64,000 bases of DNA, taken from a virus. Below, piece after piece: positions 1 through 64,000 of the stretch. The stretch's first letter is position 1. The number at the start of each line of letters is the position of its first letter. Location of the stretch: IMG/VR virus record IMGVR_UViG_3300008266_000014, positions 64,001 to 128,000 of that record; one strand, 5' to 3'. Made by a program: the position numbers and the translations under genes. Under the pieces are notes generated by a model. That model searched no databases. It was not told the DNA's origin and saw only the letters and a program-made list of their open reading frames with translations.

Positions 1-1033
1 AATGACTGGTCCTACAGGTCTTATTTTCGCAATGCGTTCGAAGTACAGCAATGCTACAAACAGCGCTGTTGAAACATTCTACAATGAAGTTAATACTTCG
101 TTCTCGACTCAAGTTTCTGGTGCCAACACACTAGGTCAGAAGAATGTTGGTGGATATCCAGGTAACACAACTACCGGTACTGCTAACCTTGCTGAAACTG
201 GTATCTACAACTTTGGCTCCGGCATGGCTACTGCTAACGCAGAAAGCAACAATGCATTTGCTGAAATGGCTTTCTCGATCGAGAAAGTTACTGTCACAGC
301 TAAGTCGCGTGCTCTAAAAGCTGAGTACTCGATGGAACTCGCACAAGACTTGAAAGCAATTCATGGTCTTGACGCTGAGACAGAATTGTCGAACATCCTA
401 TCGGCTGAAATCCTTGCTGAAATCAACCGTGAAGTCGTTCGTACAATCAACGTAACAGCTACCCGTGGTGCTACTGAGAACACCACAACCACTGGACGTT
501 TTGACCTCGACACCGACTCGAACGGTCGTTGGAGCGTTGAGAAGTTCAAGGGTCTAATGTTCCAAGTTGAGCGTGAAGCTAACCAAATTGCCAAAGCTAC
601 TCGTAGAGGCAAAGGTAACATGATCATCTGCTCGTCTGATGTTGCTTCGGCACTCCAGATGGCTGGTGTTCTTGATTACGCTCCTGCTCTAAACAGCAAC
701 AATCTAAACGTCGATGACACAGGCAATACTTTTGCTGGTGTTCTCAATGGACGTATCCGTGTCTACATCGATCCATATGCAACTGGTAACTACCTAACTG
801 TTGGTTACAAAGGTTCGTCGGCATTCGATGCTGGTCTCTTCTACTGCCCATATGTTCCACTACAGATGGTCCGTGCTGTTGACCCAGACACCTTCCAGCC
901 TAAGATTGGTTTCAAGACACGTTATGGTATGGTTGCTAACCCATTTGCAGAGGGTGCAACAGTTGGACTTGGCGCATTGACCAAGGACAGCAACGTCTAC
1001 TATCGTCGTGTTCTAGTTGACAATCTAATGTAA
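1..1033 (+). CDS. gp23: T4-like major capsid protein (5'-truncated by window)
   Basis: Typical gp23 motifs PTGLIFAMRS, KSRALKAEYSMELAQDLKAIHGLDAE, AGLFYCPYVPL, QPKIGFKTRYG. Confidence 0.98.
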   Translation, partial: MTGPTGLIFAMRSKYSNATNSAVETFYNEVNTSFSTQVSGANTLGQKNVGGYPGNTTTGTANLAETGIYNFGSGMATANAESNNAFAEMAFSIEKVTVTAKSRALKAEYSMELAQDLKAIHGLDAETELSNILSAEILAEINREVVRTINVTATRGATENTTTTGRFDLDTDSNGRWSVEKFKGLMFQVEREANQIAKATRRGKGNMIICSSDVASALQMAGVLDYAPALNSNNLNVDDTGNTFAGVLNGRIRVYIDPYATGNYLTVGYKGSSAFDAGLFYCPYVPLQMVRAVDPDTFQPKIGFKTRYGMVANPFAEGATVGLGALTKDSNVYYRRVLVDNLM

Positions 1034-1068
1034 TAGTAGTTAGAATAATAATTATATAATCATGCTTT

Positions 1069-1096
1069 AAGGGGGCTCACAAGGCCCCCTTTTTTT
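1069..1096 (+). terminator. Rho-independent terminator after gp23
   Basis: aagggggc-tcacaag-gccccctt followed by a T-run. Confidence 0.9.
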
Positions 1097-1128
1097 GTTT
1101 GGATAAATAGAAAGAAAAAGGATCAACC

Positions 1129-1671
1129 ATGAGTGCTGTAGATAATACACCCACAAATAGAAACTTTCTTTCTCCTTTAAACTTCAAAATGGTGCTTCAA
1201 AGAGCACCAATGATCTCGTTCTTTCTTCAGTCGTTCTCACTACCAGGATTGACATTTGAAGGTCCAATGACGATGCCTACACCTTTCGTCAAGATACCTT
1301 TACCTGGAGATCACCTCAACTTTGCTCCGCTAACAGTATCTTTTGCTGTTGATGAGGATATGAAAAACTACTTGGAGATATTCAATTGGATTTCAAGTAT
1401 CGCAGGTCCTGCTTCTTTAACGCCTGGCGAAGTAAACACACTTTACGGTCTTGACAATTCAATTGGAACCGATCCCCTTAGTACCATCAGGTCTGATATT
1501 AAAATACTAATTCTATCAAGTTCAAAGAACCCAAATATTGAGATTACTTTTAAAGATGCTTTTCCATCTGCATTGGGAGAAATGTCTTTCGCAACAACCT
1601 CATCATCTGTCAACTATCTTGAGTCTACAGTGACATTTGAATACATTAAGTACGAGATTGTCAAGTTATAG
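1129..1671 (+). CDS. gp3: Tail tube terminator / tail completion protein
   Basis: NRNFLSPLNF, SLPGL, PGDHLNF, VDEDMKNYLEIFNW, DAFP motifs; T4-like synteny gp23-gp3-uvsY-uvsW. Confidence 0.85.
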   Translation: MSAVDNTPTNRNFLSPLNFKMVLQRAPMISFFLQSFSLPGLTFEGPMTMPTPFVKIPLPGDHLNFAPLTVSFAVDEDMKNYLEIFNWISSIAGPASLTPGEVNTLYGLDNSIGTDPLSTIRSDIKILILSSSKNPNIEITFKDAFPSALGEMSFATTSSSVNYLESTVTFEYIKYEIVKL

Positions 1672-1700
1672 TTGACCTTTTAATAAAAATACATTATACT
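1672..1700 (+). promoter_or_regulatory. sigma70-type (early) promoter for uvsY
   Basis: TTGACC-N17-TATACT. Confidence 0.7.
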
Positions 1701-1723
1701 CTCCTGCAGAATAGGAGAACTTT

Positions 1724-2158
1724 ATGAAAACAGAAGAGCTGATTCAAGAGTGGGAAAGAGACAGCATAATAGACAGTACAGAACTTGGAAAAGAGTCGCT
1801 TCGAATTCCTCAACTCCACTCAAAATATCTTAAAGAGTTTTATATGGCAAAGACTCTTCTTGCAAAACTTACTCAAGAATACAAATCGCTATATAAATTG
1901 AGATATCAATACTATCAGGGAATTCTACCTAAAGAAGATCTTGATCAACATGGGTGGGACCCACAGCCGCTCAAGATATTAAAGTCAGACATACCAATCT
2001 ACATTGAGTCGGATGATCTGCTACAGATCCAGCAACAAAAGATTAAACTAATAGAAGATAAAATAGAATTTCTTGAAAATATTATCAGAACACTCAACAA
2101 CAGGGGATACCTTTTGAAAAATTGCATTGAGTGGGAAAAATTCAAAATGGGATTATGA
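1724..2158 (+). CDS. uvsY: Recombination mediator UvsY
   Basis: WERDSIID..L..ESLRIPQLHSKY, YYQG, KNCIEW motifs; synteny. Confidence 0.9.
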   Translation: MKTEELIQEWERDSIIDSTELGKESLRIPQLHSKYLKEFYMAKTLLAKLTQEYKSLYKLRYQYYQGILPKEDLDQHGWDPQPLKILKSDIPIYIESDDLLQIQQQKIKLIEDKIEFLENIIRTLNNRGYLLKNCIEWEKFKMGL

Positions 2159-3597
2159 TAAAGATTGAAAAGTTCAATGAGACTTACATCAAGGTACATT
2201 GTGAGGATGATATTGCCCAGCAACTGGGTGATTACTTCACTTTTGAAGTACCTGGTGCTAAGTTTATCCCAGCAGTCAGAAATAAAAAATGGGATGGTAA
2301 GATAAGACTTTTCAACTCTGGTACGCACCACATATATGCTGGACTAATTGATTACGTAACCGATTTTGCTGCACAAAATGAATATGACGTTGAATTATTG
2401 TCTGACTTTTCAGACAATAAAGAAAAAATAGATCTCGAGAAATTTGTTGAAGATATCGGTGCAGCGAAGACACCAAGAGACTATCAATTTGCTGCTCTTG
2501 ATCATGCTATCAGAAAACAAAGAGCACTGCTTCTTTCTCCCACTGCATCAGGTAAGTCGTTAATCATTTACCTTCTATGTAGATTCTACAATCAAAAAAC
2601 TCTTATTATTGTTCCTACAACAAGTCTTGTTCATCAGATGTACTCTGATTTTGAAGAGTACGGGTTTGATTCAAAGAGTAACTGCCATATGATATTTTCA
2701 GGGCAGGAGAAAGAAACAGATAAACAAATTTATATTTCTACGTGGCAGTCAATTTATAACATGCCACGTAAATGGTTTCAACAGTTCAATGTTGTGATTG
2801 GTGATGAGGCTCATTTATTCAAGGCTAAATCACTTACAACAATCATGCAGAATCTAAGCAGCTGTAAGTATAGGTTTGGATTCACGGGCACCCTTGATGG
2901 TTCACAAACCCACAAACTTGTTCTTGAAGGGTTGTTTGGTACAGTAAAAAAAGTAACAACAACTGCTAGTCTGATCGAACAAAAGCATCTCTCTAACTTC
3001 AAAGTTAAAGCTGTTGTTCTTAAGTACGACGATTACTATAAGAACCTAATGAAGAATGCTTCTTACAGAGACGAGATAGCGTTTCTTGTTAACCACATAC
3101 CAAGAAATGAGTTCATATGCAATATAGCAGCCAATCTAAAAGGCAACACACTTATACTGTATCAATATGTTGATGCGCATGGAAAAGCACTTTACGACAT
3201 TTTAAAAAACGATGTTAAATATGATAAACCACTTTTTTTCGTTTCTGGTCAGGTATCTGGTGAGGATAGAAATTCTATTAGAAGAACTTTGGAGCTGGAA
3301 GCTGATTCGATTACTGTCGCTTCTTATGGCACTTTTTCTACTGGCGTCAATATTACGAACTTGCACAATATCATTTTCGCTTCACCTTCAAAATCAAGAA
3401 TCAAGGTCTTACAGTCCATCGGACGCGGACTACGAAGAGGATCAAAAAAAGACACAGCCTGCTTATACGACATAGCAGATGATTTGCAGTGGAAACATCG
3501 TCCTAATTACACACTGAAACATTTCGTAGAACGAGTAAGGATATATAGTGAAGAAAGGTTCGAATACAAAACGTACTCTATCGACCTCAAAGGATAA
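2155..3597 (+). CDS. uvsW: SF2 DNA helicase UvsW
   Basis: SPTASGKS, GDEAH, QSIGRGLR motifs; WDGKIRLF N-terminal motif; ATG at 2155 overlapping the uvsY stop. Confidence 0.95.
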   Translation: MIKIEKFNETYIKVHCEDDIAQQLGDYFTFEVPGAKFIPAVRNKKWDGKIRLFNSGTHHIYAGLIDYVTDFAAQNEYDVELLSDFSDNKEKIDLEKFVEDIGAAKTPRDYQFAALDHAIRKQRALLLSPTASGKSLIIYLLCRFYNQKTLIIVPTTSLVHQMYSDFEEYGFDSKSNCHMIFSGQEKETDKQIYISTWQSIYNMPRKWFQQFNVVIGDEAHLFKAKSLTTIMQNLSSCKYRFGFTGTLDGSQTHKLVLEGLFGTVKKVTTTASLIEQKHLSNFKVKAVVLKYDDYYKNLMKNASYRDEIAFLVNHIPRNEFICNIAANLKGNTLILYQYVDAHGKALYDILKNDVKYDKPLFFVSGQVSGEDRNSIRRTLELEADSITVASYGTFSTGVNITNLHNIIFASPSKSRIKVLQSIGRGLRRGSKKDTACLYDIADDLQWKHRPNYTLKHFVERVRIYSEERFEYKTYSIDLKG

Positions 3598-3599
3598 AG

Positions 3600-4004
3600 A
3601 TGGTAAAAATTGTCAAGCTCCAAAATAATGTAGAGATTATAGGCAATATTGACTTGGTTGATGGTGAAAAGGTAGTTGTAGAAAACCCATTTAGCATTAA
3701 TTATATGATTTCTCCAAGAAGTGAAAGACCAATTGTAGGACTACTAAGGTATATGCCGTTTGCAGAAAATCGAGAAATAGAATTTAAGATGAGTGATGTT
3801 TTGCATGTAGTAGATGCAAGGCAGTCAATGTCAAACTACTATTCAGCTGTACTGGCAAATCACATTGGTGAAATAGATGATACGATTGATCGCGAATTGG
3901 AGCAAGTTGCTGAGATAGAGTCCAGTACACACAATACTGAAGAACCCACAGACTTACTATCAGCAATGCTTGAAAGAATAAATTCAAACAATAACCTACA
4001 TTGA
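3600..4004 (+). CDS. Conserved T4-like hypothetical (Sm-like fold probable)
   Basis: KIVKL..EIIG pattern; position between uvsW and gp55. Confidence 0.6.
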   Translation: MVKIVKLQNNVEIIGNIDLVDGEKVVVENPFSINYMISPRSERPIVGLLRYMPFAENREIEFKMSDVLHVVDARQSMSNYYSAVLANHIGEIDDTIDRELEQVAEIESSTHNTEEPTDLLSAMLERINSNNNLH

Positions 4005-4006
4005 CT

Positions 4007-4546
4007 ATGGCAGAACATTATATTGATAATAAGACTTTCTACGAAGCTATAAAGAAATACAAAGAAAGTGTCCTACTTGCTGAGAAAGAAGGTAAAACAA
4101 AACCTAGGGTTCCTAACTACATTGGAGAGTGTATTTTACTGATAGCGAACCGACTTGCAACCAAACCAAACTTCATCAACTACTCATACAAAGATGAAAT
4201 GGTTGCAGATGGAATTGAAAATTGTATGATGTATATTGATAACTTTGATCCAGAAAAGTCAACCAATCCTTTTGCATACTTCACACAAATTATATACTTT
4301 GCTTTTTTAAGAAGAATACAAAAAGAAAAAAAGCACTTGTATATCAAACACCAAGTCCTCAAAAACTCTCTCATTTCAGACGAACTTTTTAATATGCAGG
4401 ATGGGGACGATTTCGATGGTTCCACAGTAGAGAACATTGTAGATAACGATAAGATGAATGATTTTATCAAGTCTTTTGAGGAAGGACTCGAGAAGAAACG
4501 AAAGTCTTCACAAAAGGTTGGACTAGAAAAATACTTCGACGAATAA
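4007..4546 (+). CDS. gp55: Late transcription sigma factor
   Basis: HYIDNK, NFINYSYKDEMVADGIENC, NPFAYFTQI..AFLRRIQKEKK. Confidence 0.97.
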   Translation: MAEHYIDNKTFYEAIKKYKESVLLAEKEGKTKPRVPNYIGECILLIANRLATKPNFINYSYKDEMVADGIENCMMYIDNFDPEKSTNPFAYFTQIIYFAFLRRIQKEKKHLYIKHQVLKNSLISDELFNMQDGDDFDGSTVENIVDNDKMNDFIKSFEEGLEKKRKSSQKVGLEKYFDE

Positions 4547-4547
4547 T

Positions 4548-5594
4548 ATGAAAATAGCTTTAATTACAGATACGCATTTCGGAGCAAGAGGGGACAATGG
4601 AGCATTCGATAGACACTTCAAGAAGTTTTATGAAGAGACATTTTTTCCAACACTTGAACGAGAATCCATACACAGGGTGGTTCACCTTGGCGACATGTTC
4701 GATCGCCGTAAGTATATTAATTATCTTACTCTCAACAATTGTCGCGAGTATTTTTTCGATAATCTGGTTCGTATCGGGGCTACTCTGGATGTTATCGTGG
4801 GTAATCACGACGTGTTCTATAAAAACACAAACAAAATAAATTCACCAGAGTTGCTACTGAAAGAGTACGACAACATCACCGCGTGGAAAGATCCATCAGA
4901 AGTTGTTATAGGCGATATTGAACTGTTGTTTCTTCCATGGATCACTTCAGATAATTATGAACAGTCTATGAAGATGATAAAGAAGACTAGTGCAGAAGTT
5001 TGTTTTGGTCATCTCGAGATTGCTGGGTTTCAAATGTATAAAGGACATAAAAATGACCATGGATTCGACGCCTCAATATTTAATAGATTTGATGCTGTTT
5101 TTTCTGGGCACTTTCATCACCGTTCCACTAGTGGTAATATCACTTATCTTGGAAACCCTTATGAACTCACTTGGGCTGACTACCAAGACCCAAGAGGCTT
5201 CCACATCTTCGACACAAGCACACGAGAGCTGCAATTTATAAAAAACCCAGTAAATGTATTTCACAAGATATTCTTCAACGATTCATACACTATACAGAAC
5301 TATGATCATCTCAAAGATTGTTTTGTTAAGATCATAAACCAGAGTAAAGAAAGTGTACTTCTTGATATGCTTGTTGATAAGTTAGAGAAAGCAGACGTAG
5401 CAGATCTACAAGTTGTAGAAGATCACCACCATTTAGATCTACAAGATGAACAAGAAATAATTGAGGATGCAGAAGACACTCTTTCCATTCTCACAAAGTT
5501 CTGTGATCAAATAGACACCGATGTAGACAAGACAAGACTTAACTCGCTGATGAGAAATTTATACAGTGAAGCACTAGATTTAGAATCCAATTAA
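4548..5594 (+). CDS. gp47: Recombination endonuclease subunit (Mre11/SbcD-like)
   Basis: DTHFG, GDMFD, GNHD, GHFH metallophosphoesterase motifs; synteny. Confidence 0.95.
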   Translation: MKIALITDTHFGARGDNGAFDRHFKKFYEETFFPTLERESIHRVVHLGDMFDRRKYINYLTLNNCREYFFDNLVRIGATLDVIVGNHDVFYKNTNKINSPELLLKEYDNITAWKDPSEVVIGDIELLFLPWITSDNYEQSMKMIKKTSAEVCFGHLEIAGFQMYKGHKNDHGFDASIFNRFDAVFSGHFHHRSTSGNITYLGNPYELTWADYQDPRGFHIFDTSTRELQFIKNPVNVFHKIFFNDSYTIQNYDHLKDCFVKIINQSKESVLLDMLVDKLEKADVADLQVVEDHHHLDLQDEQEIIEDAEDTLSILTKFCDQIDTDVDKTRLNSLMRNLYSEALDLESN

Positions 5595-5600
5595 CGTCTA

Positions 5601-5678
5601 TGGGTGAATGCTAGTATGTGTTATCCACCCGGAAAGCTGCCAGACTTTCACAGGACCTAGCATTCGCCCACCCTTTTT
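5601..5678 (+). other. Structured intergenic element (14-bp closing stem with internal hairpin)
   Basis: tgggtgaatgctag 5601-5614 pairs with ctagcattcgccca 5657-5670; internal gaaag/ctttc hairpin. Confidence 0.6.
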
Positions 5679-5683
5679 GCTTT

Positions 5684-7399
5684 ATGATCTTATTTAAAAA
5701 TATCAAATGGAAAAACATTCTATCCACAGGTGATGCGTGGACAGAAATAAGTTTTACCAGATCAAAATCTACACTGATTGTTGGAGAGAATGGTGCTGGT
5801 AAGAGTACTATTCTTGACGCTCTTTGCTTTGCCCTTTTTGGCAAACCATTTAGAAAAGTCAATAAGTCTCAACTAGTCAATTCAATAAACAAAAAAGGAC
5901 TCTTAGTTGAGGTAGAATTTTCTGTAGGTAGAAAGAACTACACCATAAAAAGAGGGATCAAGCCTAACTTTTTCGAAATATATTCCGATGGTGAAATGGT
6001 AAACCAATCATCTGAAACAAAGGAGTATCAAGAGTATCTAGAAAGGAATATCCTCAAACTAAACTTCAAGTCGTTCTCACAAATAGTTATTCTTGGCAGC
6101 GCTTCGTTTGTTCCATTTATGCAGCTGACTGCTGCTAATCGTAGAGAGATTATTGAAGATCTGTTAGACATTCAGATCTTCTCGACGATGAATTCTTTAC
6201 TCAAAGAAAAGGTGTCTCAGAACAAAACAGATCTTCAGGAAATAACATACGAAATGAAACTTGTTGGTGAGAAGATTGAGATGAATAAGAAGTTAATCCA
6301 GTCTCTCAAAGAAAACAACAAAGGGGAGGAAGAGAAAAAGATTCAGAAGGGGATTGAGGTATCTGGTAATTTACAGCTTGCTTTGTCAGAACTTAAAGCC
6401 AATCAAGATTCAGTTGAGCAACTAAGAAAAACAATATCTGATCAGGAACAAGTAGACGAGAAACGGTCGAAACTAATATCTCTCAGACAGGACCTGCAGC
6501 AAAAGATCAATCATATCAATGCGGATGTAGATTTCTTCGATAAGCATGACAACTGTCCTACCTGCAAACAGTCTATTGATACAAACTTCAAACATACAAC
6601 CGTTACTGAAAAACAGACACTTCTCACTGAGTGTACATCATCAATTGAAAAGATCAATGCTAAGTTATCTATTATAGAACAGCGTAACAAAGAGATTGCA
6701 GATGTTCTTTCTATCATAGATGAAAACAACTCAGCTGCTAGGGATATTCAAACCCAGATTAAAATTTATGAAGCAACACTAACTCAGTTACGCCAAGAAG
6801 TAAAAGACTTAAGAAGTAAAAACAAGCAGATTGAAGTAGATAACACAGAGCTAGACACTCTCAAAGAAGATTTAAAACAATCAATTACAACAAAAGAACA
6901 ACTTCTTGCTGATAAATCCATACTTGATGTTGCATCGGTACTTTTAAAAGACTCAGGAGTAAAAACTAGGATTATCAAGCAGTATGTTCCCGTAATAAAT
7001 AAACTCGTAAACAAGTATCTTGCTGCAATGGACTTTTTTGTTAACTTTGAGTTAAATGAGAACTTTGAGGAGACTATAAAGTCAAGACATAGAGATGAGT
7101 TCAGCTATGAATCATTCTCTGAGGGTGAGAAGATGCGTATTGATCTTGCTCTACTCTTTACATGGAGAGCAATCAGTAAAATGAGGAACTCTGCATCTAC
7201 AAACTTACTAATTATGGATGAAGTATTCGATAGCTCTCTTGATAATAATGGTACAGAAGAGTTCCTAAAAATTATCAGTACATTAACTTCCGACACAAAC
7301 CTATTTGTTATATCTCACAAAGGGGATCAACTTTTTGATAAGTTCCACTCTGTGATCAAATTCCAAAAGCATAAAAACTTTAGCACGATGGTGAAATAA
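5684..7399 (+). CDS. gp46: Recombination endonuclease ATPase subunit (Rad50/SbcC-like)
   Basis: GENGAGKST Walker A, CPTC zinc hook, FSEGEK signature, MDEVFD Walker B; probable start at MILFKNIKW. Confidence 0.96.
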   Translation: MILFKNIKWKNILSTGDAWTEISFTRSKSTLIVGENGAGKSTILDALCFALFGKPFRKVNKSQLVNSINKKGLLVEVEFSVGRKNYTIKRGIKPNFFEIYSDGEMVNQSSETKEYQEYLERNILKLNFKSFSQIVILGSASFVPFMQLTAANRREIIEDLLDIQIFSTMNSLLKEKVSQNKTDLQEITYEMKLVGEKIEMNKKLIQSLKENNKGEEEKKIQKGIEVSGNLQLALSELKANQDSVEQLRKTISDQEQVDEKRSKLISLRQDLQQKINHINADVDFFDKHDNCPTCKQSIDTNFKHTTVTEKQTLLTECTSSIEKINAKLSIIEQRNKEIADVLSIIDENNSAARDIQTQIKIYEATLTQLRQEVKDLRSKNKQIEVDNTELDTLKEDLKQSITTKEQLLADKSILDVASVLLKDSGVKTRIIKQYVPVINKLVNKYLAAMDFFVNFELNENFEETIKSRHRDEFSYESFSEGEKMRIDLALLFTWRAISKMRNSASTNLLIMDEVFDSSLDNNGTEEFLKIISTLTSDTNLFVISHKGDQLFDKFHSVIKFQKHKNFSTMVK

Positions 7400-7917
7400 T
7401 GATATATGATCTTGTACCTCCTGACCATCCTCTATTGAGGACCAAACTTGAGAGGTTTAATTTTACTGATCCCCCCATCAATCCTCATGAGTTGGCTAAC
7501 AATCTTATTGAAACGATGGTGCACTATCAAGGGATCGGTCTCTCAGCTAATCAGTGTGGTCTTCCTTATCGAGTTTTTGTTTTGTGGTCTAACCCAACAA
7601 AAGTCATGTTCAATCCTACCGTGGCAGATGTATCAACCGAAGATATTTTGCTTGAAGAAGGATGCTTGACTTATCCCAATCTTTTTATTAAAATCAAGAG
7701 ACCTAAATTAGTCAGAGTCCGTTACATGGATTCTTTTGGTGAAGCACATACAGACAAATTTACTGGGATGTCCGCTCGTTGCGTTCTTCATGAGGTGGAT
7801 CATCTGAACGGTGTTAACTTCACTCTCAAAGCCAATAAGTTTCATTATGATCAAGCGATGAGGCAGAGGAGCAAGAGAATGAAATCATATAAGGTGCCTA
7901 CATATGAGCAAAATTAA
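7399..7917 (+). CDS. def: Peptide deformylase
   Basis: GIGLSANQCG, EGCL, HEVDH motifs. Confidence 0.95.
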   Translation: MIYDLVPPDHPLLRTKLERFNFTDPPINPHELANNLIETMVHYQGIGLSANQCGLPYRVFVLWSNPTKVMFNPTVADVSTEDILLEEGCLTYPNLFIKIKRPKLVRVRYMDSFGEAHTDKFTGMSARCVLHEVDHLNGVNFTLKANKFHYDQAMRQRSKRMKSYKVPTYEQN

Positions 7918-8755
7918 AGTAGCAGAATTATTTTATAGTCTTCAGGGTGAAGGAAAATACGTTGGGGTACCTAGTGTGTTTCTTCGCACTTTCGGTTGTA
8001 ACTTCACGTGTAGTGGATTTGGAATGCCATCAGGTCAACTTTCTACGGAACGCGAAGCAATTGTAAAGAACATTGACCAGTATAAATCGTATAATGATCT
8101 GCCTCTTGTTCATACAGGCTGTGATTCATATGCAAGTTGGGATCCAAGATTCAAGCACCTGTCTCCGCTGTTTACTACAGACGAGATTGTTGATAAGATT
8201 ATGACACTTCTTCCAGAACAGAAGTGGAACAATGAACATTTAATTATTACTGGTGGTGAGCCTTTGCTTGGGTGGCAACGGTCTTATGAGGATTTGTTGA
8301 ATCATGAAAAGATGGAAGGTCTTTCATCACTTACTTTTGAAACAAACGGAACACAGAAGCTAACAGAAGATTTTAAAAAGTATCTATACAAATATTCTAG
8401 GTTACACAAAGGAAGCACAGAGATTGTTTTCTCTGTCAGTGCTAAGTTAAGTCCGTCAGGTGAGAAGTGGGAGGAGGCAATTCTTCCGGATGTTGTAAAA
8501 GAATATGATTGGTATGGTGAAGTGTATTTGAAGTTCGTTGTCGATAAAGAGACAGATATATACGAAATCGATAGAGCAGTTGCTGCTTATCGTGATGTCG
8601 GTATTCGTGGTGATGTTTATTTAATGCCAGTTGGTGGTACTGACCAACTTTACTTTAACAACTACCGAGCAGTTGCAGAGATGGCAATGAAGCGTGGCTG
8701 GAGATACAGTCCAAGACTACAGGTAGATATATGGAGAAACGCATGGGGAACATGA
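7904..8755 (+). CDS. queE: 7-carboxy-7-deazaguanine synthase (radical SAM)
   Basis: ELFYSLQGEG, FLRTFGCNFTC, CDS, ITGGEP, FETNGT, SPRLQV. Confidence 0.92.
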   Translation: MSKIKVAELFYSLQGEGKYVGVPSVFLRTFGCNFTCSGFGMPSGQLSTEREAIVKNIDQYKSYNDLPLVHTGCDSYASWDPRFKHLSPLFTTDEIVDKIMTLLPEQKWNNEHLIITGGEPLLGWQRSYEDLLNHEKMEGLSSLTFETNGTQKLTEDFKKYLYKYSRLHKGSTEIVFSVSAKLSPSGEKWEEAILPDVVKEYDWYGEVYLKFVVDKETDIYEIDRAVAAYRDVGIRGDVYLMPVGGTDQLYFNNYRAVAEMAMKRGWRYSPRLQVDIWRNAWGT

Positions 8756-8758
8756 TTT

Positions 8759-9199
8759 ATGGACATTACAACGGATGATTTCTTCAAAGCAGTGGCTTGT
8801 CTTCATCAGCAAATCAGAAACTCTGAGGATACGTTTGACAGCGTTGTTGGGATCTCTCGTGGGGGCCTTATTAGTGGCGTTATTCTCTCTCACCGTCTTG
8901 AGATTCCTTTTCGACCTATTGAATGGTCATTAAGAGATTCTCATAGAAAATATATTCCACCCGATATCATTGTTGATGCGTGGGAAGGTAAGAAGATACT
9001 TCTTGTTGATGATATTGTTGATAGTGGGGAAACAATAGTAACAATTAAGAATCGTTTTGGAGATTCTTCTAAAAATGTTAAAGTGGCCTGCCTTGTCTAC
9101 AACAAAGAACAACAGTTAGTTATACCAGATTTTTGGTATGAATCTATTGACAGGAATGAGGATAAGGATTGGGTCAATTTCTGGTGGGAATCTAAATAA
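8759..9199 (+). CDS. Purine phosphoribosyltransferase (gpt-like)
   Basis: GISRGG and LLVDDIVDSGET PRPP-binding motif; C-terminal W..F.WE. Confidence 0.85.
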   Translation: MDITTDDFFKAVACLHQQIRNSEDTFDSVVGISRGGLISGVILSHRLEIPFRPIEWSLRDSHRKYIPPDIIVDAWEGKKILLVDDIVDSGETIVTIKNRFGDSSKNVKVACLVYNKEQQLVIPDFWYESIDRNEDKDWVNFWWESK

Positions 9200-9200
9200 A

Positions 9201-9275
9201 TTCTCATAGCGGCCTTTCTGGACTTCATCCCGCTTTATAAATTCTGCAGGCCTATATCTCATATAGGAGAATTTA
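9201..9275 (+). promoter_or_regulatory. Candidate preQ1-I-like riboswitch in the queD leader
   Basis: P1 AGCGG/CCGCU, loop ending CAUC-CC, AU-rich tail, then CCUAUAU/AUAUAGG hairpin covering the AGGAG SD. Confidence 0.5.
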
Positions 9276-9788
9276 ATGTCTCAAACTATGTTTCCATCAA
9301 AAACATACAAATATGTTTCAACAAAAGAATACCATGATGCATTTCCTTGCGCTTATAGGCAATGGCGTGCAGATTCGCATTGTAATCTGATTCATGGTTA
9401 TTCCTTTTCAATGAAGTTTTATTTTGGTACAGATGATCTTGATGTTCGTAACTGGGCGGCTGATTATGGTGGTCTGAAAGAGCTCAAGGGTGTTCTCGAG
9501 AGTCAGTTTGATCATACCTTGCTTGTTGCGGAGGATGATCCTGAATTGGATTTGTACATGGAGATGCAGCGTAGAAACATTGCCAAGCTAACCATTCTTC
9601 CAAAGTTGGGGTGTGAAGGTCTAGCAGACCAACTTTACAAATACGTAAATGGTGTATATATTCCTGACTACTGGGGTCCTGGTGAAGCCGATCGCCTTTG
9701 GTGCTATCGTGTAGAAGTTCGTGAGACACAAAGCAACATGGCTTTCCGTGAAGGTCATCGTGAATGGAATGAGGACTTGTTTGCGTGA
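9276..9788 (+). CDS. queD: 6-carboxy-5,6,7,8-tetrahydropterin synthase
   Basis: HCNLIHGY, DYGGLK..L..FDH, GCE, VEVRET. Confidence 0.9.
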   Translation: MSQTMFPSKTYKYVSTKEYHDAFPCAYRQWRADSHCNLIHGYSFSMKFYFGTDDLDVRNWAADYGGLKELKGVLESQFDHTLLVAEDDPELDLYMEMQRRNIAKLTILPKLGCEGLADQLYKYVNGVYIPDYWGPGEADRLWCYRVEVRETQSNMAFREGHREWNEDLFA

Positions 9789-10054
9789 TAAAAAGATCCC
9801 AAGTATGGTTTTCTGGTGGTAGAGTCAGGAATACTCCTTTCGATACCTCTAAGAGACATATTAGAAAACAGTTTCCCTGGGTACCAGATGGCGTATATGA
9901 TCACTCTGGTTTTCAAATACGGTATGAAATTCAACAAGGTTTTATACTCACCTGTATATCAAAAATGTGGATTGACAACGGTGGGCCAGACGATGCAGAC
10001 GTGGCGTTGAGACTACCATGGGGAACATACTTAGATATTCCACCTAAACCCTAA
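9785..10054 (+). CDS. Hypothetical protein
   Basis: GTG start overlapping the queD stop; fills the gap. Confidence 0.5.
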   Translation: MIKRSQVWFSGGRVRNTPFDTSKRHIRKQFPWVPDGVYDHSGFQIRYEIQQGFILTCISKMWIDNGGPDDADVALRLPWGTYLDIPPKP

Positions 10055-10081
10055 GATGTATTAAAGTAAAAAATAATTATC

Positions 10082-10669
10082 ATGAAAAGGGAAAACTGGT
10101 TCGCTACTCCCGTTTGGTATGATGATACTGATGTGCCAGATGCAGTAGTCGAGCAAATAGCTAGCAAGTGGATATCTTTGTCACGAGATGTGCAATCAGC
10201 AAGTGTATCTAATGTTGGTGGATGGCAAAGCCATAGTCTGACATATGATGAATGTGATTCTTTTGAGAGAGAGTTATTTCATCATGTAGACCTCGCTGCT
10301 GACTTTATACACGAAGACTATAAGATAAAGAATAAAATAGTTCTCGGCAATTGGTGGGTTAACATTAACGGGTATGGTAACTACAACAGGCTCCACATAC
10401 ACGGAGGAGTTTTGTCTGGAGTTTTTTATGTGAAAACTGCTAAAGCTGACTCAGGATCCTTAATTTTCCACAGACCTTCTTACATGTACGAGGTTGCATC
10501 CTTTACTACCACCGATTTAGATTCTACAGCTTTGGAAGTTAGTTATGAGCCTTTGGATAAGAGATTGATATTGTTTCCTGCGTGGATACCCCATAGCGTA
10601 AATGCTAATTTTTCTGACCAAAAGCGAGTATCTATTGGGTTCAACTACGTCGTGGCACAGGGGTTATAG
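10082..10669 (+). CDS. Putative 2OG-Fe(II) oxygenase (TIGR02466-like)
   Basis: SNVGGWQS, W.NIN, H.H, LSGVFYV, LILFPAWIPHSV, R.SIGFN. Confidence 0.85.
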   Translation: MKRENWFATPVWYDDTDVPDAVVEQIASKWISLSRDVQSASVSNVGGWQSHSLTYDECDSFERELFHHVDLAADFIHEDYKIKNKIVLGNWWVNINGYGNYNRLHIHGGVLSGVFYVKTAKADSGSLIFHRPSYMYEVASFTTTDLDSTALEVSYEPLDKRLILFPAWIPHSVNANFSDQKRVSIGFNYVVAQGL

Positions 10670-10709
10670 GATGTTACATAAATGTTAACTATTACTATTT
10701 TAGTAACTG

Positions 10710-10738
10710 TTGACCTATGATGAACTTATCTATATGAT
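10710..10738 (+). promoter_or_regulatory. sigma70-type early promoter
   Basis: TTGACC-N17-TATGAT with AT-rich upstream region. Confidence 0.7.
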
Positions 10739-10780
10739 AAGGGTTCCTCACCGAAAGGTGGTTTTGTAATGGAGAACATC

Positions 10781-11104
10781 ATGGCGAAAAAATCAAAAGT
10801 AGATCCAGACACGGGTTACACCCCAGAAGAGCAGCAAGAGAAGTTCAAGGAGATCTTCTCTGCAAAAAAGCAGTCAAAGCAGAAGCCACAGACCAAGCGA
10901 AAAGTACATCGCAATCCAATGGTGGAAGCAAAAAGCGAAGCGGATCTAAAGGCAAAAGCAGTGGCTCTGTATGAAGGTGGTAAGGGTCCAAAAGAGGTTT
11001 CCAAAGAACTCAGTATCAGCTATGCTAGCGCATATTACTACAAGCGCTTTGCTGGTTCTTCTGTTAAGAAAGAGCGTTTGAAAAAGTCGATGGAACGCGT
11101 GTGA
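10781..11104 (+). CDS. Basic protein with probable C-terminal HTH
   Basis: Lys-rich; KAVALYEGGKGPKEVSKELSISYASAYYY resembles an HTH; GGAG SD. Confidence 0.55.
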   Translation: MAKKSKVDPDTGYTPEEQQEKFKEIFSAKKQSKQKPQTKRKVHRNPMVEAKSEADLKAKAVALYEGGKGPKEVSKELSISYASAYYYKRFAGSSVKKERLKKSMERV

Positions 11105-11139
11105 GGTGATTAGTGGGGTGCGACACTTCAACGCACTTA

Positions 11140-11216
11140 GGGCCGGAAGCTTAATTGGTATAAGCGTCCGACTCATAATCGGAGGACAGTGAGTTCGAGT
11201 CTCACCCGGCCCACCA
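11140..11216 (+). tRNA. tRNA-Ile2/Met (anticodon CAT)
   Basis: Cloverleaf GGGCCGG/CCGGCCC, anticodon arm ccgac-tcata-atcgg, TTCGA, encoded CCA. Confidence 0.9.
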
Positions 11217-11231
11217 CCTGATGGAGATAAT

Positions 11232-11675
11232 ATGGAAAAGAAGTGGACATTGCCAGTACTAGAAAATCAAAACGGTGAGCTCTATATTGAACTCAATGAT
11301 GAGATTCTCGAAGGGTCTGGTTTGAATATTGGTGATACGTTGAACTGGAAAGACAACAAAGATGGATCTTACAGTCTCACAAAAGCTGAGGGTGATCTCT
11401 TCGTTGTAGATTCCATTAGCGTGTTTCACATCAGGCATGTTGTGAGAGCAAAGAATGCAGAGCACGCGATGGACGAGGTCGTGTGTGATAACGGTAATCT
11501 AAGAGAGTTTAGCCAGAAGCATGTCGATTGTAATATTATTGATGCACGAAAGATCACTGCAGAGGAGTATCTGAATATGTTTGATAAGGATAACTCATAC
11601 CTATCCAGCTGGTCTGAAGATAAAAAGTTGGAGTTCATTAATACCATTGACTACGAGAAGCACTACAAATCATGA
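11232..11675 (+). CDS. Hypothetical with AbrB-like N-terminal domain
   Basis: GELYIEL.DEIL...GL.IGDTLNW..DGSYSL looped-hinge pattern. Confidence 0.6.
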   Translation: MEKKWTLPVLENQNGELYIELNDEILEGSGLNIGDTLNWKDNKDGSYSLTKAEGDLFVVDSISVFHIRHVVRAKNAEHAMDEVVCDNGNLREFSQKHVDCNIIDARKITAEEYLNMFDKDNSYLSSWSEDKKLEFINTIDYEKHYKS

Positions 11676-11830
11676 AAGTTATTGAGAAGTGGTACGAGAG
11701 GCTGCTAGGATATGACTGGCACTATCGACTAAGATCACGGTTTACTTTTCTTGAATGGCTGTTCCTAGCAGCAGCTATTGTGTTCATTGTTTGGTGGCTC
11801 TATGACTGGTTAATTTTAGGAATACTATGA
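11672..11830 (+). CDS. Small membrane protein (52 aa, below ORF-track cutoff)
   Basis: ATGA overlaps at both ends; hydrophobic WLFLAAAIVFIVWWL. Confidence 0.55.
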   Translation: MKVIEKWYERLLGYDWHYRLRSRFTFLEWLFLAAAIVFIVWWLYDWLILGIL

Positions 11831-12177
11831 TGGATACTAATTTACGGCGTGGTTTTTTAAAGAATCTTGGATTCCTTGGTGCATTTGCTTCCGGTGCTGC
11901 ATCAGCAAAGATCGTTATTGAAGAAAAGCTACCAGAAGTTAAGCCAGAACCAAAAGAAGATATATCTCATCTGGCACCAGAGTTTGGTGATCAGTTCGTA
12001 TTACAAGGTAATCGAAAGTACAAAGACTATTCAAATTTAACTGTAGATGGTATTTCTACCTATGGTATTCAAAGTTGGGAGTATGCAAATAGAGTGCAGC
12101 TTGGTGTAGGCAAAGATAATCGTCTTTGGCTACAGATTGGTGATAGCTGGCACAGGGTAGCACTGGAGTCCAGATGA
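11827..12177 (+). CDS. Putative Tat-exported protein
   Basis: N-terminal LRRGFLK twin-arginine motif, hydrophobic stretch, ASA cleavage site. Confidence 0.6.
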   Translation: MMDTNLRRGFLKNLGFLGAFASGAASAKIVIEEKLPEVKPEPKEDISHLAPEFGDQFVLQGNRKYKDYSNLTVDGISTYGIQSWEYANRVQLGVGKDNRLWLQIGDSWHRVALESR

Positions 12178-12833
12178 AAGTAAACATAGGATGCTACAAG
12201 AACTGGATTGGTCCGTACCAAATAGCTGAGAAGTTGATGTTCTGGGCTGATAAGTACGAAGACGATCGAGTACATAGACTTGGTGATCTTCTGGATAAAA
12301 TTCCAGGACTCACCAAGTTTTGTTTGTGGGTTGATAAACACAGACAGCGCAATGTTGAGGTACGCATTGACAAGTGGGACACGTGGTCAATGGATCACAC
12401 ACTCGCTCTTATCATTTTACCAATGCTGAAACAGTTACAAGAAACAAAACATGGATCACAGTTTGTTGATGATGAGGATGTACCTGAAGAACTAAAATCC
12501 ACATCTGCTCCCCCTAAGGAAAATGAGTGGGATACTGATGACAACATTCACAAAAGATGGGACTGGGTTCTTAAAGAAATGATATTTGCTTTTGAATGTA
12601 AGCTGAATGATAACTGGGATGATGAGTTTTGGACCGGAGAATGGGGGGAATCCACGTTCGTTGAGACAGGTGAAGAGCACTTTAATTCGTTGACCAACAA
12701 ATCTGAAAAGTTGTATACTATGCATAACACAGGTAATCGTACTTGTGACTGGGAAGCGCGTCAAAAGGTTCAAAACCGTATTACTAATGGTTTCAGACTT
12801 TTTGGCAAATATTATGAAGGACTTTGGGATTAA
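12174..12833 (+). CDS. Conserved phage hypothetical protein
   Basis: Trp-rich; DKWDTWSMDHTLALIILPMLKQL and GFRLFGKYYEGLWD motifs. Confidence 0.7.
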   Translation: MKVNIGCYKNWIGPYQIAEKLMFWADKYEDDRVHRLGDLLDKIPGLTKFCLWVDKHRQRNVEVRIDKWDTWSMDHTLALIILPMLKQLQETKHGSQFVDDEDVPEELKSTSAPPKENEWDTDDNIHKRWDWVLKEMIFAFECKLNDNWDDEFWTGEWGESTFVETGEEHFNSLTNKSEKLYTMHNTGNRTCDWEARQKVQNRITNGFRLFGKYYEGLWD

Positions 12834-12841
12834 TCTATATC

Positions 12842-13357
12842 ATGAAAACTTTATACGTTGTACTGCTAGCAGCTGCAATTACAGGTTGTTCGAGTCAGAA
12901 GATGGTAAAGATTCCGGATTCAAAAGGAACTGTGCCAGAGTGGTTTGCTGCTGAGCCAGAAAAGCAAGGTAGTGATATCATTGTCACTGCAACAGATACT
13001 TCTCGTGATATGCAGTTTGCGATTGACAAAGCAATGCTACAGGGCCGTGTAGAGCTTGCTAATCGTATTGGTGTTCGTGTTGATTCTCTTGTTCGTGAAA
13101 GCGTCAAAGAAGATTCCGGTGCCAAGATGAAAGATGTTGATCGCGAAGTTGATCGTGTATCCAAGCAGGTAACAAATCAGATGTTATCAATGTATACGCG
13201 TGAGAAGCTAACAGTGATGAAAGAAGATGGTGGGTTCCGTGCTTTCGTCATGTTGAAAATTTCTGAAGATCAGAGTAGGAAACTTTTTGAGTTGAATCGC
13301 CGCAATCCAAAGAATCGTGACGAACAGTTCAGAGAGCTGGAAGTACTTACTCGATGA
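12842..13357 (+). CDS. Lipoprotein (LPP20-like)
   Basis: Lipobox ITGC after a hydrophobic signal; VPEWF motif. Confidence 0.7.
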   Translation: MKTLYVVLLAAAITGCSSQKMVKIPDSKGTVPEWFAAEPEKQGSDIIVTATDTSRDMQFAIDKAMLQGRVELANRIGVRVDSLVRESVKEDSGAKMKDVDREVDRVSKQVTNQMLSMYTREKLTVMKEDGGFRAFVMLKISEDQSRKLFELNRRNPKNRDEQFRELEVLTR

Positions 13358-13383
13358 TCAACGAAAGATATATAGTAAATTAG

Positions 13384-13408
13384 AACCCGAGTTATACTCG
13401 GGTTTTTT
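13384..13408 (+). terminator. Rho-independent terminator
   Basis: aacccgag-ttata-ctcgggtt followed by a T-run. Confidence 0.9.
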
Positions 13409-13422
13409 ATTGTTAAATTAAA

Positions 13423-13965
13423 ATGCCAAATTCTTTTTTTATTAGCGACACTCATTTTGGTCACACAGGTGTATGTAAGTTTCTCAGAGATGATGGAACA
13501 AAACTTCGTCCGTGGGATGATCCAGATGAGATGGATCAGGCTATGATCGAGAATTGGAACAAGACTGTCCGACCGAATGATAAGGTGTACCATCTTGGTG
13601 ATGTGGTGATCAATCGAAAATCATTGAAGACACTTGCTCTTCTCAATGGTGATAAGGTTCTGATCAAAGGTAATCATGATATATTTAAACTTAATGAGTA
13701 TACAGAGTTCTTTCGCGATATAAGAGGGTATCATGTTTTAAATGGCATGATCCTTAGTCATATTCCGATCCACGAAGAAAGCATTGCAAGATTTGGTGTT
13801 AACATTCACGGACATTTGCACTACAACCGTGTAAAGAAGAATGGTGAGATTGATCCTCGCTATTTCAACGTGAGTGTAGAGCAGATTAACTATACCCCCA
13901 TTTCAATTGACGAACTGAGACAGAGAGTGATTGAACAGGGTGGACAAGTGAATTTCAGGAGCTAA
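13423..13965 (+). CDS. Calcineurin-like metallophosphoesterase
   Basis: SDTHFGH, HLGDV, GNHD, HGHLH. Confidence 0.9.
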   Translation: MPNSFFISDTHFGHTGVCKFLRDDGTKLRPWDDPDEMDQAMIENWNKTVRPNDKVYHLGDVVINRKSLKTLALLNGDKVLIKGNHDIFKLNEYTEFFRDIRGYHVLNGMILSHIPIHEESIARFGVNIHGHLHYNRVKKNGEIDPRYFNVSVEQINYTPISIDELRQRVIEQGGQVNFRS

Positions 13966-13967
13966 TT

Positions 13968-14159
13968 ATGTCAGGCAAAGGAAGCAAACCAAGACCTTAT
14001 AGTGTTGACCAAGAAACTTTTGACAAAAATTGGGATGAGATATTCACTAAAGAAAAGAAAATGACACGTGAAGAAGCCCTGCAAGAAATGGTTAGAATCA
14101 GTGAAGAAATGGGATTATATATAGATGATCCTATCGATAATCCGTTAATCAAGAAATAA
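13968..14159 (+). CDS. Small hypothetical protein
   Basis: AGGAG SD; GKGSKPRP..V....F..NWD.IF motif common in phages. Confidence 0.65.
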   Translation: MSGKGSKPRPYSVDQETFDKNWDEIFTKEKKMTREEALQEMVRISEEMGLYIDDPIDNPLIKK

Positions 14160-14160
14160 T

Positions 14161-14234
14161 CCCGGTGTAGTGTAGTGGCAACACGTTGATCTCCAAAATC
14201 AAAATTCGCGGTTCGATTCCGTGCACCAGGGCCA
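14161..14234 (+). tRNA. tRNA-Trp (CCA)
   Basis: Cloverleaf, anticodon loop CTCCAAA, TTCGA, CCA; one C-A mismatch in the acceptor stem. Confidence 0.85.
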
Positions 14235-14263
14235 TTGACATACATATAAATATAATGTATAAT
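14235..14263 (+). promoter_or_regulatory. Consensus sigma70 promoter with nested T4 late promoter
   Basis: TTGACA-N17-TATAAT; TATAAATA at 14245-14252. Confidence 0.8.
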
Positions 14264-14285
14264 CTTTTTGCCGGAGGAAAAATAA

Positions 14286-14942
14286 ATGCAGAAGTTCTCT
14301 AGTTACCTTCTGAACGAGGAAGAGAGAGTTAATGACACTCGTAAGACCCAGGTTGCAACAACTGGTGGTACCTATGAGAAAACAGGTAAGTTCCTCCATC
14401 CACTTCTACAACCAAAATCCAAGATCATTAGCATTGGAGCAGGGTTGGAACACACCAAGGTAGCTTTACAAAGAGGTCTTGGTGGTGAGAAGAGTACTCA
14501 TACAATCCACGATATGGAACCTAATCCCGAAGGGAGAAAGGTAAAACCAGAGTACACCAAAGCCGAGGATATCCCTCATAATCATTATCATGCAGCAGTG
14601 TCACATAATGTATTGAATGTTGTTGAACCTCATGTACGTGAGCACGTTATGCATTCCATCTTCAATTCAATGAAGGAAGGTGGTCATGCAGTGATTGGCA
14701 CACGTAAATGGAAGGGTGATATTGATAAGACAAAAAATGCAGAACCTGGAGACGAACCCAAGTCATTGTGGGTTAAGAAGAAGGGTGGGGCATCTTATCA
14801 AAAAGGTTTTGATGGTAACGAACTAAAAGAATATGTTCATGATTACGCTTCGCGTCACGGGCATGAAGTTAAGGTTACGAACTTGAAAGGCATCGCAGCA
14901 ACTGGCGTCCATGTTCATTTGCTGAAGAAAGCAAAACCGTAA
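14286..14942 (+). CDS. SAM-dependent methyltransferase-like protein with capsid-targeting-like leader
   Basis: ISIGAG motif I, HDMEP, HNVLNVV; N-terminus MQKFSSYLLNEE. Confidence 0.6.
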   Translation: MQKFSSYLLNEEERVNDTRKTQVATTGGTYEKTGKFLHPLLQPKSKIISIGAGLEHTKVALQRGLGGEKSTHTIHDMEPNPEGRKVKPEYTKAEDIPHNHYHAAVSHNVLNVVEPHVREHVMHSIFNSMKEGGHAVIGTRKWKGDIDKTKNAEPGDEPKSLWVKKKGGASYQKGFDGNELKEYVHDYASRHGHEVKVTNLKGIAATGVHVHLLKKAKP

Positions 14943-15029
14943 TAAAGGTGGACATCAAATGGGGCAATGTTTGTAATTATTTTTGTTTTACTTCTACTAT
15001 TTTATATACATAATAGCTTTTGAAGCGCT

Positions 15030-15584
15030 ATGAATATTTTTTTATATGATGATCTCATCGATAGTAATACGGTAGATGAGACAGAGCAGCTTCTATGCGG
15101 TATCTACTTTCCATGGTATTTTCAAAACTCTACCGTGCTACCTCCTGAAGTTTTTGGTATTAGTGGAGGTCCTCTATACGATTTTCAATTCATTCACACA
15201 TTTATTAGGAATGGAGAATTAAACTCTGGTAGTGTGAATCTTCCAATGAAAATTTTTGATATTGTTGCTGAAAGATTGAAACTCAACATACGGCACGTCA
15301 CCAGAATAAAGGCTAATCTTCTCACCACGGGGTTCCCTTCAAGTCAAGATTTAGATCAACAATATCACACCGATCACACGGAAGAAAGCACATATAGTAT
15401 GATTTATTATGTTAATGATTCGGACGGTGATACTGTATTTAAAGACATCAACAACAACGAACAGAGAAGAATAAGTCCGAAAAAAGGAAGAATTGCTTTG
15501 TTTAGATCTAATATTATGCACAGAGCAACCAACCCTACTCACCATAAGCGCAGAGTTGTCATTAATTACATTTTTCAAGTATAA
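15030..15584 (+). CDS. 2OG-Fe(II) oxygenase
   Basis: HTD, IYYVNDSDGDT, H, RRVVINY. Confidence 0.85.
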   Translation: MNIFLYDDLIDSNTVDETEQLLCGIYFPWYFQNSTVLPPEVFGISGGPLYDFQFIHTFIRNGELNSGSVNLPMKIFDIVAERLKLNIRHVTRIKANLLTTGFPSSQDLDQQYHTDHTEESTYSMIYYVNDSDGDTVFKDINNNEQRRISPKKGRIALFRSNIMHRATNPTHHKRRVVINYIFQV

Positions 15585-15585
15585 T
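15556..15585 (+). promoter_or_regulatory. sigma70-type promoter for ncRNA/tRNA-Asn
   Basis: TTGTCA-N18-TATAAT; predicted start about 15591-15593. Confidence 0.55.
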
Positions 15586-15592
15586 AACCAAT

Positions 15593-15764
15593 CATTTTTG
15601 AGAGTCCTTAAGCGAGGAGCCTAACCAGCGACCTGACTGCCGAGGGAAAACAATACCTCTTTCAATTGCATCTGGAAACCAGATATGTACGTGGTGCGTA
15701 CGCAAGACAATGAGGGGCCAACAAAATTCTGGCTTAAAAGGACATGGCAGTACTCTCAAAAATG
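15593..15764 (+). ncRNA. Candidate structured ncRNA (172 nt)
   Basis: Perfect 13-bp terminal stem, multiple internal hairpins, ACTGCC/GGCAGT pseudoknot; abuts tRNA-Asn. Confidence 0.65.
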
Positions 15765-15765
15765 T

Positions 15766-15841
15766 TGACCGGTAGCTCAGTCGGTAGAGCAGGTGACTGT
15801 TAATCACCCTGTCGCTGGTTCGATCCCAGCCCGGTCAGCCA
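15766..15841 (+). tRNA. tRNA-Asn (GTT)
   Basis: Cloverleaf TGACCGG/CCGGTCA, anticodon loop CTGTTAA, CCA. Confidence 0.95.
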
Positions 15842-16068
15842 TCTTAGATGTGGTGTTATGGAAAATCCCTGTGTACCAGGGCAGTGCACTGTCAATGGGT
15901 CCTCTGTCTAGCTAGCACGGCCAATACAGTTGATATAAACAAAAACACAGGGACGCCTATACAAATAAGTTTATTCGTTAAAAGCAAACAGTAGTAGGTA
16001 TTACTACTCATAACATGGCATCACACCTAAGATGGATATATACTCTTTTAAATATCACAAAGGAAAAA

Positions 16069-16836
16069 ATGAAGCATCTGTTTTTTACCTTTGCATTACT
16101 ATTCTCGGGAAGTAGTTTTGCAGGATCACAATTCGTACTCAACGTATCAAAAAATGAGGTTGTACTAGACTCAAGAGCAGAGGTTGTAAGACCAATTGCA
16201 AGTGTTACAAAATTAATGACAGCACTTGTTGTTATTGATAGTAATCTTGATATGCAGGAAAAGATTCCATATAGAGGATCAAAATCTGTTCCAGGCAAAC
16301 CAAGAACGAGAGAAGAACTCTTATCACTAATGTTAATTAAGAGTGATAATAATGCAGCAGAGTCTCTTGCAAAAAGTCATCCGCTAGGACGATCTGGATT
16401 CATCTATTTGATGAACAAGAAAGCGCAAGACATAGGAATGCAGTTTACTTCATACGAAGACCCTTCTGGTATAGGTATTAACAACCAGAGTACAGCCAAA
16501 GACTTGTCGTTGTTGTTGAAACATACTTCCAACTATTCTAAGATTACAGAGGTTGCATCCTCAACAAATTACACCCTTGTTGAACCTGTTAGCAGCAGAA
16601 AGAAAAAGAAGAAGTCGAAGGGGTATAGAGTGATTAGTGTTAATAACACCAACTTTAGACTTCTTAATGAATATGAAGAAATAAAGATTTCTAAAACTGG
16701 TTTTACTAACCCTGCTGGTAAATGTCTTGCAATGTTCATTAACAAGCACGGTGATAACTTTGCCGTTGTAATCCTTGGTGAGAGGGACATGAGAGCAGTA
16801 GAGAAAGTATCAAGAAACATCATTAATAGTTTATAG
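16069..16836 (+). CDS. D-alanyl-D-alanine peptidase (S11, PBP7/PbpG-like), secreted
   Basis: Signal peptide; SVTK (SxxK), SDN, KTG catalytic motifs. Confidence 0.9.
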   Translation: MKHLFFTFALLFSGSSFAGSQFVLNVSKNEVVLDSRAEVVRPIASVTKLMTALVVIDSNLDMQEKIPYRGSKSVPGKPRTREELLSLMLIKSDNNAAESLAKSHPLGRSGFIYLMNKKAQDIGMQFTSYEDPSGIGINNQSTAKDLSLLLKHTSNYSKITEVASSTNYTLVEPVSSRKKKKKSKGYRVISVNNTNFRLLNEYEEIKISKTGFTNPAGKCLAMFINKHGDNFAVVILGERDMRAVEKVSRNIINSL

Positions 16837-16911
16837 CCCACTTAGCACAATTGGTAGTGCAACTGATTTGTAATCAGTAGGTTGGGAGTTCGAGTCTCTC
16901 AGTGGGCACCA
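16836..16911 (+). tRNA. tRNA-Thr (TGT)
   Basis: Cloverleaf, loop TTTGTAA, CCA. Confidence 0.95.
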
Positions 16912-16912
16912 T

Positions 16913-16989
16913 CTCGGTATAGCACAGCCTGGTAGTGCGCCTGGTTTGGGACCAGGAGGTCGGGAGTTCGATCCTCTCTACCGAGACCA
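16913..16989 (+). tRNA. tRNA-Pro (TGG)
   Basis: Cloverleaf, loop TTTGGGA, CCA. Confidence 0.95.
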
Positions 16990-16996
16990 GTAATAG

Positions 16997-17079
16997 GCGT
17001 CTGTGGCGTAATTGGTAGCCGCGCTGGATTTAGGTTCCAGTCTTTCGGGGTGGGGGTTCGAGTCCCTCCAGACGCACCA
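16997..17079 (+). tRNA. tRNA-Leu (TAG)
   Basis: Class II cloverleaf, loop TTTAGGT, CCA. Confidence 0.92.
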
Positions 17080-17080
17080 A

Positions 17081-17165
17081 GCCCAAGTGGTGAAACGGTA
17101 GACACAGGAGACTTAAAATCTCCCACCCATTGGGTGTGCCGGTTCGATTCCGGCCTTGGGTACCA
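17081..17165 (+). tRNA. tRNA-Leu (TAA)
   Basis: Class II cloverleaf, loop CTTAAAA, CCA. Confidence 0.93.
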
Positions 17166-17186
17166 CGTATAAACTAACGTATAGAC

Positions 17187-17843
17187 ATGCTAGAAGACAT
17201 AGCAACAGAGTTGAAGAATAAACAAATATTCTACAGACCAAATATCTTAAGCAATATATTTTCTTGGCAAGAATTAGAGAAACTAATAAATCTTAGACCG
17301 TTCATTAATTCTCAAAGAGTTCATATTATATCTGATCAAGAAGATGATTGGAAATGGCCGTATCAAAATTGGTTGACAGATGTTAATACATACCCTCCAA
17401 CACTTTTTGAGAATTTGATTCGCAAGTACACTGTTTTTCTTTCTGACTGTTCTAGAGTAAATGAGAAAATTAATTCCATATGTGGTGAAATAGAAAATAT
17501 CACTGGATGTTCCTCCGATGCTCATTTATACTTTAATTTAGTAGGAAATAATTCGGAAAGTTTTGGGATACATTGTGATATATCAAATGTCCTTGTTTTG
17601 CAGGTAGAAGGGACTACTAGGTTTAAAATATGGTCAAAGTTCAACAAAAACAGAATGGTTGATAACTTGGGTCACATAGACCAACCACCTGTTGTGGATG
17701 TGGAAATGAAACCAGGGGACGTTGTATACATTCCAAAATATTACTATCACCAGGGCATATCCACAACAAAACGGCTGTCAATAAGTTTTCCTCACTTCGA
17801 AAGTGAGGATCTGCATCAAGATAGAAAATGGATAGAATTATAA
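17187..17843 (+). CDS. JmjC/cupin-type 2OG oxygenase
   Basis: FGIHCD..VLVLQVEG, MKPGDVVYIP..YYH, RLSISF. Confidence 0.85.
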   Translation: MLEDIATELKNKQIFYRPNILSNIFSWQELEKLINLRPFINSQRVHIISDQEDDWKWPYQNWLTDVNTYPPTLFENLIRKYTVFLSDCSRVNEKINSICGEIENITGCSSDAHLYFNLVGNNSESFGIHCDISNVLVLQVEGTTRFKIWSKFNKNRMVDNLGHIDQPPVVDVEMKPGDVVYIPKYYYHQGISTTKRLSISFPHFESEDLHQDRKWIEL

Positions 17844-17854
17844 GGTGATATGAT

Positions 17855-18055
17855 ATGAGTATAGAGTTAAAAAGAGAGCAGATTGAGAAGCTGATTGACA
17901 TTTACAACCACTTCCACGAAATTCAATCATTCACAATTGCTCTGGAAGAAGATTCTGATATGATAACAGTGAGCTTTAATATTAATGATGTTAAACCAGA
18001 GCACACTACAGAAGATCGATTTGATAAACCATTTAAGAAACAGGTATTCAAATGA
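17855..18055 (+). CDS. Hypothetical protein
   Basis: AGGTG SD, compact packing. Confidence 0.6.
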   Translation: MSIELKREQIEKLIDIYNHFHEIQSFTIALEEDSDMITVSFNINDVKPEHTTEDRFDKPFKKQVFK

Positions 18056-18264
18056 AAATAGACATCAGTGATGAAACAGTATACAATCTCGTGGTTGATG
18101 TACTGATGAATGATTACAAGTATCTGTGTAGTGACATTGAACGATACCAAGATAAGACAATTCTTTCTGATATTGAACAAGAAGATTTAAGTAACTGGAT
18201 CAGTCACCGAGATGCTCTGGAAATAACAATTAACTACTATGCAGGATATAACAGCTGGAAATAA
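18052..18264 (+). CDS. Hypothetical protein
   Basis: ATGA overlap. Confidence 0.6.
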   Translation: MKIDISDETVYNLVVDVLMNDYKYLCSDIERYQDKTILSDIEQEDLSNWISHRDALEITINYYAGYNSWK

Positions 18265-18265
18265 T

Positions 18266-18715
18266 ATGAGTGATTATAGAGACACATACTACCTTGATGT
18301 TGGATTTACATGCTCCTGCTTTGACTTGTTTCATGCTGGTCATGTGTTGATGTTACAAGAAGCACGCTCACAGTGTGACTATCTGATAGTGGGATTGCAG
18401 ACCGATCCAACAATTAATCGACCAGAGAAGAACAAACCAGTCCAGTCAATCTTCGAACGATACGTTCAACTTAAAGCATGTAAGTATGTCGATGAGATTG
18501 TGATATATGAAACAGAAAATGATCTGTTGAATATTTTGAGATCTTATCGTATAGATAAAAGGTTTGTTGGTGAAGAATATCAAGACAGAATGTTTACTGG
18601 ATCTGATATCTCAACCATTGAGATAATTTATAACTCGAGAAGACACAACTTCTCAACAACAGAATTACGAAAGCGTGTTGCTGACTGCAACGCAATTGAT
18701 AGTTTAGTTAAGTAG
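18266..18715 (+). CDS. Cytidylyltransferase (TagD-like)
   Basis: FDLFHAGH (HxGH), LIVGLQTDP, KYVDE, FSTTELR. Confidence 0.9.
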   Translation: MSDYRDTYYLDVGFTCSCFDLFHAGHVLMLQEARSQCDYLIVGLQTDPTINRPEKNKPVQSIFERYVQLKACKYVDEIVIYETENDLLNILRSYRIDKRFVGEEYQDRMFTGSDISTIEIIYNSRRHNFSTTELRKRVADCNAIDSLVK

Positions 18716-18741
18716 TATCCTATCTGACCGTAGACGAGAAT

Positions 18742-18816
18742 CTGGCTATAGTTAAATGGATATAACAAGGGTCTTCTAAACCTTAATTCCTGGTTCGATT
18801 CCAGGTAGCCGGACCA
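18742..18816 (+). tRNA. tRNA-Arg (TCT)
   Basis: Cloverleaf, loop CTTCTAA, CCA. Confidence 0.92.
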
Positions 18817-18843
18817 AAAAATCAGGCCATATTTTTATTTCAT

Positions 18844-19212
18844 ATGATTTTAGTAAAAACGTATATTGATAAAAGCGACATTCATGGTGTAGGGGTGTTT
18901 GCTGCTGAGTTCATATCTAAGGGAACCAAAATTTGGGAAATTAATAGACAGCTAGATTTAGAGTGGGCAATCGAAGAGTTTATTGAGTTACCTCGTGAGG
19001 CTCAGCTCTATATTCAGCACTGGGGATATAGAGATCCTGAAACATTAATGTATAGACTAAGTTTTGATAATGATAGATTTATGAATTGGAGTAGTGATCC
19101 TAACGTAATTGGTAATTCTAAAGAAACATTTGCAGCAAGAGATATAGACAAATATCAAGAGCTGACTTATCCTTTCAGTGAAGATCTGTTTTCTCAGTTT
19201 ACTTCAAGTTAA
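18844..19212 (+). CDS. SET-domain protein
   Basis: SDIHGVGVFAAEFISKG, RFMNWSSDPN, AARDI..QELTY. Confidence 0.8.
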   Translation: MILVKTYIDKSDIHGVGVFAAEFISKGTKIWEINRQLDLEWAIEEFIELPREAQLYIQHWGYRDPETLMYRLSFDNDRFMNWSSDPNVIGNSKETFAARDIDKYQELTYPFSEDLFSQFTSS

Positions 19213-19213
19213 T

Positions 19214-19288
19214 GCGGGTGTAACTCAGTGGTAGAGTGTCAGCCTTCCAAGCTGTTCGTCGCAGGTTCGATCCCTGTCACCCGCTCCA
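19214..19288 (+). tRNA. tRNA-Gly (TCC)
   Basis: Cloverleaf GCGGGTG/CACCCGC, loop CTTCCAA, CCA. Confidence 0.95.
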
Positions 19289-19301
19289 TTATTACAACAA
19301 A

Positions 19302-19868
19302 ATGCAAAATCTAATTTTAACTTTAGATAGTAGTGGAATACCAAACAACTGGACAACGTGGCAAGAAGCAGTACTATTAAAATGTAAGGGATTGATTGCA
19401 TGGGAGTTTGGTGATAGAGAGTTCATGTTCAGAGGTGGTATATCAAGAATAACCGGAGAGCAGTCGGTAATTGAAGTGTCCTCTATTATTGCATTGAAGA
19501 CTAAATTCAAATACAAGGGACGCACCCCCACATTCTCTAACAGAAATCTTTTTAGACGCGATTTACATACGTGTGCATATTGTGGTAAGAGCTCTGGGGA
19601 TCATGAACTAACGAAGGATCATATCATTCCGATATCTAAAAAAGGTCCTACGTCTTGGATGAATTGTGTTACTTCCTGTAAGAAGTGTAATGGTAAGAAA
19701 GGGAACAGAACCCCAGAAGAGTCTGGTATGCATCTTCTTTATGTGCCATATATACCAGATAAGGCAGAATCGTTGATCCTGCAAAACAGAAACATTCTTG
19801 CAGACCAAATGCAGTTTTTGTTGAATTTCATTCCCAAACACAGTAGAGTGTGGAACACTGTTGATTAA
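19302..19868 (+). CDS. HNH endonuclease (McrA-like)
   Basis: RD..CAYCG, TKDHIIP, NCVTSCKKCN.KK..TPEE. Confidence 0.9.
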   Translation: MQNLILTLDSSGIPNNWTTWQEAVLLKCKGLIAWEFGDREFMFRGGISRITGEQSVIEVSSIIALKTKFKYKGRTPTFSNRNLFRRDLHTCAYCGKSSGDHELTKDHIIPISKKGPTSWMNCVTSCKKCNGKKGNRTPEESGMHLLYVPYIPDKAESLILQNRNILADQMQFLLNFIPKHSRVWNTVD

Positions 19869-19901
19869 CAGATTGAATTCTTTACTATGAGGTAACACAC
19901 A

Positions 19902-20222
19902 ATGCTTCAGCAGACAAATAAGTTAATGAAAAGTAGCATCATATCAAAGCAGTTTAATTATGTTGAATTTGACCCTAACAACAAAAAACATAGAATAGCT
20001 TTCTTTCAGTTTAAAGTCTCTGGTAAGTGGCCAGATAATATGAGATTTAATCTTGATCCGTTGTATGGAAATGTTCCGTCAATGATTAATCAGAAACTTC
20101 TTGATTTTTATTTTGCAAGAGATAGAGCTATCCCTAAAGATCTCAAAGAGAAATATAGTGAGAAGAAACTAGTATACCCTATAAGTGACATGACTGAAAT
20201 GACAGGAGAAGAAATTGAGTGA
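19902..20222 (+). CDS. Hypothetical protein
   Basis: GAGG SD; FDPNNKKHR..F..F...GKW motif. Confidence 0.6.
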   Translation: MLQQTNKLMKSSIISKQFNYVEFDPNNKKHRIAFFQFKVSGKWPDNMRFNLDPLYGNVPSMINQKLLDFYFARDRAIPKDLKEKYSEKKLVYPISDMTEMTGEEIE

Positions 20223-20913
20223 CAATGATCCCAAAGTTGATGTTTCGAATCTAATTAAGCAGCGATTGAAAGCTGCGAATGCACAATACAAAGCATGTGA
20301 CAATATCTCTTCATACATTAACGAAGAAGAGATACCCCTTCTCATAGATGAGGTCAAGTATAAGTTTCAGCAGGTACTTGACTCTCTCATTATCGATACA
20401 GAAAACGATCCTAACTCCAAAGACACAGCAAAGCGTCTTGCAAAGATGTATGTGTATGAGTTGATGTCTGGTCGTTATGAACCAAAACCAGATGTCACTT
20501 CATTTCCTAACGAAGGTGAAAACAGATTCGAAGGAATGCTGGTTGTTCGAGCAGAGATTCGTTCTATGTGCTCGCATCACCACCAGCCAGTGAAGGGTGT
20601 TTGTTATATTGGTATTGTTCCTACTGGTCGAGTAATTGGATTGTCGAAGTATGTTCGTATTGCACAATGGTGTGCACGTCGTGGACAATTACAAGAAGAA
20701 TTAGTTAATCAAATTGCAGGGGAAATTATGAAAGCAACAGAGACAGAAAATGTTGCTGTGTATATTGAGGCCACACATGGATGTATGGATAACAGAGGAG
20801 TAATGGCACACTCATCAATGACTCAGACATCTGCTGTGCATGGATTGTTCCACAACAATAGTGTCAAGCAAGAATTCTTTGACAACATTAAATTACAGTC
20901 GATGAGATGTTGA
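20215..20913 (+). CDS. folE: GTP cyclohydrolase I
   Basis: TAKRLAKMY, SMCSHH, GLSK..R, QLQE, HGCM..RG; TTG start with AGGAG SD. Confidence 0.95.
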   Translation: MSDNDPKVDVSNLIKQRLKAANAQYKACDNISSYINEEEIPLLIDEVKYKFQQVLDSLIIDTENDPNSKDTAKRLAKMYVYELMSGRYEPKPDVTSFPNEGENRFEGMLVVRAEIRSMCSHHHQPVKGVCYIGIVPTGRVIGLSKYVRIAQWCARRGQLQEELVNQIAGEIMKATETENVAVYIEATHGCMDNRGVMAHSSMTQTSAVHGLFHNNSVKQEFFDNIKLQSMRC

Positions 20914-20944
20914 CACTGAGTATAACTTTTTATAAGGTAGTTAA

Positions 20945-21157
20945 CTGAGAGATTTATCAGTATTTGCTCAAGAAGTATGGGCTGCAGAAAGTCTTGAAGC
21001 TAAACGTAGTGCAATGCTATGTTTATTAGGGGAGCTTCAACACAGGCAAAAGTTGCAACAGTTCATCAAGGAGGTAGAAACAACTACATCTTTGAAACGT
21101 CTCGACTTCTTGGCTGCTAATCTCGTGTTAAGAGACGGTGACCCTGTAATTAAATAA
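20945..21157 (+). CDS. Hypothetical protein with apparent CTG start (70 aa)
   Basis: Stop-free frame (M)RDLSVFAQEVWAAESLEAKR...DPVIK fills the gap; AAGGT SD upstream; in-frame TAA just before CTG. Confidence 0.55.
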   Translation: MRDLSVFAQEVWAAESLEAKRSAMLCLLGELQHRQKLQQFIKEVETTTSLKRLDFLAANLVLRDGDPVIK

Positions 21158-21186
21158 TTTTTTAACATGTAATAAGGAGAAATCTT

Positions 21187-21405
21187 ATGACTCAATATGA
21201 AAAAATCATCAACTTCCTAGACTCTGGTAAAGAGTTGACCGCATCGCAAGCAGCATCGCGCTTTGGTATTACTAATTTATCGGCACGTGTTCATGAACTA
21301 CGTGAAGATGGTTACAAGATTGCAACCGTAAAGACTAAGTCTGGTAAGTCGGCTTATGTCAAGGCTACTGGTAAGAAAGTTGCTCGTGCAACAGCACGTG
21401 CTTAA
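21187..21405 (+). CDS. Small winged-HTH DNA-binding protein
   Basis: LTASQAASRFGITNLSARVHELREDGYKI; strong TAAGGAG SD. Confidence 0.8.
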   Translation: MTQYEKIINFLDSGKELTASQAASRFGITNLSARVHELREDGYKIATVKTKSGKSAYVKATGKKVARATARA

Positions 21406-21422
21406 TTAATAGCACTTCTACC

Positions 21423-21453
21423 AACCCTCTCTGCAAAACAGAGAGGGTTTTTT
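21423..21453 (+). terminator. Rho-independent terminator
   Basis: aaccctctctg-caaaa-cagagagggtt followed by Ts. Confidence 0.9.
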
Positions 21454-21456
21454 CGT

Positions 21457-21933
21457 ATGCAAAGACTGACAACCAAATGGACTGACACTCTCGAGGAAGC
21501 TTTTGGTCCTCAAGTAAAGAGAGCAAGAGATGCTGAAATCATGGTAATGGATGCATTTACTAAATGGGGGTATGAAGTAATAGATCATGAGTCAGATAGG
21601 GATTTACAGACTCAAGGGCTTGATTTTTCTATACGAAAGAATACGTGGAGAAACTTTTACTCAATCGATGTGAAGGCCAACCTCGACAGCTACGGTTCTT
21701 ATTACGTTGATCTAAAACCAGATGGGTGGTTGTTTAACCCTAAAAAGACAAGTGATAGAATCTGTCATGCCTGCGTTGAGACAGGGTGGTTCCTCTGGTA
21801 CGGTAGAGACGACATGAAGAACTATATTCATAAAATGAATTTTGATATTTCCGAAGAAACAGTATTCAAGATAACTCCAAAAATTAAACTTGATTTTGTG
21901 ACACGCCGGAATGCTAACAAGGAGAGAGAATGA
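21457..21933 (+). CDS. Putative PD-(D/E)xK nuclease
   Basis: E..V.....GY, GLDF, IDVK pattern. Confidence 0.5.
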   Translation: MQRLTTKWTDTLEEAFGPQVKRARDAEIMVMDAFTKWGYEVIDHESDRDLQTQGLDFSIRKNTWRNFYSIDVKANLDSYGSYYVDLKPDGWLFNPKKTSDRICHACVETGWFLWYGRDDMKNYIHKMNFDISEETVFKITPKIKLDFVTRRNANKERE

Positions 21934-22313
21934 TAAAAACGTCAATATGGGTCACATTCCAAAAAGAAGGAATACACAAATATCCCCAAGCAGCAACAGA
22001 CCCCAAGCTAGTCCACGTAGCATTCCTTGCAAATCCCCATCGTCACATCTTCCACTTCAGAGTCGAATTAGAAGTTTTTCATGATGACCGTGACATAGAA
22101 TTTATTTTACTGAAGCGTGAGTTGGAGGAGCTATATAATACAGGAACTCTCATGCTGAATAATATGTCATGTGAAATGATAGCAAGAGAGTTGCTGGCGT
22201 ACATATCAGAATACTACCCTGGTCGCGACTGCACCATCAGTGTTAGTGAAGATAATGAAAATGGATGCACACTTCATTATGTGAAGGAAAGTCCTAAATC
22301 TGATTGGAAATAA
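21930..22313 (+). CDS. QueD-like T-fold protein, DpdL-like (putative CDG decarboxylase)
   Basis: LANPHRHIF matches LxxxHRHxF; RDIEFI, SCEMIA, VSEDNENG. Confidence 0.7.
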   Translation: MIKTSIWVTFQKEGIHKYPQAATDPKLVHVAFLANPHRHIFHFRVELEVFHDDRDIEFILLKRELEELYNTGTLMLNNMSCEMIARELLAYISEYYPGRDCTISVSEDNENGCTLHYVKESPKSDWK

Positions 22314-22316
22314 ATT

Positions 22317-23171
22317 ATGGCTACATTCTGTCACATCGCTCCCATCCCACACCTAGATATCATCAAAGGATCAAAGGCTCATCTTGCGCTTGCACATCTT
22401 ATCGAGCAAAGCGAAGAGTACACTTCCTTTTATGCCAAGGAAAGACAAAATGGCAGTATGGTAATTCTAGATAATTCTGCTTTTGAAATGTACAAGCAAG
22501 GGAAGCCAATGTATGAAATACCCAAGCTGATTGAGATGGCAGATCGACTGAAAGCAGATTATGTTGTAATGTCGGATTATCCAAACGACTACAGCAAAAC
22601 AACAATCAGTGCTGCAAAAGAAATTGCACCTGTTTTGAAGGACAAAGGATACGGTACTTTCTTTTGTCCACAGTCTAAGATTGGAGACAAGGGTGATTTG
22701 TTTAATTGTTTTGAATGGGCCGCTGATTCTGATCTCGTTGACTATATCGGTGTATCAATTCTTGCAATTCCAAATGCTTATGGTGTGGAAAAAAAGAACA
22801 AACTCCAGCGTTTTGTTAGCCGGTATATGTTTATGCAGGAGTTGAGAGATAGTGGTGTACTTGATCATGCAAAGTCCAAAGGTAAAAAGATCCACATGCT
22901 CGGTATGTTAGATGGTCCTGGTGAGATTAGATTGATGGAATCATTTAAAGACTATATCGATACGTGGGACAGTAGTGCTGCGATGTGGTTAGGTCTTCAT
23001 GCCGGTAAAACATTCGACAGTTCCCCAACAGGACTGATAAACGGTAAGTATGAGGAAGAAGTAGACTTTGATTATCAAAATGATAAAGGTAAGTTGAATG
23101 CAATTATCAACATGAGTATAATCAACAACTATATTCAAATGTACCTAACACCGGAGAGCGATGATGAGTAA
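22317..23171 (+). CDS. TGT/DpdA-like transglycosylase (DpdA3-like)
   Basis: ILDNSAFE (cf. DSGAF), HMLG, DTWDSS TIM-barrel motifs; next to deazaguanine genes. Confidence 0.55.
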   Translation: MATFCHIAPIPHLDIIKGSKAHLALAHLIEQSEEYTSFYAKERQNGSMVILDNSAFEMYKQGKPMYEIPKLIEMADRLKADYVVMSDYPNDYSKTTISAAKEIAPVLKDKGYGTFFCPQSKIGDKGDLFNCFEWAADSDLVDYIGVSILAIPNAYGVEKKNKLQRFVSRYMFMQELRDSGVLDHAKSKGKKIHMLGMLDGPGEIRLMESFKDYIDTWDSSAAMWLGLHAGKTFDSSPTGLINGKYEEEVDFDYQNDKGKLNAIINMSIINNYIQMYLTPESDDE

Positions 23172-23541
23172 TTACAGATACAATGAAGATGTGTATCTTG
23201 GTAACATAATGAAATACCTTAAAGGAACATATGGAGAACATTATGTTGCTAAAGATATCCAGGTAATTGATATATGGGAGTCTCTAGACTCTCTTGAGTC
23301 TACAGCAAGAGACACAGCTATTAAATATCTATGTCGGTATGGAAAAAAGGATGGCAAGAATCGAAAAGATTTAATGAAGGCGATTCATTACATCATTCTT
23401 ATGATGTACGCAAGTGATAGGCAGGATCAACAAGAAAAGATCGATGCTTCCAAATACGAGGCTGTAAAAAACAATCAGCCAGAAATTCAAGATGCTTATG
23501 ATAAGGTGAATAATTATGATACATATCTCAGGACATCATAG
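23161..23541 (+). CDS. DUF3310-like protein (nucleotide kinase-related)
   Basis: TYGEHY, KYLCRYGKKDG, DLMKAIHY. Confidence 0.7.
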   Translation: MMSNYRYNEDVYLGNIMKYLKGTYGEHYVAKDIQVIDIWESLDSLESTARDTAIKYLCRYGKKDGKNRKDLMKAIHYIILMMYASDRQDQQEKIDASKYEAVKNNQPEIQDAYDKVNNYDTYLRTS

Positions 23542-24007
23542 TAAATCAACTCTTACAAATGTAAGAGAAAATGATAATCAACCCAATGCTGTTGACCTTC
23601 GGTTAGATAAAGTTTTCGTCATTGCTAAAAACAATTTTGTGATTAGTGAAGATGAAAAACAGCACAGAGGTACTATCGAGTGGATACCAGATGAGGATGG
23701 GTGGTTTACCCTTTCTGAAGGCACGTACGAAGTTGTAATGGAAAACATTATTCATGTTGGTCCAGATGAAGCAGGATGGGTAATTACAAGATCCACACTA
23801 AACCGTAATGGGGTTTTTATAACTTCTGGTCTGTATGATTCTGGATATCATGGTGTTATGGCAGGTGCTCTTCATGTAAGGGGAGGACCTTTAAAGATTA
23901 AAAGAGGAACACGAGTTGCTCAGTTCCTTCTTTTCAAAGCCGAGGCTCTCTCAGAATATAATGGATCTTATGGTTTGAAAAGTGAACACGATAAAAAATA
24001 CGTATAA
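23516..24007 (+). CDS. Trimeric dUTPase / dCTP deaminase
   Basis: PNAVDLR, RSTLNRNG, YDSGYHG, RVAQ, YNGSY. Confidence 0.85.
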   Translation: MIHISGHHSKSTLTNVRENDNQPNAVDLRLDKVFVIAKNNFVISEDEKQHRGTIEWIPDEDGWFTLSEGTYEVVMENIIHVGPDEAGWVITRSTLNRNGVFITSGLYDSGYHGVMAGALHVRGGPLKIKRGTRVAQFLLFKAEALSEYNGSYGLKSEHDKKYV

Positions 24008-24018
24008 GGAGATAGACT

Positions 24019-24984
24019 ATGGCAGAGCCTTTTAAATTGCAGGTAAGTGTGGAAGAATTACAGAAACGTAAATTGTTTCTCGCAGTTCCAATGTATGGTG
24101 GTCAGTGTGCAGGTATGTTTACAAGATCAGTAGCAGATCTTTCAGCACTATGTACCAAATATCAAATACCTCTTCAAATGTTTTTCTTGTTTAATGAGTC
24201 GCTTATTACTCGAGCAAGAAACTACTGCGTTGATGAGTTCATGCGTTCAGGTGCAACTCACTTGATGTTTATCGATAGTGATATTGGATTCAACCCTCAA
24301 GATGTTATTGCCCTGCTTGCAATGCAGGATGACGCAAGCCCCTATGATGTTATTGGCGGTCCATATCCTAAGAAATGTATTTCATGGGAAAAGATCAAAC
24401 AAGCTGTTGATAAAGGAATGGCTGATGAAGATCCGCAACGACTAGAGAAGTATGTCGGTGACTATGTTTTCAATCCAAAAACAACATCCCGTGAGATTCC
24501 AATCAACCAGCCTGTAGAAGTTCTTGAGATTGGTACTGGCTTTATGATGGTTCGTCGTAAGACATTTGAAGACTATCAAAAAGCATTTCCTCATCTCTGG
24601 TACAAACCAGATCACGTTCGCACAGAAGCATTTGATGGTTCTCGTGAGATCATGGCATACTTTGATTGTATTATTGATCGTGGGTATGGTTATGAATATC
24701 TACATCAACTGTTACGTGACGTGGCTGATGGTAAAGAGGGCATACAAGAAGTAGCTAAGAAAATGGTTGAAGGTGAGGCTCATTCATCGAAGCGATATCT
24801 GTCCGAAGACTATATGTTTTGCTACAATGTTCAACGGATGGGTGCTAAAGTCTGGTTCTGTCCTTGGATGCAGCTACAACACGTTGGTAGTTATGTATTC
24901 GGTGGTTCTCTTGCTGATCTTGCATCCATTGGTGCTTCTGCAACAGCAGATTCAGGACAGCTAAAAAAAGCCAAGAAGAAGTAA
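24019..24984 (+). CDS. GT-A fold glycosyltransferase-like protein
   Basis: ESLITRARN, LMFIDSDIGF (DxD), GTGFM, YLSEDYMFC. Confidence 0.7.
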   Translation: MAEPFKLQVSVEELQKRKLFLAVPMYGGQCAGMFTRSVADLSALCTKYQIPLQMFFLFNESLITRARNYCVDEFMRSGATHLMFIDSDIGFNPQDVIALLAMQDDASPYDVIGGPYPKKCISWEKIKQAVDKGMADEDPQRLEKYVGDYVFNPKTTSREIPINQPVEVLEIGTGFMMVRRKTFEDYQKAFPHLWYKPDHVRTEAFDGSREIMAYFDCIIDRGYGYEYLHQLLRDVADGKEGIQEVAKKMVEGEAHSSKRYLSEDYMFCYNVQRMGAKVWFCPWMQLQHVGSYVFGGSLADLASIGASATADSGQLKKAKKK

Positions 24985-25003
24985 TTTTTTAGGAATCTAT
25001 ATT

Positions 25004-25681
25004 ATGAAGTTTAGTGCACGTACAATTCAAATCCTGAAGAACTTTAATCAGATCAATCAGAGTATTATCTTTGCACCAGGAAACACTATTAAGACAGTAT
25101 CTCCAATGATGACTGTCATGGCTAAAGCTACGATCGACGAAACTATCCCTCGTAGCTTTGCCATCTTCGATCTGTCACGTTTCCTTGGTGTTCTATCTCT
25201 CTTTGATGATCCAGAGATTGATTTTAGTGAAAAGTTCCTAGAAATTAAAAGTGGCAAACAAAAACTTAGCTACCAGTATGCGGATCCTAGCCATATCAAA
25301 GCTCCACCAGAGAAAGAGATAGAGATTCCTGCAGACAATGTTGAGAAGATTCTCACTGCTGCGACAATGCAATCAGTAATGAAAGCAGTTGCAGTTCTTC
25401 AACTACCAGACATTGCTTTTACTGGAAAAGATGGTAATATGTTTATTGAGGCAATCGATACATCACCAAAATCAAAAGCGGTTGGTGTATCGAGTGACAC
25501 ATTCGCTATTAACATTGGTGAGACCACCAAACAGTTCAAAGTAATTGTTAAGCCGGATAATATTAAACTACTTCATGGTGATTACACTCTCAAGATCTCA
25601 TCCAAGAAAGTTCTCTACCTACAAGGTCCAGACGTCCAGTATTGGATTGCCTGCGAGGAGAGCTCTGTCTATAATGGATGA
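25004..25681 (+). CDS. gp45: Sliding clamp
   Basis: LKNF..INQSI, FAIFDLSRFL, YWIA.E; synteny. Confidence 0.93.
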   Translation: MKFSARTIQILKNFNQINQSIIFAPGNTIKTVSPMMTVMAKATIDETIPRSFAIFDLSRFLGVLSLFDDPEIDFSEKFLEIKSGKQKLSYQYADPSHIKAPPEKEIEIPADNVEKILTAATMQSVMKAVAVLQLPDIAFTGKDGNMFIEAIDTSPKSKAVGVSSDTFAINIGETTKQFKVIVKPDNIKLLHGDYTLKISSKKVLYLQGPDVQYWIACEESSVYNG

Positions 25682-25696
25682 ATTTGAGGTGACTAA

Positions 25697-26635
25697 ATGC
25701 ATGATGATTTCTTGTGGGTTGAACGATTTAGACCAAAGTCAGTATCGGAAACAGTTCTTCCAGCATCACTGAAGCAGACGTTTCAGCAGTTCGTAGATCA
25801 GAAGAACATTCCTAATCTACTACTATCTGGTCGTGCAGGGGTTGGTAAGACAACAATTGCTCGAGCAATGTTGGAAGAACTGGGAAATGATTACCTCGTC
25901 ATCAATGGATCGATGAATGGTAACATTGACACTCTTCGTAACGACATCAGACAGTTTGCATCGTCGGTATCTTTTTATGGCGGACGTAAGTACGTCATAC
26001 TTGATGAGGCTGACTATCTGAATCCAAATAGTACACAACCAGCTCTTCGTAACTTCATGGAAGAGTTTTCAAAGAATTGTGGGTTCATTCTTACTTGCAA
26101 TTACGTTAATCGTATTATCGAACCACTGCATAGTCGTTGTTCGGTAGTTGAGTTCAAGATAGACAAAGAAGAAAAGCCAAAGATGGCTGGTGCTTTCTTC
26201 AAGCGTGTTTGTCATATACTTGAACAAGAAGGTGTTGAATATGATCAGAAAGCTGTTATCGAGGTTATCAAGAAGTTCTTCCCAGATTGGAGAAGAGTAC
26301 TAAACGAACTTCAACGATATTCTGCTACTGGTAAAATTGATTCCGGTATCCTTGTTAATTTCTCTGATGATAATCTCAAGCACATTGTTGAGTTAATCAA
26401 GCAGAAAAACTTTACAGAAATTCGAAAGTGGGTTGGAGAAAATTCTGATATTGACACAACAACATTCTTTCGCAAGTTGTACGATACTGCTTCTGAATAC
26501 TTAAAGCCATCATCCATCCCTCAGTTAGTATTGATCCTTGCTCAATACCAATATAAGGCAGCTTTCGTTGCAGACCATGAAATAAATATTCTGGCTTGTC
26601 TAACAGAAATAATGGTCGAAGGAGAATTTAAATGA
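25697..26635 (+). CDS. gp44: Clamp loader large subunit
   Basis: WVERFRP, GVGKTT, LDEAD, SRC. Confidence 0.97.
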   Translation: MHDDFLWVERFRPKSVSETVLPASLKQTFQQFVDQKNIPNLLLSGRAGVGKTTIARAMLEELGNDYLVINGSMNGNIDTLRNDIRQFASSVSFYGGRKYVILDEADYLNPNSTQPALRNFMEEFSKNCGFILTCNYVNRIIEPLHSRCSVVEFKIDKEEKPKMAGAFFKRVCHILEQEGVEYDQKAVIEVIKKFFPDWRRVLNELQRYSATGKIDSGILVNFSDDNLKHIVELIKQKNFTEIRKWVGENSDIDTTTFFRKLYDTASEYLKPSSIPQLVLILAQYQYKAAFVADHEINILACLTEIMVEGEFK

Positions 26636-26814
26636 GTGTACTGCTGAGTGAGTTTGAGCAAGGTCAGATAAACACAAGAGTGTTTAGACTTAATGACGGT
26701 AATTATCAAGTACTCGTTTTCAATGCAACAACAGGGAAAGAAGTAGCTGAGTTCTTTAAAAATTATGAGCAAGCCTGTAATTTTGCTGAAAATAAAGTGC
26801 TTCTAAATGAATGA
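26632..26814 (+). CDS. Hypothetical protein
   Basis: Overlapping start and stop codons. Confidence 0.6.
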   Translation: MSVLLSEFEQGQINTRVFRLNDGNYQVLVFNATTGKEVAEFFKNYEQACNFAENKVLLNE

Positions 26815-27094
26815 TGCTGTTAGAGGAGTTTTTGACTGGATTAGGACTGACTATAATTCAAACCGTTTTCGTTTCTGTGTTGAGTTATTGGCTTGGGCTA
26901 TTTCTATTTGTTGTGCTCTTACTATGGCTCTCACTGTGCCTGACCCACCTCTTCGAATACTCTACCCGATTTGGATTCTTGGGTGTTCTATGTATGCTTG
27001 GGCTGCTTGGACTCGTAGGTCTTTCGGTATGCTCGCAAACTATATGCTGTTAGTCACTATTGATATGGTAGGTCTCATTAGAATGATTGGGTAG
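26807..27094 (+). CDS. Small multi-pass membrane protein
   Basis: Three hydrophobic segments. Confidence 0.65.
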   Translation: MNDAVRGVFDWIRTDYNSNRFRFCVELLAWAISICCALTMALTVPDPPLRILYPIWILGCSMYAWAAWTRRSFGMLANYMLLVTIDMVGLIRMIG

Positions 27095-27097
27095 GGT

Positions 27098-27673
27098 ATG
27101 AGAAAAAAATGTCTAACAACAAGCACAGGTGATGATATACTGATCTTTGATGATGTGTTTGAGGTAAGTCTGATAGGTAGATTTCAAGAATTTGCAGAAC
27201 AGTCTTTTTATACGCTGACGTGTGCAGCTCTACCTTTTCTTCACAAAAGGGATGAGACGAGTATGCGATGTATGTTCACACCCGATGATTTACAGCGGTT
27301 TGGTATATTAGACACATTTGCGTTCCAGGAGATCAGTAAATATATCGTAAACAAGAATGCTCCAATTAAAAATTGGATTGTTCTTTCAGACCAGTCATCT
27401 AACTATAGTTTTCATTCTGATGTGTTTAAACACCCAGGTGTATCAAAAAAAGAAGCAGGTCAAACTCTGCTTTATTTTATAAACACAGAGTGGGACAAAA
27501 ACTGGGGAAGTGAAATTCTGTTTTGTAATGATGTAGGAGAACTGGAGGTTGCGGTATCATGTACACCAAATAGGATTGTTCTTTTTGATAGTGTAATTCC
27601 GCATAGATCAACTTTAATCTCACCTAAAGCACCCTCTTACAATCTAATATTTGTATCCCAATTTTTACTATGA
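27098..27673 (+). CDS. 2OG-Fe(II) oxygenase
   Basis: HSD, LLYFINTEWDKNWG, PNRIVLFDS.IPH. Confidence 0.85.
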   Translation: MRKKCLTTSTGDDILIFDDVFEVSLIGRFQEFAEQSFYTLTCAALPFLHKRDETSMRCMFTPDDLQRFGILDTFAFQEISKYIVNKNAPIKNWIVLSDQSSNYSFHSDVFKHPGVSKKEAGQTLLYFINTEWDKNWGSEILFCNDVGELEVAVSCTPNRIVLFDSVIPHRSTLISPKAPSYNLIFVSQFLL

Positions 27674-28041
27674 CTCCTTTTGATTTTGTCAATGCAATAA
27701 ACAAGACTAAAGAAGATCTACTAAAAGACCCTACCAACGAGAAGCTTTATCAGCCATTTATGGTCAATAAAGCATTGTCATATTTCTCTGATACTGCATT
27801 ATATGCAAATGAGATGAATCTGTATCGTGATCTTGACCATAAACTGCAATTTCATTTTTTTCTAAATAGTATAAGACCTGCCAAGCGGTTTGCAAAGTGG
27901 GTGAAGAGGCAAGAAGATAATGATCTTTCAGCAGTAATGGAATATTATGGTTATAGCACCGAAAAAGCTCAAAAAGCATTATCTGTCCTTTCTTCTGATC
28001 AAATTACAATAATAAAACAAAAATTAGAAAAAGGTGGTTAG
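27670..28041 (+). CDS. gp62: Clamp loader small subunit
   Basis: Y.PFMVNKALSYF.D...ANEMN, KRFAKW, YYGYS.EKA. Confidence 0.93.
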   Translation: MTPFDFVNAINKTKEDLLKDPTNEKLYQPFMVNKALSYFSDTALYANEMNLYRDLDHKLQFHFFLNSIRPAKRFAKWVKRQEDNDLSAVMEYYGYSTEKAQKALSVLSSDQITIIKQKLEKGG

Positions 28042-28043
28042 CT

Positions 28044-28442
28044 ATGAGTATTATCGATAGTCTTGTAGAGGTTGCACTTTCAGCAGAAGATGATTTTCTA
28101 AAAGTGAAAGAAACACTCACACGTATTGGGGTTGCATCAAGAAAAGACCGCAAATTGTTTCAGTCATGTCATATTCTCCATAAGCAGGGTAGGTATTATA
28201 TTGTTCATTTTAAAGAGTTGTTTGCTCTTGATGGCAAACCTTCTAACTTTTCCGATGATGATAGAGCACGAAGAAACACGATCATTAATCTACTTGCAGA
28301 GTGGGGGTTAATCAAGCTACTAAATCCTCAAAAGTCTAGTTCCCCTGTTGCACCATTCTCTCAGGTCAAAGTTATTACTCACAAAGAGAAAAACGACTGG
28401 GAGCTTGTTGCCAAATATAATATCGGCTCCAAACGTGGATAA
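28044..28442 (+). CDS. regA: Translational repressor RegA
   Basis: DFLKVKETLTRIGVAS, QSCHILHKQGRYYIVHFKELF. Confidence 0.97.
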   Translation: MSIIDSLVEVALSAEDDFLKVKETLTRIGVASRKDRKLFQSCHILHKQGRYYIVHFKELFALDGKPSNFSDDDRARRNTIINLLAEWGLIKLLNPQKSSSPVAPFSQVKVITHKEKNDWELVAKYNIGSKRG

Positions 28443-29058
28443 TCAGAAGATATGGGACTATAGGTTTCTTGAGCTGGCAGAAACCGTGGCACAGTGGTCC
28501 AAAGACCCATCAACGAAAGTTGGTAGTGTGATTGTTGATAACAATCGAAGAGTTATTGGGCTTGGTTATAACGGGTTTCCAAGAGGGATAGAAGACCACT
28601 CGGAGCGATATTCAGACCGCGATGTAAAATACCTGTTTGTTTGCCATGCAGAGCGAAATGCTCTTGATAATGCGCCGGGAAACGTGGAAGGGTCCACTCT
28701 CTATGTAACCCTGTTTCCATGCAACGAATGTTGTAAAAGTATTATCCAAAGAGGTGTTAAAAAAGTAGTAACTTTTGTTCCTTCCGCGGGGAAACGACTG
28801 TTGCACAACCATGACATTTCGTATATAATGTTAAAAGAGGCTGGTGTGGAACTGCACCAGTTAGCTCGGACATATTATGAGGAGTGGAAAAATGGAATTA
28901 GTATCAGTGGAAAAGATGAAGGAAGATCTGAGATCAAACAAGTGCAAAGTGACGTTCACCAAACAAGATGGGACGGTCCGAGATATGTTATGCACACTGA
29001 TGGAAGCCTTTATTATACCTCAGGAGAAAAAGACAGAACGTGTAAAGACACCTTCTGA
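28435..29058 (+). CDS. cd: dCMP deaminase
   Basis: SKDPSTKVG, GYNGFPRG, HAERNA, PCNEC; probable GTG start at 28435. Confidence 0.92.
   Translation: MDNQKIWDYRFLELAETVAQWSKDPSTKVGSVIVDNNRRVIGLGYNGFPRGIEDHSERYSDRDVKYLFVCHAERNALDNAPGNVEGSTLYVTLFPCNECCKSIIQRGVKKVVTFVPSAGKRLLHNHDISYIMLKEAGVELHQLARTYYEEWKNGISISGKDEGRSEIKQVQSDVHQTRWDGPRYVMHTDGSLYYTSGEKDRTCKDTF
28801..28829 (+). promoter_or_regulatory. Internal sigma70-type promoter
   Basis: TTGCAC-N17-TATAAT upstream of the 28892 ORF. Confidence 0.55.
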
Positions 29059-29143
29059 GAATACTTTGGCAGTATGGGATCTTGAAAAAAATGCATGGAG
29101 ATCTTTCAGAACTGACTCGGTTTCAGCCTTTCAGGTATTATAA
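28892..29143 (+). CDS. SH3/Sm-like (WYL_2-type) protein
   Basis: VTFTKQDGTVRDMLCTL, VWDLEKNAWRSFR. Confidence 0.8.
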   Translation: MELVSVEKMKEDLRSNKCKVTFTKQDGTVRDMLCTLMEAFIIPQEKKTERVKTPSENTLAVWDLEKNAWRSFRTDSVSAFQVL

Positions 29144-29146
29144 ATA
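29139..29146 (+). promoter_or_regulatory. T4 late promoter
   Basis: TATAAATA. Confidence 0.7.
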
Positions 29147-29207
29147 ATGTAAAGTACAACTAGGACAACTGCATGCATCGTAAAAAAGAAGTAAAGCAGT
29201 CGTAGGG

Positions 29208-29248
29208 AAAAGGGCACATAGCTGAGAGGCGTGTGCCCTTTTTTGTTT
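29208..29248 (+). terminator. Terminator-like hairpin upstream of phoH
   Basis: aaaagggcaca...tgtgccctttt followed by Ts. Confidence 0.75.
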
Positions 29249-29273
29249 TATAACCATAACAAGAAGGACAGCC

Positions 29274-30017
29274 ATGAAACACAAAGCAAGAATTGCTGAA
29301 GCCTCAATCCACAATTTCCCAGACCAACCAAAAAGAAAACTCAAATTAAGAATAGATGATTTATCAGTTTTTGATCCTCTCACCAGAAACCAATCACTGT
29401 TTTTCGAAACATACAAGCAAGGAGCCAAAGCAATGATGCTGCATGGTGCAGCAGGTACAGGAAAAACCTTCATAGCCATGTATAAGGCGTTGGAAGAGGT
29501 TATGGATAAGGGTAATCCCTATCAGAAGGTGGTTCTTGTACGGTCTGTTGTTCCTTCACGTGAGATCGGTCATCTTCCAGGTGATGAAAAAGAAAAGACC
29601 GATGTATACCTTGCACCGTATAAAGCAACGTGTCAACAACTCTTTAACATAGATCAGGCATATGAAAGACTTGTTGAACAGAAAAACATTGAGTTCATGA
29701 TTACATCTTTTGTTCGTGGCATTACAATCGATAACGCAGTTATAATTGTCGATGAATGTCAAAACATGAACTTCCAGGAACTTAGTTCAATCATGACAAG
29801 GGTTGGTGAAAACACAAAGATCATTTTCTGCGGGGACTTCAAGCAGACAGATCTCTGCAAGAAAAATGATCAATCTGGCTTGCGGGACTTTGTAGAAATT
29901 ATAAAGCACATGCCATCGTTCAGATCCATTGAGTTTGGGATTGAGGATATTGTTCGCAGTGATCTAGTTCGTGAATTTATCGTGGCAAACCTACACATTC
30001 AAACAATAAAAAGTTGA
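29274..30017 (+). CDS. phoH: PhoH-like ATPase
   Basis: GAAGTGKT, IGHLPG, RG.T, DECQN, TRVG, GDFKQTD, DIVRS. Confidence 0.95.
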   Translation: MKHKARIAEASIHNFPDQPKRKLKLRIDDLSVFDPLTRNQSLFFETYKQGAKAMMLHGAAGTGKTFIAMYKALEEVMDKGNPYQKVVLVRSVVPSREIGHLPGDEKEKTDVYLAPYKATCQQLFNIDQAYERLVEQKNIEFMITSFVRGITIDNAVIIVDECQNMNFQELSSIMTRVGENTKIIFCGDFKQTDLCKKNDQSGLRDFVEIIKHMPSFRSIEFGIEDIVRSDLVREFIVANLHIQTIKS

Positions 30018-30036
30018 AATAGTTTAGTAACTTTAG

Positions 30037-30044
30037 TATAAATA
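30037..30044 (+). promoter_or_regulatory. T4 late promoter (also -10 of TTGAAA-N17-TATAAA)
   Basis: TATAAATA. Confidence 0.65.
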
Positions 30045-30047
30045 TGG

Positions 30048-30110
30048 GGTGCGTTGCCAATCGGGACGCACCTTTTTAATTTAATAAACCTTGCTTAATA
30101 GGAGGTCGTA
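30048..30110 (+). promoter_or_regulatory. ROSE-like RNA thermometer in the hsp20 leader
   Basis: 5' hairpin ggtgcgt/acgcacc; accUUGCU-uaau-AGGAGgu hairpin over the SD. Confidence 0.55.
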
Positions 30111-30503
30111 ATGACTAATGATGAGCTGACAAAGAACATTCCTAACTATCCTCCATACAACATCAAAAAAGTTGATGAAAACAAATATACAATCGAGCTT
30201 GCAGTGGCTGGTTTTGCAAAGCAAGATGTTGAAATCACTTTCGAAGATAACAAACTAATCATCTCAGGCAAAGCTTCTGACGATTCCGATGGTGAAAACT
30301 TCATCTGGAAGGGTATTGCTAATCGTGCCTTCACTCGTACTTTTGTTCTCGATGATCAGGTTGAGATTGAAAACGCGGAGATGTTGAATGGAATGTTGAA
30401 GATCTTTCTTGAGCGCATCATTCCAGAGCACAAGAAGCCAAAGAAGATTGATATCAACGAGAAGCCTTCAAAAAGTGATAAGCAGCTACTGACGGAGGAA
30501 TAA
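30111..30503 (+). CDS. Small heat shock protein (IbpA/Hsp20)
   Basis: NYPPYNI, ELAVAGF, GIA.R.F.R.F.L, NGML.I.L. Confidence 0.95.
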   Translation: MTNDELTKNIPNYPPYNIKKVDENKYTIELAVAGFAKQDVEITFEDNKLIISGKASDDSDGENFIWKGIANRAFTRTFVLDDQVEIENAEMLNGMLKIFLERIIPEHKKPKKIDINEKPSKSDKQLLTEE

Positions 30504-30673
30504 TGAGTAATCCAGTTGAAGACTTTCTCAGAGTAACGAGAGAGTTTTTGTTTGGTGACAACTCTCATTTTTCCAAAACAGAACTCACTTATTTGAATCA
30601 ATCTGTTGATGCGGTAGATCTTGAATACCGTATGAAGCAGCTTGAAAGAAATCGTAATTATCTTCGTTACTAA
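30503..30673 (+). CDS. Small protein, DUF3563-like (56 aa)
   Basis: YLNQSVDAVDLEYRMKQLE; GGAGG SD. Confidence 0.6.
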   Translation: MSNPVEDFLRVTREFLFGDNSHFSKTELTYLNQSVDAVDLEYRMKQLERNRNYLRY

Positions 30674-30715
30674 AACATAGGGGACGATTGTCCCCTATCT
30701 CAAAGGAAATATATT

Positions 30716-31006
30716 ATGACCATCAAAGTTATTCGACTTGTCAATGGTGAAGAATTGATCGGCAAGTATTCAGAAGCACCTACTCATGTTACTCTAGATA
30801 AGGTCGGAGTAGTTCAAATGATCCCAACCCAAAAAGGTGTAAATATTGGATTGTTCCCTTTTGCACCATATGCTGAAGAAGACTCGTTTAAATTTAGTCA
30901 TGAACATATCGTGACAACCTTTACTCCCGCAACTGATCTACTTAACAACTACAACCAAATGTTTGGATCTGGGATACAAATTGCTGGTGCGGGTTCATTG
31001 AAGTAA
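30716..31006 (+). CDS. Conserved T4-like hypothetical (Sm-like)
   Basis: IRLVNGEELIG, L..Y.QMFGSGI. Confidence 0.7.
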   Translation: MTIKVIRLVNGEELIGKYSEAPTHVTLDKVGVVQMIPTQKGVNIGLFPFAPYAEEDSFKFSHEHIVTTFTPATDLLNNYNQMFGSGIQIAGAGSLK

Positions 31007-31021
31007 TCTCCAAGAGGTAAT

Positions 31022-33559
31022 ATGCGTTTCTACACCAATGTTCATGTGAACAGTAGTTCTGCTTTTGTACGTGGGTACGAGGATGGAAAGAGGTTTCAGT
31101 ATCGACAGGACTTCTCCCCATACCTCTTTGCTCCATCACAAATCCCAACGGGGTATAGAACCCTTGATGGTAAGTATGTAAAACCTCTGCATTTTACTGA
31201 TGTGAGAGAAGCAAGAGATTTTCTGAAGAGGTATGAGGAAGTCTCAAACTTTGCTCTCTACGGTTCTAATATGTTTACGTATCAATGCATATACGACACA
31301 TTCAAAGGCGAGATTGAATATAACGTCGATGACATTAGTGTCGTATCTCTTGATATAGAAACATCAACGAAGAATGGTTTTCCAAATATTGCCCTTGCGG
31401 ATAAAGAAGTAATCACTCTTTCTATGCGAAAGAATGGAAAGTGTGCAGTTATTGGTACGAGACCGTATACACCAAAGTCTGATGATATTGTTTATTATCA
31501 GTGTAAGAATGAGTCTGATCTTCTCACTACATTTCTTAATCTTTGGAATTCTGAAGAATGGAAACCAGATGTTGTGACTGGCTGGAACGTCGAGGTATTT
31601 GATATTCCCTATCTGTACGTTCGGATATCAAACATACTTGGTGAGAAGGAGGCAAAGAGAATGTCTCCATGGAAACTTGTTAACTCGAGGTCCATTAGTG
31701 CAGAGAATCAAGGTCCGTTTGTTTATGATCTGATTGGTATTTCAACTCTAGACTATCTTGCCTTATACAAAAAGTTCTCATACACACCTCAAGAGTCATA
31801 TAAGCTCGATCACATTGCTGAATACGAGCTTGGTGAAAATAAACTAGACTACTCTGAATATGAATCGATGCATGAGTTTTATGTTCAGAATTACGAAAAG
31901 TTTATTGACTATAACATCCACGACGTTGTTCTTGTTGATAAGCTGGAAGAGAAGTTGAAGTTTATCGAGCAGGTATTTGCTATCGCATATGATGCGAAGG
32001 TCAACTACGTTGACACATTCACAACTGTTCGTATCTGGGATATTATTATTACCAATTATCTCCTCGACAAGAAGATCGTTGTTCCTCATCACAAGTCCGA
32101 GGTATTAGAGAAACGAATCGAGTACGATAGACAAAAAGGTCCGATCGTTGGTGCATATGTGAAAGATCCTCAAGTTGGGTTACATAAATGGGTTTGTTCT
32201 TTCGATTTGAACTCTCTCTATCCTCACTTGATCATGCAGTACAACATCTCACCTGAAACATATAAAGGATTGGAGAGTGATATAACAATCGAGAATCTTC
32301 TCGAAAGTGAAAAGAGTAATGATCTGATTAAGAGACTTGATGATACCAATCAAACAATGACTCCCAATGGTGCTCTGTTTGATAAAGACTTTAAAGGATT
32401 CTTACCAACGCTGATGGAGAACATGTACAACGATCGTTCTGAGTGGAAGAAGCGAATGATCGAAGCAAAGAAGGCATATGAAAAGAATCCATCTCGTAAA
32501 ATAAGTAATGAGATTGCTCGATGCCATAACATGCAAATGGCAAAGAAGATTCAATTGAACTCCTGCTACGGTGCTCTTGGTAACACCTACTTCAGATGGT
32601 ATCAACGTAATCTTGCAGAAGCAATTACAATGTCTGGCCAACTTTCTATTCGCTGGATGGAAAAGAACATCAACAAGTATCTAAACAAGTTGTTCAAGAC
32701 TGATAATGAAGACTATGTGATTGCTTGTGATACCGACTCGATGTACATTCGACTTGATCGCCTAGTGCAAACGATGTTCGAGGATGATTCTGATAAAGCG
32801 AAGATCGTGAAATTTCTTGATGATGTTTGTGAAAAGAAGATCCAACCCTTTATTGATAAGACGTATGAAGATCTTGGCAATTACATGCAAGTGATGGATC
32901 AGAAGATGGTAATGAAGCGTGAAGCGATTGCAGATAAAGGAATTTGGACAGGGAAGAAGCATTACATTCTCAATGTGTACAATAACGAAGGTGTACAGTA
33001 TGCAGAACCAAAGTTGAAGATGCAGGGTATTGAAGCTGTTCGTTCTTCAACCCCCTCAGCTTGTAGAAAGAACATTGAGAAAGCTCTTAAGATTATCATG
33101 AACAAAAATGAGAGTGATATGATTGAGTTCATTCGCAACTTCAAAGAAGAATTCGTATCACTTCCTTTTGAAGAGATTGCTTTTCCAAGAGGCGTTAAAG
33201 ATCTGAAAAAGTATGCTGATAGTTCTTCGATCTACAGAAAATCAACTCCTATCCACGTTAAAGGATCGCTGATCTACAACAACCTTCTGAGGGAGTATAA
33301 GATGCAGGATAAATATCCTTTCATCGGCGATGGAGATAAGGTCAAGTTTTCTTATCTTGTGAAGCCAAATCCTGCAAGAGATTCCGTTATTTCTTGCCCA
33401 GGTGAATTGCCTAAACAACTCGGTCTAGAAAAATACATCGACTACGATACCCAGTTTGATAAATCATTTCTGGAACCGATTCGCTCTATCACAGATGCCA
33501 TTGGTTGGAAGACAGAAGTCAAACAACAAAGAGCAACATTGGAAGATCTTTTTGCATAG
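31022..33559 (+). CDS. gp43: Family B DNA polymerase
   Basis: DIET exonuclease motif, FDLNSLYP, KIQLNSCYG, CDTDS, KKHY. Confidence 0.98.
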   Translation: MRFYTNVHVNSSSAFVRGYEDGKRFQYRQDFSPYLFAPSQIPTGYRTLDGKYVKPLHFTDVREARDFLKRYEEVSNFALYGSNMFTYQCIYDTFKGEIEYNVDDISVVSLDIETSTKNGFPNIALADKEVITLSMRKNGKCAVIGTRPYTPKSDDIVYYQCKNESDLLTTFLNLWNSEEWKPDVVTGWNVEVFDIPYLYVRISNILGEKEAKRMSPWKLVNSRSISAENQGPFVYDLIGISTLDYLALYKKFSYTPQESYKLDHIAEYELGENKLDYSEYESMHEFYVQNYEKFIDYNIHDVVLVDKLEEKLKFIEQVFAIAYDAKVNYVDTFTTVRIWDIIITNYLLDKKIVVPHHKSEVLEKRIEYDRQKGPIVGAYVKDPQVGLHKWVCSFDLNSLYPHLIMQYNISPETYKGLESDITIENLLESEKSNDLIKRLDDTNQTMTPNGALFDKDFKGFLPTLMENMYNDRSEWKKRMIEAKKAYEKNPSRKISNEIARCHNMQMAKKIQLNSCYGALGNTYFRWYQRNLAEAITMSGQLSIRWMEKNINKYLNKLFKTDNEDYVIACDTDSMYIRLDRLVQTMFEDDSDKAKIVKFLDDVCEKKIQPFIDKTYEDLGNYMQVMDQKMVMKREAIADKGIWTGKKHYILNVYNNEGVQYAEPKLKMQGIEAVRSSTPSACRKNIEKALKIIMNKNESDMIEFIRNFKEEFVSLPFEEIAFPRGVKDLKKYADSSSIYRKSTPIHVKGSLIYNNLLREYKMQDKYPFIGDGDKVKFSYLVKPNPARDSVISCPGELPKQLGLEKYIDYDTQFDKSFLEPIRSITDAIGWKTEVKQQRATLEDLFA

Positions 33560-33567
33560 GAAATAAA

Positions 33568-33864
33568 ATGAGCAAACCTATTTTTGATCTTGATGATGTA
33601 GAGGACTTTGGGTTCTCTGCAGTCAGTGAAGACGAGCTCAAATCACTTGAAAGAGAGCTAAAACAGCAGGTTGAACAGAAAGAGCAAGAGCTATCGTTGA
33701 CTTCGAAGGAGTACAAGGATAAACTAGAAGCTCTTTATAAACTAATTATGCCTTTGCTCTTGAATTTGCAAAAAGATCCAGAAAAAGAATATATCCTTTG
33801 GCCAGATAGGTCAAAGAAAATGACAGCGTTTATTGCAAGGGTAAACAAGATAGTTCAGGATTAA
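33568..33864 (+). CDS. Conserved hypothetical protein
   Basis: DFGFSAV, IMPLL.NL.K.PEKEYI.WP.R. Confidence 0.7.
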   Translation: MSKPIFDLDDVEDFGFSAVSEDELKSLERELKQQVEQKEQELSLTSKEYKDKLEALYKLIMPLLLNLQKDPEKEYILWPDRSKKMTAFIARVNKIVQD

Positions 33865-33865
33865 A

Positions 33866-34465
33866 ATGATTGTACAGACATTTGGTAATGGAGTGCCAAT
33901 TGTAATCCTTAAAAACATTATAAAAGACAAATATATCTTAGTAATGTTGAAAGAAATTGAACAGATTATCGTCAACAATCTGTTAGAAGATGCTTCATCG
34001 TCAACCTCTGCTATCAGCGATCTTAAAAGGATTAAAAATAACAGAGGACTGTTTATCGATGACTATTATAATGAGAGACGCGATGAAAGTGATATACTTA
34101 ACGTACATCAGATCGTCAATACAATACTCCTTGACGAATTAGAAAACAAACACCAGCTGTTCAGATATTTTTCGGCAACTAACTCCCATAACACGCTACT
34201 GAGTGTTTATACAAACAGCAACAGTTACTTCGAGCATTTTGATAGATCCGTTATAACAGCCATAACGTATTTGTGGAATCAACCAAAGAAGTTCACTGGC
34301 GGTAACCTATTATTCAATGAGTATGATATACAGTATGAACCAGAGCTGGGGGATGTTGTTGTTTTTCCAGGTTTTGTTAGACATGAGGTTTCGGAAGTTC
34401 AAATGAACAACGATGATCCACTTCACGGAAGATATGCTATTTCACAATTCTTTCACATTAGATGA
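33866..34465 (+). CDS. 2OG-Fe(II) oxygenase (prolyl hydroxylase-like)
   Basis: HFD, PKKFTGG.L, VVFPG...HEV, RYAISQF. Confidence 0.85.
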   Translation: MIVQTFGNGVPIVILKNIIKDKYILVMLKEIEQIIVNNLLEDASSSTSAISDLKRIKNNRGLFIDDYYNERRDESDILNVHQIVNTILLDELENKHQLFRYFSATNSHNTLLSVYTNSNSYFEHFDRSVITAITYLWNQPKKFTGGNLLFNEYDIQYEPELGDVVVFPGFVRHEVSEVQMNNDDPLHGRYAISQFFHIR

Positions 34466-35367
34466 TTAATTATATCGCACTTCTGGTAGCAATTTGCTTG
34501 TCTGCGGTTGCAGCTTACTTTTCAATACTAGGCCTTGCAGCAATCTTTGCAGCATCGTTCTGGCCGATTGTTATTATGGGGTCTGCTCTTGAAGCAGCCA
34601 AGGTTGTTGCTGCTTCATGGGCATTTAGGAATTGGCACACAGCTCCTGCTTTCATAAAGTACTATCTTGCATCTGCTGTTGTTGTATTAATGTTCATTAC
34701 ATCAATGGGCACGTTTGGATATCTTTCAAAAGCTCACATTGAACAGACAGCATCGATTAGCGATGTGTCAGCTCAAGTTGATGTTTATGATGAAAGGATT
34801 AAATCACTAAATGAAACAATCGAAGCCAACCGTAAACTTCTTAAACAGTACGACGAGGCAGTTGACCAAGTCATGGCACGCTCGACAGATTCAAAGGGGG
34901 CGGAACGTGCGCTCCAAATTAGAAAGACCCAACAGAAAGATCGTGGCAGGATTATGGAAGAAATCAGTTCTCTCCAGAAAGAAGTTTCAAAGGTCACTGC
35001 AGAGAGGGCTCCTCTTATCTCTCAAGTTAAGAAAGTTGAAAGGGAAGTGGGTCCTATTAAGTACATTGCCGAACTCTTTATCGATAAAGCTGATGATACG
35101 TTTTTGGAGAAGACAGTTCGGTGGGTAATTATTATGATTGTTGCGGTATTTGATCCTCTTGCTGTTTTGCTATTGATCGCTGCTAATCAAGGTATCCTCA
35201 GAGCCAAGCGATATCAGAAAGCAATGAACACAAGAATCAAGAATAAATGGCAGCCAGAAAAAGATGAAGCAGCTGAGAAGAGGTATCAAAAATTGGTTTC
35301 GTTGATTGGAAAGGGATCAAAGAAGAAGATCTCGATTGACAAAGATAAAATAAGGAAGATGACATGA
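34462..35367 (+). CDS. Membrane protein with coiled coil
   Basis: N-terminal TM helices, coiled coil, VGPIKYIA, VFDPLAVLLLIA. Confidence 0.7.
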   Translation: MINYIALLVAICLSAVAAYFSILGLAAIFAASFWPIVIMGSALEAAKVVAASWAFRNWHTAPAFIKYYLASAVVVLMFITSMGTFGYLSKAHIEQTASISDVSAQVDVYDERIKSLNETIEANRKLLKQYDEAVDQVMARSTDSKGAERALQIRKTQQKDRGRIMEEISSLQKEVSKVTAERAPLISQVKKVEREVGPIKYIAELFIDKADDTFLEKTVRWVIIMIVAVFDPLAVLLLIAANQGILRAKRYQKAMNTRIKNKWQPEKDEAAEKRYQKLVSLIGKGSKKKISIDKDKIRKMT

Positions 35368-36413
35368 GCTTTTTGAAAAATTTGATTAAGGAGATTGGTG
35401 ATGAGGATACTCACCTGGCCAGTGACGGCGATGGTAGTGCTGAGTTTTCTGGTTGTATTGATACTGGCAGCTATATTCTCAACGCTCTTCTCTCTGGTAG
35501 CCTCTATGGCGGCGTACCTGATAACAAAATTACTGCTTTTGCAGGAGAGTCCGCTACTGGTAAAACTTTCTTCGTACTTGGTATCGTTAGAGCCTTCCTT
35601 GACAAGAACCCAACAGGAGCAGTCGTCTACTACGATACAGAAGCAGCGGTTACCAGAGCAATGATGGAGTCCCGTGGGGTTGACACCACACGTGTTATTA
35701 TTGCAGAGCCAGATACTATTCAGAAATTCAAGACACACGCATTAAAGATGATCGATGCTTATGAAAAGCAGCAAGATCGTCCACCAATGATGTTTGTGTT
35801 AGATAGTCTTGGTCTTTTGTCTACTAATAAAGAGATGGAAGACTCGCTAGATGGAAAAGATGTTCGCGACATGACAAAAGCTCAGGTTATCAAAGCAGCT
35901 TTTCGTGTACTTACTTTAAAGCTGGCAAAGGTGAAAGTACCAATGCTTGTTACAAACCACGTCTATGAGGTAGTCGGATCATATGTACCAACAAAAGAAC
36001 TCGGTGGAGGAACAGGCCTCAAGTACGCAGCTAGCACTATTGCTATGCTCTCCAAAAAGAAAGAAAAGGATTCTGATGGAGACGTCATCGGGAGCCAGAT
36101 CAAGATCAAAACATACAAATCAAGACTCTCAAAAGAAAACCAAGACGCAACTGTGTTACTTACTTTCGACAAGGGATTAGATAGGTACTTTGGACTTCTT
36201 GAGCTTGCGGAAGAAGCTGGTTTGTTTAAAAAAGTTGGTAATAGATACGAACTACCAGATGGTCGTAAAGTATATGGTAAGGAAATAATTACCAAACCAG
36301 AATCCTTCTTTGATGACACCTATATGCAACAACTTGAAGAGTATGCAAAAAGGAAATTTAGCTATGGATCAGCAATCGCAGAAGTACAAGGTGACGTACA
36401 AGAACCAGCATGA
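35364..36413 (+). CDS. uvsX: RecA-like recombinase
   Basis: AGESATGKT, DTE, LDSLG, TNHVY, GGG.G..Y. Confidence 0.96.
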   Translation: MSFLKNLIKEIGDEDTHLASDGDGSAEFSGCIDTGSYILNALLSGSLYGGVPDNKITAFAGESATGKTFFVLGIVRAFLDKNPTGAVVYYDTEAAVTRAMMESRGVDTTRVIIAEPDTIQKFKTHALKMIDAYEKQQDRPPMMFVLDSLGLLSTNKEMEDSLDGKDVRDMTKAQVIKAAFRVLTLKLAKVKVPMLVTNHVYEVVGSYVPTKELGGGTGLKYAASTIAMLSKKKEKDSDGDVIGSQIKIKTYKSRLSKENQDATVLLTFDKGLDRYFGLLELAEEAGLFKKVGNRYELPDGRKVYGKEIITKPESFFDDTYMQQLEEYAKRKFSYGSAIAEVQGDVQEPA

Positions 36414-36549
36414 CGAAATTGGCTTTAAGTATTTTTTTCGTGATAGAGATATACTAGACTTTCTCTCAAAAAGACCAAATGGTGCCCTTGTAGTTAAACT
36501 GGAGCAATATGATAGAGAAACTAATTCTTTCCAATCTATTAAACAATGA
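36364..36549 (+). CDS. Hypothetical protein
   Basis: Fills uvsX-gp41 gap with overlaps. Confidence 0.45.
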   Translation: MDQQSQKYKVTYKNQHDEIGFKYFFRDRDILDFLSKRPNGALVVKLEQYDRETNSFQSIKQ

Positions 36550-37897
36550 GGAGTATGGCCGCAAGGCCATTCCTTTTTTAAAGGTTGAATATTTTCAAGA
36601 TAGGGTTCACAAAGCAGTATTTGATTGCGTGCATGCATTCACAAACAAATACAATAAGTTCCCATCAAAAGAAGCACTTGTTGTTGAGTTAGACAACGAT
36701 AAAAATATATCTTCTTACTTTAATGAGGTAGAAGAGTTTGTAAATGCGCTTGAAGACACTCCTTCACAGAACATTCACTGGTTACTAGACCACACAGAGA
36801 AGTTCTGTCAAGATAAAGCAATTTACAATGCCATCATGAAATCAATAACGATTCTTGATGATGGCAAAGGAAACGAAAGTAAAGGGTCGATACCTCAGAT
36901 CCTTTCTGATGCATTAGCAGTTTCTTTCGATTCACATATAGGACATGATTTTCTAGAAGACTACGATGCTCGATACGATTACTACCATAAAAAAGAAAAG
37001 AGAGTACCGTTCGATTTGGAACTACTTAACAAGATTTCCAAGGGTGGGCTACCAAACAAGACTCTCAATGTTATACTTGCTGGCACTGGTGTTGGTAAGT
37101 CTCTCTTTATGTGTCATTGTGCAGCAGCTAACCTTTCCAAAGGTAATAATGTCCTTTACATAACAATGGAGATGGCAGAAGAGCGTATTGCAGAACGTAT
37201 TGATGCCAATCTACTCAATGTCACAGTCGATGAGTTGAGTATTCTACCAAAGGACGCATATGAGAAAAAGATTGCTCGTGTAAGAGAGAAGACAAGTGGA
37301 AAGTTGATAATTAAAGAGTATCCGACAGCATCTGCTGGTGCTGGTCACATGAGACATCTTCTCAATGAGCTGAAAATCAAACGAAACTTTGCTCCAGACA
37401 TCATCTATATTGATTACCTCAATATTTGTACATCATCGAGACTCAAGTATGGTGCAAATGTAAACTCATATACATACATTAAGGCGATTGCAGAGGAGTT
37501 GCGAGGACTTGCTGTCGAGTTTGATGTGCCTATTGTAACTGCTACTCAAACAACGAGAAGTGGTTACACATCGAGTGATCTTGGACTTGAAGATACTAGT
37601 GAATCGTTTGGTCTTCCTGCAACAGCAGATTTCATGATTGCGCTAATTAGTTCTGATGAACTTCAAGATCTGAATCAGTTCATGGTAAAGCAGTTAAAGA
37701 ACAGATATAGTGATCCTAACATCAACAGACGTTTTGTTATTGGTGTCGATAGACCAAAGATGCGTTTGTATGATGTCGAACAGAGTGCTCAAGAGGATGT
37801 GGTTGACGACACTCCCGTATTCGATAAATCCGATACTGGTGCAAGATTGAAACAAGAGAAGGGAAAATTCAAAGATGCTTTTAAGACGTTTGTTTAG
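36509..37897 (+). CDS. gp41: Replicative DNA helicase
   Basis: AGTGVGKS, TMEMAEE, IDYLNI, ATQTTR, SESFGLPATAD, KQLKNR. Confidence 0.97.
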   Translation: MIEKLILSNLLNNEEYGRKAIPFLKVEYFQDRVHKAVFDCVHAFTNKYNKFPSKEALVVELDNDKNISSYFNEVEEFVNALEDTPSQNIHWLLDHTEKFCQDKAIYNAIMKSITILDDGKGNESKGSIPQILSDALAVSFDSHIGHDFLEDYDARYDYYHKKEKRVPFDLELLNKISKGGLPNKTLNVILAGTGVGKSLFMCHCAAANLSKGNNVLYITMEMAEERIAERIDANLLNVTVDELSILPKDAYEKKIARVREKTSGKLIIKEYPTASAGAGHMRHLLNELKIKRNFAPDIIYIDYLNICTSSRLKYGANVNSYTYIKAIAEELRGLAVEFDVPIVTATQTTRSGYTSSDLGLEDTSESFGLPATADFMIALISSDELQDLNQFMVKQLKNRYSDPNINRRFVIGVDRPKMRLYDVEQSAQEDVVDDTPVFDKSDTGARLKQEKGKFKDAFKTFV

Positions 37898-38069
37898 TTT
37901 TATTACCGTAATATTCCTTTTCTCGTGGATATTTGCTCTTTCCGCTGTTATAATTACGATTCAAACAATCTTCTACTACATCATGAGAATGTTTGATCTT
38001 CCAGCTGATGTTATTCATGCCATGATTGAGACCAATAAACTACATGATAGTAAAAACGAGAAAGTTTAA
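37875..38069 (+). CDS. Small membrane protein
   Basis: Hydrophobic N-terminal half. Confidence 0.45.
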   Translation: MLLRRLFSFITVIFLFSWIFALSAVIITIQTIFYYIMRMFDLPADVIHAMIETNKLHDSKNEKV

Positions 38070-38505
38070 TAATAGATACCTTGCAAAAGTTATTCGTGAG
38101 GCAACAAGGTTCTATCTCGGCAGACTCCTTCCCGAAACTAAATTCAAGAAGCTCAACATAATTGTCAAACAAACAGATAGTGATTATGCCGATGGTTCAT
38201 GCTACTACAAGAGCAAGTATGAATACGAAATTGAGCTCGGTGCTCATGTATCTGTTAATCACAAATTATTAACACTTGCACACGAGTGTGTTCACGTCAA
38301 GCAATATACAACAAGACAATTGAAGACGTTTTATGTTGGTCATTACCCAGTTGATATGTGGGAAGGAAAAAGATACAGGAATCTTAAGTACGACGATCAA
38401 CCGTGGGAAAGAGAAGCACTGGAATCAGAAGAAGAACTACTTTACAGCTTTATCTCAGAATGTTATGCGTTAGGTAATCTGGATCTTGAAAAACTTAAAA
38501 GCTAA
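38044..38505 (+). CDS. Putative zinc metallopeptidase
   Basis: LAHECVHVKQ (HExxH), PWEREA. Confidence 0.75.
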   Translation: MIVKTRKFNNRYLAKVIREATRFYLGRLLPETKFKKLNIIVKQTDSDYADGSCYYKSKYEYEIELGAHVSVNHKLLTLAHECVHVKQYTTRQLKTFYVGHYPVDMWEGKRYRNLKYDDQPWEREALESEEELLYSFISECYALGNLDLEKLKS

Positions 38506-38941
38506 GTTATTACTACTTTTGTGCTTGTACTCCCCATCGGTTTTTGCTATGTGGGATATAAACTCACTGCTCAATGACGCCAGAGTGCTGATGAATTATG
38601 ATGGATATCTATCAACACCTACTCTGGTTCCAAGATCAAGACAAGAACTAGAGGAAGTGTTTTGCCATAGTTCTGGCTGTACTGTCTCTGCGATATATAC
38701 CAAAGGAGTCGTTTACTATGACTATACCTTGGATCCTAATAACATTATCGACAGATCGATAATGGTTCATGAAATGATTCATCATATTCAACGAGCTCAG
38801 TGGGGAGATACATACACTTGCAGTAGATGGTTAAAAAAAGAAAGACAGGCTTACAGACTTCAGTCTTTATACCTTTATAGAAGAGGTGTAAAGCTACCAT
38901 ATATTGAAACTGTAATCTCAAACTTGAAGTGTCCAATATAG
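38486..38941 (+). CDS. Secreted HExxH protein
   Basis: Signal peptide; VHEMIHHIQ, E.QAY.LQ. Confidence 0.65.
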   Translation: MKNLKAKLLLLLCLYSPSVFAMWDINSLLNDARVLMNYDGYLSTPTLVPRSRQELEEVFCHSSGCTVSAIYTKGVVYYDYTLDPNNIIDRSIMVHEMIHHIQRAQWGDTYTCSRWLKKERQAYRLQSLYLYRRGVKLPYIETVISNLKCPI

Positions 38942-38948
38942 GAAAATT

Positions 38949-39512
38949 ATGAACGATATTCCAAACGCATCAACAGTGCAGGATCAAATAGATTGGAATC
39001 TGTACAGAAGTGGTACTTTCTATCTGACTGGAGATATTGACGAAGTTAGCTGCGGAGAGGTTATTCGTTGGATACTTTCAGAAAATATTACAGGTCAGCA
39101 CAAGGAACTGAGACTATTCATTAATAGTTGTGGTGGTGAACTGTATAGTGCCTTTGCTCTGATCGATATCATGAAAGCAAGTCGTATTCCTGTTTATACA
39201 GTTGGAACAGGAAGCCTGATGAGCGCTGCATTCTTGATCTTTATCTCTGGTGCGAGAGGCCACAGATCAATTACAAAGAATACTAGCGTCATGTCTCATC
39301 AGTTTTCTACCTTTTATGAAGGTAAAGAACATGACATCAAAGCATCAGAAAAAGAGACAAGATATGTCAAACAAAGGATGCTAGATATAATGAAGGAACA
39401 ATGCCCGATGGATGAAAAAACAATAAAAAGAAAGCTACTGCCTCCTTCGGATGTATGGCTATCTGCGCAGGAGTGTATAGATCTAGGAGTTGCAGATGGA
39501 ATCTTCGAATAA
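38949..39512 (+). CDS. clpP: ClpP-like protease
   Basis: INSCGG, MSAA (Ser), MSHQ (His), DVWLSAQEC..LG.AD. Confidence 0.85.
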   Translation: MNDIPNASTVQDQIDWNLYRSGTFYLTGDIDEVSCGEVIRWILSENITGQHKELRLFINSCGGELYSAFALIDIMKASRIPVYTVGTGSLMSAAFLIFISGARGHRSITKNTSVMSHQFSTFYEGKEHDIKASEKETRYVKQRMLDIMKEQCPMDEKTIKRKLLPPSDVWLSAQECIDLGVADGIFE

Positions 39513-40143
39513 CGGTTTAAATGATTTAGTACTGTTTAAGCATCACAATATCGACGGTATAGAAAAATGGATGTGGCCAAAATCAGATACTGGTCTTTGG
39601 GAAGGTCCTCTCTACGACTGGCCAAAACTAAAAGAAGGATTTTTAAGCCACGTAAAAAAATTTGATGTTGTCGTTCAGGCAGGTGGTGCTTGTGGAATGT
39701 ATCCAAAACTTTTAAGAAACCATTTTAACTATGTCTATACATTTGAACCGGACCCACTTAATTTTTATTGCCTTTCTCATAATTGTGACGATCCAAACAT
39801 AATTAAAATTAATGCAGCGCTTGGTGATCGTAATGAGATGATGGCAATATTGAACCATAACAAAGAAAATGTAGGAACTCATCGAGTAACAACTGATGGT
39901 GAGAGATACATTCCTATGTTCACTATTGATCAGCTAAATTTAACCGCATGTGATTATATTCAACTTGATTGTGAGACATTTGAAGAAAATGTTATTAGAG
40001 GAGCAATCAATACAATTCAAAAGTTTAAACCTGTAATAACCTTAGAAACATGCAGTCCGGGAATAGAGCAAATGCTTTTACCGCTAGGATACTCTTTCCG
40101 AGGTAGGTTCGGGCATATAGATCAGCTCCTTTCTGTAGATTAA
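39496..40143 (+). CDS. FkbM-family methyltransferase
   Basis: VVQAGGACG, TFEPD, AALG, QLDCE..E..V..GA..TI.K.KPVI. Confidence 0.85.
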   Translation: MESSNNGLNDLVLFKHHNIDGIEKWMWPKSDTGLWEGPLYDWPKLKEGFLSHVKKFDVVVQAGGACGMYPKLLRNHFNYVYTFEPDPLNFYCLSHNCDDPNIIKINAALGDRNEMMAILNHNKENVGTHRVTTDGERYIPMFTIDQLNLTACDYIQLDCETFEENVIRGAINTIQKFKPVITLETCSPGIEQMLLPLGYSFRGRFGHIDQLLSVD

Positions 40144-40164
40144 CCCACTTCGGTGGGTTTTTTT
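40142..40164 (+). terminator. Rho-independent terminator (cUUCGg loop)
   Basis: aacccac-ttcg-gtgggtt followed by Ts. Confidence 0.93.
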
Positions 40165-40178
40165 ACGAGCTAAATAAT

Positions 40179-40186
40179 TATAAATA
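40179..40186 (+). promoter_or_regulatory. T4 late promoter heading the internal-protein block
   Basis: TATAAATA immediately after the terminator. Confidence 0.8.
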
Positions 40187-40231
40187 CAAACAATGTGCAG
40201 TTAAACGGCCTAGGTAAACCTGCGGAAAAAT

Positions 40232-41764
40232 ATGAAAAAGACAAAAAAGAAACCACAAGACGTGGCACTCATCACTGGTAACCCTGCTGACAAGGTTGTT
40301 ATCAGTCCAGAAGACCCACCTAAAAAATTCCAGACGGAAGCTATCAAGCTGCTCAAAACAAAGCTGAATGCTCCGGAATTCAAATACTTGGCACCAACTG
40401 ATCGTGTTGAAATCGATAATCAGAATGTCGATAAGCAGGTAAAGCATATTCGTAAAGTCGTGACAAAGATCAGCACTCAGCCTGTCACAGAGCAAGAACT
40501 CAATGATATTTTCAGTGCAGTGAATGAAGCGGGGAGAATTGGATCAATACTTTCATCTCCAGTTCGTGCTGCAGGACTTGCTGGAAAAGCACTTACTGGT
40601 CTAGGAACAGCAGCAACATTCTTATCAACACCCCAGTCCGCAGCATTGTCGACCGCACTTGCTACCAAAGTTGTTTCTCAGAAAATGTCTGAGTTTGGTA
40701 AGTACCAGAAGAAAGCACCAACAACTACTACATCTAAACCTGCTCAGAAAGCTTCTCCACCAAAGCAGGCAGTAAAAACTAAACCAGAGCTGGAATACGA
40801 ACCACTGCCACCTAAGTTCCCTATTAAGGATGAGCCTAAGGTACAAGTTCCACAGGCAACTGCCGCAGTGTCGCAGAAACCTAGGGAAACCACAGTGATG
40901 GGTAAAAAGTATATCGAACCTCAGGCACCGGCTCCTGCAGCCCCTTCAAGACCACAGGGTGGAGGCAAGCAAAAAGGTCAACTGAGTCAGACTCCTGGTG
41001 CAGTAAAGAAAAGACAACAAAGAGCTCAGGCAAAAGGAACAGTTGTATCTCACAGAGAATGGGACTACGACACATACATCATTGAAAAGCTCGAGCAATC
41101 GCTTTTCAGGAAATCAGAAAGAAGTGGTGTTGATGCTGAGATTCTAAGTGATGTATTTGAAAGAGGGATGAATTCCTGGAATGAAGAGTCCACAATTTCA
41201 CAACAACAATTTGCAATGCAGCGTGTTAACTCTTTCATTGCAAAGGGAAAAACCTATTACAACGAAGATGCTGATCTACAAGAAAAGTCTGTTGTGATTG
41301 GTGGTAGAAGGCATCAGCAAGCTGGTGAAGGTCCAAGAGATATTGTAAAGAGAAAGCTATCAAAGCTGTTTGGTAAACATACTCTCATTAAGAAACCTCT
41401 CACACCAACTCAGAGAGTCAAAATTGCTTTGCAAAGACTAAAGAGAAAGTATGCTCAGAGCGCAGCAGCTGTCAAGTTCAAAAAAGGACTTGGGGAGTCC
41501 ATATCTAAAATCCAACAATCAATAGATGAAAGTTTCGTAGTAGATCGTGCTGCTGGTTATAGCACTACTTACACTGCTGCAGATCTTGGAATCAAGATTC
41601 AAGGTGGGTTTGCATTACATCCTTCTGTAGCAGAAGAGGGTGGAGCAGGCGACATTGGTACTACAAAACTGGTCAATAAATATAAGAAAGACACTCCAGG
41701 CGAAGCAGTGGAGCAATTGCAGCGAATGATTCGTGCAAAAAGAAAGGCGAACACTCAATGCTAG
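40232..41764 (+). CDS. Modular basic late protein (putative internal head protein)
   Basis: Lys/Pro-rich modules separated by VNE/IIE/LQE/IDE/AEE; SG.....L..VFERG..SW...QQFAMQRVNSFI module. Confidence 0.6.
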   Translation: MKKTKKKPQDVALITGNPADKVVISPEDPPKKFQTEAIKLLKTKLNAPEFKYLAPTDRVEIDNQNVDKQVKHIRKVVTKISTQPVTEQELNDIFSAVNEAGRIGSILSSPVRAAGLAGKALTGLGTAATFLSTPQSAALSTALATKVVSQKMSEFGKYQKKAPTTTTSKPAQKASPPKQAVKTKPELEYEPLPPKFPIKDEPKVQVPQATAAVSQKPRETTVMGKKYIEPQAPAPAAPSRPQGGGKQKGQLSQTPGAVKKRQQRAQAKGTVVSHREWDYDTYIIEKLEQSLFRKSERSGVDAEILSDVFERGMNSWNEESTISQQQFAMQRVNSFIAKGKTYYNEDADLQEKSVVIGGRRHQQAGEGPRDIVKRKLSKLFGKHTLIKKPLTPTQRVKIALQRLKRKYAQSAAAVKFKKGLGESISKIQQSIDESFVVDRAAGYSTTYTAADLGIKIQGGFALHPSVAEEGGAGDIGTTKLVNKYKKDTPGEAVEQLQRMIRAKRKANTQC

Positions 41765-42225
41765 GTGCCAACATTCATACTAAAGAACTTCATAGAGTTC
41801 TCAAGAAAGAAGGATGGCAGCTAACAAGAACATCAGGAGATCATGATGTATATACTCACCCTGAGGCAAAACATCATCTCTCCATTCCAAGACACAAGCA
41901 GCTTAAAGCTCCTTTAGTAGTGAAAGTGTTGAAGGCAATGAAAGTAAACGAAACCAAACTTCTTTCTTTTTCGCAATTTATTGCTGAAGCAGAATACCAA
42001 GGTCGTGATGTTCAATTGAACAAACCTATGGCAGGGGACGTCAAAAAGTCTAAGGTGTTTGTAAGAAATGCAGAAGGTAATGTCGTAAAAGTAAACTTTG
42101 GTGATAAAAACATGACGATCAAGAAAAACATTCCGGCTCGTCGTAGAAGTTTCAGAGCAAGACATAATTGTGATGATCCAGGACCAAAGACAAAAGCAAG
42201 GTATTGGAGCTGCAAAGCATGGTAA
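41758..42225 (+). CDS. HicA-like RNase domain fused to a conserved T4-like basic domain
   Basis: LKKEGWQLTRTSGDHDVYTHP..LSIPRH (HicA); linker LSFSQFIAE; KVNFGD...RRRSFRARHNCD...ARYWSC. Confidence 0.7.
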   Translation: MLGANIHTKELHRVLKKEGWQLTRTSGDHDVYTHPEAKHHLSIPRHKQLKAPLVVKVLKAMKVNETKLLSFSQFIAEAEYQGRDVQLNKPMAGDVKKSKVFVRNAEGNVVKVNFGDKNMTIKKNIPARRRSFRARHNCDDPGPKTKARYWSCKAW

Positions 42226-42647
42226 AAAGATATATTACATTTTTAACTGAGGCAACTAACTCCTGTCCTCGTGCAACATACGACCTTGCCATGAATCTGG
42301 AAAACAGACAAAAGGCAATTGATGAGTATGGGTATGGCCCTTTGAATCCTCTTGAGCCTTCATCGGACTTTTGGAATGAGAAGGCAGATATGTGGAATGT
42401 ATCTGTTAAGGATGCAAAGACAGCAAGATGTGGCAATTGTGCTGCGTTTGTTATTACAGACGATATGAGACAGTGTATCGTCAGTGGAAGAAAAGATGAA
42501 GATGATGAAAATGAGAACGATCACTTTGATGTGACTGTAGAGAAGGCAGATCTTGGGTACTGTAACATCTTACACTTTAAGTGTGCAGGAGAGAGAACTT
42601 GTGATGCATGGATCGCTGGTGGTCCAATAGATAATAAGGATGTGTAA
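42219..42647 (+). CDS. Cys-rich conserved phage protein
   Basis: YGPLNP, CGNCAAF, GYC..HFKCA..RTCDAW; leader MVKRYITFLTE. Confidence 0.7.
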   Translation: MVKRYITFLTEATNSCPRATYDLAMNLENRQKAIDEYGYGPLNPLEPSSDFWNEKADMWNVSVKDAKTARCGNCAAFVITDDMRQCIVSGRKDEDDENENDHFDVTVEKADLGYCNILHFKCAGERTCDAWIAGGPIDNKDV

Positions 42648-43090
42648 TGGAATCGTTAATTGAAGAAATGAAGGTAGTTCTTGCTGATACGTTTGCAATG
42701 TATTTGAAAGCACATAACTATCACTGGAATGTGGAGGGAAGTAACTTCCCTCAGTACCATGATTTTCTTGGCAACCTATATGAAGAGCTTCATGGTGCAG
42801 TAGATCCTATTGCAGAGCATATCAGAGCGCTAGACGCATATGCTCCTGGATCGTTAACAAGATTTAGAGAACTATCTTCTATCAGAGACAGCATGACCCC
42901 TCCTCCAACAATGGGAATGATATCAGAGCTATATGGAGATAACGAGATTGTTATGGCATCGCTAGTGAGAACATATAAATTAGCAGAGCAGGCGAATGAA
43001 ATTGGTCTGTCTAACTTTATTCAAGATAGATATGATATCCACAAGAAGCATGCATGGATGCTACGTTCTATACTTAAGAGAGCAGAATGA
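42647..43090 (+). CDS. dps: Dps / DNA-protecting ferritin-like protein
   Basis: KAHNYHWNVEG..F..H, D.IAEHIRAL, H.KHAWMLRS. Confidence 0.95.
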   Translation: MESLIEEMKVVLADTFAMYLKAHNYHWNVEGSNFPQYHDFLGNLYEELHGAVDPIAEHIRALDAYAPGSLTRFRELSSIRDSMTPPPTMGMISELYGDNEIVMASLVRTYKLAEQANEIGLSNFIQDRYDIHKKHAWMLRSILKRAE

Positions 43091-43695
43091 AAACAATAAG
43101 AAGACTTTTTGAGACCAGAAAGCAAGGGAAGAGGTATAGAACTGTTGAGAATCTCATCAGAGATGTTCTTCGCGGTAAGATCTTTGAGCAAAGAGAAAAG
43201 ATCGAGAAAGATCAAAGCGATCAGATTGTTGCTGGCACATACAAAACAAAGAACTTTGAGATGTGCCCTAGAGCACAAAAATTATTCACCCAGCTACCAA
43301 AAGGTACGAGTCCTAATGACGCAGAGCATGCTGCTATTCATCACGATGAGTTGTTTGCATTGGAAAAGCAGGCTGTGGCAAAGGAAAGAAGTACCAAGGC
43401 GGATGTTGAAGAAGCCAAACATCTTGTTGCAATGATTCGTCAGTTAGGTAAGACGATGAAGATCGAAGGTAAGATGGATTATCTTGACGATCACGTTGCA
43501 AAAATAGCTTCGTATATGCAAGATGAAAAAGAAACATATGATAACCCATCACCGGAAATGATGAAGAAGAGATTCACATCTCCTCCAATGTCAAGAACAA
43601 AAGAGCCTGATGATAGAGACATTGATAACTCAAAGTTTCTAGTTTCCAGAAACATTAAGGCACAAAGAAAACTTAAAATTATCGACGCAGACTAA
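43087..43695 (+). CDS. Hypothetical late protein
   Basis: Leader MKTIRRLFE; Y.TKNFEMCP.AQ module. Confidence 0.6.
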   Translation: MKTIRRLFETRKQGKRYRTVENLIRDVLRGKIFEQREKIEKDQSDQIVAGTYKTKNFEMCPRAQKLFTQLPKGTSPNDAEHAAIHHDELFALEKQAVAKERSTKADVEEAKHLVAMIRQLGKTMKIEGKMDYLDDHVAKIASYMQDEKETYDNPSPEMMKKRFTSPPMSRTKEPDDRDIDNSKFLVSRNIKAQRKLKIIDAD

Positions 43696-43696
43696 A

Positions 43697-45613
43697 ATGA
43701 AGAATCTCTACGAATCAATCAAACAAGTTATCTCTGAGAAAACTCTTACACCTTTTCAGCAAGAGTTTGCAAAGCAGATGAAGGAGAAGGGTGCTGGTAA
43801 GACCTTTACATGGCAAGATCCTAAGACAGGAAAGAGCACAGAAATCCTTTTGAAGTATAAAGAGGAACCAAAGCCTCAGGCTGCAGTTAAGCCAGAAGCA
43901 AAAAAAGAACCACCTAAGGTAGAGCCAGCAAAACCAGAAGTCAAAAAGCCAGAGCCAGAGGCTGGTGTTGATAAGAAGAAAAGCGATGAGCTGTTTGCCG
44001 ACATCAGAAAAGATGCGCAAGGTAAGTCACCAGAAGAGGTTCGTGCTGCTGCTCAGAAGGCATTAAAAGACACAGAAGCTGATCTTGCCAAGAAGGAAGG
44101 TCCAAAGCCAGCCGAACCAATTAAGACAGAACCACAGTCTGCAGAGATGGAAATCAAAACTGTAGACATGATTAAAGACAAAGAAAAGAATTCTAAAAAA
44201 ACTAACGAGGAAATTAAAATGTCAATAAACAAGAAATTTAATGTTTCTGACGCTCTTTACAGCTCTGTCATGGAAGTTATGGCAAAGTCTTCTGGGGGCA
44301 CAGTCCCAAAGAACGAAAAACAGAAGCAACTTGCTGCAAAGCATGGAGATCCAAATGTCATTACTCACGGTGATGTGTTGAAAGCACGTGGCGTAAAGAT
44401 GAAGGAAGAGACTGAACAAGTTGATGAACTGAGCACAAAGACTCTTTCTTCTTACGTCAAAAAACGTGGTGCCCAATTAAGAGGTGGGTATGAGGACTCG
44501 GAGAAAGTTAAAGGTATTAATGCTGCTCTTAGAAAGATTAAACAAAATTCAGTTAAAGAAGATATCGAGCAGGTTGATGAACTCTCGCGTGGCAAGTTAG
44601 TTGGATACATTGAGAAAGCATCAAAGACCAAGGGTTCAGAAGCAATTGCACGGGTTGCTGGTATCAAGAAAGCAGCTCAGAAGTTGAAAGACATCAAGAA
44701 GCAGTCGATGCAGTCTGAGGATGTTGAGCAGGTCGATGAGATTAGTAAAGGTACTCTAGGATCATACATTTCTAAATCTGCAGACAAGGCTCGTGAACAT
44801 GGTTTTTATGGTGGTGTTGCCTTCACTAAAGGAAAGCTGGGTCAAAGCGATTATCATGCAAAAAAAGAGTTGAAACGTACCACAGGAATCAACAAAGCAT
44901 TAGGTCGTCTAACAAAAGAAGAAGCTCTTGATGAAGCCAAGAAACTAATTTCTAAGCACGGTGAAGATCAGCCTATCTCTGCTAAGGTCTATAAAGACAC
45001 AGAGTGGAATGAGTATCAGGTTCATTTCTTCAAAGATGGTAAGCACATGGGAGAAGGCCCTGTTAGCTATCACGATGACAAAGAAGATGCTCAGAATACA
45101 GCAGATCATGCATTGGAAAAGATGAATAAGTCAAAAACCAATGCAGCCTCGATCGTTGCAGCTGCAAAGAAGCGTTCAGCTGGTGAACATGCAATGGAAG
45201 AGAGAATCATCGAAGGTACAATGAGAGGTGGTAAGTATGTTGATGATGCACCACGTCCAGGAACAAATGAAGTTCCAGTTCCTGACGAGGGGTACAGACC
45301 ACCAAAGTCTCAACCAAAGAAGCCAGTCAAATCTTCTGATACAACAAAGTTGAATGACGTGGAAGAATCAAAGAACATGGACACTCCTGGTAACAGCTAC
45401 GAGCATCAGTGTGCGATCCATGTAAGAAGTGAGTCATTTGGTGACGGTCGTACTATTACCACACAACATGCTGATCCAGACGAGTATGGTAACATTGCAT
45501 GGTACGATGTTATGTTTGAGCACGGAATCGAGAAGTTTGTTCCAACAAACTCACTTGAGATCCTTGTTTCTGAGTCGCATATGCATTCCAAGCGTAAGAA
45601 AAAAGGAATGTAA
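43697..45613 (+). CDS. Polyprotein-like repeat protein 1 (putative internal head protein)
   Basis: Three EQVDE(L/I)S repeats plus ALDE; C-terminal HQCAIHV..WYDVMFEHGIE module. Confidence 0.65.
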   Translation: MKNLYESIKQVISEKTLTPFQQEFAKQMKEKGAGKTFTWQDPKTGKSTEILLKYKEEPKPQAAVKPEAKKEPPKVEPAKPEVKKPEPEAGVDKKKSDELFADIRKDAQGKSPEEVRAAAQKALKDTEADLAKKEGPKPAEPIKTEPQSAEMEIKTVDMIKDKEKNSKKTNEEIKMSINKKFNVSDALYSSVMEVMAKSSGGTVPKNEKQKQLAAKHGDPNVITHGDVLKARGVKMKEETEQVDELSTKTLSSYVKKRGAQLRGGYEDSEKVKGINAALRKIKQNSVKEDIEQVDELSRGKLVGYIEKASKTKGSEAIARVAGIKKAAQKLKDIKKQSMQSEDVEQVDEISKGTLGSYISKSADKAREHGFYGGVAFTKGKLGQSDYHAKKELKRTTGINKALGRLTKEEALDEAKKLISKHGEDQPISAKVYKDTEWNEYQVHFFKDGKHMGEGPVSYHDDKEDAQNTADHALEKMNKSKTNAASIVAAAKKRSAGEHAMEERIIEGTMRGGKYVDDAPRPGTNEVPVPDEGYRPPKSQPKKPVKSSDTTKLNDVEESKNMDTPGNSYEHQCAIHVRSESFGDGRTITTQHADPDEYGNIAWYDVMFEHGIEKFVPTNSLEILVSESHMHSKRKKKGM

Positions 45614-48042
45614 TGAACGAAGATTTGCGTAACTGGTTCCGTGAGAAATGGGTTCGTATGGATACCAAAGGCAATATCAAAGGTGATTGTGCAAGAGAGG
45701 AAGGTGAAGGTAAACCCAAATGTCTTCCTCTTGCCAAAGCATCTAGTATGAGTAAAGAGAAACGTGCAGCAGCGGCAAGAAGAAAAAGAAGAGAAGATCC
45801 AGTTGCAGACAGACCAGGTAAAGGCGGCAAGCCAGTCAATGTTGCAACAGAAGAAGCAAGTACATCAGAGCTAATCAAAAAGAGTCATGAGAAACGAGGA
45901 GCTCCTGGTACACTGAAAGCAAAGATTAAAGGTCCAATCACTTTAGAGAAAGTAAGACAACTAAAGAACAGACCGAATGCAACCACACTAGATAAGAAAC
46001 AAGCTAACTTTTATATCAATATGCACACAGAAGAATATCTAGAAGAAAAGAATACACCAACCAATCCATCACTATGGAGCAAAGCAAAGTCACTTGCAAA
46101 ACAAAAGTTTGACGTGTATCCATCTGCATATGCAAATGGCTGGGCATCCAAATGGTACAAATCAAAAGGTGGTGGTTGGAAATCCGTACAAGAGGAAAGA
46201 CCAATGAAGACGTTAAGAGATATTACTGAAGGCGCAGATGAAGATCGTCCTTTCGAAATAGTTCATAAGAGTGGTAAAAGTATTGGACGATATAAAACCC
46301 TTAAAACTGCTCGTATGGTAGCAGATAAAAAAGATCTAGAATATGGAGCAATTGCTCATTCAGTAAGGAGAGTAAAACAAGATGATCAAAAGACTACTTC
46401 AGAAGGTGTTGTAGTTATGTCTGACTATAAACTAGACAAAAAAGGTCGTAAATACAAAGCTCACAGAAAAACAATAAGTCCTACGGCAATGGATGTCGCA
46501 AAAGGAATGAGGAAAGGTCCTCAATCAGAGCTTGGTGAGGCAGTCAACCCTTATCAAATTCAAGAAGAGGGTGACTATCCTCATGTAGGAACAGGTACAA
46601 GCAGAAGTATGCAGATGGCAAGAGATATCGCTACCAATAAAGCAAGATCATCGATGATGAAAGCAAAATATGGTGATGACGTATCTGGTAAAGAGATTCC
46701 TGCATATGATGAAGATAAACTAGATTTGAAGTCTGATGACAAAGGAAACTATGTTGCTACTGTAAAGATGCGTGAAAAGATTGCTGCTATGAAGGAAAGT
46801 ATCAATCCATATTACGAGGCTGTGAATATTCAGGGTCACAATATTAATGATGATGACTGGTATATTGTTCATAACAAAACCAAGAAGATAGTTAGTTCTG
46901 TTGGTGGAAAGAGTCATGTTGGAAAGCAAATATCATTCAATGCAGGATATTCCGGAAACAAAGCCAAGGTAGATGACGAGCACACTGCATATACAGGAAT
47001 GAAAGTAAAGAGTGTCATGGCAGAGGAAGTCGATCAAATTGACGAGGTTGGTAACACACCTGAAGGCAAAAAGACTCTCCAGGCATATATGTCAAGATCA
47101 ATAACCAATATGATGAAGAATCCAGAAAAAGGTTCGCAGAGAGAAAGAGGCATGCAAAGGGCAGCAGATCGTCTAGATAAAATTAGACAATCAGAAAGAA
47201 GTTCCAAACGTAAAGATACTATTATTAAAAAAGCTAAAGAAATTGATAATTTGATGTGGCAAAACGAAGAAGCTATTCAAGTTGATGAGATTTCCAAAAA
47301 GGCAGCTGCTTCATATATTTCCAAAGCAGCTAAAGATATTGCATATGATGCAAACTACGTTGGTTTTGTTGCTGGAAAGAAAACAAAAGGACATAATCCA
47401 ACTGAAGAATCTCCAAGAGAGTTAAAGCGTCATGCAGGTATTGCAAACGCATTAAAAAGACTTGTGAAGGAAGCAAGGATTGAGCAGGTTGATGAAATTA
47501 GCAAAAAGACTGTAAAGAGCTATCTTGAAAAGACTGTTGATCCTGTCTATGGTATTCCTAAAAGCAAGGAAAAGATTGCTCAAAGAATGCAAGGTATTTC
47601 CCGTGCTCATCAAAGAGTTGTAGGAAACAAACCTACAAGTGAAGAAGTAGAATTAGATGAGGCTTCTGATTACGCAATTGTAAGCACACACCACTTTCCA
47701 GATAAATCAATGGCTGTTAAAGTCAAAGACAAAGAATCGGGTAAGGAGTTTCATCATGTAGGTAGCCCTACACACTTGAATAACACACTGAAATCTAGAT
47801 ATAAAATTAACTATAGATTGGTGTGGGATGAAAGAAATGTCAAACCAGCAAATGAAGAGTTTGAACAAGTAGATGAGATCAGCAAAGCAACTGCCACAAG
47901 CTATGTAAGAAAGAAGCTATCTCAGATGGGTAAGCGTTCTGGTGATGCAACTCCAAAAGACTTTGAAAATCTTGCAAGAGCATATAAGCGTATGGGTGTT
48001 AGCGACAAAGCAATGAGAGAGAATGTGAATCAGATTGAAGAA
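44414..48042 (+). repeat. Dispersed coding repeat gaRcaRgtNgatgaR (EQVDE), about 7 copies plus degenerate ones
   Basis: Copies at about 44414, 44567, 44726, 47032, 47275, 47482, 47863; degenerate at about 44921, 47650, 48031. Confidence 0.8.
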
Positions 48043-48204
48043 GCATCGCTTGTCAAAGTATCTACAAATCCAGATGGATCAAGAACAGCTTCTGTTAAAA
48101 CTGACACCGGTAAAATTGTAAATCACACATTCAGAAAAGCGGCCTCTATCAATAAACTTTTGAAGAGACGATATAATATTTCAGGATCTATTCCAGAAAA
48201 CTAA
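45613..48204 (+). CDS. Polyprotein-like repeat protein 2 (putative internal head protein)
   Basis: Modules LRNWFREKWV..KPKCLP and PTNPSLWSKAK..YPSAYANGW..KGGGW; four (E/D/I)Q(V/I)DE repeats. Confidence 0.65.
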   Translation: MNEDLRNWFREKWVRMDTKGNIKGDCAREEGEGKPKCLPLAKASSMSKEKRAAAARRKRREDPVADRPGKGGKPVNVATEEASTSELIKKSHEKRGAPGTLKAKIKGPITLEKVRQLKNRPNATTLDKKQANFYINMHTEEYLEEKNTPTNPSLWSKAKSLAKQKFDVYPSAYANGWASKWYKSKGGGWKSVQEERPMKTLRDITEGADEDRPFEIVHKSGKSIGRYKTLKTARMVADKKDLEYGAIAHSVRRVKQDDQKTTSEGVVVMSDYKLDKKGRKYKAHRKTISPTAMDVAKGMRKGPQSELGEAVNPYQIQEEGDYPHVGTGTSRSMQMARDIATNKARSSMMKAKYGDDVSGKEIPAYDEDKLDLKSDDKGNYVATVKMREKIAAMKESINPYYEAVNIQGHNINDDDWYIVHNKTKKIVSSVGGKSHVGKQISFNAGYSGNKAKVDDEHTAYTGMKVKSVMAEEVDQIDEVGNTPEGKKTLQAYMSRSITNMMKNPEKGSQRERGMQRAADRLDKIRQSERSSKRKDTIIKKAKEIDNLMWQNEEAIQVDEISKKAAASYISKAAKDIAYDANYVGFVAGKKTKGHNPTEESPRELKRHAGIANALKRLVKEARIEQVDEISKKTVKSYLEKTVDPVYGIPKSKEKIAQRMQGISRAHQRVVGNKPTSEEVELDEASDYAIVSTHHFPDKSMAVKVKDKESGKEFHHVGSPTHLNNTLKSRYKINYRLVWDERNVKPANEEFEQVDEISKATATSYVRKKLSQMGKRSGDATPKDFENLARAYKRMGVSDKAMRENVNQIEEASLVKVSTNPDGSRTASVKTDTGKIVNHTFRKAASINKLLKRRYNISGSIPEN

Positions 48205-48205
48205 G

Positions 48206-48442
48206 ATGCCAATTATTCTTCAGAGCGATATTACCTTTAAAGAACCTCCGCAACCTCAAATTAGAGGAGGTGGTCAGGCTACTTCACTGCAATCACTTAG
48301 AGCAAGGTTAGAACCCAAAGTTGAAAAACCAAATGAGATCAAAAGAGAGTTCAAACCAAAGGTAAGAGACACGAATACCACCCTGATTCAATACAAAGAA
48401 TCTTCGTTTTTAAACGATATGCTGTCGAACAATAAAGAATAA
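48206..48442 (+). CDS. Hypothetical protein
   Basis: Compact packing. Confidence 0.5.
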   Translation: MPIILQSDITFKEPPQPQIRGGGQATSLQSLRARLEPKVEKPNEIKREFKPKVRDTNTTLIQYKESSFLNDMLSNNKE

Positions 48443-48475
48443 ATAATAAAACAAACCTAGTCAAGGAGTAAGAAA

Positions 48476-49333
48476 ATGCCATTATGGGGAAATCAAGACG
48501 CAGCCAGTAACTCAGTTATTTCTGCGCCTGCTCAATTTAAACAATCACCAAACACTGCAAATAGAGATGCTTTGTACGGTAATACTACACAAGATGCAGT
48601 AGTGGCTGGTCAGACAGTTGGTATGTACGCTGCTGATACCACAGAAATGAGTGTTGGATCAGGTCCAGTAGTTGATGCCGTGATTACTTTTGCTGGTTCT
48701 GGATATGGAGCAAATACAACTGTAGCATTCAGCTCCAATAACACAGGATCAAGTGCTGCTGCTAATGCTCAATCAAATGCTTCTGGTAGAATCACTGCTG
48801 TTAATCTAACAAACAATGGTTCTGGATATACTACATCACCAATTATCACGATTGCTGCTCCATCAGCTCAAACATTTGCTGGTAACACAACATCTGTTAC
48901 AGTTGGTAATACAACAAATACTGGTTGGATCACACTTGGAACCAACAGAGCATTTTTTGTTAACAACGACATCGTAACATACCTTGTTGCTGCAAGTAAT
49001 ACTGCTATTGGTGGTCTAACAAACAACACCACGTATGCTGTGCAAACAATTAACTCAACAGCTATTCAGTTGCTGGTTAGTGTTGGTGGTGCTTCTGTTA
49101 ACCTCTCTTCTGCTGAAACATCTGCGCAGGCTGGTCACTCAATTACTGGTGAAACAGCAACTGGTGCAGTTACTGTTGGTGGTGCAAAGAACAGAGGTAT
49201 CACTCACGCTGGATGGGTAATTAGAACTGAAGGTACTGGTAACCGTGCAGGACGTGTACAGTATGAAACATTGGTAGCTATGAGCTCCATCACTGGTGAT
49301 GGATCGGACGACAATCCACTACCTGACGCATAA
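48476..49333 (+). CDS. Virion structural protein (fibre/decoration-like)
   Basis: MPLWG N-terminus, Thr/Asn/Gly-rich, GSGY motifs, HAGWV..GRVQYETLVAM. Confidence 0.65.
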   Translation: MPLWGNQDAASNSVISAPAQFKQSPNTANRDALYGNTTQDAVVAGQTVGMYAADTTEMSVGSGPVVDAVITFAGSGYGANTTVAFSSNNTGSSAAANAQSNASGRITAVNLTNNGSGYTTSPIITIAAPSAQTFAGNTTSVTVGNTTNTGWITLGTNRAFFVNNDIVTYLVAASNTAIGGLTNNTTYAVQTINSTAIQLLVSVGGASVNLSSAETSAQAGHSITGETATGAVTVGGAKNRGITHAGWVIRTEGTGNRAGRVQYETLVAMSSITGDGSDDNPLPDA

Positions 49334-49617
49334 TGAGTGATCGTGCTAAAAAGATCACGGAGCTGTCTGCCCTGACAGCTCCGGCTGGTGATGACTTACT
49401 CGTTATTGTTGACGATGTTGCTGGAACTGCAACAACTAAGAAAGTAACTGTTGCTAACCTCTTTGGTAACAGTTCTGCTAATGTTGTGATTTTTAATGCA
49501 ACACCTGCAAATAGCACGATAACAGTCAAAAAAGGTACATTGTTATTTGATAACAACTACATATACATTGCAACATCAAACAACAACTTGAAAAGGGTGT
49601 CCTTGAGTTCTTTCTAA
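49333..49617 (+). CDS. Small virion protein
   Basis: KKITELSAL...DDLLVIVD..TKKVT, D.NYIYIAT fibre-type motifs. Confidence 0.6.
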   Translation: MSDRAKKITELSALTAPAGDDLLVIVDDVAGTATTKKVTVANLFGNSSANVVIFNATPANSTITVKKGTLLFDNNYIYIATSNNNLKRVSLSSF

Positions 49618-49618
49618 T

Positions 49619-50014
49619 ATGCCTATTGATGATTTGAATGAAGCTAATGCATTAGTTTATGCAGCAAAACATTATGACAATCCACACTTCTTTGATACCG
49701 TAGAGTTCTACGAAGATCTTAGTAGGTTTAAATATCTGAAGAAGCTTTTTGGAAGATATGAGGAGACAGGCGAGATCAATGAAAGACTGGTACTCAACCA
49801 CCTCACTGTGATATACAATGTATTTGGTGTAGAAGCAGCAACAAAGCTGCTGTTCTTAAAAATGGATAATTACGGCTCATATTTGAAGCCGTTTTTATTG
49901 CTTCTAAATTATCTACCAGAGGTCATCTTTGGTGTCCAAGGAAAAAACATAAACACTTCTGATATCATCATGGATCAGAATATAGTAGAGAAGCTGAGAA
50001 AAATAAATGAGTGA
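49619..50014 (+). CDS. Conserved T4-like hypothetical protein
   Basis: YAAKHYDNP, EFYEDL.RFKY, ERLVLNH. Confidence 0.75.
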   Translation: MPIDDLNEANALVYAAKHYDNPHFFDTVEFYEDLSRFKYLKKLFGRYEETGEINERLVLNHLTVIYNVFGVEAATKLLFLKMDNYGSYLKPFLLLLNYLPEVIFGVQGKNINTSDIIMDQNIVEKLRKINE

Positions 50015-50534
50015 TCCAACGATTCCATCGTACATCAAGAATGTTCCCTCCATGTCACAAAATCCTCTTGTTGATATGTTTCTCACCTACCAGCTCTTAA
50101 AAAGAATCAATACACCTTTCGAACAATGGCCAGCATACAGACTAGGAATCATTGACAAGAAAGGAAAAGTATTAAAGAAAAAGTCTTCATTGAAGACAGA
50201 CAAAGAAAAGGCAGCATGGGGATATTTTGACATTGTTGCTACCAACCTCAAAAAGATTATCGCAAAAGCTCCTGGTGGTTCTTCTCAGGCAGGAACAATG
50301 GTTGCGTCCTATCTGCTAATGAAAGAATCGAGAGACTACAACCTCAACGAAGAGCAAGTATCAAGCCTTTGCGAGAATGTTTTTGGTATTGCGAGTATGA
50401 ATGCAGGGGATGCTTCTGGTGCTGGAGTAACACCTGTAAATAATATTGGGCAGGGAAATGTCAAGCTGTTTGATCCCTTGCTACCTAGAATGAAAAAGAT
50501 ATTGAGAAGAAAGAAACCAAATGTGGATACTTAA
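50007..50534 (+). CDS. Conserved T4-like hypothetical protein
   Basis: TPFEQWPAYRLGIIDKKG, NLKKII. Confidence 0.7.
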   Translation: MSDPTIPSYIKNVPSMSQNPLVDMFLTYQLLKRINTPFEQWPAYRLGIIDKKGKVLKKKSSLKTDKEKAAWGYFDIVATNLKKIIAKAPGGSSQAGTMVASYLLMKESRDYNLNEEQVSSLCENVFGIASMNAGDASGAGVTPVNNIGQGNVKLFDPLLPRMKKILRRKKPNVDT

Positions 50535-50952
50535 CTTTTTACCTGACTGGTTTTTTCATGCGTTGTTGGTTCTGGGTGTTGCAGGATACACATCAACATT
50601 CCTTTTAAGATTCCTTCCTTCGTTTGTTTACGTCTACAAACTTCCAATTCAACTTGTTTCCATTGCGCTGATTGCTGTCAGTGTTTATATGTTTGGTGCC
50701 TTTGCAGAAAAGGCTGCATGGGAAGCCAGAGTAAAAGAAATGGAAGCTAAAGTCAAAATTGCTGAAGAAAAAGCAAAAGAAGAGAATATTAAGATTGTGA
50801 CCAAGCTCGTCACGAAGACGAAGGTTATTAGAGAGAAGGCTAAGGAAAGAGTAGCGTACATTGATAGGGAAATTGTGAAATTTGATAATAAGTGTGAGAT
50901 TCCGAAAGAATTTGTGAAAGTGGTAAATGATGCAGTGGAGCCACCAAAATGA
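50521..50952 (+). CDS. Putative inner-membrane spanin (Rz-like)
   Basis: TM helices, coiled coil, C-terminal C.IP; followed by a lipoprotein. Confidence 0.6.
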   Translation: MWILNFLPDWFFHALLVLGVAGYTSTFLLRFLPSFVYVYKLPIQLVSIALIAVSVYMFGAFAEKAAWEARVKEMEAKVKIAEEKAKEENIKIVTKLVTKTKVIREKAKERVAYIDREIVKFDNKCEIPKEFVKVVNDAVEPPK

Positions 50953-51206
50953 AATACTTAATTCCTTTAGTTTTACTATGTGGGTGTTCAACAACAGTTC
51001 CAGTTAAGGCAAAGTTCCCTGACGCTCCGGAACCTCTAATGGAAAAGTGTATACCTTTAATTAAACTTCAAGATGAAGCCAAACTAAGTGATGTCGCTAA
51101 GAATATGTCATATAACTATTCACTGTATCATGAGTGTTCAGTAAAGGTGGAAGCATGGCAGGAATGGTATACGAGCCAGAAGAAGATCTTTGATGAGGTC
51201 AAGTAA
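50949..51206 (+). CDS. Putative outer-membrane spanin (Rz1-like lipoprotein)
   Basis: Lipobox LCGC, Pro-rich FPDAPEPLMEKC, YHEC. Confidence 0.7.
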   Translation: MKYLIPLVLLCGCSTTVPVKAKFPDAPEPLMEKCIPLIKLQDEAKLSDVAKNMSYNYSLYHECSVKVEAWQEWYTSQKKIFDEVK

Positions 51207-52513
51207 TGGCTCAGTTCAGAACTGATCAAAACAAATTAGACTTTTCAAATAACAAAACACGATATGAAGTGTTCATGTTATCTGATAGGTTGACTCCATC
51301 TGGTAATCTTACAGATGCATTTGGTCGCCTAAGAATATCTCAACCCTTCACTCTTTTTGATAGCAGCCACAGATTTGCTGATAATGGACTCTGGTCAACT
51401 TCCAATACAGCTGGCGGCACATATGCTTTCGTCACTAATCAATCAACAATTGATATGACTGTCAATACAACAGCAGATGCTGAAGTAATAAGAGAAACGA
51501 CTAAAGTATTCTCATACCAGCCTGGTAAGTCTTTGTTAGTTATGAACACGTTTGCAATGAGTACCCCTAAGGCTAATTTAAGGCAGCGGGTTGGTTATTT
51601 TGGTGCACAGAATGGTGTATATTTAGAAAACGATGGTACGACGAATTATCTAGTACTTAGAAGTTACACGACAGGGGCGGTTGTTGAGACCCGTGCAGCA
51701 CAGACAAACTGGAACATCGATAAATTTGATGGTACTGGCTATTCAGGTCAAGGATCAGAACAAGCTCATACAACAGGCCTTGATGTTTCAAAAACTAACA
51801 TTCTTTGGTTTGATATAGAGTGGCTAGGCGTTGGTGATGTTAGATGTGGTTTCGTGGTTGATGGAAGATTCGTTACTGCCCATGTGTTTCATAACGATAA
51901 CAGGAACACAATTCCTTATATGACTACAGCATCGTTACCTTTGAGATATGAGATAAAGAACACAGGAACTACTGCCAGCTCAAGTACTCTGAAACAAATA
52001 TGTTCTACTGTAATTTCTGAAGGTGGATATGAATTGAGAGGCGCTCAACAAGGTGTAGGAAATGTAGTGACATCACCTGTTGATATTACCACTGCAGGAA
52101 CATATTACACACTTATTTCTCTCAGATTGAAATCAGCTCGTCTTGATGCAATAGCAGTTCTGACCGCTATATCTCTTTTAGCTGTTACAAATAACGCTGT
52201 GGTGAATTGGCAGATGAGATCTAATGGAACAACAACAGGAGGAACCTGGGTTAGTGCAGGTGCTGATTCTTCGGTTGAGTATAAATTAGATGGCGGAACT
52301 ATTACTGGAGGTCGTATCTTAGCACAAGGATACACCACAGCATCAACCCAAAGCTCCATTCCAGTAGATATTCTTAGAGAAGCACTTTTCAAGTTTCAAA
52401 TGGAAAGAAATGGATTAACTAATACTCCATTCGAATTGACATTATGTGCAACCAGTGATGTTAACGGTACGGATGTACATGCAGCATTGGACTGGGAAGA
52501 GATAACAAGATAA
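51206..52513 (+). CDS. Probable virion protein
   Basis: DAFGRLR.SQP.TLFDS, YQPGKS, DIEWLGVG; beta- and Thr-rich. Confidence 0.55.
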   Translation: MAQFRTDQNKLDFSNNKTRYEVFMLSDRLTPSGNLTDAFGRLRISQPFTLFDSSHRFADNGLWSTSNTAGGTYAFVTNQSTIDMTVNTTADAEVIRETTKVFSYQPGKSLLVMNTFAMSTPKANLRQRVGYFGAQNGVYLENDGTTNYLVLRSYTTGAVVETRAAQTNWNIDKFDGTGYSGQGSEQAHTTGLDVSKTNILWFDIEWLGVGDVRCGFVVDGRFVTAHVFHNDNRNTIPYMTTASLPLRYEIKNTGTTASSSTLKQICSTVISEGGYELRGAQQGVGNVVTSPVDITTAGTYYTLISLRLKSARLDAIAVLTAISLLAVTNNAVVNWQMRSNGTTTGGTWVSAGADSSVEYKLDGGTITGGRILAQGYTTASTQSSIPVDILREALFKFQMERNGLTNTPFELTLCATSDVNGTDVHAALDWEEITR

Positions 52514-52524
52514 ATATTTTTCTA

Positions 52525-52618
52525 ATACACACCTTAGGACCGTTAATCTTTAAGAGTGTATAGGGAGGCCCCTGCCTACTACATCTGCATTACAATTGCA
52601 GAGGACATAAGTGGGGCA
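52525..52618 (+). ncRNA. Candidate structured RNA upstream of the endolysin
   Basis: atacac/gtgtat, tagg/ccta, tctgca/tgcaga stems; gcccc/ggggc pseudoknot. Confidence 0.45.
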
Positions 52619-52649
52619 ACACCAATAACTATAATTAAAAAGGTGAAAC

Positions 52650-53303
52650 ATGAAGGTAACGAAACAACAATTGAAAGAATTGCTCCCTAAAAATCCTTAC
52701 GTGGATTACTGGTATGACACTCTGTTCGGCCCACAACATGAACTTGGTGGCTCGACCCTTTTGGACGAATACGACATCAACACCCCGAAGCGAGTTGCTG
52801 CTTTTATTGCACAGTGCGCGCACGAATCTGGTGGATTCATGGTTTTGAAAGAGAATCTGAACTACAAAGCTCCTTCTCTTCGTAAACTATTCTCAAAGTA
52901 CTTTCCTACGGATGCGCTTGCAGAGCAGTATGCTTCGAGACCAAACAGACAAGAAGCAATTGCAAATAGAATCTACGCAAGCCGCATGGGCAACGGTGAT
53001 GAGGCTAGCGGGGATGGGTTTAGATACTGCGGACGTGGATTAATTCAGCTGACTGGTAAATCTAACTATCAAAACTTTGCAGATAGTCTTGAAATGAGAG
53101 TTGAGGATGTTCCAGCCTATCTAGCCACGTTTGAAGGTGCTGCACAGTCTGCATGCTGGTTCTGGGAAACAAATAAACTAAACAGATTTGCTGATGCAGG
53201 AGACATCAAGGGTCTAACAAAGGCGATTAACGGTGGTTTCATCGGTCTTGAAGATAGAATCAAGCATTATGAGCATGCACTTCATGTAATAGGAGCTCAC
53301 TGA
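52650..53303 (+). CDS. GH19 endolysin
   Basis: AAFIAQCAHESGGF, ENLNY, GRGLIQLTGK.NY, INGG.IGLEDR. Confidence 0.93.
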   Translation: MKVTKQQLKELLPKNPYVDYWYDTLFGPQHELGGSTLLDEYDINTPKRVAAFIAQCAHESGGFMVLKENLNYKAPSLRKLFSKYFPTDALAEQYASRPNRQEAIANRIYASRMGNGDEASGDGFRYCGRGLIQLTGKSNYQNFADSLEMRVEDVPAYLATFEGAAQSACWFWETNKLNRFADAGDIKGLTKAINGGFIGLEDRIKHYEHALHVIGAH

Positions 53304-53533
53304 TGAAATATCTACCCCTAATAATGCTTGTAGCGTTGATGGGATGTGAAGAGCGCTATAGATATCCATGTCAAGATCCAAGTAACTGGCAAGAAGAGCA
53401 ATGCAAGAAACCAATTTGCAGTGCAAATGGAACTTGCCCAGAAGATCTTACCCCATATGAAAAAGAAAAGGTTGGAGGCACAACTGGAAATCCAAATCTA
53501 CAGCCTGCACCTAGTAAAGGAGATTGTAAATGA
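53303..53533 (+). CDS. Small Cys-rich lipoprotein
   Basis: Lipobox LMGC; RYRYPCQDP.NW...C..P.C...GTC. Confidence 0.7.
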   Translation: MKYLPLIMLVALMGCEERYRYPCQDPSNWQEEQCKKPICSANGTCPEDLTPYEKEKVGGTTGNPNLQPAPSKGDCK

Positions 53534-53967
53534 TTAAGCAACTATGGTCTGAAGATAAGTACACTACAGAAGAACTAAATGCGAGACTAAAGTTCTTCAT
53601 TGGAATTATTCTTGGCTTAACACTTTTTGGTATTGTATTCGTTGTTCTTTACAGCTTGATTTTTGTAACTCAGCCAATGAATGGAATGAGTCCTGTTGAT
53701 AATAAGTTCTTTGAGCTAATTATTCCTGTTGCAACATTCCTAACTGGTACCCTATCTGGAATCATGCTAGCAGGAGATGATAAGGATTTGAGAGCAAAGG
53801 CGCTGGAAGCAGCTAACAAGCCACCTCCTCCTTCTGCACCACCACCAGCACCAGTTCCAGTAACAAGAACATTTACTGAAACAACTTATGCAGGTGCACC
53901 TCCATCAATTACAACTGGGTTTGGTGGCAAAGCAGCTCCTCCTCCTGCACCTGAGCCAGAACTATGA
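53530..53967 (+). CDS. Two-TM membrane protein with Pro-rich tail (holin-like)
   Basis: Two TM helices; lysis cassette context. Confidence 0.55.
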   Translation: MIKQLWSEDKYTTEELNARLKFFIGIILGLTLFGIVFVVLYSLIFVTQPMNGMSPVDNKFFELIIPVATFLTGTLSGIMLAGDDKDLRAKALEAANKPPPPSAPPPAPVPVTRTFTETTYAGAPPSITTGFGGKAAPPPAPEPEL

Positions 53968-54191
53968 TAGCATTTATCTCAAAGATGCTTGCTGGTGAGG
54001 GAGAGAACAACCCAAGCAGTAAGAGAGTAATTACATTTCTTGCATTCCTGCTTTTAGCAGCTGGATATATAGCAGAGATGTTCTTTGAGAAGAAAGTTAA
54101 TCCCCATACCTTCGATACAATAATGTATATTGTTATTGGTGGTTTGGGGTTTACTGCTTCAGAAAAATTCACTAACAAGGAAAAGAAATGA
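53964..54191 (+). CDS. Two-TM holin-like protein
   Basis: SSKRV, two TM helices, basic C-terminus. Confidence 0.55.
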   Translation: MIAFISKMLAGEGENNPSSKRVITFLAFLLLAAGYIAEMFFEKKVNPHTFDTIMYIVIGGLGFTASEKFTNKEKK

Positions 54192-54391
54192 AAAAGGAAA
54201 TTGTATTTGCATCTATGATTCTATTTCTTCTTTTTGCTCCACTATCCAAGGCAGCTTTTGCTGGAGGTGAGATGAAAGAAGTCTGCCGTAAGGAAACGAA
54301 GAACGGTAAAGAGGTTGAAGTGTGCAAGAAGATCAAAGTACACAAGAAACTAGAAGGCACAGCTGTTCCAGAGAAAGCACCAAAGAAGTAA
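54188..54391 (+). CDS. Small secreted protein
   Basis: Signal peptide; C..C pair, KVHKKLEGT. Confidence 0.55.
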   Translation: MKKEIVFASMILFLLFAPLSKAAFAGGEMKEVCRKETKNGKEVEVCKKIKVHKKLEGTAVPEKAPKK

Positions 54392-54643
54392 ATGTCAATG
54401 GAACTATTCGATACTCAATCAAGGATCGCTATTTTGGAACACGAAGTAAAAAACGTCTCTGAAATGATGAAAGAGCTTCGTAAGGAGCAGAAAGAGCAAC
54501 ACGAAGCAATGATGAAAAGAATCGATTCTATTGACCATAGAATTGCAGTTCTTGAAAAATGGCGGTTCATGTTGATTGGTGGCTCGCTCGTGATTGGCTA
54601 CCTAGTAGCTCAGCTTGTTCAGCTTGCAAAGGTCCTTAGTTGA
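54392..54643 (+). CDS. Coiled-coil protein with C-terminal TM (XhlA-like)
   Basis: RIAVLEKWR..LIGG. Confidence 0.6.
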   Translation: MSMELFDTQSRIAILEHEVKNVSEMMKELRKEQKEQHEAMMKRIDSIDHRIAVLEKWRFMLIGGSLVIGYLVAQLVQLAKVLS

Positions 54644-54668
54644 CGTTGTAAGTAACTCTACATATAAT
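54640..54668 (+). promoter_or_regulatory. sigma70-type promoter for primase
   Basis: TTGACG-N17-TATAAT. Confidence 0.8.
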
Positions 54669-54692
54669 TCTCCTGCTATCTGAGGAGAGTTT

Positions 54693-55727
54693 ATGCAACC
54701 TATTGATTACAAATATATTGGTCTGATATCATCCCACCTACCGCTCTTCACGAGAAAGCGAGACGGTACATATAATTTTAGATGTATACTATGTGGTGAT
54801 TCTCAAACCAACAAAACAAAGAAACGCGGTTTCCTTCTTGCACAAGGTGACCGCGTTACTTATTACTGCCACAATTGTAATGCCTCACTGAGTCTCCCAA
54901 ATCTTATCAAGCACGTCGATGTAAATCTTTTTGAGGAATATCAAAAAGAAAAACTAGCAGAAAAATATATTTCCAAACAAACTGGAATAACCGCAAGACC
55001 CCGTGACATTACTCGCATAAGTTTTCCTAAATACCTTCGCTCTCATATGAAGGAGCTAGTCAAAGTTTCTTCACTTCGGTATGACCATCCTGCGAAAAAG
55101 TATGTTGACCAGCGAAAGATCCCCAGCAAACACCATCATAAACTGTTCTTTGCTGGAACTTTCAAAAAATGGGTCAACACTCTAATCCCAGATAAATTTG
55201 ACCTTGAGAGTGGTAAAGATGAAGCAAGGCTCGTAATCCCTTTTATTGATATGGATGGTTCGCTAATAGGGTTTACCGGCAGGTCTTTTGATCCCAATAG
55301 TAAGCTGAGATACATTACTATTGCAGTCGATCCAGAAAAGCCAATGCTGTATGGTTTAGACAATATTGACAAAACCAGAAAGATATACGTGACGGAAGGA
55401 CCTATTGATTCACTATTCCTTCCAAACTGTCTTGCGATGTCTTCATCTAATAATTTTGATGGATTAAAAACATTCAACAGTGACCCATCAAAATACATTA
55501 TCGTTATGGATAATGAACCGAAAAATAAAGATATATGTAGAATTGTTGAGAAGGCAATAGATCTTGGTTATAGTGTTTGTATATGGCCAAATCATATCGA
55601 ACACAAAGATGTAAATGAGATGGTGTTGTCTGGGATCTCTCCAGAAAACATAAAACTGATTATCGACAACAATACATATTCTGGTTTGCAAGCAAAGGCT
55701 ACCCTGATGCAGTGGAAAAAATGCTAG
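54693..55727 (+). CDS. gp61: DNA primase
   Basis: NFRC..CGDS, CHNC zinc finger, RLVIPF, GRS, TEGPIDSLF, DNEP, KDVNEM. Confidence 0.96.
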   Translation: MQPIDYKYIGLISSHLPLFTRKRDGTYNFRCILCGDSQTNKTKKRGFLLAQGDRVTYYCHNCNASLSLPNLIKHVDVNLFEEYQKEKLAEKYISKQTGITARPRDITRISFPKYLRSHMKELVKVSSLRYDHPAKKYVDQRKIPSKHHHKLFFAGTFKKWVNTLIPDKFDLESGKDEARLVIPFIDMDGSLIGFTGRSFDPNSKLRYITIAVDPEKPMLYGLDNIDKTRKIYVTEGPIDSLFLPNCLAMSSSNNFDGLKTFNSDPSKYIIVMDNEPKNKDICRIVEKAIDLGYSVCIWPNHIEHKDVNEMVLSGISPENIKLIIDNNTYSGLQAKATLMQWKKC

Positions 55728-55945
55728 AGATAGAAAGAAAAGCAAAAATATATCTTCGCTCGATGGATAAGTTAGTTATGTCCTGTGACAATGAAGAAGA
55801 GTTGAGAATGCTTGCTTGTGCAATGATGACGTCTTCAATTCATATTTTAGAACAGCAAATAGGAATTAACCGTACTCGTAAGTTACTAGACGCAACCATG
55901 GAGGCACGTTATGGTGAAAGAGAAGGAGACAGAAGAGCAAAATGA
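55721..55945 (+). CDS. Hypothetical protein
   Basis: CDNEEELRMLACAM motif. Confidence 0.6.
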   Translation: MLEIERKAKIYLRSMDKLVMSCDNEEELRMLACAMMTSSIHILEQQIGINRTRKLLDATMEARYGEREGDRRAK

Positions 55946-56234
55946 ATACACAAAGCCAACAAAAAGCAAACATCAAACAAGACTCGGCCAGAAACAAAAT
56001 CACATACAAAAACAATTAAAAATAGTAAAGACGAGTGGTGGTAATAAAAGGTATCTTAGAGAGCCACACCGTCTTGCTAAACACAATGCTATGGACTGTG
56101 GCAAGCCTAATTGTTTTCTCTGTGGAAATAGACGAAAGATGGCTGGCAAAACAGTACAAGAATTAAAATTCGAACAAACTGAGAAATGGAATAATTATGA
56201 AAGTGAAACTGATAAGTTACTCGGGACTCAATAA
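55911..56234 (+). CDS. Basic hypothetical protein
   Basis: PHRLAKH..MDCG.PNC.LCGN.R..TVQE.KF. Confidence 0.65.
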   Translation: MVKEKETEEQNEYTKPTKSKHQTRLGQKQNHIQKQLKIVKTSGGNKRYLREPHRLAKHNAMDCGKPNCFLCGNRRKMAGKTVQELKFEQTEKWNNYESETDKLLGTQ

Positions 56235-56871
56235 TGAATTACATGCTGAACGGGATAGTCGATCAATTCAAGACCTTATTGCATACTGTGCAAGAGTATC
56301 GAATCCATCGAACCAGTCGAACAAAGAGACCTCTGAAAAACTCATCAAGTACCTTGCAGCACACAAGCACTGGAGTCCGTTTGAAATGGTCAACGCATGC
56401 CTCGAAATTGAAACAACAAGAGACATTGCAAGACAGATCCTCAGGCACCGTAGTTTTAGTTTCCAAGAGTTCAGTCAGCGATATGCTGATCCTACGAAGG
56501 AACTCGAATTCGTATACCGAGATGCCCGACTACAGGATACAAAGAATAGACAAAACAGTATAGAAACAGACGATCGAGAACTAAAACGTCTTTGGCAAGA
56601 ACAGCAACAAGAGGTACTCAAAACAGCTCAGCACGCGTATCAGTGGGCAATATTAAACGGAATTGCAAAAGAACAAGCAAGGGCCGTACTACCTGAAGGG
56701 CTTACAGTATCAAGAATCTACATGAATGGAACTATCAGATCATGGATACACTATATAGAGCTCCGAACCGCAAATGGTACACAAAAAGAACACATGGAGA
56801 TAGCAAGAGCATGCGCTGACGCAATTTCACCAATCTTTCCTATGATCGAACAATATGTCCAACAACAATAA
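56197..56871 (+). CDS. thyX: Flavin-dependent thymidylate synthase
   Basis: HWSPFE, RQILRHRSFSFQEFSQRY, EQARAVLP, TQKEH. Confidence 0.97.
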   Translation: MKVKLISYSGLNNELHAERDSRSIQDLIAYCARVSNPSNQSNKETSEKLIKYLAAHKHWSPFEMVNACLEIETTRDIARQILRHRSFSFQEFSQRYADPTKELEFVYRDARLQDTKNRQNSIETDDRELKRLWQEQQQEVLKTAQHAYQWAILNGIAKEQARAVLPEGLTVSRIYMNGTIRSWIHYIELRTANGTQKEHMEIARACADAISPIFPMIEQYVQQQ

Positions 56872-58711
56872 TAATAACGAGGTAGAGATGCATCTTTCAG
56901 TAGTCCCTAAACAGAAACAACTTCCAGATTATCACATCACAGTCGACCTAGAAAGAGATAAATTATTTGATGAGCATGGAATGAAACGACTGCGTGAGTC
57001 GTACATGCTCGATTCAGAACAGTCACCTCAAGATAGATTTGCCTTTGTTTCGAAAGTATTTGCATCGAATCAAGACCACGCACAACGTCTATACGACTAC
57101 TCCTCAAAGCACTGGCTGTCTTACTCTACCCCTATCCTCTCGTTTGGAAGAACTCAAAAGGGACTACCCATCTCTTGTTTTTTGAACTTCATGCATGACA
57201 GCTCTGCTGGTCTTGTCGACAATTTATCCGAGACAAACTGGTTGTCGATGCTGGGTGGTGGTGTAGGTATTGGTTTTGGTATTCGTTCTGCGGACGAAAA
57301 ATCTACTGGTGTTATGCCACATCTTAGAATTTACGATGCATCATCTCTTGCATACAGACAAGGAAGAACACGTCGTGGTTCATATGCAGCATACTTAGAT
57401 ATCGACCACCCAGATATTGCGTTGTTCTTGGATATGAGAAAACCAACTGGTGATCCAAACATGCGCGCACCAAATCTCCATCATGGTATCAATATGTCGG
57501 ATAAGTTCATGCAGCTAATCGAAAAGTGCATGCTGGATCCAGAAGCAGATGATAGCTGGGAGTTGAATGATCCACACGATGGACAGGTTCGTGAGGTCGT
57601 CTCTGCGAAAGCGCTTTGGCAACAAATCCTTGAACTAAGAATGCATACCGGTGAACCATATCTACACTTCATCGATACGAGTAATAGAGCACTCCCACAA
57701 TGGTTGAAAGATAAAGGATTGAAAGTTAGACAGTCAAACCTTTGTTCAGAGATTGTCCTTCCAACTGATAAAGATAGAACTGCTGTATGCTGCCTGTCTT
57801 CTGTAAATCTGGAGTATTATGATGAGTGGAAAAATGATCCCCTTTTCTTGCGTGATATTGCTGAAATGCTTGACAATGTTCTTCAGTATTTCATTGATAA
57901 CGCACCCTCACCAGTTCATAGAGCTGTATACAGTGCTACTCGAGAAAGGTCTATTGGCGTTGGGGCTCTTGGCTTCCATGCTTATCTACAGCGTAATAAT
58001 ATTCCATTCGAGTCATCAATGGCAGTCGGAAGAAACAAACAAATCTTCAAACACGTAAGGAGTAAGTTGGATGAAGCAAACCGGCAACTTGGTAATGAGC
58101 GTGGGGAAGCGCCGGATGCTGCAGGGACTGGTCTTCGTTTCAGCCATCTCATGGCTGTGGCACCCAATGCCAGCTCTTCTATTATCATGGGCAACACATC
58201 TCCTAGTATTGAACCATATAGAGCAAATGCATATAGACAAGATACTCTCTCAGGGGCACATCTCAACAAAAACAAATGGCTAGACAGAATCATTCGTATG
58301 TCTTGCGAGACTAACAAAGATCTTGACTATGATGATATTTGGTCTTCGATTATTGCTAACGATGGGTCGGTGCAGCACTTAGAGTGGATGGATGACTGGA
58401 CAAAGGATGTGTTTAAAACATCCATGGAGATCGATCAGCGTTGGATTGTACAGCATGCATCTGATCGTCAAGAGTTTATTGATCAGGCACAATCAGTCAA
58501 CCTCTTCTTTAGACCAGATGTAAATATCATGTATCTTCATGCAGTGCATTTCCAGGCGTGGAAGCAAGGATTGAAGAGTCTTTACTATTGCAGAAGTGAG
58601 AAACTTGCAAAAGCAGATAAGGTGTCAAAGCGCATTGAGCGTCAGGTAATCGAAGAGATTGATATGAGAGCCCTCGCAGAGGGTAATGAATGCTTGGCTT
58701 GCGAAGGATAA
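56855..58711 (+). CDS. nrdA: Ribonucleotide reductase class Ia alpha subunit
   Basis: ISCF, GGGVG, QSNLCSEI, APNASSS, SLYY, C-terminal CLACEG. Confidence 0.96.
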   Translation: MSNNNNNNEVEMHLSVVPKQKQLPDYHITVDLERDKLFDEHGMKRLRESYMLDSEQSPQDRFAFVSKVFASNQDHAQRLYDYSSKHWLSYSTPILSFGRTQKGLPISCFLNFMHDSSAGLVDNLSETNWLSMLGGGVGIGFGIRSADEKSTGVMPHLRIYDASSLAYRQGRTRRGSYAAYLDIDHPDIALFLDMRKPTGDPNMRAPNLHHGINMSDKFMQLIEKCMLDPEADDSWELNDPHDGQVREVVSAKALWQQILELRMHTGEPYLHFIDTSNRALPQWLKDKGLKVRQSNLCSEIVLPTDKDRTAVCCLSSVNLEYYDEWKNDPLFLRDIAEMLDNVLQYFIDNAPSPVHRAVYSATRERSIGVGALGFHAYLQRNNIPFESSMAVGRNKQIFKHVRSKLDEANRQLGNERGEAPDAAGTGLRFSHLMAVAPNASSSIIMGNTSPSIEPYRANAYRQDTLSGAHLNKNKWLDRIIRMSCETNKDLDYDDIWSSIIANDGSVQHLEWMDDWTKDVFKTSMEIDQRWIVQHASDRQEFIDQAQSVNLFFRPDVNIMYLHAVHFQAWKQGLKSLYYCRSEKLAKADKVSKRIERQVIEEIDMRALAEGNECLACEG

Positions 58712-58730
58712 TAATTAACACAAAAGAAAC

Positions 58731-59798
58731 ATGAAACCATCTCATTTCTATTTTGATGAAAATATTCTTGAAAAGGAAAGTATACTATTTCGTCACGCAA
58801 GATATCTTGGACATGAGCTGCTAGTTCCAGAAGTTGGAAATTACTCCGTTATCCCTCACGATGATAACGGAAGATTTCTCTACCACTCGAAAGAAGGGTT
58901 ACAGTGTGTCTCTAATGTGTGTCGACATAGGCAAGCGTCTATATTAAAAGGGTCTGGTAGTACTTCTAATATCGTATGTCCACTGCACGGATGGACGTAC
59001 GATACAACTGGTAGGTTGATTGGTGCTCCACACTTTGACCCTTGTCCCAATACTTCCCTTCGTAAGTTTGAAACACAACAGTGGAACGGAATACTTTTTG
59101 AAAAAGGAACCCTAGATCTGCTCAATGATCTAGAGGGAATGAGACTATCAAAACACTTCAACTTTAATGGATATGTTTTTCATTCCAGAAAAGAACATGA
59201 ATGCAACTACAACTGGAAAACATTTATTGAGGTTTACTTAGACGATTATCACGTTGATCCGTTCCATCCTGGACTAGGTAATTTTGTTGATTGCAGTAAT
59301 CTCGATTGGCAGTTTGGAAATAGGTACTCTGTTCAGTCCGTTGGTGTGAATAATAAATTGATGCTAGCTGGAACACCAGTCTACAAGCAGTGGCACAGAG
59401 TACTAATGGATTATAGAAAAGGAATTGTTCCAGAGTTTGGGGCAATCTGGCTCACAATATACCCCAACGTAATGGTAGAGTGGTATCCAGAAGTGCTTGT
59501 CATTTCAACTGTATGGCCGGTGACCCCACAAAAGACAAGAAACGTAGTTGACTTCTATTACCCAGAAGAGATTGTTCATTTTGAACCTCAATTTGTAGAA
59601 GCTCATCAAGCAGCGTATATGGAAACCTGTTTTGAAGATGACGAAATTGCAGAAAGAATGGATCAAGGTAGAAAGCATTTAAATAGTGTTAATTTTAATG
59701 ATTATGGGCTTGTCCACGACCCAATGGAAAAGGGATTAGAGTACTTCTATAAGTATTACGATAACTTTATTTTTTCAGACTGGACAAAGAGAGTGTAA
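58731..59798 (+). CDS. Rieske [2Fe-2S] non-heme iron oxygenase alpha subunit
   Basis: NVCRHR...CPLHGW Rieske ligands; NWK..E...DYHV..FH, EDD mononuclear Fe site. Confidence 0.92.
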   Translation: MKPSHFYFDENILEKESILFRHARYLGHELLVPEVGNYSVIPHDDNGRFLYHSKEGLQCVSNVCRHRQASILKGSGSTSNIVCPLHGWTYDTTGRLIGAPHFDPCPNTSLRKFETQQWNGILFEKGTLDLLNDLEGMRLSKHFNFNGYVFHSRKEHECNYNWKTFIEVYLDDYHVDPFHPGLGNFVDCSNLDWQFGNRYSVQSVGVNNKLMLAGTPVYKQWHRVLMDYRKGIVPEFGAIWLTIYPNVMVEWYPEVLVISTVWPVTPQKTRNVVDFYYPEEIVHFEPQFVEAHQAAYMETCFEDDEIAERMDQGRKHLNSVNFNDYGLVHDPMEKGLEYFYKYYDNFIFSDWTKRV

Positions 59799-59799
59799 A

Positions 59800-59913
59800 T
59801 TGGACCCACATACAGTATACTTTCTTTTTGGATTTACTCTTGGATGTCTCCTGATGGGTTGTGTAGCAGTTTTTTCTATGATCATCATGTATGAATATAT
59901 GTCTATCAAATGA
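59800..59913 (+). CDS. Small hydrophobic protein (37 aa)
   Basis: TTG start, single TM, TGA overlapping the next ATG. Confidence 0.35.
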   Translation: MDPHTVYFLFGFTLGCLLMGCVAVFSMIIMYEYMSIK

Positions 59914-60548
59914 AAACGATTGCTATTTTTGTTCACCAACCAAGGTGTTCGGTGCAGTCAGGTAATGGAATAATCAAAGCCCTAACTCCTCATTATAGAT
60001 TTAAGGTTTTTACTAAACATGAACTTGAAGATGACTTTTTTGATGATGTTGATATGGTCGCTTTTCCTGGTGGCACTGGCGATTCCGATAGTTGGAATCG
60101 TTTATTTAAATCTCATGTTGACCGCATCCGTGGCTTCGTTGCTGGTGGTGGGCATTACTTGGGTATATGCATGGGAGCGTATTGGACGGGACCTGACTAC
60201 TTTAACATACTTGATGGCGTTCAAGTATGTCAATATATAACTCGTCCCAATACAGATACTAGAAGACCACATGCAAAGCAAATGAAGGTTACCTGGAATG
60301 ACCAACCAGAAGAACTCTTTTTTTATGATGGCTGTGCGATTGTAGGTGATGAAGCTAAGTACAATGTAGTATCACGATATCCAAATGGTGATGCTATGGC
60401 GATCATACAAAACAGAGTAGGATTGATTGGGTGTCATCCGGAAGCTGAGCAACACTGGTACAATAGCTATTCGTGGATGAAGAAACGCTGGACAGGCAAC
60501 AAACACAATTTACTACTTGACTTCGTGAACAAAATAATGGAGAAATAG
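59910..60548 (+). CDS. Class I glutamine amidotransferase-like (BPL_N-type) protein
   Basis: FPGG, YLGICMGAY nucleophile elbow, HPE. Confidence 0.85.
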   Translation: MKTIAIFVHQPRCSVQSGNGIIKALTPHYRFKVFTKHELEDDFFDDVDMVAFPGGTGDSDSWNRLFKSHVDRIRGFVAGGGHYLGICMGAYWTGPDYFNILDGVQVCQYITRPNTDTRRPHAKQMKVTWNDQPEELFFYDGCAIVGDEAKYNVVSRYPNGDAMAIIQNRVGLIGCHPEAEQHWYNSYSWMKKRWTGNKHNLLLDFVNKIMEK

Positions 60549-60549
60549 T

Positions 60550-60735
60550 ATGATAGGTGAGATTCCATACATGATCGTGTGGGGTTTCTTTTCTGCTTTG
60601 GGCTGGATGACAGCTAACTGGGTTGTCGAAAAGAACTTTCCAGACAAGCAGCAAGAAAAACCTCCTGTGATTGAACGTCAGGTTGAGGAGATGAATAATG
60701 GCAGAGATCCTAAGCTTCCAGAGCAAAAAAGATGA
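60550..60735 (+). CDS. Small membrane protein
   Basis: WGFFSALGWMTANW TM segment. Confidence 0.55.
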   Translation: MIGEIPYMIVWGFFSALGWMTANWVVEKNFPDKQQEKPPVIERQVEEMNNGRDPKLPEQKR

Positions 60736-60886
60736 AAAGAATCTTGCAAAACAACACGATGATGTGCTAATTGAAGAGCATAGAATCAAATTACTTACTT
60801 TATACGCTCAAATGGAGCATATAATAAAAGAGATAAATTATCATAAAGAAGTAATACAACTACTAGAAAAAGGCACGAAGAAATGA
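60698..60886 (+). CDS. Hypothetical protein
   Basis: GAGGAG SD; MAEILSF. Confidence 0.55.
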   Translation: MAEILSFQSKKDEKNLAKQHDDVLIEEHRIKLLTLYAQMEHIIKEINYHKEVIQLLEKGTKK

Positions 60887-61434
60887 AAAACTTTTCTCAT
60901 TTCATTGAGGAAAAAGATAATCTAGTACTAGAACCTCTTCCATACAAAGACACTGATTTAAAGGGTGTTATGAGTAAAGAGACGCTAGATTATCATTACA
61001 GCACACTTGCAGCAGGGTATGTAAAGAGATTCAATCAGGGAAAAGGTGATCCTAAGTTCAACACAGCAGGAGCATATCTTCACAACTTGTTCTTTCCTCA
61101 GTTGAAACCTCCAGTTGATGATAATATGCCAGAAGGATCCAGTGACGCTCTGATCAAAAGTGCTTTTGGGTCGTTTCAAAAGTTCCAAGAAGAGATCAAA
61201 AAAATTGCAATGAAGATTCAAGGATCGGGGTGGGTCTATATGGATACGTCTGGAAAAATTAAAACGATCGTAAACCACGAGGTTGTTCCAAACATCGCAC
61301 TGATTATTGATTGGTGGGAGCATGCCTGGGCTCTTGACTACCAAGCTGATAAGGAAAAGTATCTCGATAACATCTGGAAAGTTATCGACTGGAAAGTTGT
61401 CAATGACAGAATAAATAATGAAAGATCTACTTAA
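60883..61434 (+). CDS. sod: Fe/Mn superoxide dismutase with capsid-targeting-like leader
   Basis: LPY, DYHY, LHNLFF, GSGW, DWWEHA; leader MKNFSHFIEE. Confidence 0.9.
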   Translation: MKNFSHFIEEKDNLVLEPLPYKDTDLKGVMSKETLDYHYSTLAAGYVKRFNQGKGDPKFNTAGAYLHNLFFPQLKPPVDDNMPEGSSDALIKSAFGSFQKFQEEIKKIAMKIQGSGWVYMDTSGKIKTIVNHEVVPNIALIIDWWEHAWALDYQADKEKYLDNIWKVIDWKVVNDRINNERST

Positions 61435-61672
61435 GTTCCTTCCTCAGGTACTGCAAGCGTTACCTGAAGTAATCAAGTACATAAAATACATTCCAGTTCT
61501 AATGGTCCTTGCTGGCATTGGATATGGGGTGTATATGTTTTTCTTAAATTACAAAGATCCCTACAAGTGTTACAACAACCAGCTTTTTGAACAAAAAAGC
61601 ATTCTATCCAATGTTTATATTTTTAACGGCGATACGTGTATAGATAACTCAGAAACCATACAAAAAGAATAA
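61418..61672 (+). CDS. Membrane protein
   Basis: One TM segment. Confidence 0.55.
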   Translation: MKDLLKFLPQVLQALPEVIKYIKYIPVLMVLAGIGYGVYMFFLNYKDPYKCYNNQLFEQKSILSNVYIFNGDTCIDNSETIQKE

Positions 61673-61888
61673 ATGTCAGAAGACAATAAAGATGTAAAAA
61701 ATGAACTCAAGAAGTTCAAACCAAAGAAAAACAAAATAACAGTTCCCGCTGAGTTTTTAGATAATGCAAAGAGTTATGAGGACAAGCTAGTACTGGTCCA
61801 ACACCTGACTGAGAGGGAGAAGGGTAGAGTTTTGTTGATCATAAAATCAATGTTAAAAGATGCTGTAAGTAAGAAAAACAAAGTATAG
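61673..61888 (+). CDS. Hypothetical protein
   Basis: Compact packing. Confidence 0.55.
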   Translation: MSEDNKDVKNELKKFKPKKNKITVPAEFLDNAKSYEDKLVLVQHLTEREKGRVLLIIKSMLKDAVSKKNKV

Positions 61889-61896
61889 GGTATAAA

Positions 61897-62424
61897 ATGT
61901 TTGATAATGATTCTATTGGATTCCAGAGGTTTTATGATGTTCTACCCAACAAAGATCATAATGAGTGTTATCAAAAATTAATTAATGGTTCTTGGAATTT
62001 TTCTGGGTGGTCGAATGCAGACGATCCAACAAGATTCTGGAACATGCCTTTACAGCACGATGATTTTTTTACATCATACTTCTTAAACGTGATATGTAGC
62101 ACAACAGGTCGAAAATTTTACACTGAAAGAGTTTACGCTAACGGACAAACTCACGGACAGTGTGGTAGCTTGCATACAGATCACATAGAAGGTAGAGAAG
62201 ACGTATCGTATACTTTTTTATACTACGCAAATCCTGAGTGGTATTCAGTGTGGGGTGGAGGTACTGCATTCTGGGCTTCAAGGAATCAGCATAAAGTAGA
62301 AGAGTACATACCGAACTCTGCAGTTATTTTCAAAGGTAATACTCTTCATGCAGGACTAGAACCAACTAGACATTGCTACGGTCTAAGGATTACTGTGGCA
62401 TACAAACTAATAGAGATTAAATGA
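61897..62424 (+). CDS. 2OG-Fe(II) oxygenase
   Basis: RVYANGQTHG, HTD, LYYANPEW..WGGGT, H, LRITVAYK. Confidence 0.87.
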   Translation: MFDNDSIGFQRFYDVLPNKDHNECYQKLINGSWNFSGWSNADDPTRFWNMPLQHDDFFTSYFLNVICSTTGRKFYTERVYANGQTHGQCGSLHTDHIEGREDVSYTFLYYANPEWYSVWGGGTAFWASRNQHKVEEYIPNSAVIFKGNTLHAGLEPTRHCYGLRITVAYKLIEIK

Positions 62425-63050
62425 ACCCTCTTTTTTCTATTACAGCAAACAAATTTGACGAGAACCTGAATCTAACAAAAAGAGTCAGCAATGATTACTT
62501 TACCAATCAATACATATCGTACTTCGATAATGATGGGTTTGAGCTTTCTTATCTGGAACAAGAATTTTACAGAGAGCATAATATTATCCTGACAGATATT
62601 CTCAACCATCGTAGTAATCAACTTCCATGGGTTGAGTGTAGTAGTGAAGATTTCAAGATAGACCATAGTACAATATCTCAGCGTTGGTCTTTTGACGGCG
62701 AAGCAAGATGTCAACTACTTAATCATGTTCACAAATTTCCTGAGCTTCTTAAATATCTAAATCTCAGACCAAAGTGGGGCTTGGACTTTGCACTAGAATA
62801 CTACAAAAAAGATAGGTTTGTTGAGGTAATGCACTTTGAGATGGACTACGATAGCTACGATCAAGCAGTACAAGCAAAAAGATATTTCCAAAATAAAATT
62901 CTTGAAACCGACTGGTACCTATTTGTTAGTATGCTTTTATCATGTGAGGAAGATTGGATTCATTTGAAGGGCATCGAACAAAACGACTGGAAAGCGAGAA
63001 TGTGGGGGCTGGATAAAGCAGAAGTAACACTTAAAACTTGGGGTCATTAA
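62421..63050 (+). CDS. Conserved hypothetical protein
   Basis: YFDNDGFEL..LEQ, GEA..QL, PKWGLDFAL. Confidence 0.65.
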   Translation: MNPLFSITANKFDENLNLTKRVSNDYFTNQYISYFDNDGFELSYLEQEFYREHNIILTDILNHRSNQLPWVECSSEDFKIDHSTISQRWSFDGEARCQLLNHVHKFPELLKYLNLRPKWGLDFALEYYKKDRFVEVMHFEMDYDSYDQAVQAKRYFQNKILETDWYLFVSMLLSCEEDWIHLKGIEQNDWKARMWGLDKAEVTLKTWGH

Positions 63051-64000
63051 TGGTTAAACAAAAACTAAAACTAACGGACGAACGTAACTCTTTCAAACCT
63101 TTTCATTATCCTTGGGCGTATGATGCGTGGTTGAAGCACGAGCAGAGCCATTGGATGCACACTGAAGTTCCAATGCTTGAAGATGTCAAAGACTGGAAAA
63201 ACAAATTGACAGAACAAGAAAAACATTTCCTAACAAACATCCTACGCTTCTTTACACAGGGTGATGTTGATGTTGCAGGGGGATATGTAAAGAACTACCT
63301 CCCATACTTTCCACAGCCAGAAGTAAGAATGATGCTAACAGGGTTTGCTGCACGTGAAGCACTTCATGTAGCAGCATACAGCCATCTCATTGAGACTCTT
63401 GGCATGCCAGAATCAACATACAATGAGTTCCTTCAGTATGATGAGATGAGAGCCAAGCATGATTACTTTCTGTCTATTGCTGGACAAGATGCATCAACTA
63501 TCGCTCAGCAGATTGCAGCGTTCAGTGCCTTTACTGAAGGCATGCAGCTATTCTCTTCTTTCATCATGCTACTCAACTTCCCTCGTCACGGAAAGATGAA
63601 AGGGATGGGTCAGATCATTACATGGTCAATTGTTGATGAGACAATCCATGCAGAGTCAATGATCAAACTATTCAGAACATTTGTCGAAGAGAATCGAGAC
63701 ATCTGGAAAGACGAGTTAAAGAGTGAGATATATACGATCGCAGAAAAGATGGTCGAACTAGAAGACAAATTTATTGATCTCGCCTTCTCGCTGGGTCAAA
63801 TGGAGGATCTCAATGCTGAGGATGTTAAGCGTTATATTCGCTACATTGCTGACCGTAGGCTTATTTCTCTTGGTCTTAAAGGGATTTTCAAAGTAAAGAA
63901 AAACCCCCTGCCATGGGTTGAGGAAATGATTAATGCACCTACTCACACAAACTTTTTTGAAAACCGTGCAACAGATTATGCAAAGGGGGCTCTGTCTGGC
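63050..64000 (+). CDS. nrdB: Ribonucleotide reductase class Ia beta subunit (3'-truncated by window)
   Basis: FKPFHYPWAY, FFTQGD, EALH..AY, EGMQLFSSF, DETIH, NFFE; absent from the ORF track because there is no stop in the window. Confidence 0.95.
   Translation, partial: MVKQKLKLTDERNSFKPFHYPWAYDAWLKHEQSHWMHTEVPMLEDVKDWKNKLTEQEKHFLTNILRFFTQGDVDVAGGYVKNYLPYFPQPEVRMMLTGFAAREALHVAAYSHLIETLGMPESTYNEFLQYDEMRAKHDYFLSIAGQDASTIAQQIAAFSAFTEGMQLFSSFIMLLNFPRHGKMKGMGQIITWSIVDETIHAESMIKLFRTFVEENRDIWKDELKSEIYTIAEKMVELEDKFIDLAFSLGQMEDLNAEDVKRYIRYIADRRLISLGLKGIFKVKKNPLPWVEEMINAPTHTNFFENRATDYAKGALSG

Follow-up and report, generated by a model that had tools for sequence, protein, structure and literature searches.

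The small RNA pseudoknot described here lies closest to the preQ1-I riboswitch. In preQ1-I, the cytosine that directly precedes the P1 3′ strand acts as the specificity base while the closing G-C pair forms the floor of the ligand pocket; the specificity motif is either UC or AC, and three types (I-III) are distinguished (PMC11625349). The two other preQ1 classes, preQ1-II and preQ1-III, are much larger HLout pseudoknots that control queT, and among the preQ1 switches covered in a 2024 review there is none of the ON type (PMC11625349). The element described below is, like preQ1-I, predicted to form a small H-type pseudoknot 5′ of a queuosine/deazaguanine gene; with preQ1-II and preQ1-III it has in common a pseudoknot tied to queuosine-related genes, although those two far exceed it in size.

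Two further systems offer comparisons for the way in which such a leader could act on translation. The Vibrio vulnificus add adenine riboswitch is a translational ON switch, where the ligand-stabilized aptamer pulls a strand away from the helix that sequesters the Shine-Dalgarno (SD) sequence. The same ON logic is proposed here, whereas add is bacterial, is built around a three-way junction and recognizes another ligand. The leader of the phage T4 gene 32 mRNA contains a pseudoknot operator that governs translation and is bound by the gene's own protein product. It is a leader pseudoknot as well, but the two have no sequence likeness and gene 32 has no link to que genes. The 7-deazaguanine pathways of phages protect their DNA against restriction enzymes. 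To our knowledge, phage-carried riboswitches are rare, and we know of none for these pathways; no description of the present element was found among about 8.4 million open-access papers and preprints.

The leader of the queD-like gene

The window analyzed here is a 64,000-nucleotide stretch of a 155-kb record from an uncultured phage. In it, a 76-base gap upstream of a queD-like gene holds a small predicted RNA pseudoknot (Table 1). An initial annotation of the same DNA had proposed a preQ1-I-like aptamer at this site, followed by a hairpin burying the SD sequence, and every base that it assigned to P1 (AGCGG/CCGCU), to the CAUC of the loop, to the tail, to the SD hairpin and to the AGGAG itself is found where it was placed, with all of its base pairs located within 9208-9269. 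The L3-side tail is UUAUAAAUUCUG (9235-9246), while CCUAUAU (9251-9257) and AUAUAGG (9261-9267) pair across a loop of 3 nt. The annotation also put forward an alternative helix between GGCCU (9211-9215) and AGGCC (9248-9252). Both segments are in the sequence, but this helix shows no consistent covariation among relatives and was rejected; the conserved partner of AGGCC is instead the loop segment GGACU (9220-9224).

Table 1. Features of the queD leader and pathway genes, in window coordinates.
Feature	Position	Strand	Remarks
QueE-like radical SAM gene	7904..8755	+	phrog_2076, E 4.7e-57
Purine phosphoribosyltransferase (PRTase)-like gene, 146 aa	8759..9199	+	8 nt 5′ of P1; between QueE-like and QueD-like genes
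TAAATA box	9193..9198	+	9 nt 5′ of P1; overlaps stop codon of PRTase-like gene
P1 5′ strand, AGCGG	9208..9212	+	paired in 143/143 leaders
L1, CCUUUCU	9213..9219	+	alignments A1, A2
P2 5′ strand, GGACU	9220..9224	+	placed via homology with P2 of relatives
L2, UCAUC	9225..9229	+	UCA >=90%, C9229 invariant; ends in CAUC 9226-9229
P1 3′ strand, CCGCU	9230..9234	+	pairs with 9208-9212
L3, UUAUAAAUUCUGC	9235..9247	+	family consensus WUAYAAAYUCUGC
P2 3′ strand, AGGCC	9248..9252	+	C9251 and C9252 double as anti-SD
SD-sequestering hairpin, CCUAUAU-CUC-AUAUAGG, 7 bp	9251..9267	+	predicted -4.3 kcal/mol; 0.0 without C9251, C9252
Shine-Dalgarno AGGAG	9265..9269	+	6 nt 5′ of ATG (9276); 3/5 bases in hairpin stem
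queD-like gene, 170 aa, PTPS family (Pfam PTPS)	9276..9788	+	signature CNLIHGY (CxxxHGY)
GTP cyclohydrolase I, FolE	20215..20913	+	context gene
158-aa ORF	21457-21933		between FolE and DpdL-like gene
DpdL-like T-fold gene	21930..22313	+	LxxxHRHxF signature as LANPHRHIF
DpdA3-like gene, phiST gp042 homologue	22317..23171	+	E 1.1e-9; 25% identity over 240 aa, E 1e-12

The aptamer predicted from these parts is an H-type pseudoknot of about 45 nt. Its P2 helix comprises the pairs G9220-C9252, G9221-C9251, C9223-G9249 and U9224-A9248 around an A9222·G9250 mismatch, and is among the weakest of the family (-3.1 kcal/mol, where the family averages -5.3). Folded as a single sequence, the leader does not beat chance, with a minimum free energy (MFE) of -15.9 kcal/mol (z = -1.16) that 27 of 200 shuffles equal. 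When the window was searched with all 4227 Rfam families, tRNAs alone reached the gathering score, and around the element (9100-9400) nothing appeared at E<=10, preQ1-I, -II and -III included. It is thus the comparison with related leaders that carries the case.

A family of pseudoknots upstream of phage queD genes

Relatives of the leader were gathered in several samples. A protein search with the window QueD returned 80 IMG/VR loci at 84-93% identity, and with the window included the element is present in 64 of these 81 leaders and missing from the other 17. A search with CCGCUWUAYAAAYUCUGC, which covers the P1 3′ strand and L3, found at least 120 contigs, and nearly all of those listed also carry the P1 5′ strand and L2, neither of which had been searched for. 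For the clade with the canonical QueD motif CxxxHGH, a protein-based sample has the element in about 12 of 80 leaders, with about 68 lacking it. More than 290 contigs of uncultured phages have the element upstream of a QueD-family gene. Among the matches listed, the next open reading frame belongs to the QueD family in 175 of 181 copies, and in 108 of 109 copies of a separate set, with the few exceptions having an extra ORF between element and queD. The QueD proteins encoded downstream, canonical CxxxHGH members among them, are only 25-95% identical to that of the window, so the RNA tracks gene function and not one lineage. A covariance model built here recovers one copy per locus, including one in the 64-kb window, and finds no match in leaders without the element.

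Several loci depart from the simple arrangement. ORFs of 45-282 aa separate the element from queD in contigs L044, L059, L126, L137, L169 and L177, and the 282-aa ORF of L169 and L177 resembles what may be a mobile endonuclease-type insertion. Contig L089 has, at positions 5-74, a second and diverged copy (27 bits) with P1 ACCAG/CUGGU and an L3 ending in UUCGCC; it precedes a 309-aa methyltransferase-like ORF that itself lies just 5′ of a normal element and queD.

Beyond these contigs the element is scarce. In prokaryotes, represented by one genome for each of 185,579 species, a 19-mer search gave 22 occurrences, 21 of which are chance matches and one a full element. This sole full copy (L209) is in NZ_JBBAKG010000001.1, a 183-kb phage-like contig of a ‘Haliscomenobacter sp.’ MAG, where it adjoins QueD-like and GTP cyclohydrolase genes; the contig represents a phage or prophage that was binned by mistake, or else it hints at a host in Bacteroidota. 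A consensus-like leader gave chance matches only by blastn against 50,697 deposited phage records, and when DNA of the region was compared with cultured phages the coding part alone matched, in two Dinoroseobacter phage records. Judged from these searches, the family appears nearly confined to uncultured phages.

Across the 143 distinct leaders, P1 is always paired, its GG and CC are invariant, and it covaries at three positions. Compensatory variants include AGAGG/CCUCU, AGUGG/CCACU, ACCGG/CCGGU and UGCGG/CCGCA, the last coming from the canonical CxxxHGH clade sample. When contigs were chosen on the P1 3′ strand (CCHCU) alone, which gave at least 120 contigs, 112 of them with the L2 motif, variant 3′ strands (CCUCU or CCACU) had their exact complement 5′ in 99 of the 112 matches listed; the remaining 13 have no exact 5-nt complement, and the examples inspected retain four of the five pairs. 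The loops are conserved to differing degrees. L1 varies in length between 4 and 9 nt and reads (C/U/A)CU plus 1-8 nt, with C at its second and U at its third position in at least 90%. L2 takes the form (U)UCAY(U)C, its UCA being kept in at least 90% of the 143 leaders, and all listed copies have a C directly 5′ of the P1 3′ strand, where it follows a U, C or A. L3 is 13 nt long with the consensus WUAYAAAYUCUGC, where two A residues and UCUG are invariant in the 143 leaders; UCUGC is also retained in the protein-based sample of leaders.

P2 joins a loop segment to the bases directly 3′ of UCUGC, and its 5′ strand is 4-7 nt long within the family. The strands differ widely between relatives while remaining complementary, as in GGCG/CGCC, GGUG/CACC, GGCA/UGCC, GACA/UGUC, AGCA/UGCU and GACG/CGUC, and further in GGCUU/AAGCC, GGCAU/AUGCC, GGGC/GCCC, ACGAC/GUCGU, GACUU/AAGUC, GACAA/UUGUC and AUGC/GCAU. 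Duplexes between loop and tail average -5.28 kcal/mol for cognate strands, compared with -4.02 kcal/mol for permuted tails (0 of 2000 permutations). Covariation was counted on alignment A3, a covariance-model alignment of 96 copies that was fitted to P2, so that its counts lean to P2. In A3, 94.8% of P1 and P2 cells are paired, each of the four modelled P2 pairs is changed on both sides in some sequences (5, 22, 25 and 47), and the covariation score is 0.351; shuffles give 0.109, with 0 of 500 attaining the observed value, and sliding the partners yields no more than 0.073. The MAFFT and covariance-model alignments do not hold every P2 length class in register, and the P2 counts are conservative for the 5-7 bp classes and fitted for the rest. 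RNAalifold, run on the 143 leaders, recovers P1 alone, because P2 is a pseudoknot and the leaders carry two types of platform. A hairpin inside the P1 loop was ruled out, as its loop would be 2 nt in the UCUUGGCG class.

An alignment of queD leaders had been suggested in the initial annotation as one way to examine its proposal of a riboswitch-like pseudoknot with an SD-sequestering hairpin 5′ of a phage queD-like gene. That alignment bears the proposal out, since P1 and P2 both covary and the leader is conserved 5′ of homologous queD genes. We consider it very probable that this conserved, covarying pseudoknot is real and that it controls queD translation.

Promoter-like signals around the element

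Conservation at such a site might also act at the level of DNA, with a promoter for queD and a hairpin that weakly terminates the upstream gene taking the place of an RNA switch. A sigma-70-like promoter, TTTACA-N17-TGnTAnnnT, does extend across L3 and the hairpin loop in 104 of the 143 leaders, and the site in L036 (964-992; TTTACA-17-TATAAT with an extended -10 TG) scores 11/12. In addition, of 151 distinct upstream regions, about 85% have TAAATA or TAAGTA at a distance of 4-12 nt 5′ of P1. The sigma-70-like site is absent, however, from the window copy and from the leaders termed type B below, both of which retain the aptamer; no terminator-like site was found in the window copy or in L036; and the covariation of P2 with what would be a spacer, the G·U pairs of the SD hairpin and the invariant UCUG are left unexplained by promoters. 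We therefore regard conservation at the DNA level as a very improbable account of the element. The sigma-70-like site may nevertheless underlie part of the L3 conservation and, in relatives, could give rise to queD transcripts free of the aptamer. The TAAATA box may be a T4-type late-promoter core that starts the transcript at the aptamer, which we keep as a lead only because TATAAATA is not enriched in the window.

Translational platforms and the predicted direction of control

The P2 3′ strand ends in C9251 and C9252, with which the SD hairpin begins; P2 and the hairpin are of comparable strength and mutually exclusive. Among the leaders of this arrangement (type A, n = 109), the SD hairpin has a predicted energy of -5.09 ± 0.68 kcal/mol, which falls to -0.51 ± 0.38 kcal/mol without the two C residues. 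Its stem varies among relatives from G-C to A-U and also to G·U. About 30 leaders carry a different platform, CAAACUUGCUA...AAGGAGACUAGAGAUG, here called type B; in 27 of 30 MFE folds of such leaders, the partner of the P2 3′ strand is the start-codon zone. The type-B sequence (CAAACUUGCUACCUU..AAGGAGACUAGAGAUGGC) stands in for the CCUAUG..CAUAGG hairpin in L041, L086, L117 and about 30 others. Because the P2 3′ strand is the blocking strand in both of these unrelated platforms, formation of the knot should free translation in types A and B alike. Predicted energies thus point to an ON direction, an unusual arrangement given that ON switches are uncommon on biosynthetic genes.

Comparison with preQ1-I

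How far the element resembles preQ1-I depends on which part is compared. In both, the 5-bp P1 follows the pattern AGnGG/CCnCU and is closed by a G-C pair, (C)AUC is present with a C in the specificity position just 5′ of the P1 3′ strand, and L3 begins A-rich (WUAMAAA). The RF00522 consensus reads aGuGG-UUCGuAAaCcUC-CCaCu-AUAAAAAACUAAGg, with ..CcUC directly before CCaCu around the P1 3′ strand. In contrast, the initial annotation had noted that the usual UUCG after P1 is missing, and this holds throughout the family, where L1 is nCU plus 1-8 nt in place of the UU(CG) of preQ1-I (UUCG in the consensus, types I and III). The element further differs in its P2, which at 4-7 bp is G+C-rich and longer than that of preQ1-I, and in its 13-nt L3 with the invariant UCUGC end. 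The P2 3′ strand serves as anti-SD in type A and as anti-start-codon in type B, whereas in preQ1-I it includes or abuts the SD itself, which becomes hidden on ligand binding; the predicted logic here is ON rather than OFF.

The Rfam search against preQ1 models proposed in the initial annotation came back empty. RF00522, for which membership is set by a gathering score of 39 bits, has no match at E<=10 at the element in the window, in the 155-kb record or in 10 diverse relatives, and the preQ1-II (RF01054) and preQ1-III (RF02680) covariance models give none at E<=10 either. The best RF00522 score in the whole record, 19.9 bits at record positions 151043-151083 on the minus strand, belongs to an A-rich hairpin that neighbours a terminator and lacks a que gene, and was set aside as chance. 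A genuine preQ1-I from Atopobacter scores 53.3 bits against RF00522 and is not found by the covariance model built here. The description of the element as preQ1-I-like thus stands for the topology, the P1 pattern, CAUC and the specificity C, but not for membership in any of the three Rfam preQ1 classes.

These comparisons bear on the simplest explanation, that the leader is an ordinary preQ1-I riboswitch (RF00522) which senses preQ1 and turns queD translation OFF. The H-type pseudoknot, the consensus-pattern P1 of 5 bp, the CAUC with its C 5′ of the P1 3′ strand, the A-rich start of L3 and the que-gene context would all be expected of one. The mutual failure of the covariance models, an L1 without UU or UUCG, the length and UCUGC end of L3, a P2 3′ strand that is anti-SD and not SD, and a record in which QueC and QueF were not found make this explanation very unlikely. 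We do not file the element as a preQ1-I member, although by analogy it plausibly works like preQ1-I at the pocket.

Pathway genes and candidate ligands

The queD-like gene (9276-9788) is the sole PTPS-family gene of the record. Its CNLIHGY signature, compared with the CxxxHGH of QueD, has the second zinc-binding His replaced by Tyr, and phmmer gave no match for the protein among PDB sequences. In Cellulophaga phage phiST, FolE, QueD, QueE, DpdL and DpdA3 accompany the full replacement of dG by 2′-deoxy-7-deazaguanine, and the signature of DpdL is LxxxHRHxF (10.1101/2023.04.13.536721). The possibility that the regulated gene is itself a DpdL was ruled out, since its Cys is retained (CxxxHGY) and the LxxxHRHxF signature is found in another, DpdL-like gene of the window. 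That gene lies in a phiST-like module (20215-23171) composed of FolE, the 158-aa ORF and the DpdL-like and DpdA3-like genes, of which the DpdA3-like protein (22317-23171) has no Pfam match. Nine tRNA genes are encoded on the plus strand downstream of the que genes (window 11140-19285).

The initial annotation saw no queC or queF in the window and suggested that the ligand might differ from preQ1. Neither QueC nor QueF was found in the entire record, nor was a Pfam-TGT, and Pfam searches for QueC and TGT across the record and five large relatives gave nothing convincing. With QueC and QueF not found and DpdL-like and DpdA3-like genes present, a ligand other than preQ1 is a reasonable suggestion. 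A phage with FolE and QueE-, QueD-, DpdL- and DpdA3-like genes but neither QueC nor QueF probably places 7-deazaguanine (dDG) or dCDG into its DNA, judging from gene content, and the endpoint of the pathway is most likely 7-deazaguanine or CDG in DNA and not preQ1. In the five large element-bearing relatives, neither a DpdA3-like nor a TGT gene was detected, so the element is not tied to the DpdA3 module. The product of the PRTase-like gene (8759-9199), which is of the xanthine/hypoxanthine-guanine type, might salvage guanine released by base exchange in DNA, or might ribosylate deazapurines.

A proposed ON switch for queD

The leader shows the features general to riboswitches, being a conserved and covarying leader with conserved unpaired bases, a link to one gene function and an expression platform that has a strand in common with the aptamer. 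We propose that 9208-9269 encodes an mRNA element that acts in cis and belongs to a family restricted to phages; it would consist of an H-type pseudoknot aptamer and a translational platform for the queD-like gene. The proposal is built on what is observed in the family, namely two helices with their covariation, a strict link to queD and a strand shared between P2 and the SD hairpin. In the absence of the knot, C9251 and C9252 would close the hairpin 9251-9267, burying the AGG of the SD and keeping translation low. Once P2 has formed, the two C residues would be occupied, the hairpin would collapse and the SD would be free, giving an ON switch. P2 would most likely be stabilized by a small ligand whose guanine-like Watson-Crick face is read by C9229, for which 7-deazaguanine, CDG, preQ0, preQ1, guanine and a pterin substrate are candidates. 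In essence, we infer ligand binding, the identity of the ligand and the direction of the switch, and put the probability that the element is a metabolite-sensing ON-type riboswitch with a fold related to preQ1-I at roughly 0.55. Against it stand the lack of an Rfam match, the mismatched and weak P2 of the window, the fitting of A3 to P2, the unusual ON direction for a biosynthetic gene, the sigma-70-like site of many relatives and the queD genes that have no such leader.

The pseudoknot could also be real and respond to no metabolite at all. It might be an operator for a phage or host protein, for which the protein-bound operators of T4 gene 32 and gene 43 are precedents, or a ligand-free kinetic or thermal switch, where the knot could form first during transcription and later relax to the SD hairpin. 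Structure, conservation and strand sharing with the SD hairpin fit this explanation equally well, no known aptamer model matches the element, and the family is confined to phages, its one full copy among 185,579 prokaryote genomes lying in a phage-like contig. On the other hand, the unpaired positions that are conserved resemble the preQ1-I pocket, with its specificity C, G-C closing pair and A-rich L3, and the element tracks queD genes of 25-95% protein identity on contigs of widely differing sizes. A metabolite is favored over a protein partner because it would be easier to hold constant across such diverse phages, and we judge a metabolite-free pseudoknot unlikely, though it keeps appreciable weight.

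Within the preferred reading of a metabolite-sensing ON switch, a narrower possibility is that the element is a phage-specific class, a remote and expanded offshoot of preQ1-I, that recognizes a base with a guanine-like face, drawn from the 7-deazaguanine DNA-modification pathway which the phage itself encodes, and turns queD translation ON. The candidate ligands would then be 7-deazaguanine, CDG, guanine released by base exchange and the pterin substrate. We hold this tentatively, at somewhat less than even odds.

With hundreds of copies, clear covariation, a preQ1-I look and the opposite predicted wiring, the element constitutes a compact orphan aptamer, and the short list of candidate ligands makes it testable for structural and riboswitch biologists. 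If the ligand is not preQ1, the element would add to the cases in which a known fold has been adapted to a different ligand, and synthetic biology may gain a small new part for ON switching. Should the phage-specific class be confirmed, no earlier ON-type switch with the preQ1-I fold, and no earlier riboswitch dedicated to DNA hypermodification, would be known to us. For phage biology, the element would give a view on the timing of deazaguanine synthesis during infection.

Follow-up and report, generated by a model that had tools for sequence, protein, structure and literature searches.

The window analysed here is a stretch of 64,000 nucleotides, part of a 155.5-kb IMG/VR virus record in which T4-type replication genes are present. 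The gp43 of this phage shares no more than 51% identity with those of cultured phages, of which the cyanomyoviruses are nearest. Between positions 15030 and 19212 tRNA genes are interspersed with genes for a 2OG-Fe(II) oxygenase, a D-Ala-D-Ala carboxypeptidase (S11), a JmjC-domain protein, a cytidylyltransferase-like protein and a SET-domain protein, a gene set which is unusual for a T4-like phage. Downstream of the oxygenase gene, positions 15593-15764 of the plus strand are the gene for a real, structured non-coding RNA of 172 nt, whose family (family A) had not been catalogued before. RNA position 1 corresponds to window position 15593 throughout.

The RNA is closed by a stem of 13 bp, in which CATTTTTGAGAGT (15593-15605) is perfectly complementary to ACTCTCAAAAATG (15752-15764), as had been stated in a preliminary description of this DNA. 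The minimum free energy of the 172 nt is -53.9 kcal/mol, compared with -38.0 +/- 3.6 kcal/mol in 200 dinucleotide shuffles (z -4.43), none of which was equal to it. A lone 13-bp inverted repeat is possible by chance in 64 kb; the RNA is accepted as real because homologues with compensatory changes exist, and these are the decisive evidence. The tRNA-Asn (GUU; ARAGORN, Rfam 67.2 bits), which had been described as abutting the RNA with a spacer of 2 nt, does abut it, but its start at 15766 according to ARAGORN leaves only 1 nt between them; it extends to 15841 on the plus strand. Upstream, the previously proposed promoter TTGTCA-N18-TATAAT (15556-15585, plus strand) agrees with the sigma-70 pattern in 11 of 12 positions and is, as a consensus match only, the top promoter-like site within 14900-17300. 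The oxygenase stop codon lies partly within the -10 box of this putative promoter, whose end is 7 nt from the RNA. No terminator-like sites were found on the plus strand within 14900-17300.

Homologues and extent of the family

A covariance model (R1) was built from the single window sequence, and 120 IMG/VR loci with the anticodon arm of this tRNA-Asn were collected and then searched with it. They yielded one full-length match (L177; 49.7 bits, E about 1e-9), which lies 4 nt 5′ of a tRNA-Ala within a cluster of 22 tRNAs. Blocks shared by this copy and the window copy gave patterns with which IMG/VR, JGI metagenomes and GTDB genomes were scanned, and R1 produced full-length matches in other contigs with E-values from 1e-7 to 1e-17. 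As confirmed by the model, family A comprises 16 distinct sequences of 146-178 nt on IMG/VR and JGI contigs, and a model built from the family (R2) finds 16 distinct sequences at 83-152 bits. The preliminary description had named homologues with compensatory changes beforehand as the test of its proposal, and many were found. Two IMG/VR loci (L238 and L239) proved to be chance pattern matches and are not members of family A. According to R2 this genome contains one copy. The phage of L242 contains two diverged copies (135.7 and 83.1 bits), the second of which (L278 1501-1667, on the L242 contig IMGVR_UViG_3300036668_000183 at 13157-13323) lies 11 nt 3′ of a tRNA-Cys and brings extra compensatory changes in the helices P1, P2a and S1 described below.

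Beyond these sequences the family was not encountered. A set of 100 other loci, among them the T4 tRNA/rnaC/rnaD region, had no match to R2, and neither had 41 other phage records with the same tRNA-Asn arm. Searched by blastn, 50,697 GenBank phage records contained nothing similar to the window copy or to any of three further members, and IMG/VR had no exact match to a 25-mer taken from the 3′ end of the tRNA-Asn. Synteny via the upstream 2OG-Fe(II) oxygenase revealed no close relatives in IMG/VR, the nearest proteins being 38% identical. Contigs with an identical oxygenase come from nearly the same phage, with 0-1 differences in 561 nt, and are for that reason useless for covariation. JGI samples containing this phage include 3300008339, 3300008116 and 3300008450. 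In one of these environmental copies (L015, position 757, corresponding to window position 15756) a T to G change at RNA position 164, the sole difference in 561 nt, turns the invariant pair A9-U164 of the closing stem into A.G. Relatives of the DNA polymerase (nine close and 80 more distant) lie mostly on short contigs, and R1 found nothing in 24 records of such relatives. Among 185,579 prokaryote genomes 26 pattern matches were obtained, one of which was confirmed by the model; it lies on a 5.9-kb phage-like contig in a Bacteroidota MAG. As the prokaryote genomes gave only this one phage-like contig, family A is regarded as phage-specific, rare and so far uncultured. Its carriers are uncultured T4-like, mostly freshwater phages, and one of the carrier contigs encodes a T4-type RNase H.

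Covariation and the knotted fold

Covariation was counted on an alignment (A6) with a structure which was written by hand from the covariation and comprises 53 pairs and 688 pair cells. Canonical pairs fill 96.2% of these cells, compared with 30-44% if the partners are slid by 1-3 columns. Both sides change in 37 of the 53 pairs (134 cells, against 9-16 cells in the slid controls), counts which are inflated by shared ancestry in a small family made up of a few clades. None of 500 shuffles matched any of the covariation measures, and the result was reproduced on the R2 alignment (A8). Altogether, eight helices have covariation support. By our own count about 39 cells hold G-U pairs, among them the invariant G50-U153; as these would become A-C mismatches on the other strand, the folded strand is the plus strand.

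All helices are given here on this strand. The closing stem P1 (15593-15605/15752-15764; RNA positions 1-13/160-172) is 94% paired, and 8 of its 13 pairs change on both sides. Its inner part, GAGAGU/ACUCUC, is near-invariant in all 16 sequences (with a single G-U in L278) and its outer pairs covary; across the family P1 is 13-17 bp long. It is followed by the 5′ strand of P2, CCU (15606-15608; 14-16), which pairs with AGG (15739-15741; 147-149) and is 100% paired, pair 16-147 being G-C in 11 sequences and U-A in five. A conserved, purine-rich joiner, UAAGCGAGG (15609-15617; RRRCRARR in the family), is apparently unpaired according to the alignments. It leads into the mini-hairpin P2a (15618-15630; stem 26-28/36-38), whose anticodon-loop-like loop of 7 nt reads CUAACCA (15621-15627) and whose stem has double changes in all three pairs; pair 26-38 of the window copy is A.G.

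The next hairpin, S1 (15632-15645), belongs to an H-type pseudoknot. In it CCU (15632-15634) pairs with AGG (15643-15645; together 40-42/51-53), with all cells paired; pair 42-51 is U-A in 14 sequences and A-U in two, and pair 41-52 is C-G in 15 and U-A in one. The loop of S1 (15635-15642) contains the 5′ strand of S2, ACUGCCG (15636-15642; 44-50), which pairs with the downstream strand UGGCAGU (15745-15751; 153-159), and loop 1 is short, as in the H-type, consisting of the one invariant nucleotide G43. S2 is 100% paired, has double changes in three of its seven pairs (A-U/G-C, G-C/A-U and C-G/U-A) and occurs in the versions ACUGCCG/UGGCAGU, ACUGUCG/UGACAGU, GCUAUCG/UGAUAGC and GCUGUCG/UGACAGC. 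Between its two strands lies a variable arm (15656-15715) which, according to the covariation counts, consists of P3 (15656-15659/15712-15715; 64-67/120-123), P3a (15666-15669/15702-15705) and the hairpins hp1 (15670-15684) and hp2 (15687-15701; stem 95-99/105-109, loop UGGUG). The arm is followed by the hairpin P5 (15716-15734; 124-128/138-142), in which four of five pairs change on both sides and 99% are paired, and then by the conserved joiner UAAA.

The covariation-supported order of helices is thus P1, P2, P2a, S1, S2, S1′, arm, P5, P2′, S2′, P1′. In the knotted core P2 and S1, each of 3 bp, both cross the 7-bp S2, and P1 encloses the whole and abuts S2, on which it is stacked as one long duplex. 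About 40 positions of the core are near-invariant, and near-invariance is also seen in the joiners. The pseudoknot ACTGCC/GGCAGT, which had been put forward as a possibility, corresponds to S2, i.e., stem 2 of the H-type pseudoknot; three of its seven pairs covary and it crosses two covarying helices. As two supported helices thus cross a third one, the pseudoknot is considered real. P2 and S1 are absent from both search models (R1 and R2). Since they nevertheless are 100% paired and covary, the knot is no alignment artefact.

Most of the helices that had been proposed from the letters alone recur in this fold. Covariation supports the closing stem, CCT/AGG (the outer part of CCTT/AAGG), CCTC/GAGG, TTGC/GCAA, ATCTGG/CCAGAT and GTACG/CGTAC, but not AAGC/GCTT, because the GC of GCTT sits in the covarying hairpin at 15716-15734. 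Two hairpins of the minimum free energy structure, CCUU-AAGC-GAGG and CAG-CGAC-CUG (14-25 and 34-43), are not conserved in the homologues. No ORF is conserved on either strand, the longest ORFs of the members differing in frame, place and length; the absence of a plausible plus-strand ORF had likewise been noted before.

A tertiary contact may be added to this fold. In every member the P2a loop (pattern YUNAYYA) and the apical loop of hp2 are complementary, in the three versions ACCA/UGGU, AUCA/UGAU and UGACUA/UAGUCA and with short runs of 3-6 nt. A kissing contact between this U-turn-like loop of 7 nt and the tip of the variable arm is rated as probable. The control in which the loops were swapped was not clean, as the loops of one clade also complement the loop of another clade, and a column-wise count of the loop-loop pairs failed as the loops are aligned in different registers.

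Surroundings in tRNA arrays and a second structured element

Nearly all members of family A (15 of 16) are located in phage tRNA arrays and on the tRNA strand. In ten of the 16 a tRNA starts 1-16 nt downstream of the RNA, and several members have tRNAs on both sides or are separated from the next tRNA by 90 to more than 600 nt. In one lineage the fetched sequence contains no tRNA on either side of the RNA. Five of the 16 members (L221, L225, L226, L237 and L222; not the window copy) start -2 to +5 nt from the 3′ end of an upstream tRNA, and in three of these five P1 is extended to pair with the GCCA end of that tRNA. The spacing between the upstream CCA and the conserved core is 5-12 nt. Where no tRNA lies upstream, the members have a -10-like box just 5′ of the RNA, often GATATATA, and in some of them the T-run of a preceding terminator is seen. 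On the basis of these boxes, and of the ten members ending at most 16 nt from a tRNA, it is plausible that the RNA of this phage is transcribed from the putative promoter and that its 3′ end is made by 5′ processing of the tRNA, as the preliminary description had suggested. Clustering of the neighbourhoods across all loci revealed no protein common to all of them, and no genes for Ro60/TROVE, RtcB or RNase III were found in this phage. Owing to both of these results no partner is indicated.

The box GATATATA(C/G) lies 4-8 nt 5′ of family A RNAs without upstream tRNA, as in L177 (about 5285-5293), L227, L230 and L233, and also occurs at window positions 16031-16041, 5′ of the peptidase gene. 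Possibly these phages use it as a -10 element of their own. In the 27-tRNA array of L226, the 87 nt between tRNA-Cys and tRNA-Ala (634-720) give a weak, sub-threshold, tRNA-Sec-like match to Rfam (23 bits) and could represent an unusual tRNA or a further RNA of the array. Elsewhere in these tRNA arrays there are several unexplained gaps of 200-500 nt.

On the other side of tRNA-Asn lies a second structured RNA, element B (15839-16036, plus strand; 198 nt), with a z of -4.8, homologues and a covarying closing stem. This stem has about 21 bp and begins within the NCCA end of the tRNA that precedes it, here tRNA-Asn; double changes were found in 14 of its pairs and it is 98.8% paired. Homologues of element B were found with its own model (R3) in five other contigs, all of which also carry family A. 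In L241 and L242 element B is located 3 nt 5′ of family A, the order being tRNA-Gly, B, A, tRNA-Asp. Element B has no Rfam match. As R2 gives no match to it, the two families are regarded as distinct. The 3′ strand of its closing stem (16014-16035) coincides with the beginning of a 273-aa Peptidase_S11 ORF (16015-16836). As element B occupies this upstream stretch, the true start of the peptidase gene is probably not 16015 but 16069, where an ATG is preceded by AAAGGA; the resulting 255-aa form is also called by one public annotation.

Relation to known RNAs and possible role

Of the 4227 models of Rfam 15, only those of tRNAs pass their gathering score in the window, and even at E ≤ 10 there is nothing over 15593-15764 or over the homologues in L226 and L241. 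This agrees with the proposal that the family is undescribed, and the overall reading as a discrete phage ncRNA of a new family is supported. Family A is a new family of a general kind, phage tRNA-island RNAs, that is already known. The T4 RNAs rnaC (species 1, 139 nt) and rnaD (species 2, 119 nt) are, like family A, small stable RNAs encoded in a tRNA cluster on the tRNA strand, and their function is still not known (PMC9697503). Indeed, rnaD and rnaC come directly after tRNA-Arg, rnaD beginning 1 nt behind it, just as the family A RNA abuts tRNA-Asn on the same strand. The analogy to T4 that had been drawn earlier thus stands for the position but not for homology, as R2 gave no match in the T4 locus at 68-76 kb (L011; tRNA/rnaC/rnaD) at E ≤ 1. 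Moreover, the 3′ end of rnaC is a tRNA-like T arm (GGGUUCGAAUCCC), whereas 15593-15764 contains no T arm of the GTTCRANYC type, and the fold of rnaD is no better than that of shuffles (z -0.8), whereas family A forms a covarying double pseudoknot.

The phage RNAs ROOL and GOLLD, which often occur near tRNA islands, form RNA-only cages (PMC12286853). They share with family A that they are phage-encoded, lie beside or among tRNA genes, contain multiple pseudoknots and have neither a known partner nor a known function. However, they measure 500 to more than 800 nt compared with the 146-178 nt of family A, which has no Rfam match. The manA RNA occurs in phages and has a fold with pseudoknots. This motif (RF01745), which is shorter than 200 nt, was described to form higher-order RNA-only assemblies (preprint 10.64898/2026.07.01.735769). 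Its likeness to family A is one of kind only; there is no Rfam match and no resemblance in sequence was seen. Theta ribozymes are minimal HDV-like ribozymes and much smaller than about 170 nt. In gut phages their cleavage site is located within 5 nt of tRNA 3′ ends, and a help in the maturation of tRNA ends has been proposed for these HDV-like ribozymes (PMC10879173). Like family A they are small, pseudoknotted and next to phage tRNA genes; they cleave, however, at their own 5′ end and 3′ of tRNAs, whereas family A lies mostly 5′ of a tRNA and has a different helix order. An HDV-like or theta identity is not supported, as the nested double pseudoknot with the order P1-P2-P3-P1′-P4-P2′ is not present and no HDV-type Rfam family matches. 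Several further identities were rejected. GAGAGUCC resembles CR-I of RNase P RNA (GGAAAGUCC) only superficially, with no RNase P family matching at E ≤ 10 and a differing helix order. Family A is branched and pseudoknotted and not, as 6S RNA, a long rod with a central bubble, and it has no 6S match in Rfam. Judged by motif and helix order, readings as group I intron, glmS, T-box or tRNA mimic were dropped too, with no model matching and a different topology.

On balance, we lean towards a stable RNA which is co-transcribed with the tRNAs, freed by tRNA maturation and active in trans, and hold this joint reading with moderate confidence. The RNA would be transcribed together with the phage tRNAs, in this phage from its own sigma-70-like putative promoter and as first gene of the unit. 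A cut by RNase P at the 5′ end of the next tRNA would then produce its 3′ side, and the long P1 would serve as a block to exonucleases, although it could also be a site for RNase III. As a folded particle the freed RNA might bind a protein or an RNA of the translation, tRNA or defence sphere. Alternatively, it may self-assemble, as has been proposed for other RNAs of phage tRNA islands. Conservation at this level is usual for ribozymes, aptamers and protein-binding RNAs, and it is a counterpoint to an action in trans that a core with a knot and joiners that hardly vary would be just as expected of the first two of these. Further points against this reading are that no partner is indicated by the genes and that the L015 copy breaks an invariant pair of P1.

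A new class of ribozyme with a theta-like job, i.e., a catalytic or self-cleaving RNA which cuts phage tRNA precursors, would fit the knotted core with its near-invariant joiner nucleotides. It would also fit the five members that start -2 to +5 nt from an upstream CCA and the ten that end within 16 nt of a tRNA, given that theta ribozymes cleave within 5 nt of phage tRNA 3′ ends (PMC10879173). However, the known ribozyme families give no match even at E ≤ 10, and the order P1, P2, S2 ... P2′, S2′, P1′ is unlike the nested double pseudoknot of HDV-like ribozymes. The distance between the upstream CCA and the core varies between 5 and 12 nt, the sequence upstream of most members is promoter-like and not a tRNA, and the tRNAs of these arrays are equally close together without any such element. 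We therefore regard a ribozyme as quite unlikely. That there is no RNA gene at all, but an accidental inverted repeat, a mobile DNA of the MITE type or a gene for a small protein, could be argued from the perfect terminal inverted repeats of 13 bp, which if alone may arise by chance in 64 kb, and from the differing places in different tRNA arrays. It is nevertheless extremely improbable, as covariation is seen in the internal helices and G-U pairs are retained on just one of the strands. Furthermore, the outer sequence of P1 is not conserved, the genome contains a single copy with no visible target-site duplication, and a conserved ORF is missing.

The RNA could also be a cis-acting module of the tRNA transcript which has no function once it is released, such as a structured 5′ cap or spacer to stabilise the operon RNA, an insulator against misfolding of neighbouring tRNAs or an entry site for RNase III or RNase E. 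Several members, including the window copy, apparently are the first element after promoter-like sequence, the 13-17 bp of P1 form a long duplex with S2, and the pairing of P1 with an upstream GCCA end in three members resembles the 21-bp stem of element B. A hairpin alone would, however, be enough for a stabiliser or a cleavage site, whereas here a knotted core with about 40 near-invariant positions is kept across phages with distant gp43 relatives. As one phage carries two diverged copies and one lineage lacks a tRNA on either side in the fetched sequence, a purely cis-acting module appears unlikely. The closing P1, the multi-helix junction, the pseudoknots and the conserved joiners, together with the frequent location between promoter-like sequence and the first tRNA, would also suit a riboswitch-like aptamer that senses a ligand or a tRNA and controls transcription or processing of the downstream tRNAs. 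This is very improbable, as no expression platform or terminator follows the RNA (with no terminator-like site on the plus strand within 14900-17300), several members are flanked by tRNAs on both sides or have the next tRNA at a distance of 90 to more than 600 nt, and riboswitch families give no match.

Compared with the action in trans outlined above, a more far-reaching idea is that family A, possibly together with element B, represents a new class of RNA machine for the phage tRNA supply. Such a machine could be a ribozyme trimming tRNA precursors or an RNA-only particle which binds or shields phage tRNAs or a host nuclease targeting tRNAs. We consider this rather doubtful. If it were true, T4-type phages would carry RNA-based accessories for the takeover of translation beyond tRNAs and tmRNA. 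Phage tRNA clusters are now read as codon-usage or anti-defence cargo, and the small stable RNAs of the T4 cluster have been known for decades and are unexplained. To these the present analysis adds an elaborate, well-supported family and a companion in the same niche, from an uncultured T4-like branch. This supports the idea of tRNA islands being general homes for functional phage RNAs, and with its compact size of about 170 nt and its defined fold the RNA is a target for structural and biochemical work. It does not change a paradigm, as new families of structured RNAs without a known function turn up regularly and family A is rare.

Further RNA genes or candidates were seen in these phages. 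A permuted (two-piece) tmRNA is called by ARAGORN in this phage outside the window (genome G000, 7636-8024; tag ANDSEYALAA), and another one in a second carrier of family A (L241, 11401-11755; tag ANDEQFALAA). ORF-free gaps with strong folds occur in the window at 30504-30715, 29144-29273, 20914-21186, 1034-1128 and 10670-10768, and a further one at genome positions 5672-6011. In a quick screen against mononucleotide shuffles these gaps reached z values of -3 to -4.8, and they may be terminators, leaders or more RNAs.

Follow-up and report, generated by a model that had tools for sequence, protein, structure and literature searches.

Two adjacent genes, ORF638 (43697-45613, 638 aa) and ORF863 (45613-48204, 863 aa), lie on the plus strand with a one-base overlap in the 64-kb stretch of viral DNA that was analysed (the window), which is part of a 155.5-kb genome. 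Judging from its sequence signals, the pair forms the end of a probable late operon that would start at 40179 and finish at 48204. At its head, a terminator-like hairpin is followed by TATAAATA, an octamer that is also present upstream of gp23, gp22 and gp18 (the tail sheath gene) in the same genome. The features preceding the two genes are:

40142-40166, plus strand: intrinsic-terminator-like hairpin with a T run (7-bp stem with 4 GC pairs, T7 tail), closing the upstream unit
40179-40186, plus strand: TATAAATA, T4-type late-promoter motif, 45 nt 5' of the ORF510 ATG
40232-41764, plus strand: ORF510, first gene of the operon, a basic mosaic with a DUF5824-like stretch common to phage 'cytidyltransferase' mosaics
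41758-42225, plus strand: 155-aa protein with an N-terminal HicA-toxin domain joined to a phrog_7595 domain
42204-42647, plus strand: small Cys-rich ORF; counted from the ATG at 42219, it has an 11-residue leader ending in L-T-E
42647-43090, plus strand: Dps/ferritin-like protein (PF00210, 6e-21)
43087-43695, plus strand: ORF202, a basic protein whose N-terminus closes with L-F-E at residue 9

Homologues of the Dps/ferritin-like protein also occur in the corresponding cluster of two related loci (L005 and L081). ORF638 and ORF863 lie 43-50 kb downstream of the slot between portal (gp20) and protease (gp21) where T4 carries genes 67 and 68, among replication and nucleotide-metabolism genes, and so are not themselves placed as gp67 and gp68 are. 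The same genome does encode the gp21-type prohead protease expected alongside T4-type internal proteins (Peptidase_S77, PF03420, 2.4e-37; phrog_207, 1.6e-73; genome ORF 62001-62648), and Peptidase_S77 was found in all four module-bearing contigs with a completeness of at least 86%.

Both proteins are mosaics of small domains, among them seven copies of one hairpin module (M1-M7), as follows:

43697-45613, plus strand: ORF638, comprising a leader, domain a, a low-complexity P/K/E stretch, c, M1-M2-M3, d, e and f
43697-43738, plus strand: N-terminal leader of ORF638, 14 aa, last residues I-S-E
44399-44551, plus strand: hairpin module M1 (profile domain E 2.8e-20)
44552-44710, plus strand: hairpin module M2 (94% identity to a sibling-phage module)
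44711-44923, plus strand: hairpin module M3, with a long loop (profile and alignment; AlphaFold helix 3-29, loop, helix 47-70)
45613-48204, plus strand: ORF863, comprising domains A, B, C, D, E, F and G, then M4-M5-M6, h, M7 and i
46204-46230, plus strand: leader-like internal peptide M-K-T-L-R-D-I-T-E (ORF863 residues 198-206)
47017-47196 (about ORF863 residues 469-548), plus strand: hairpin module M4, a fourth, divergent copy with a divergent start (profile and alignment)
47260-47472, plus strand: hairpin module M5, with a long loop (profile and alignment)
47467-47646, plus strand: hairpin module M6 (profile and alignment)
47662-47847, plus strand: beta-beta-beta-alpha module h, following L-D-E (78% identity to a domain of P0006)
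47848-48042, plus strand: hairpin module M7 (profile and alignment)
48043-48201, plus strand: beta-beta-beta-alpha module i, following I-E-E

Among the remaining domains, d and f (C-terminal) of ORF638 are phrog_7884 and phrog_22379, A of ORF863 is phrog_23735, and C is DUF5872-like, with a Pfam score over residues 149-187 of 21.4 bits, below the 27.5 cut-off. DUF6321 was not reported by Pfam on ORF863, and in the related loci it appeared only in a second ORF of L075 and at the C-terminus of the L005 mosaic. In neither ORF638 nor ORF863 did Pfam detect an enzyme or a peptidase domain; in relatives, a cytidylyltransferase, a Zeta-like kinase or HicA is fused to the same small domains.

The original prediction described about seven copies of an acidic linker in the two genes, each heading a module, and this count was borne out. 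In a six-frame translation of the window, Q-[VI]-D-E-[ILV] occurs seven times, three in ORF638 and four in ORF863, all in frame and none outside these two genes, and a profile built from the seven copies found no further module in the 155.5-kb genome. Each copy starts a helix-loop-helix module of about 50-80 aa, in which the acidic start is followed by I/L-S-K-x-T-L-x-S-Y-x-x-K, a loop of highly variable length and (K/R)-x-x-G-I-x-x-A-x-x-R-L. Matches to the module were found in 4,256 representative clusters, where a single protein may hold up to 10 copies, and none in Pfam, PHROG or PDB; judged by these searches, it is a large family absent from the catalogues. The second module said to occur twice is likewise present, at residues 684-745 and 811-863 of ORF863 (33% identity over 46 aa, pairwise E 4e-4), with the same beta-beta-beta-alpha layout in both AlphaFold models (pLDDT 70-85).

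Other parts of that description needed revision. An acidic motif does stand at the start of every module, but it is conserved along with the module and is modelled by AlphaFold as the N-terminal part of helix 1 rather than as a free linker; the proposed scissile bond at the module start thus falls within helix 1, where pLDDT is only 58-76. The loops, described as hypervariable, do vary from one paralogous module to the next but show 87-94% conservation among orthologues, and are therefore variable rather than hypermutating. The idea that a DNA-level linker repeat drives module shuffling did not hold up: the linker-coding DNA shows 42-71% identity and matches exactly over only 5-15 nt at a stretch, insufficient in length and similarity to drive homologous recombination by itself, and the repeat is kept at the protein level, not the DNA level.

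An acidic stretch within helix 1 would suit ordinary multidomain repeat proteins that are never cleaved and act at full length, for instance by binding DNA or protein as an array inside the infected cell, with the likeness of I-D-E to a gp21 site being incidental. We regard this as unlikely, though several observations favor it. The conserved segment, K-E-E-V-E-Q-I-D-E, is far longer than a gp21 site and may therefore have another role; ORF863 has no targeting leader (its N-terminus is M-N-E-D-L-R); and the totals of [ILV]-x-E in ORF638 and ORF863 (11 and 13) are at chance level (10.0 and 10.2). Their placement, as opposed to their number, is non-random. Across 936 module instances from 222 proteins, the border carries Glu at P1 in 100%, I, L or V at P3 in 100% and Asp at P2 in 89%. 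T4 gp21 cuts at L/I-x-E, and Asp at P1 prevents processing (PMC9026906), so that the border logo fits the T4 rule as far as a comparison of sequences can tell, in keeping with the gp21-type sites first proposed. Uncleaved repeat proteins leave unexplained why the border residue is Glu, and never Asp, in every instance.

Avoidance of the same motif inside the modules is the second line of evidence. Module interiors contain 9 occurrences of [ILV]-x-E against 205 expected, and in the poorly conserved loops alone there are 10 against 113 (ratio 0.09, an 11-fold depletion), whereas in the same loops [ILV]-x-D is spared (237 versus 227 expected, 1.04) and E-x-[ILV] has a ratio of 1.10. This difference, too, has no explanation if the chains stay whole. 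In these loops [ILV]-x-x-E is also depleted (0.37), which a simple cleavage rule does not predict. The [ILV]-x-E ratio for the other 97 large ORFs of the genome is 1.14. Within the window the depletion (9 versus 16.6) is weak because the fragment borders were chosen after the sites had been seen. These patterns give indirect support to the view that selection treats the module borders as cleavage sites.

Beyond the hairpin modules, further boundary motifs had been proposed, and Y-L-E-E, I-T-E, I-Q-E-E, L-D-E and I-E-E are indeed located where homology to other proteins begins or ends. Cutting at the border sites would yield about 16 predicted fragments, 12 of them with a pI of 9.1-10.7, which agrees with the 15-20 small basic peptides originally envisaged. 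The specificity of T4 gp21 does not account for the conserved E-E-V-E-Q that precedes the minimal site. The acidic motif could instead serve for docking or recognition by another partner, such as portal, terminase, chaperone or host factor, or be cut by a different protease. This seems very improbable to us, given that neither Pfam nor PHROG, run over the operon and neighbouring genes, gave a candidate partner or second protease, and that the Glu-specific avoidance closely matches the specificity of gp21.

These small domains are also encoded elsewhere as genes of their own that open with a 10-residue leader. These leaders have the shape of the T4 capsid-targeting sequence, which is matched by M-x-x-[FY]-x-x-[FIL]-[LI]-x-E (PMC8442874; PMC9026906), and this pattern starts 68 of 949 distinct ORFs of related loci. 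When leader-borne domains occur within mosaics, position -1 holds Glu in 45% of cases, compared with a background of about 10%, and position -3 a hydrophobic residue in 42%, compared with about 19%; leader-bearing ORFs of 200-450 aa have an [ILV]-x-E ratio of 0.56 compared with 1.25 in other ORFs. T4-type leaders on stand-alone versions of these domains are again unaccounted for by uncleaved repeat proteins. The leader of ORF638 bears only a loose likeness to the T4 sequence; M-K-x-[IL]-Y-E-S-...-[IV]-[ML]-E is kept in its orthologues, and relatives of ORF863 in L036-L038 have a leader added. Residues 198-206 of ORF863 look like the start of a once-separate gene that has since been fused in frame, and in P0005 a similar leader lies immediately 5' of the homologue of domain E.

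Gene context in related phages connects these domains with the head. In L170, L175, L166, L184 and L172, a gene between portal and gp21 encodes one to three modules together with ORF638 domains c and d, in L075 a homologue of the N-terminal domains of ORF863 sits between portal and protease, and the N-terminal domain of the module-rich P0083 has its match in phiM12 gene 070, another occupant of the portal-gp21 slot. Modules in this slot are not explained by proteins that remain uncut in the infected cell. Purified S-SM1 virions were found to contain the cytidylyltransferase T4-GC190, the neighbour of equivalent mosaics in cyanophages; no proteomics flag is attached to the neighbour families T4-GC71 and T4-GC191 (PMC3037559). 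A transferase of the T4-GC190 type is fused to ORF863-type domains in L005, and the homologous protein of P-HM1 belongs to family T4-GC534. Among close relatives the number of modules ranges from 0 to 4 and their order also differs. Invariant number and order had been named in advance as an outcome that would speak against a cassette system; since both vary, this comparison fails to refute the earlier reading.

The portal-protease slot is also where T4 encodes gp67 and gp68 (PMC9026906), and, like scaffold proteins, ORF638 and ORF863 have a highly charged helical composition. They might accordingly be prohead core or scaffold proteins that are cut by gp21 and whose pieces mostly exit the head before DNA packaging, with a role in assembly or size determination rather than host delivery. 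We think this quite improbable. The phage's own scaffold protein gp22 is enriched in [ILV]-x-E (17 versus 7.7), as is its portal-protease-slot protein (12 versus 6.1), whereas the modules are purged of it, which suggests that the modules are built to persist as intact folded units. In addition, the fast cassette turnover among close relatives would be unusual for assembly parts and is typical of conflict genes; the internal-protein genes of T4 also show poor conservation across its relatives (PMC9026906).

Known internal and core proteins offer the closest parallels. With IPI, IPII, IPIII and Alt of T4, the system has in common that the proteins are small, mostly basic and poorly conserved and come from a T4-type phage, that leaders of ~10 residues ending in [LI]-x-E stand on single-domain relatives, that the genome encodes a Peptidase_S77, and that the genes lie dispersed away from the head cluster and change rapidly from one relative to another. 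As predicted from sequence, it differs from them in that the units are chained in proteins of 638 and 863 aa with the cutting motif at every joint, that one of these units, the hairpin, recurs and has thousands of relatives, and that ORF863 lacks a leader; Pfam, PHROG and PDB searches gave no similarity of ORF638 or ORF863 to IPI, IPII, IPIII or Alt. T4 gp22, gp67 and gp68 are cut by gp21 at several L/I-x-E sites, and genes 67 and 68 occupy the slot that holds modules in relatives. However, degradation turns the T4 core proteins into small peptides, which exit the head, while the modules avoid internal sites and should persist at 50-80 aa.

In phiKZ, 201phi2-1 and SPN3US, the prohead protease cuts inner-body or ejection proteins after (S/A)-x-E. 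There too, many head-internal proteins are cut after Glu by a gp21-related protease and paralogous families are packed with the DNA, but these phages belong to another lineage with a different P3 preference, and cleavage mostly removes propeptides instead of separating chained modules. Polyvalent proteins, known from phages and conjugative elements (Iyer et al. 2017, PMC5512222), join 2-15 unrelated domains in one polypeptide; they are predicted to undergo packaging and delivery along with the DNA, after which they would be split into units. They resemble the present chains in their unrelated domains and shuffled domain content; however, their domains include recognisable enzymes (ART, MuF, primase and others) along with an embedded metallopeptidase, whereas the units here are tiny domains without assigned function, and cutting would be performed in trans by the head maturation protease. 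ORF638 and ORF863, with no enzyme or peptidase domain seen by Pfam, do not fit the usual make-up of polyvalent proteins, a set of recognisable effectors or enzymes, typically with an embedded MPTase peptidase or a MuF/portal linkage. Our search found no published description of such protease-jointed module chains.

We therefore favor, with a probability of roughly 0.6, the reading that ORF638 and ORF863 encode polyproteins that are expressed late and belong inside the prohead, a variant of the T4 internal-protein system. Loading into the capsid, followed by cleavage into about 16 pieces, is their probable fate. Both would be made from the late operon and would enter the core of the assembling prohead, ORF638 by way of its N-terminal leader and ORF863 by another route or by binding to other core proteins. 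The gp21-type serine protease (Peptidase_S77) would then cut after the Glu of [ILV]-x-E at every domain border, and about 16 small proteins would be freed, including the seven basic helix-loop-helix modules, which would start with [LI]-S-K and retain an acidic tail. Having been cleared of cutting motifs in their interiors, the modules would survive as intact pieces. These may stay with the packaged DNA, retained in the head, and would probably be ejected together with it; whatever their function, roles in DNA condensation or anti-defence are conceivable. The module set would then represent a cassette array whose number and order change among related phages.

Judging by its genes, the 155,530-bp contig of which the window forms bases 64001-128000 comes from a T4-like myophage. 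Its family-B DNA polymerase shares about 50% identity with cyanomyophage gp43, it also encodes a DnaB-type helicase and RNR, and nearly every gene lies on one strand. The head genes directly upstream of the window are portal, a 78-aa ORF, a 331-aa ORF, a 113-aa ORF, the gp21 prohead protease, gp22 and gp23, and the protease matches Peptidase_S77 (2.4e-37) and phrog_207 (1.6e-73). The features of the window referred to below are as follows.

40179: copy of TATAAATA, the T4 late-promoter motif
41758-42225 (+): HicA-toxin domain joined to a phrog_7595 domain
42647-43090 (+): Dps/ferritin-like gene
43697-45613 (+): ORF638, 638 aa
45613-48204 (+): ORF863, 863 aa
46045-46184 (+): 140-nt island in ORF863, within its DUF5872-like domain C
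48438-49333 (+): 285-aa Ser/Thr/Asn/Gly-rich protein behind a AATAAATA motif
51206-52513: virion structural protein
60883-61434 (+): Fe/Mn superoxide dismutase

The two adjacent ORFs of the original prediction are real and overlap by one base. The motif TATAAATA, which also stands before gp23, gp22 and the sheath gene of the phage, occurs only four times in the window, and its copy at 40179 directly follows a terminator-like hairpin and lies 45 nt before ORF510, the first gene of the operon. Downstream, as far as 48204, neighbouring genes touch or overlap, and a terminator scan found no + strand terminator between these points, so that calling ORF638 and ORF863 'late', as had been done, is reasonable on the position of the motif and the unbroken gene run. 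Within the same putative late operon, the Dps/ferritin-like gene has putative head cargo as its neighbour and encodes a protein that binds DNA and stores iron, and homologues 51-52% identical to it occur in the equivalent cluster of two related IMG/VR loci (L005 and L081). HicA is fused in relatives into module-bearing mosaics (P0047 and P0067, 1146 and 1431 aa) and into an ORF of locus L044. The 285-aa protein directly after ORF863 has weak matches to head-closure and baseplate PHROGs and is syntenic beside mosaics in many relatives. Outside the window, at genome positions 153226-155477 (L085 3227-5478), a 121-aa Phage_L5_gp82-like ORF and a 605-aa ORF without a family each stand behind a AATAAATA motif and have leader-like N-termini; both are possible further members of the cargo set.

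A repeated acidic linker followed by a basic module had been described in these ORFs, and both elements were recovered. Q-[VI]-D-E-[ILV] occurs seven times in the six frames of the window, every time in frame within ORF638 or ORF863, and the seven copies form one alignable hairpin module (M1-M3 in ORF638, M4-M7 in ORF863) with an acidic start, [IL]-S-K-x-T-L-x-S-Y-x-x-K, a loop whose length differs greatly among copies, and (K/R)-x-x-G-I-x-x-A-x-x-R-L. A profile search found no copy in any further ORF of the genome. The second module said to occur twice (h and i in ORF863) is likewise genuine, its copies being 33% identical (E 4e-4) and both predicted by AlphaFold to adopt a beta-beta-beta-alpha fold (pLDDT 70-85). 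The suggested structure prediction of a single hairpin module (AlphaFold, 29 module sequences) gave helix 3-29, a loop and helix 47-70 at a mean pLDDT of 69, which makes the acidic stretch the beginning of helix 1 in the model and puts the proposed scissile bond inside a helix. For whole ORF863, the ESM Atlas model has a pTM of 0.17, and residues 469-863, modelled by AlphaFold from the single sequence, give a pTM of 0.25 with separate confident sub-domains. One continuous solenoid was rejected on these values and sub-domains, single-sequence models being weak evidence; as far as such models go, beads on a string would fit the very low pTM better. Foldseek against the PDB gave no match for the hairpin module model and only noise for residues 469-863, the ESM Atlas yielded no informative neighbour, and Pfam, PHROG and PDB sequence searches returned no functional family for most of the other domains of the two proteins.

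The hairpin module defines a large, unnamed family. Searched against 1.84 billion representative proteins, the profile of the seven copies retrieved 4,256 clusters at E <= 1e-3 (1,461 at E <= 1e-10), in which a protein can have as many as 10 copies, and nothing resembling the module was found in Pfam, PHROGs or PDB. The consensus derived from 936 instances opens with K-E-E-V-E-Q-[ILV]-D-E and goes on with [LI]-S-K-K-T-L-G-S-Y-[IV]-K-K-A; the residue before [LI]-S-K is Glu in 100%, I/L/V stands two residues earlier in 100%, and Asp lies in between in 89%, a conserved acidic run that exceeds what a gp21 site should need.

In T4, gp21 cleaves on the C-terminal side of Glu in L/I-x-E, and processing is blocked when this Glu is replaced by Asp (PMC9026906). 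Three independent comparisons bear on whether the module borders are protease sites: motif avoidance, leaders and gene context. For the first, motif counts were compared with expectations obtained by shuffling.

Observed and expected counts of the protease motif and control motifs
[ILV]-x-E, 823 module interiors: 9 observed, 205 expected, ratio 0.04
[ILV]-x-E, 877 variable loops (27,491 residues): 10 observed, 113 expected, ratio 0.09
[ILV]-x-D, same loops: 237 observed, 227 expected, ratio 1.04
[ILV]-E, same loops: 143 observed, 120 expected, ratio 1.19
E-x-[ILV], same loops: 124 observed, 112 expected, ratio 1.10
[ILV]-x-E, 97 other large ORFs of the genome: 407 observed, 358 expected, ratio 1.14
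[ILV]-x-E, scaffold gp22: 17 observed, 7.7 expected, ratio 2.2
[ILV]-x-E, 331-aa protein between portal and protease: 12 observed, 6.1 expected, ratio 2.0

[ILV]-x-x-E is likewise depleted in module loops (ratio 0.37), which a plain [ILV]-x-E rule would not predict. The picture is one of modules that look selected to withstand a Glu-specific protease requiring a hydrophobic P3 residue (third before the cut), set against scaffold proteins that look selected for destruction by it. These strongest statistics are family-wide and do not come from ORF638 and ORF863 themselves, in which the ORF-wide [ILV]-x-E count equals chance and the module borders were chosen after the sites had been seen.

Leaders provide the second comparison. 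Of 949 distinct ORFs of the related loci, 68 start with M-x-x-[FY]-x-x-[FIL]-[LI]-x-E. The capsid-targeting sequence of T4 has this form (PMC8442874); its residues 4 and 7 act in targeting, and 8 and 10 in processing (PMC9026906). Mini-domains behind these leaders recur within mosaics, among them a Cys-Trp-x-Gly-Tyr-Lys domain, an Ala-Trp-Gln-Arg-Lys-Glu-Gly domain and the hairpin module. Counted over 218 non-module cases, Glu directly precedes the mini-domain in a mosaic in 45% (background about 10%), and a hydrophobic residue stands three before it in 42% (background about 19%). The [ILV]-x-E ratio is 0.56 in leader-bearing ORFs of 200-450 aa, compared with 1.25 in other ORFs of the same loci. 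ORF863 has no leader, its homologues in L036-L038 do, and the leader of ORF638 is longer than that of T4.

Two related loci, L176 (689-7791) and L180 (795-6813), contain runs of four to six consecutive genes, nearly all opening with a 10-residue T4-like leader, next to a homologue of the virion structural protein at 51206-52513; one gene of these runs has five hairpin modules. Within our genome the strict leader pattern occurs in only two ORFs, one being the superoxide dismutase (PF02777 6e-23, PF00081 5e-8), whose 15-residue N-terminal extension matches the T4 capsid-targeting pattern in its first ten residues, ending I-E-E, which makes it a candidate capsid-loaded SOD.

Gene context, the third comparison, links the modules to head genes. 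Orthologues of the 331-aa gene in the portal-protease slot carry hairpin modules in L170 and L171 (one), L184 (one), L166 (two) and L175 (three, in 800 aa), and also contain stretches resembling the non-module domains c and d of ORF638. In L075 a homologue of the ORF863 N-terminal domains sits between portal and protease, and the N-terminal domain of a nine-module protein (P0083) matches phiM12 gene 070, which lies between portal and gp21. Each of the four module-bearing contigs with a completeness of 86% or more encodes Peptidase_S77.

Similar mosaics adjoin the cytidylyltransferase T4-GC190 in cyanophages P-TIM68, where the mosaic (AIR93496, 1006 aa) has one hairpin module, and P-HM1, where it has the ORF638 C-terminal domain and belongs to family T4-GC534. 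A single 1210-aa fusion protein of L005 combines ORF863-type domains with a cytidylyltransferase and a Zeta-like kinase. T4-GC190 was found in purified S-SM1 particles and the neighbouring families T4-GC71 and T4-GC191 are without a proteomics flag (PMC3037559), so that virion support for the mosaics is by neighbourhood only; the S-SCSM2R virion paper makes no mention of these module proteins. The 140-nt island in ORF863 is 84-85% identical in DNA to cyanophages Sf-CH8 and Sf-CH5, with no DNA match in the rest of the region around it, and reflects either a recently exchanged mini-domain or unusually strong constraint.

The original prediction of a diversifying cassette system is supported by module number and order, which vary across relatives. 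Both ORFs have orthologues in a sibling phage (155,059-bp contig). Protein comparison shows that its modules between conserved domains c (83% identical) and d begin with one unlike the window's first and continue with M3 (87%) and M2 (94%), the reverse of the M2/M3 order in the window; about 225 additional residues stand ahead of the C-terminal domain. The same V-K-E-D-I-E-Q-V-D-E stands before M2 in the window and before M3 in the sibling, placing the exchange point within the acidic joint. Domains c and f (the C-terminal domain) are 82-84% identical in the closest relatives, and between them closer IMG/VR relatives have 0-3 modules (0-4 including the window and sibling). In ORF863, domains E, F and G and modules M5, M6, M7, h and i turn up in different orders in proteins P0004, P0005 and P0006. 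The proposed driver, a linker repeat at the DNA level, does not account for the shuffling: the seven joint-coding stretches are 42-71% identical, and recombination through a DNA repeat within the genome was rejected on exact runs of only 5-15 nt. Hypermutating loops were also rejected, orthologous modules being 87-94% identical.

We consider a polyprotein the best explanation for ORF638 and ORF863, at a probability of roughly 60%, with cleavage and packaging both putative. Cuts at the border sites would yield 6 pieces from ORF638 and 10 from ORF863, 12 of the 16 with a pI of 9.1-10.7 and a net charge of +3 to +12; the hairpin units would measure 51-81 aa, each with the acidic tail of the following joint still attached. 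More tentatively, hairpin modules and mini-domains may make up a very large, fast-shuffling, capsid-delivered library of aquatic T4-like phages, an anti-defence or host-takeover arsenal in which one enzyme, the head protease, would release every piece and [ILV]-x-E joints would be the plug-in standard for adding any domain.

As predicted from the genes, the system resembles T4 internal proteins and Alt (a leader, cleavage by gp21, basic cargo and quick turnover), the multiply cut T4 core proteins gp22, gp67 and gp68, and the inner-body proteins that are processed in phiKZ-like phages; its logic recalls the 'polyvalent protein' idea (PMC5512222). Unlike all of these, it strings together many tiny units, with a putative site of its own ahead of each, and one unit family is repeated and hugely expanded. 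Our literature search found no paper tying capsid-targeting sequences to cyanophages and none describing these domains. If the reading is true, T4 capsid targeting and gp21 processing would serve abundant aquatic T4-like phages as a general platform for modular delivery, beyond the loading of a few internal proteins. A family of "hypothetical" repeat proteins numbering in the thousands would gain a role, the enzymes and unknown proteins that recur in purified virions would be easier to explain, and a large pool of small injected proteins with possible anti-defence or host-takeover activity would be predicted.
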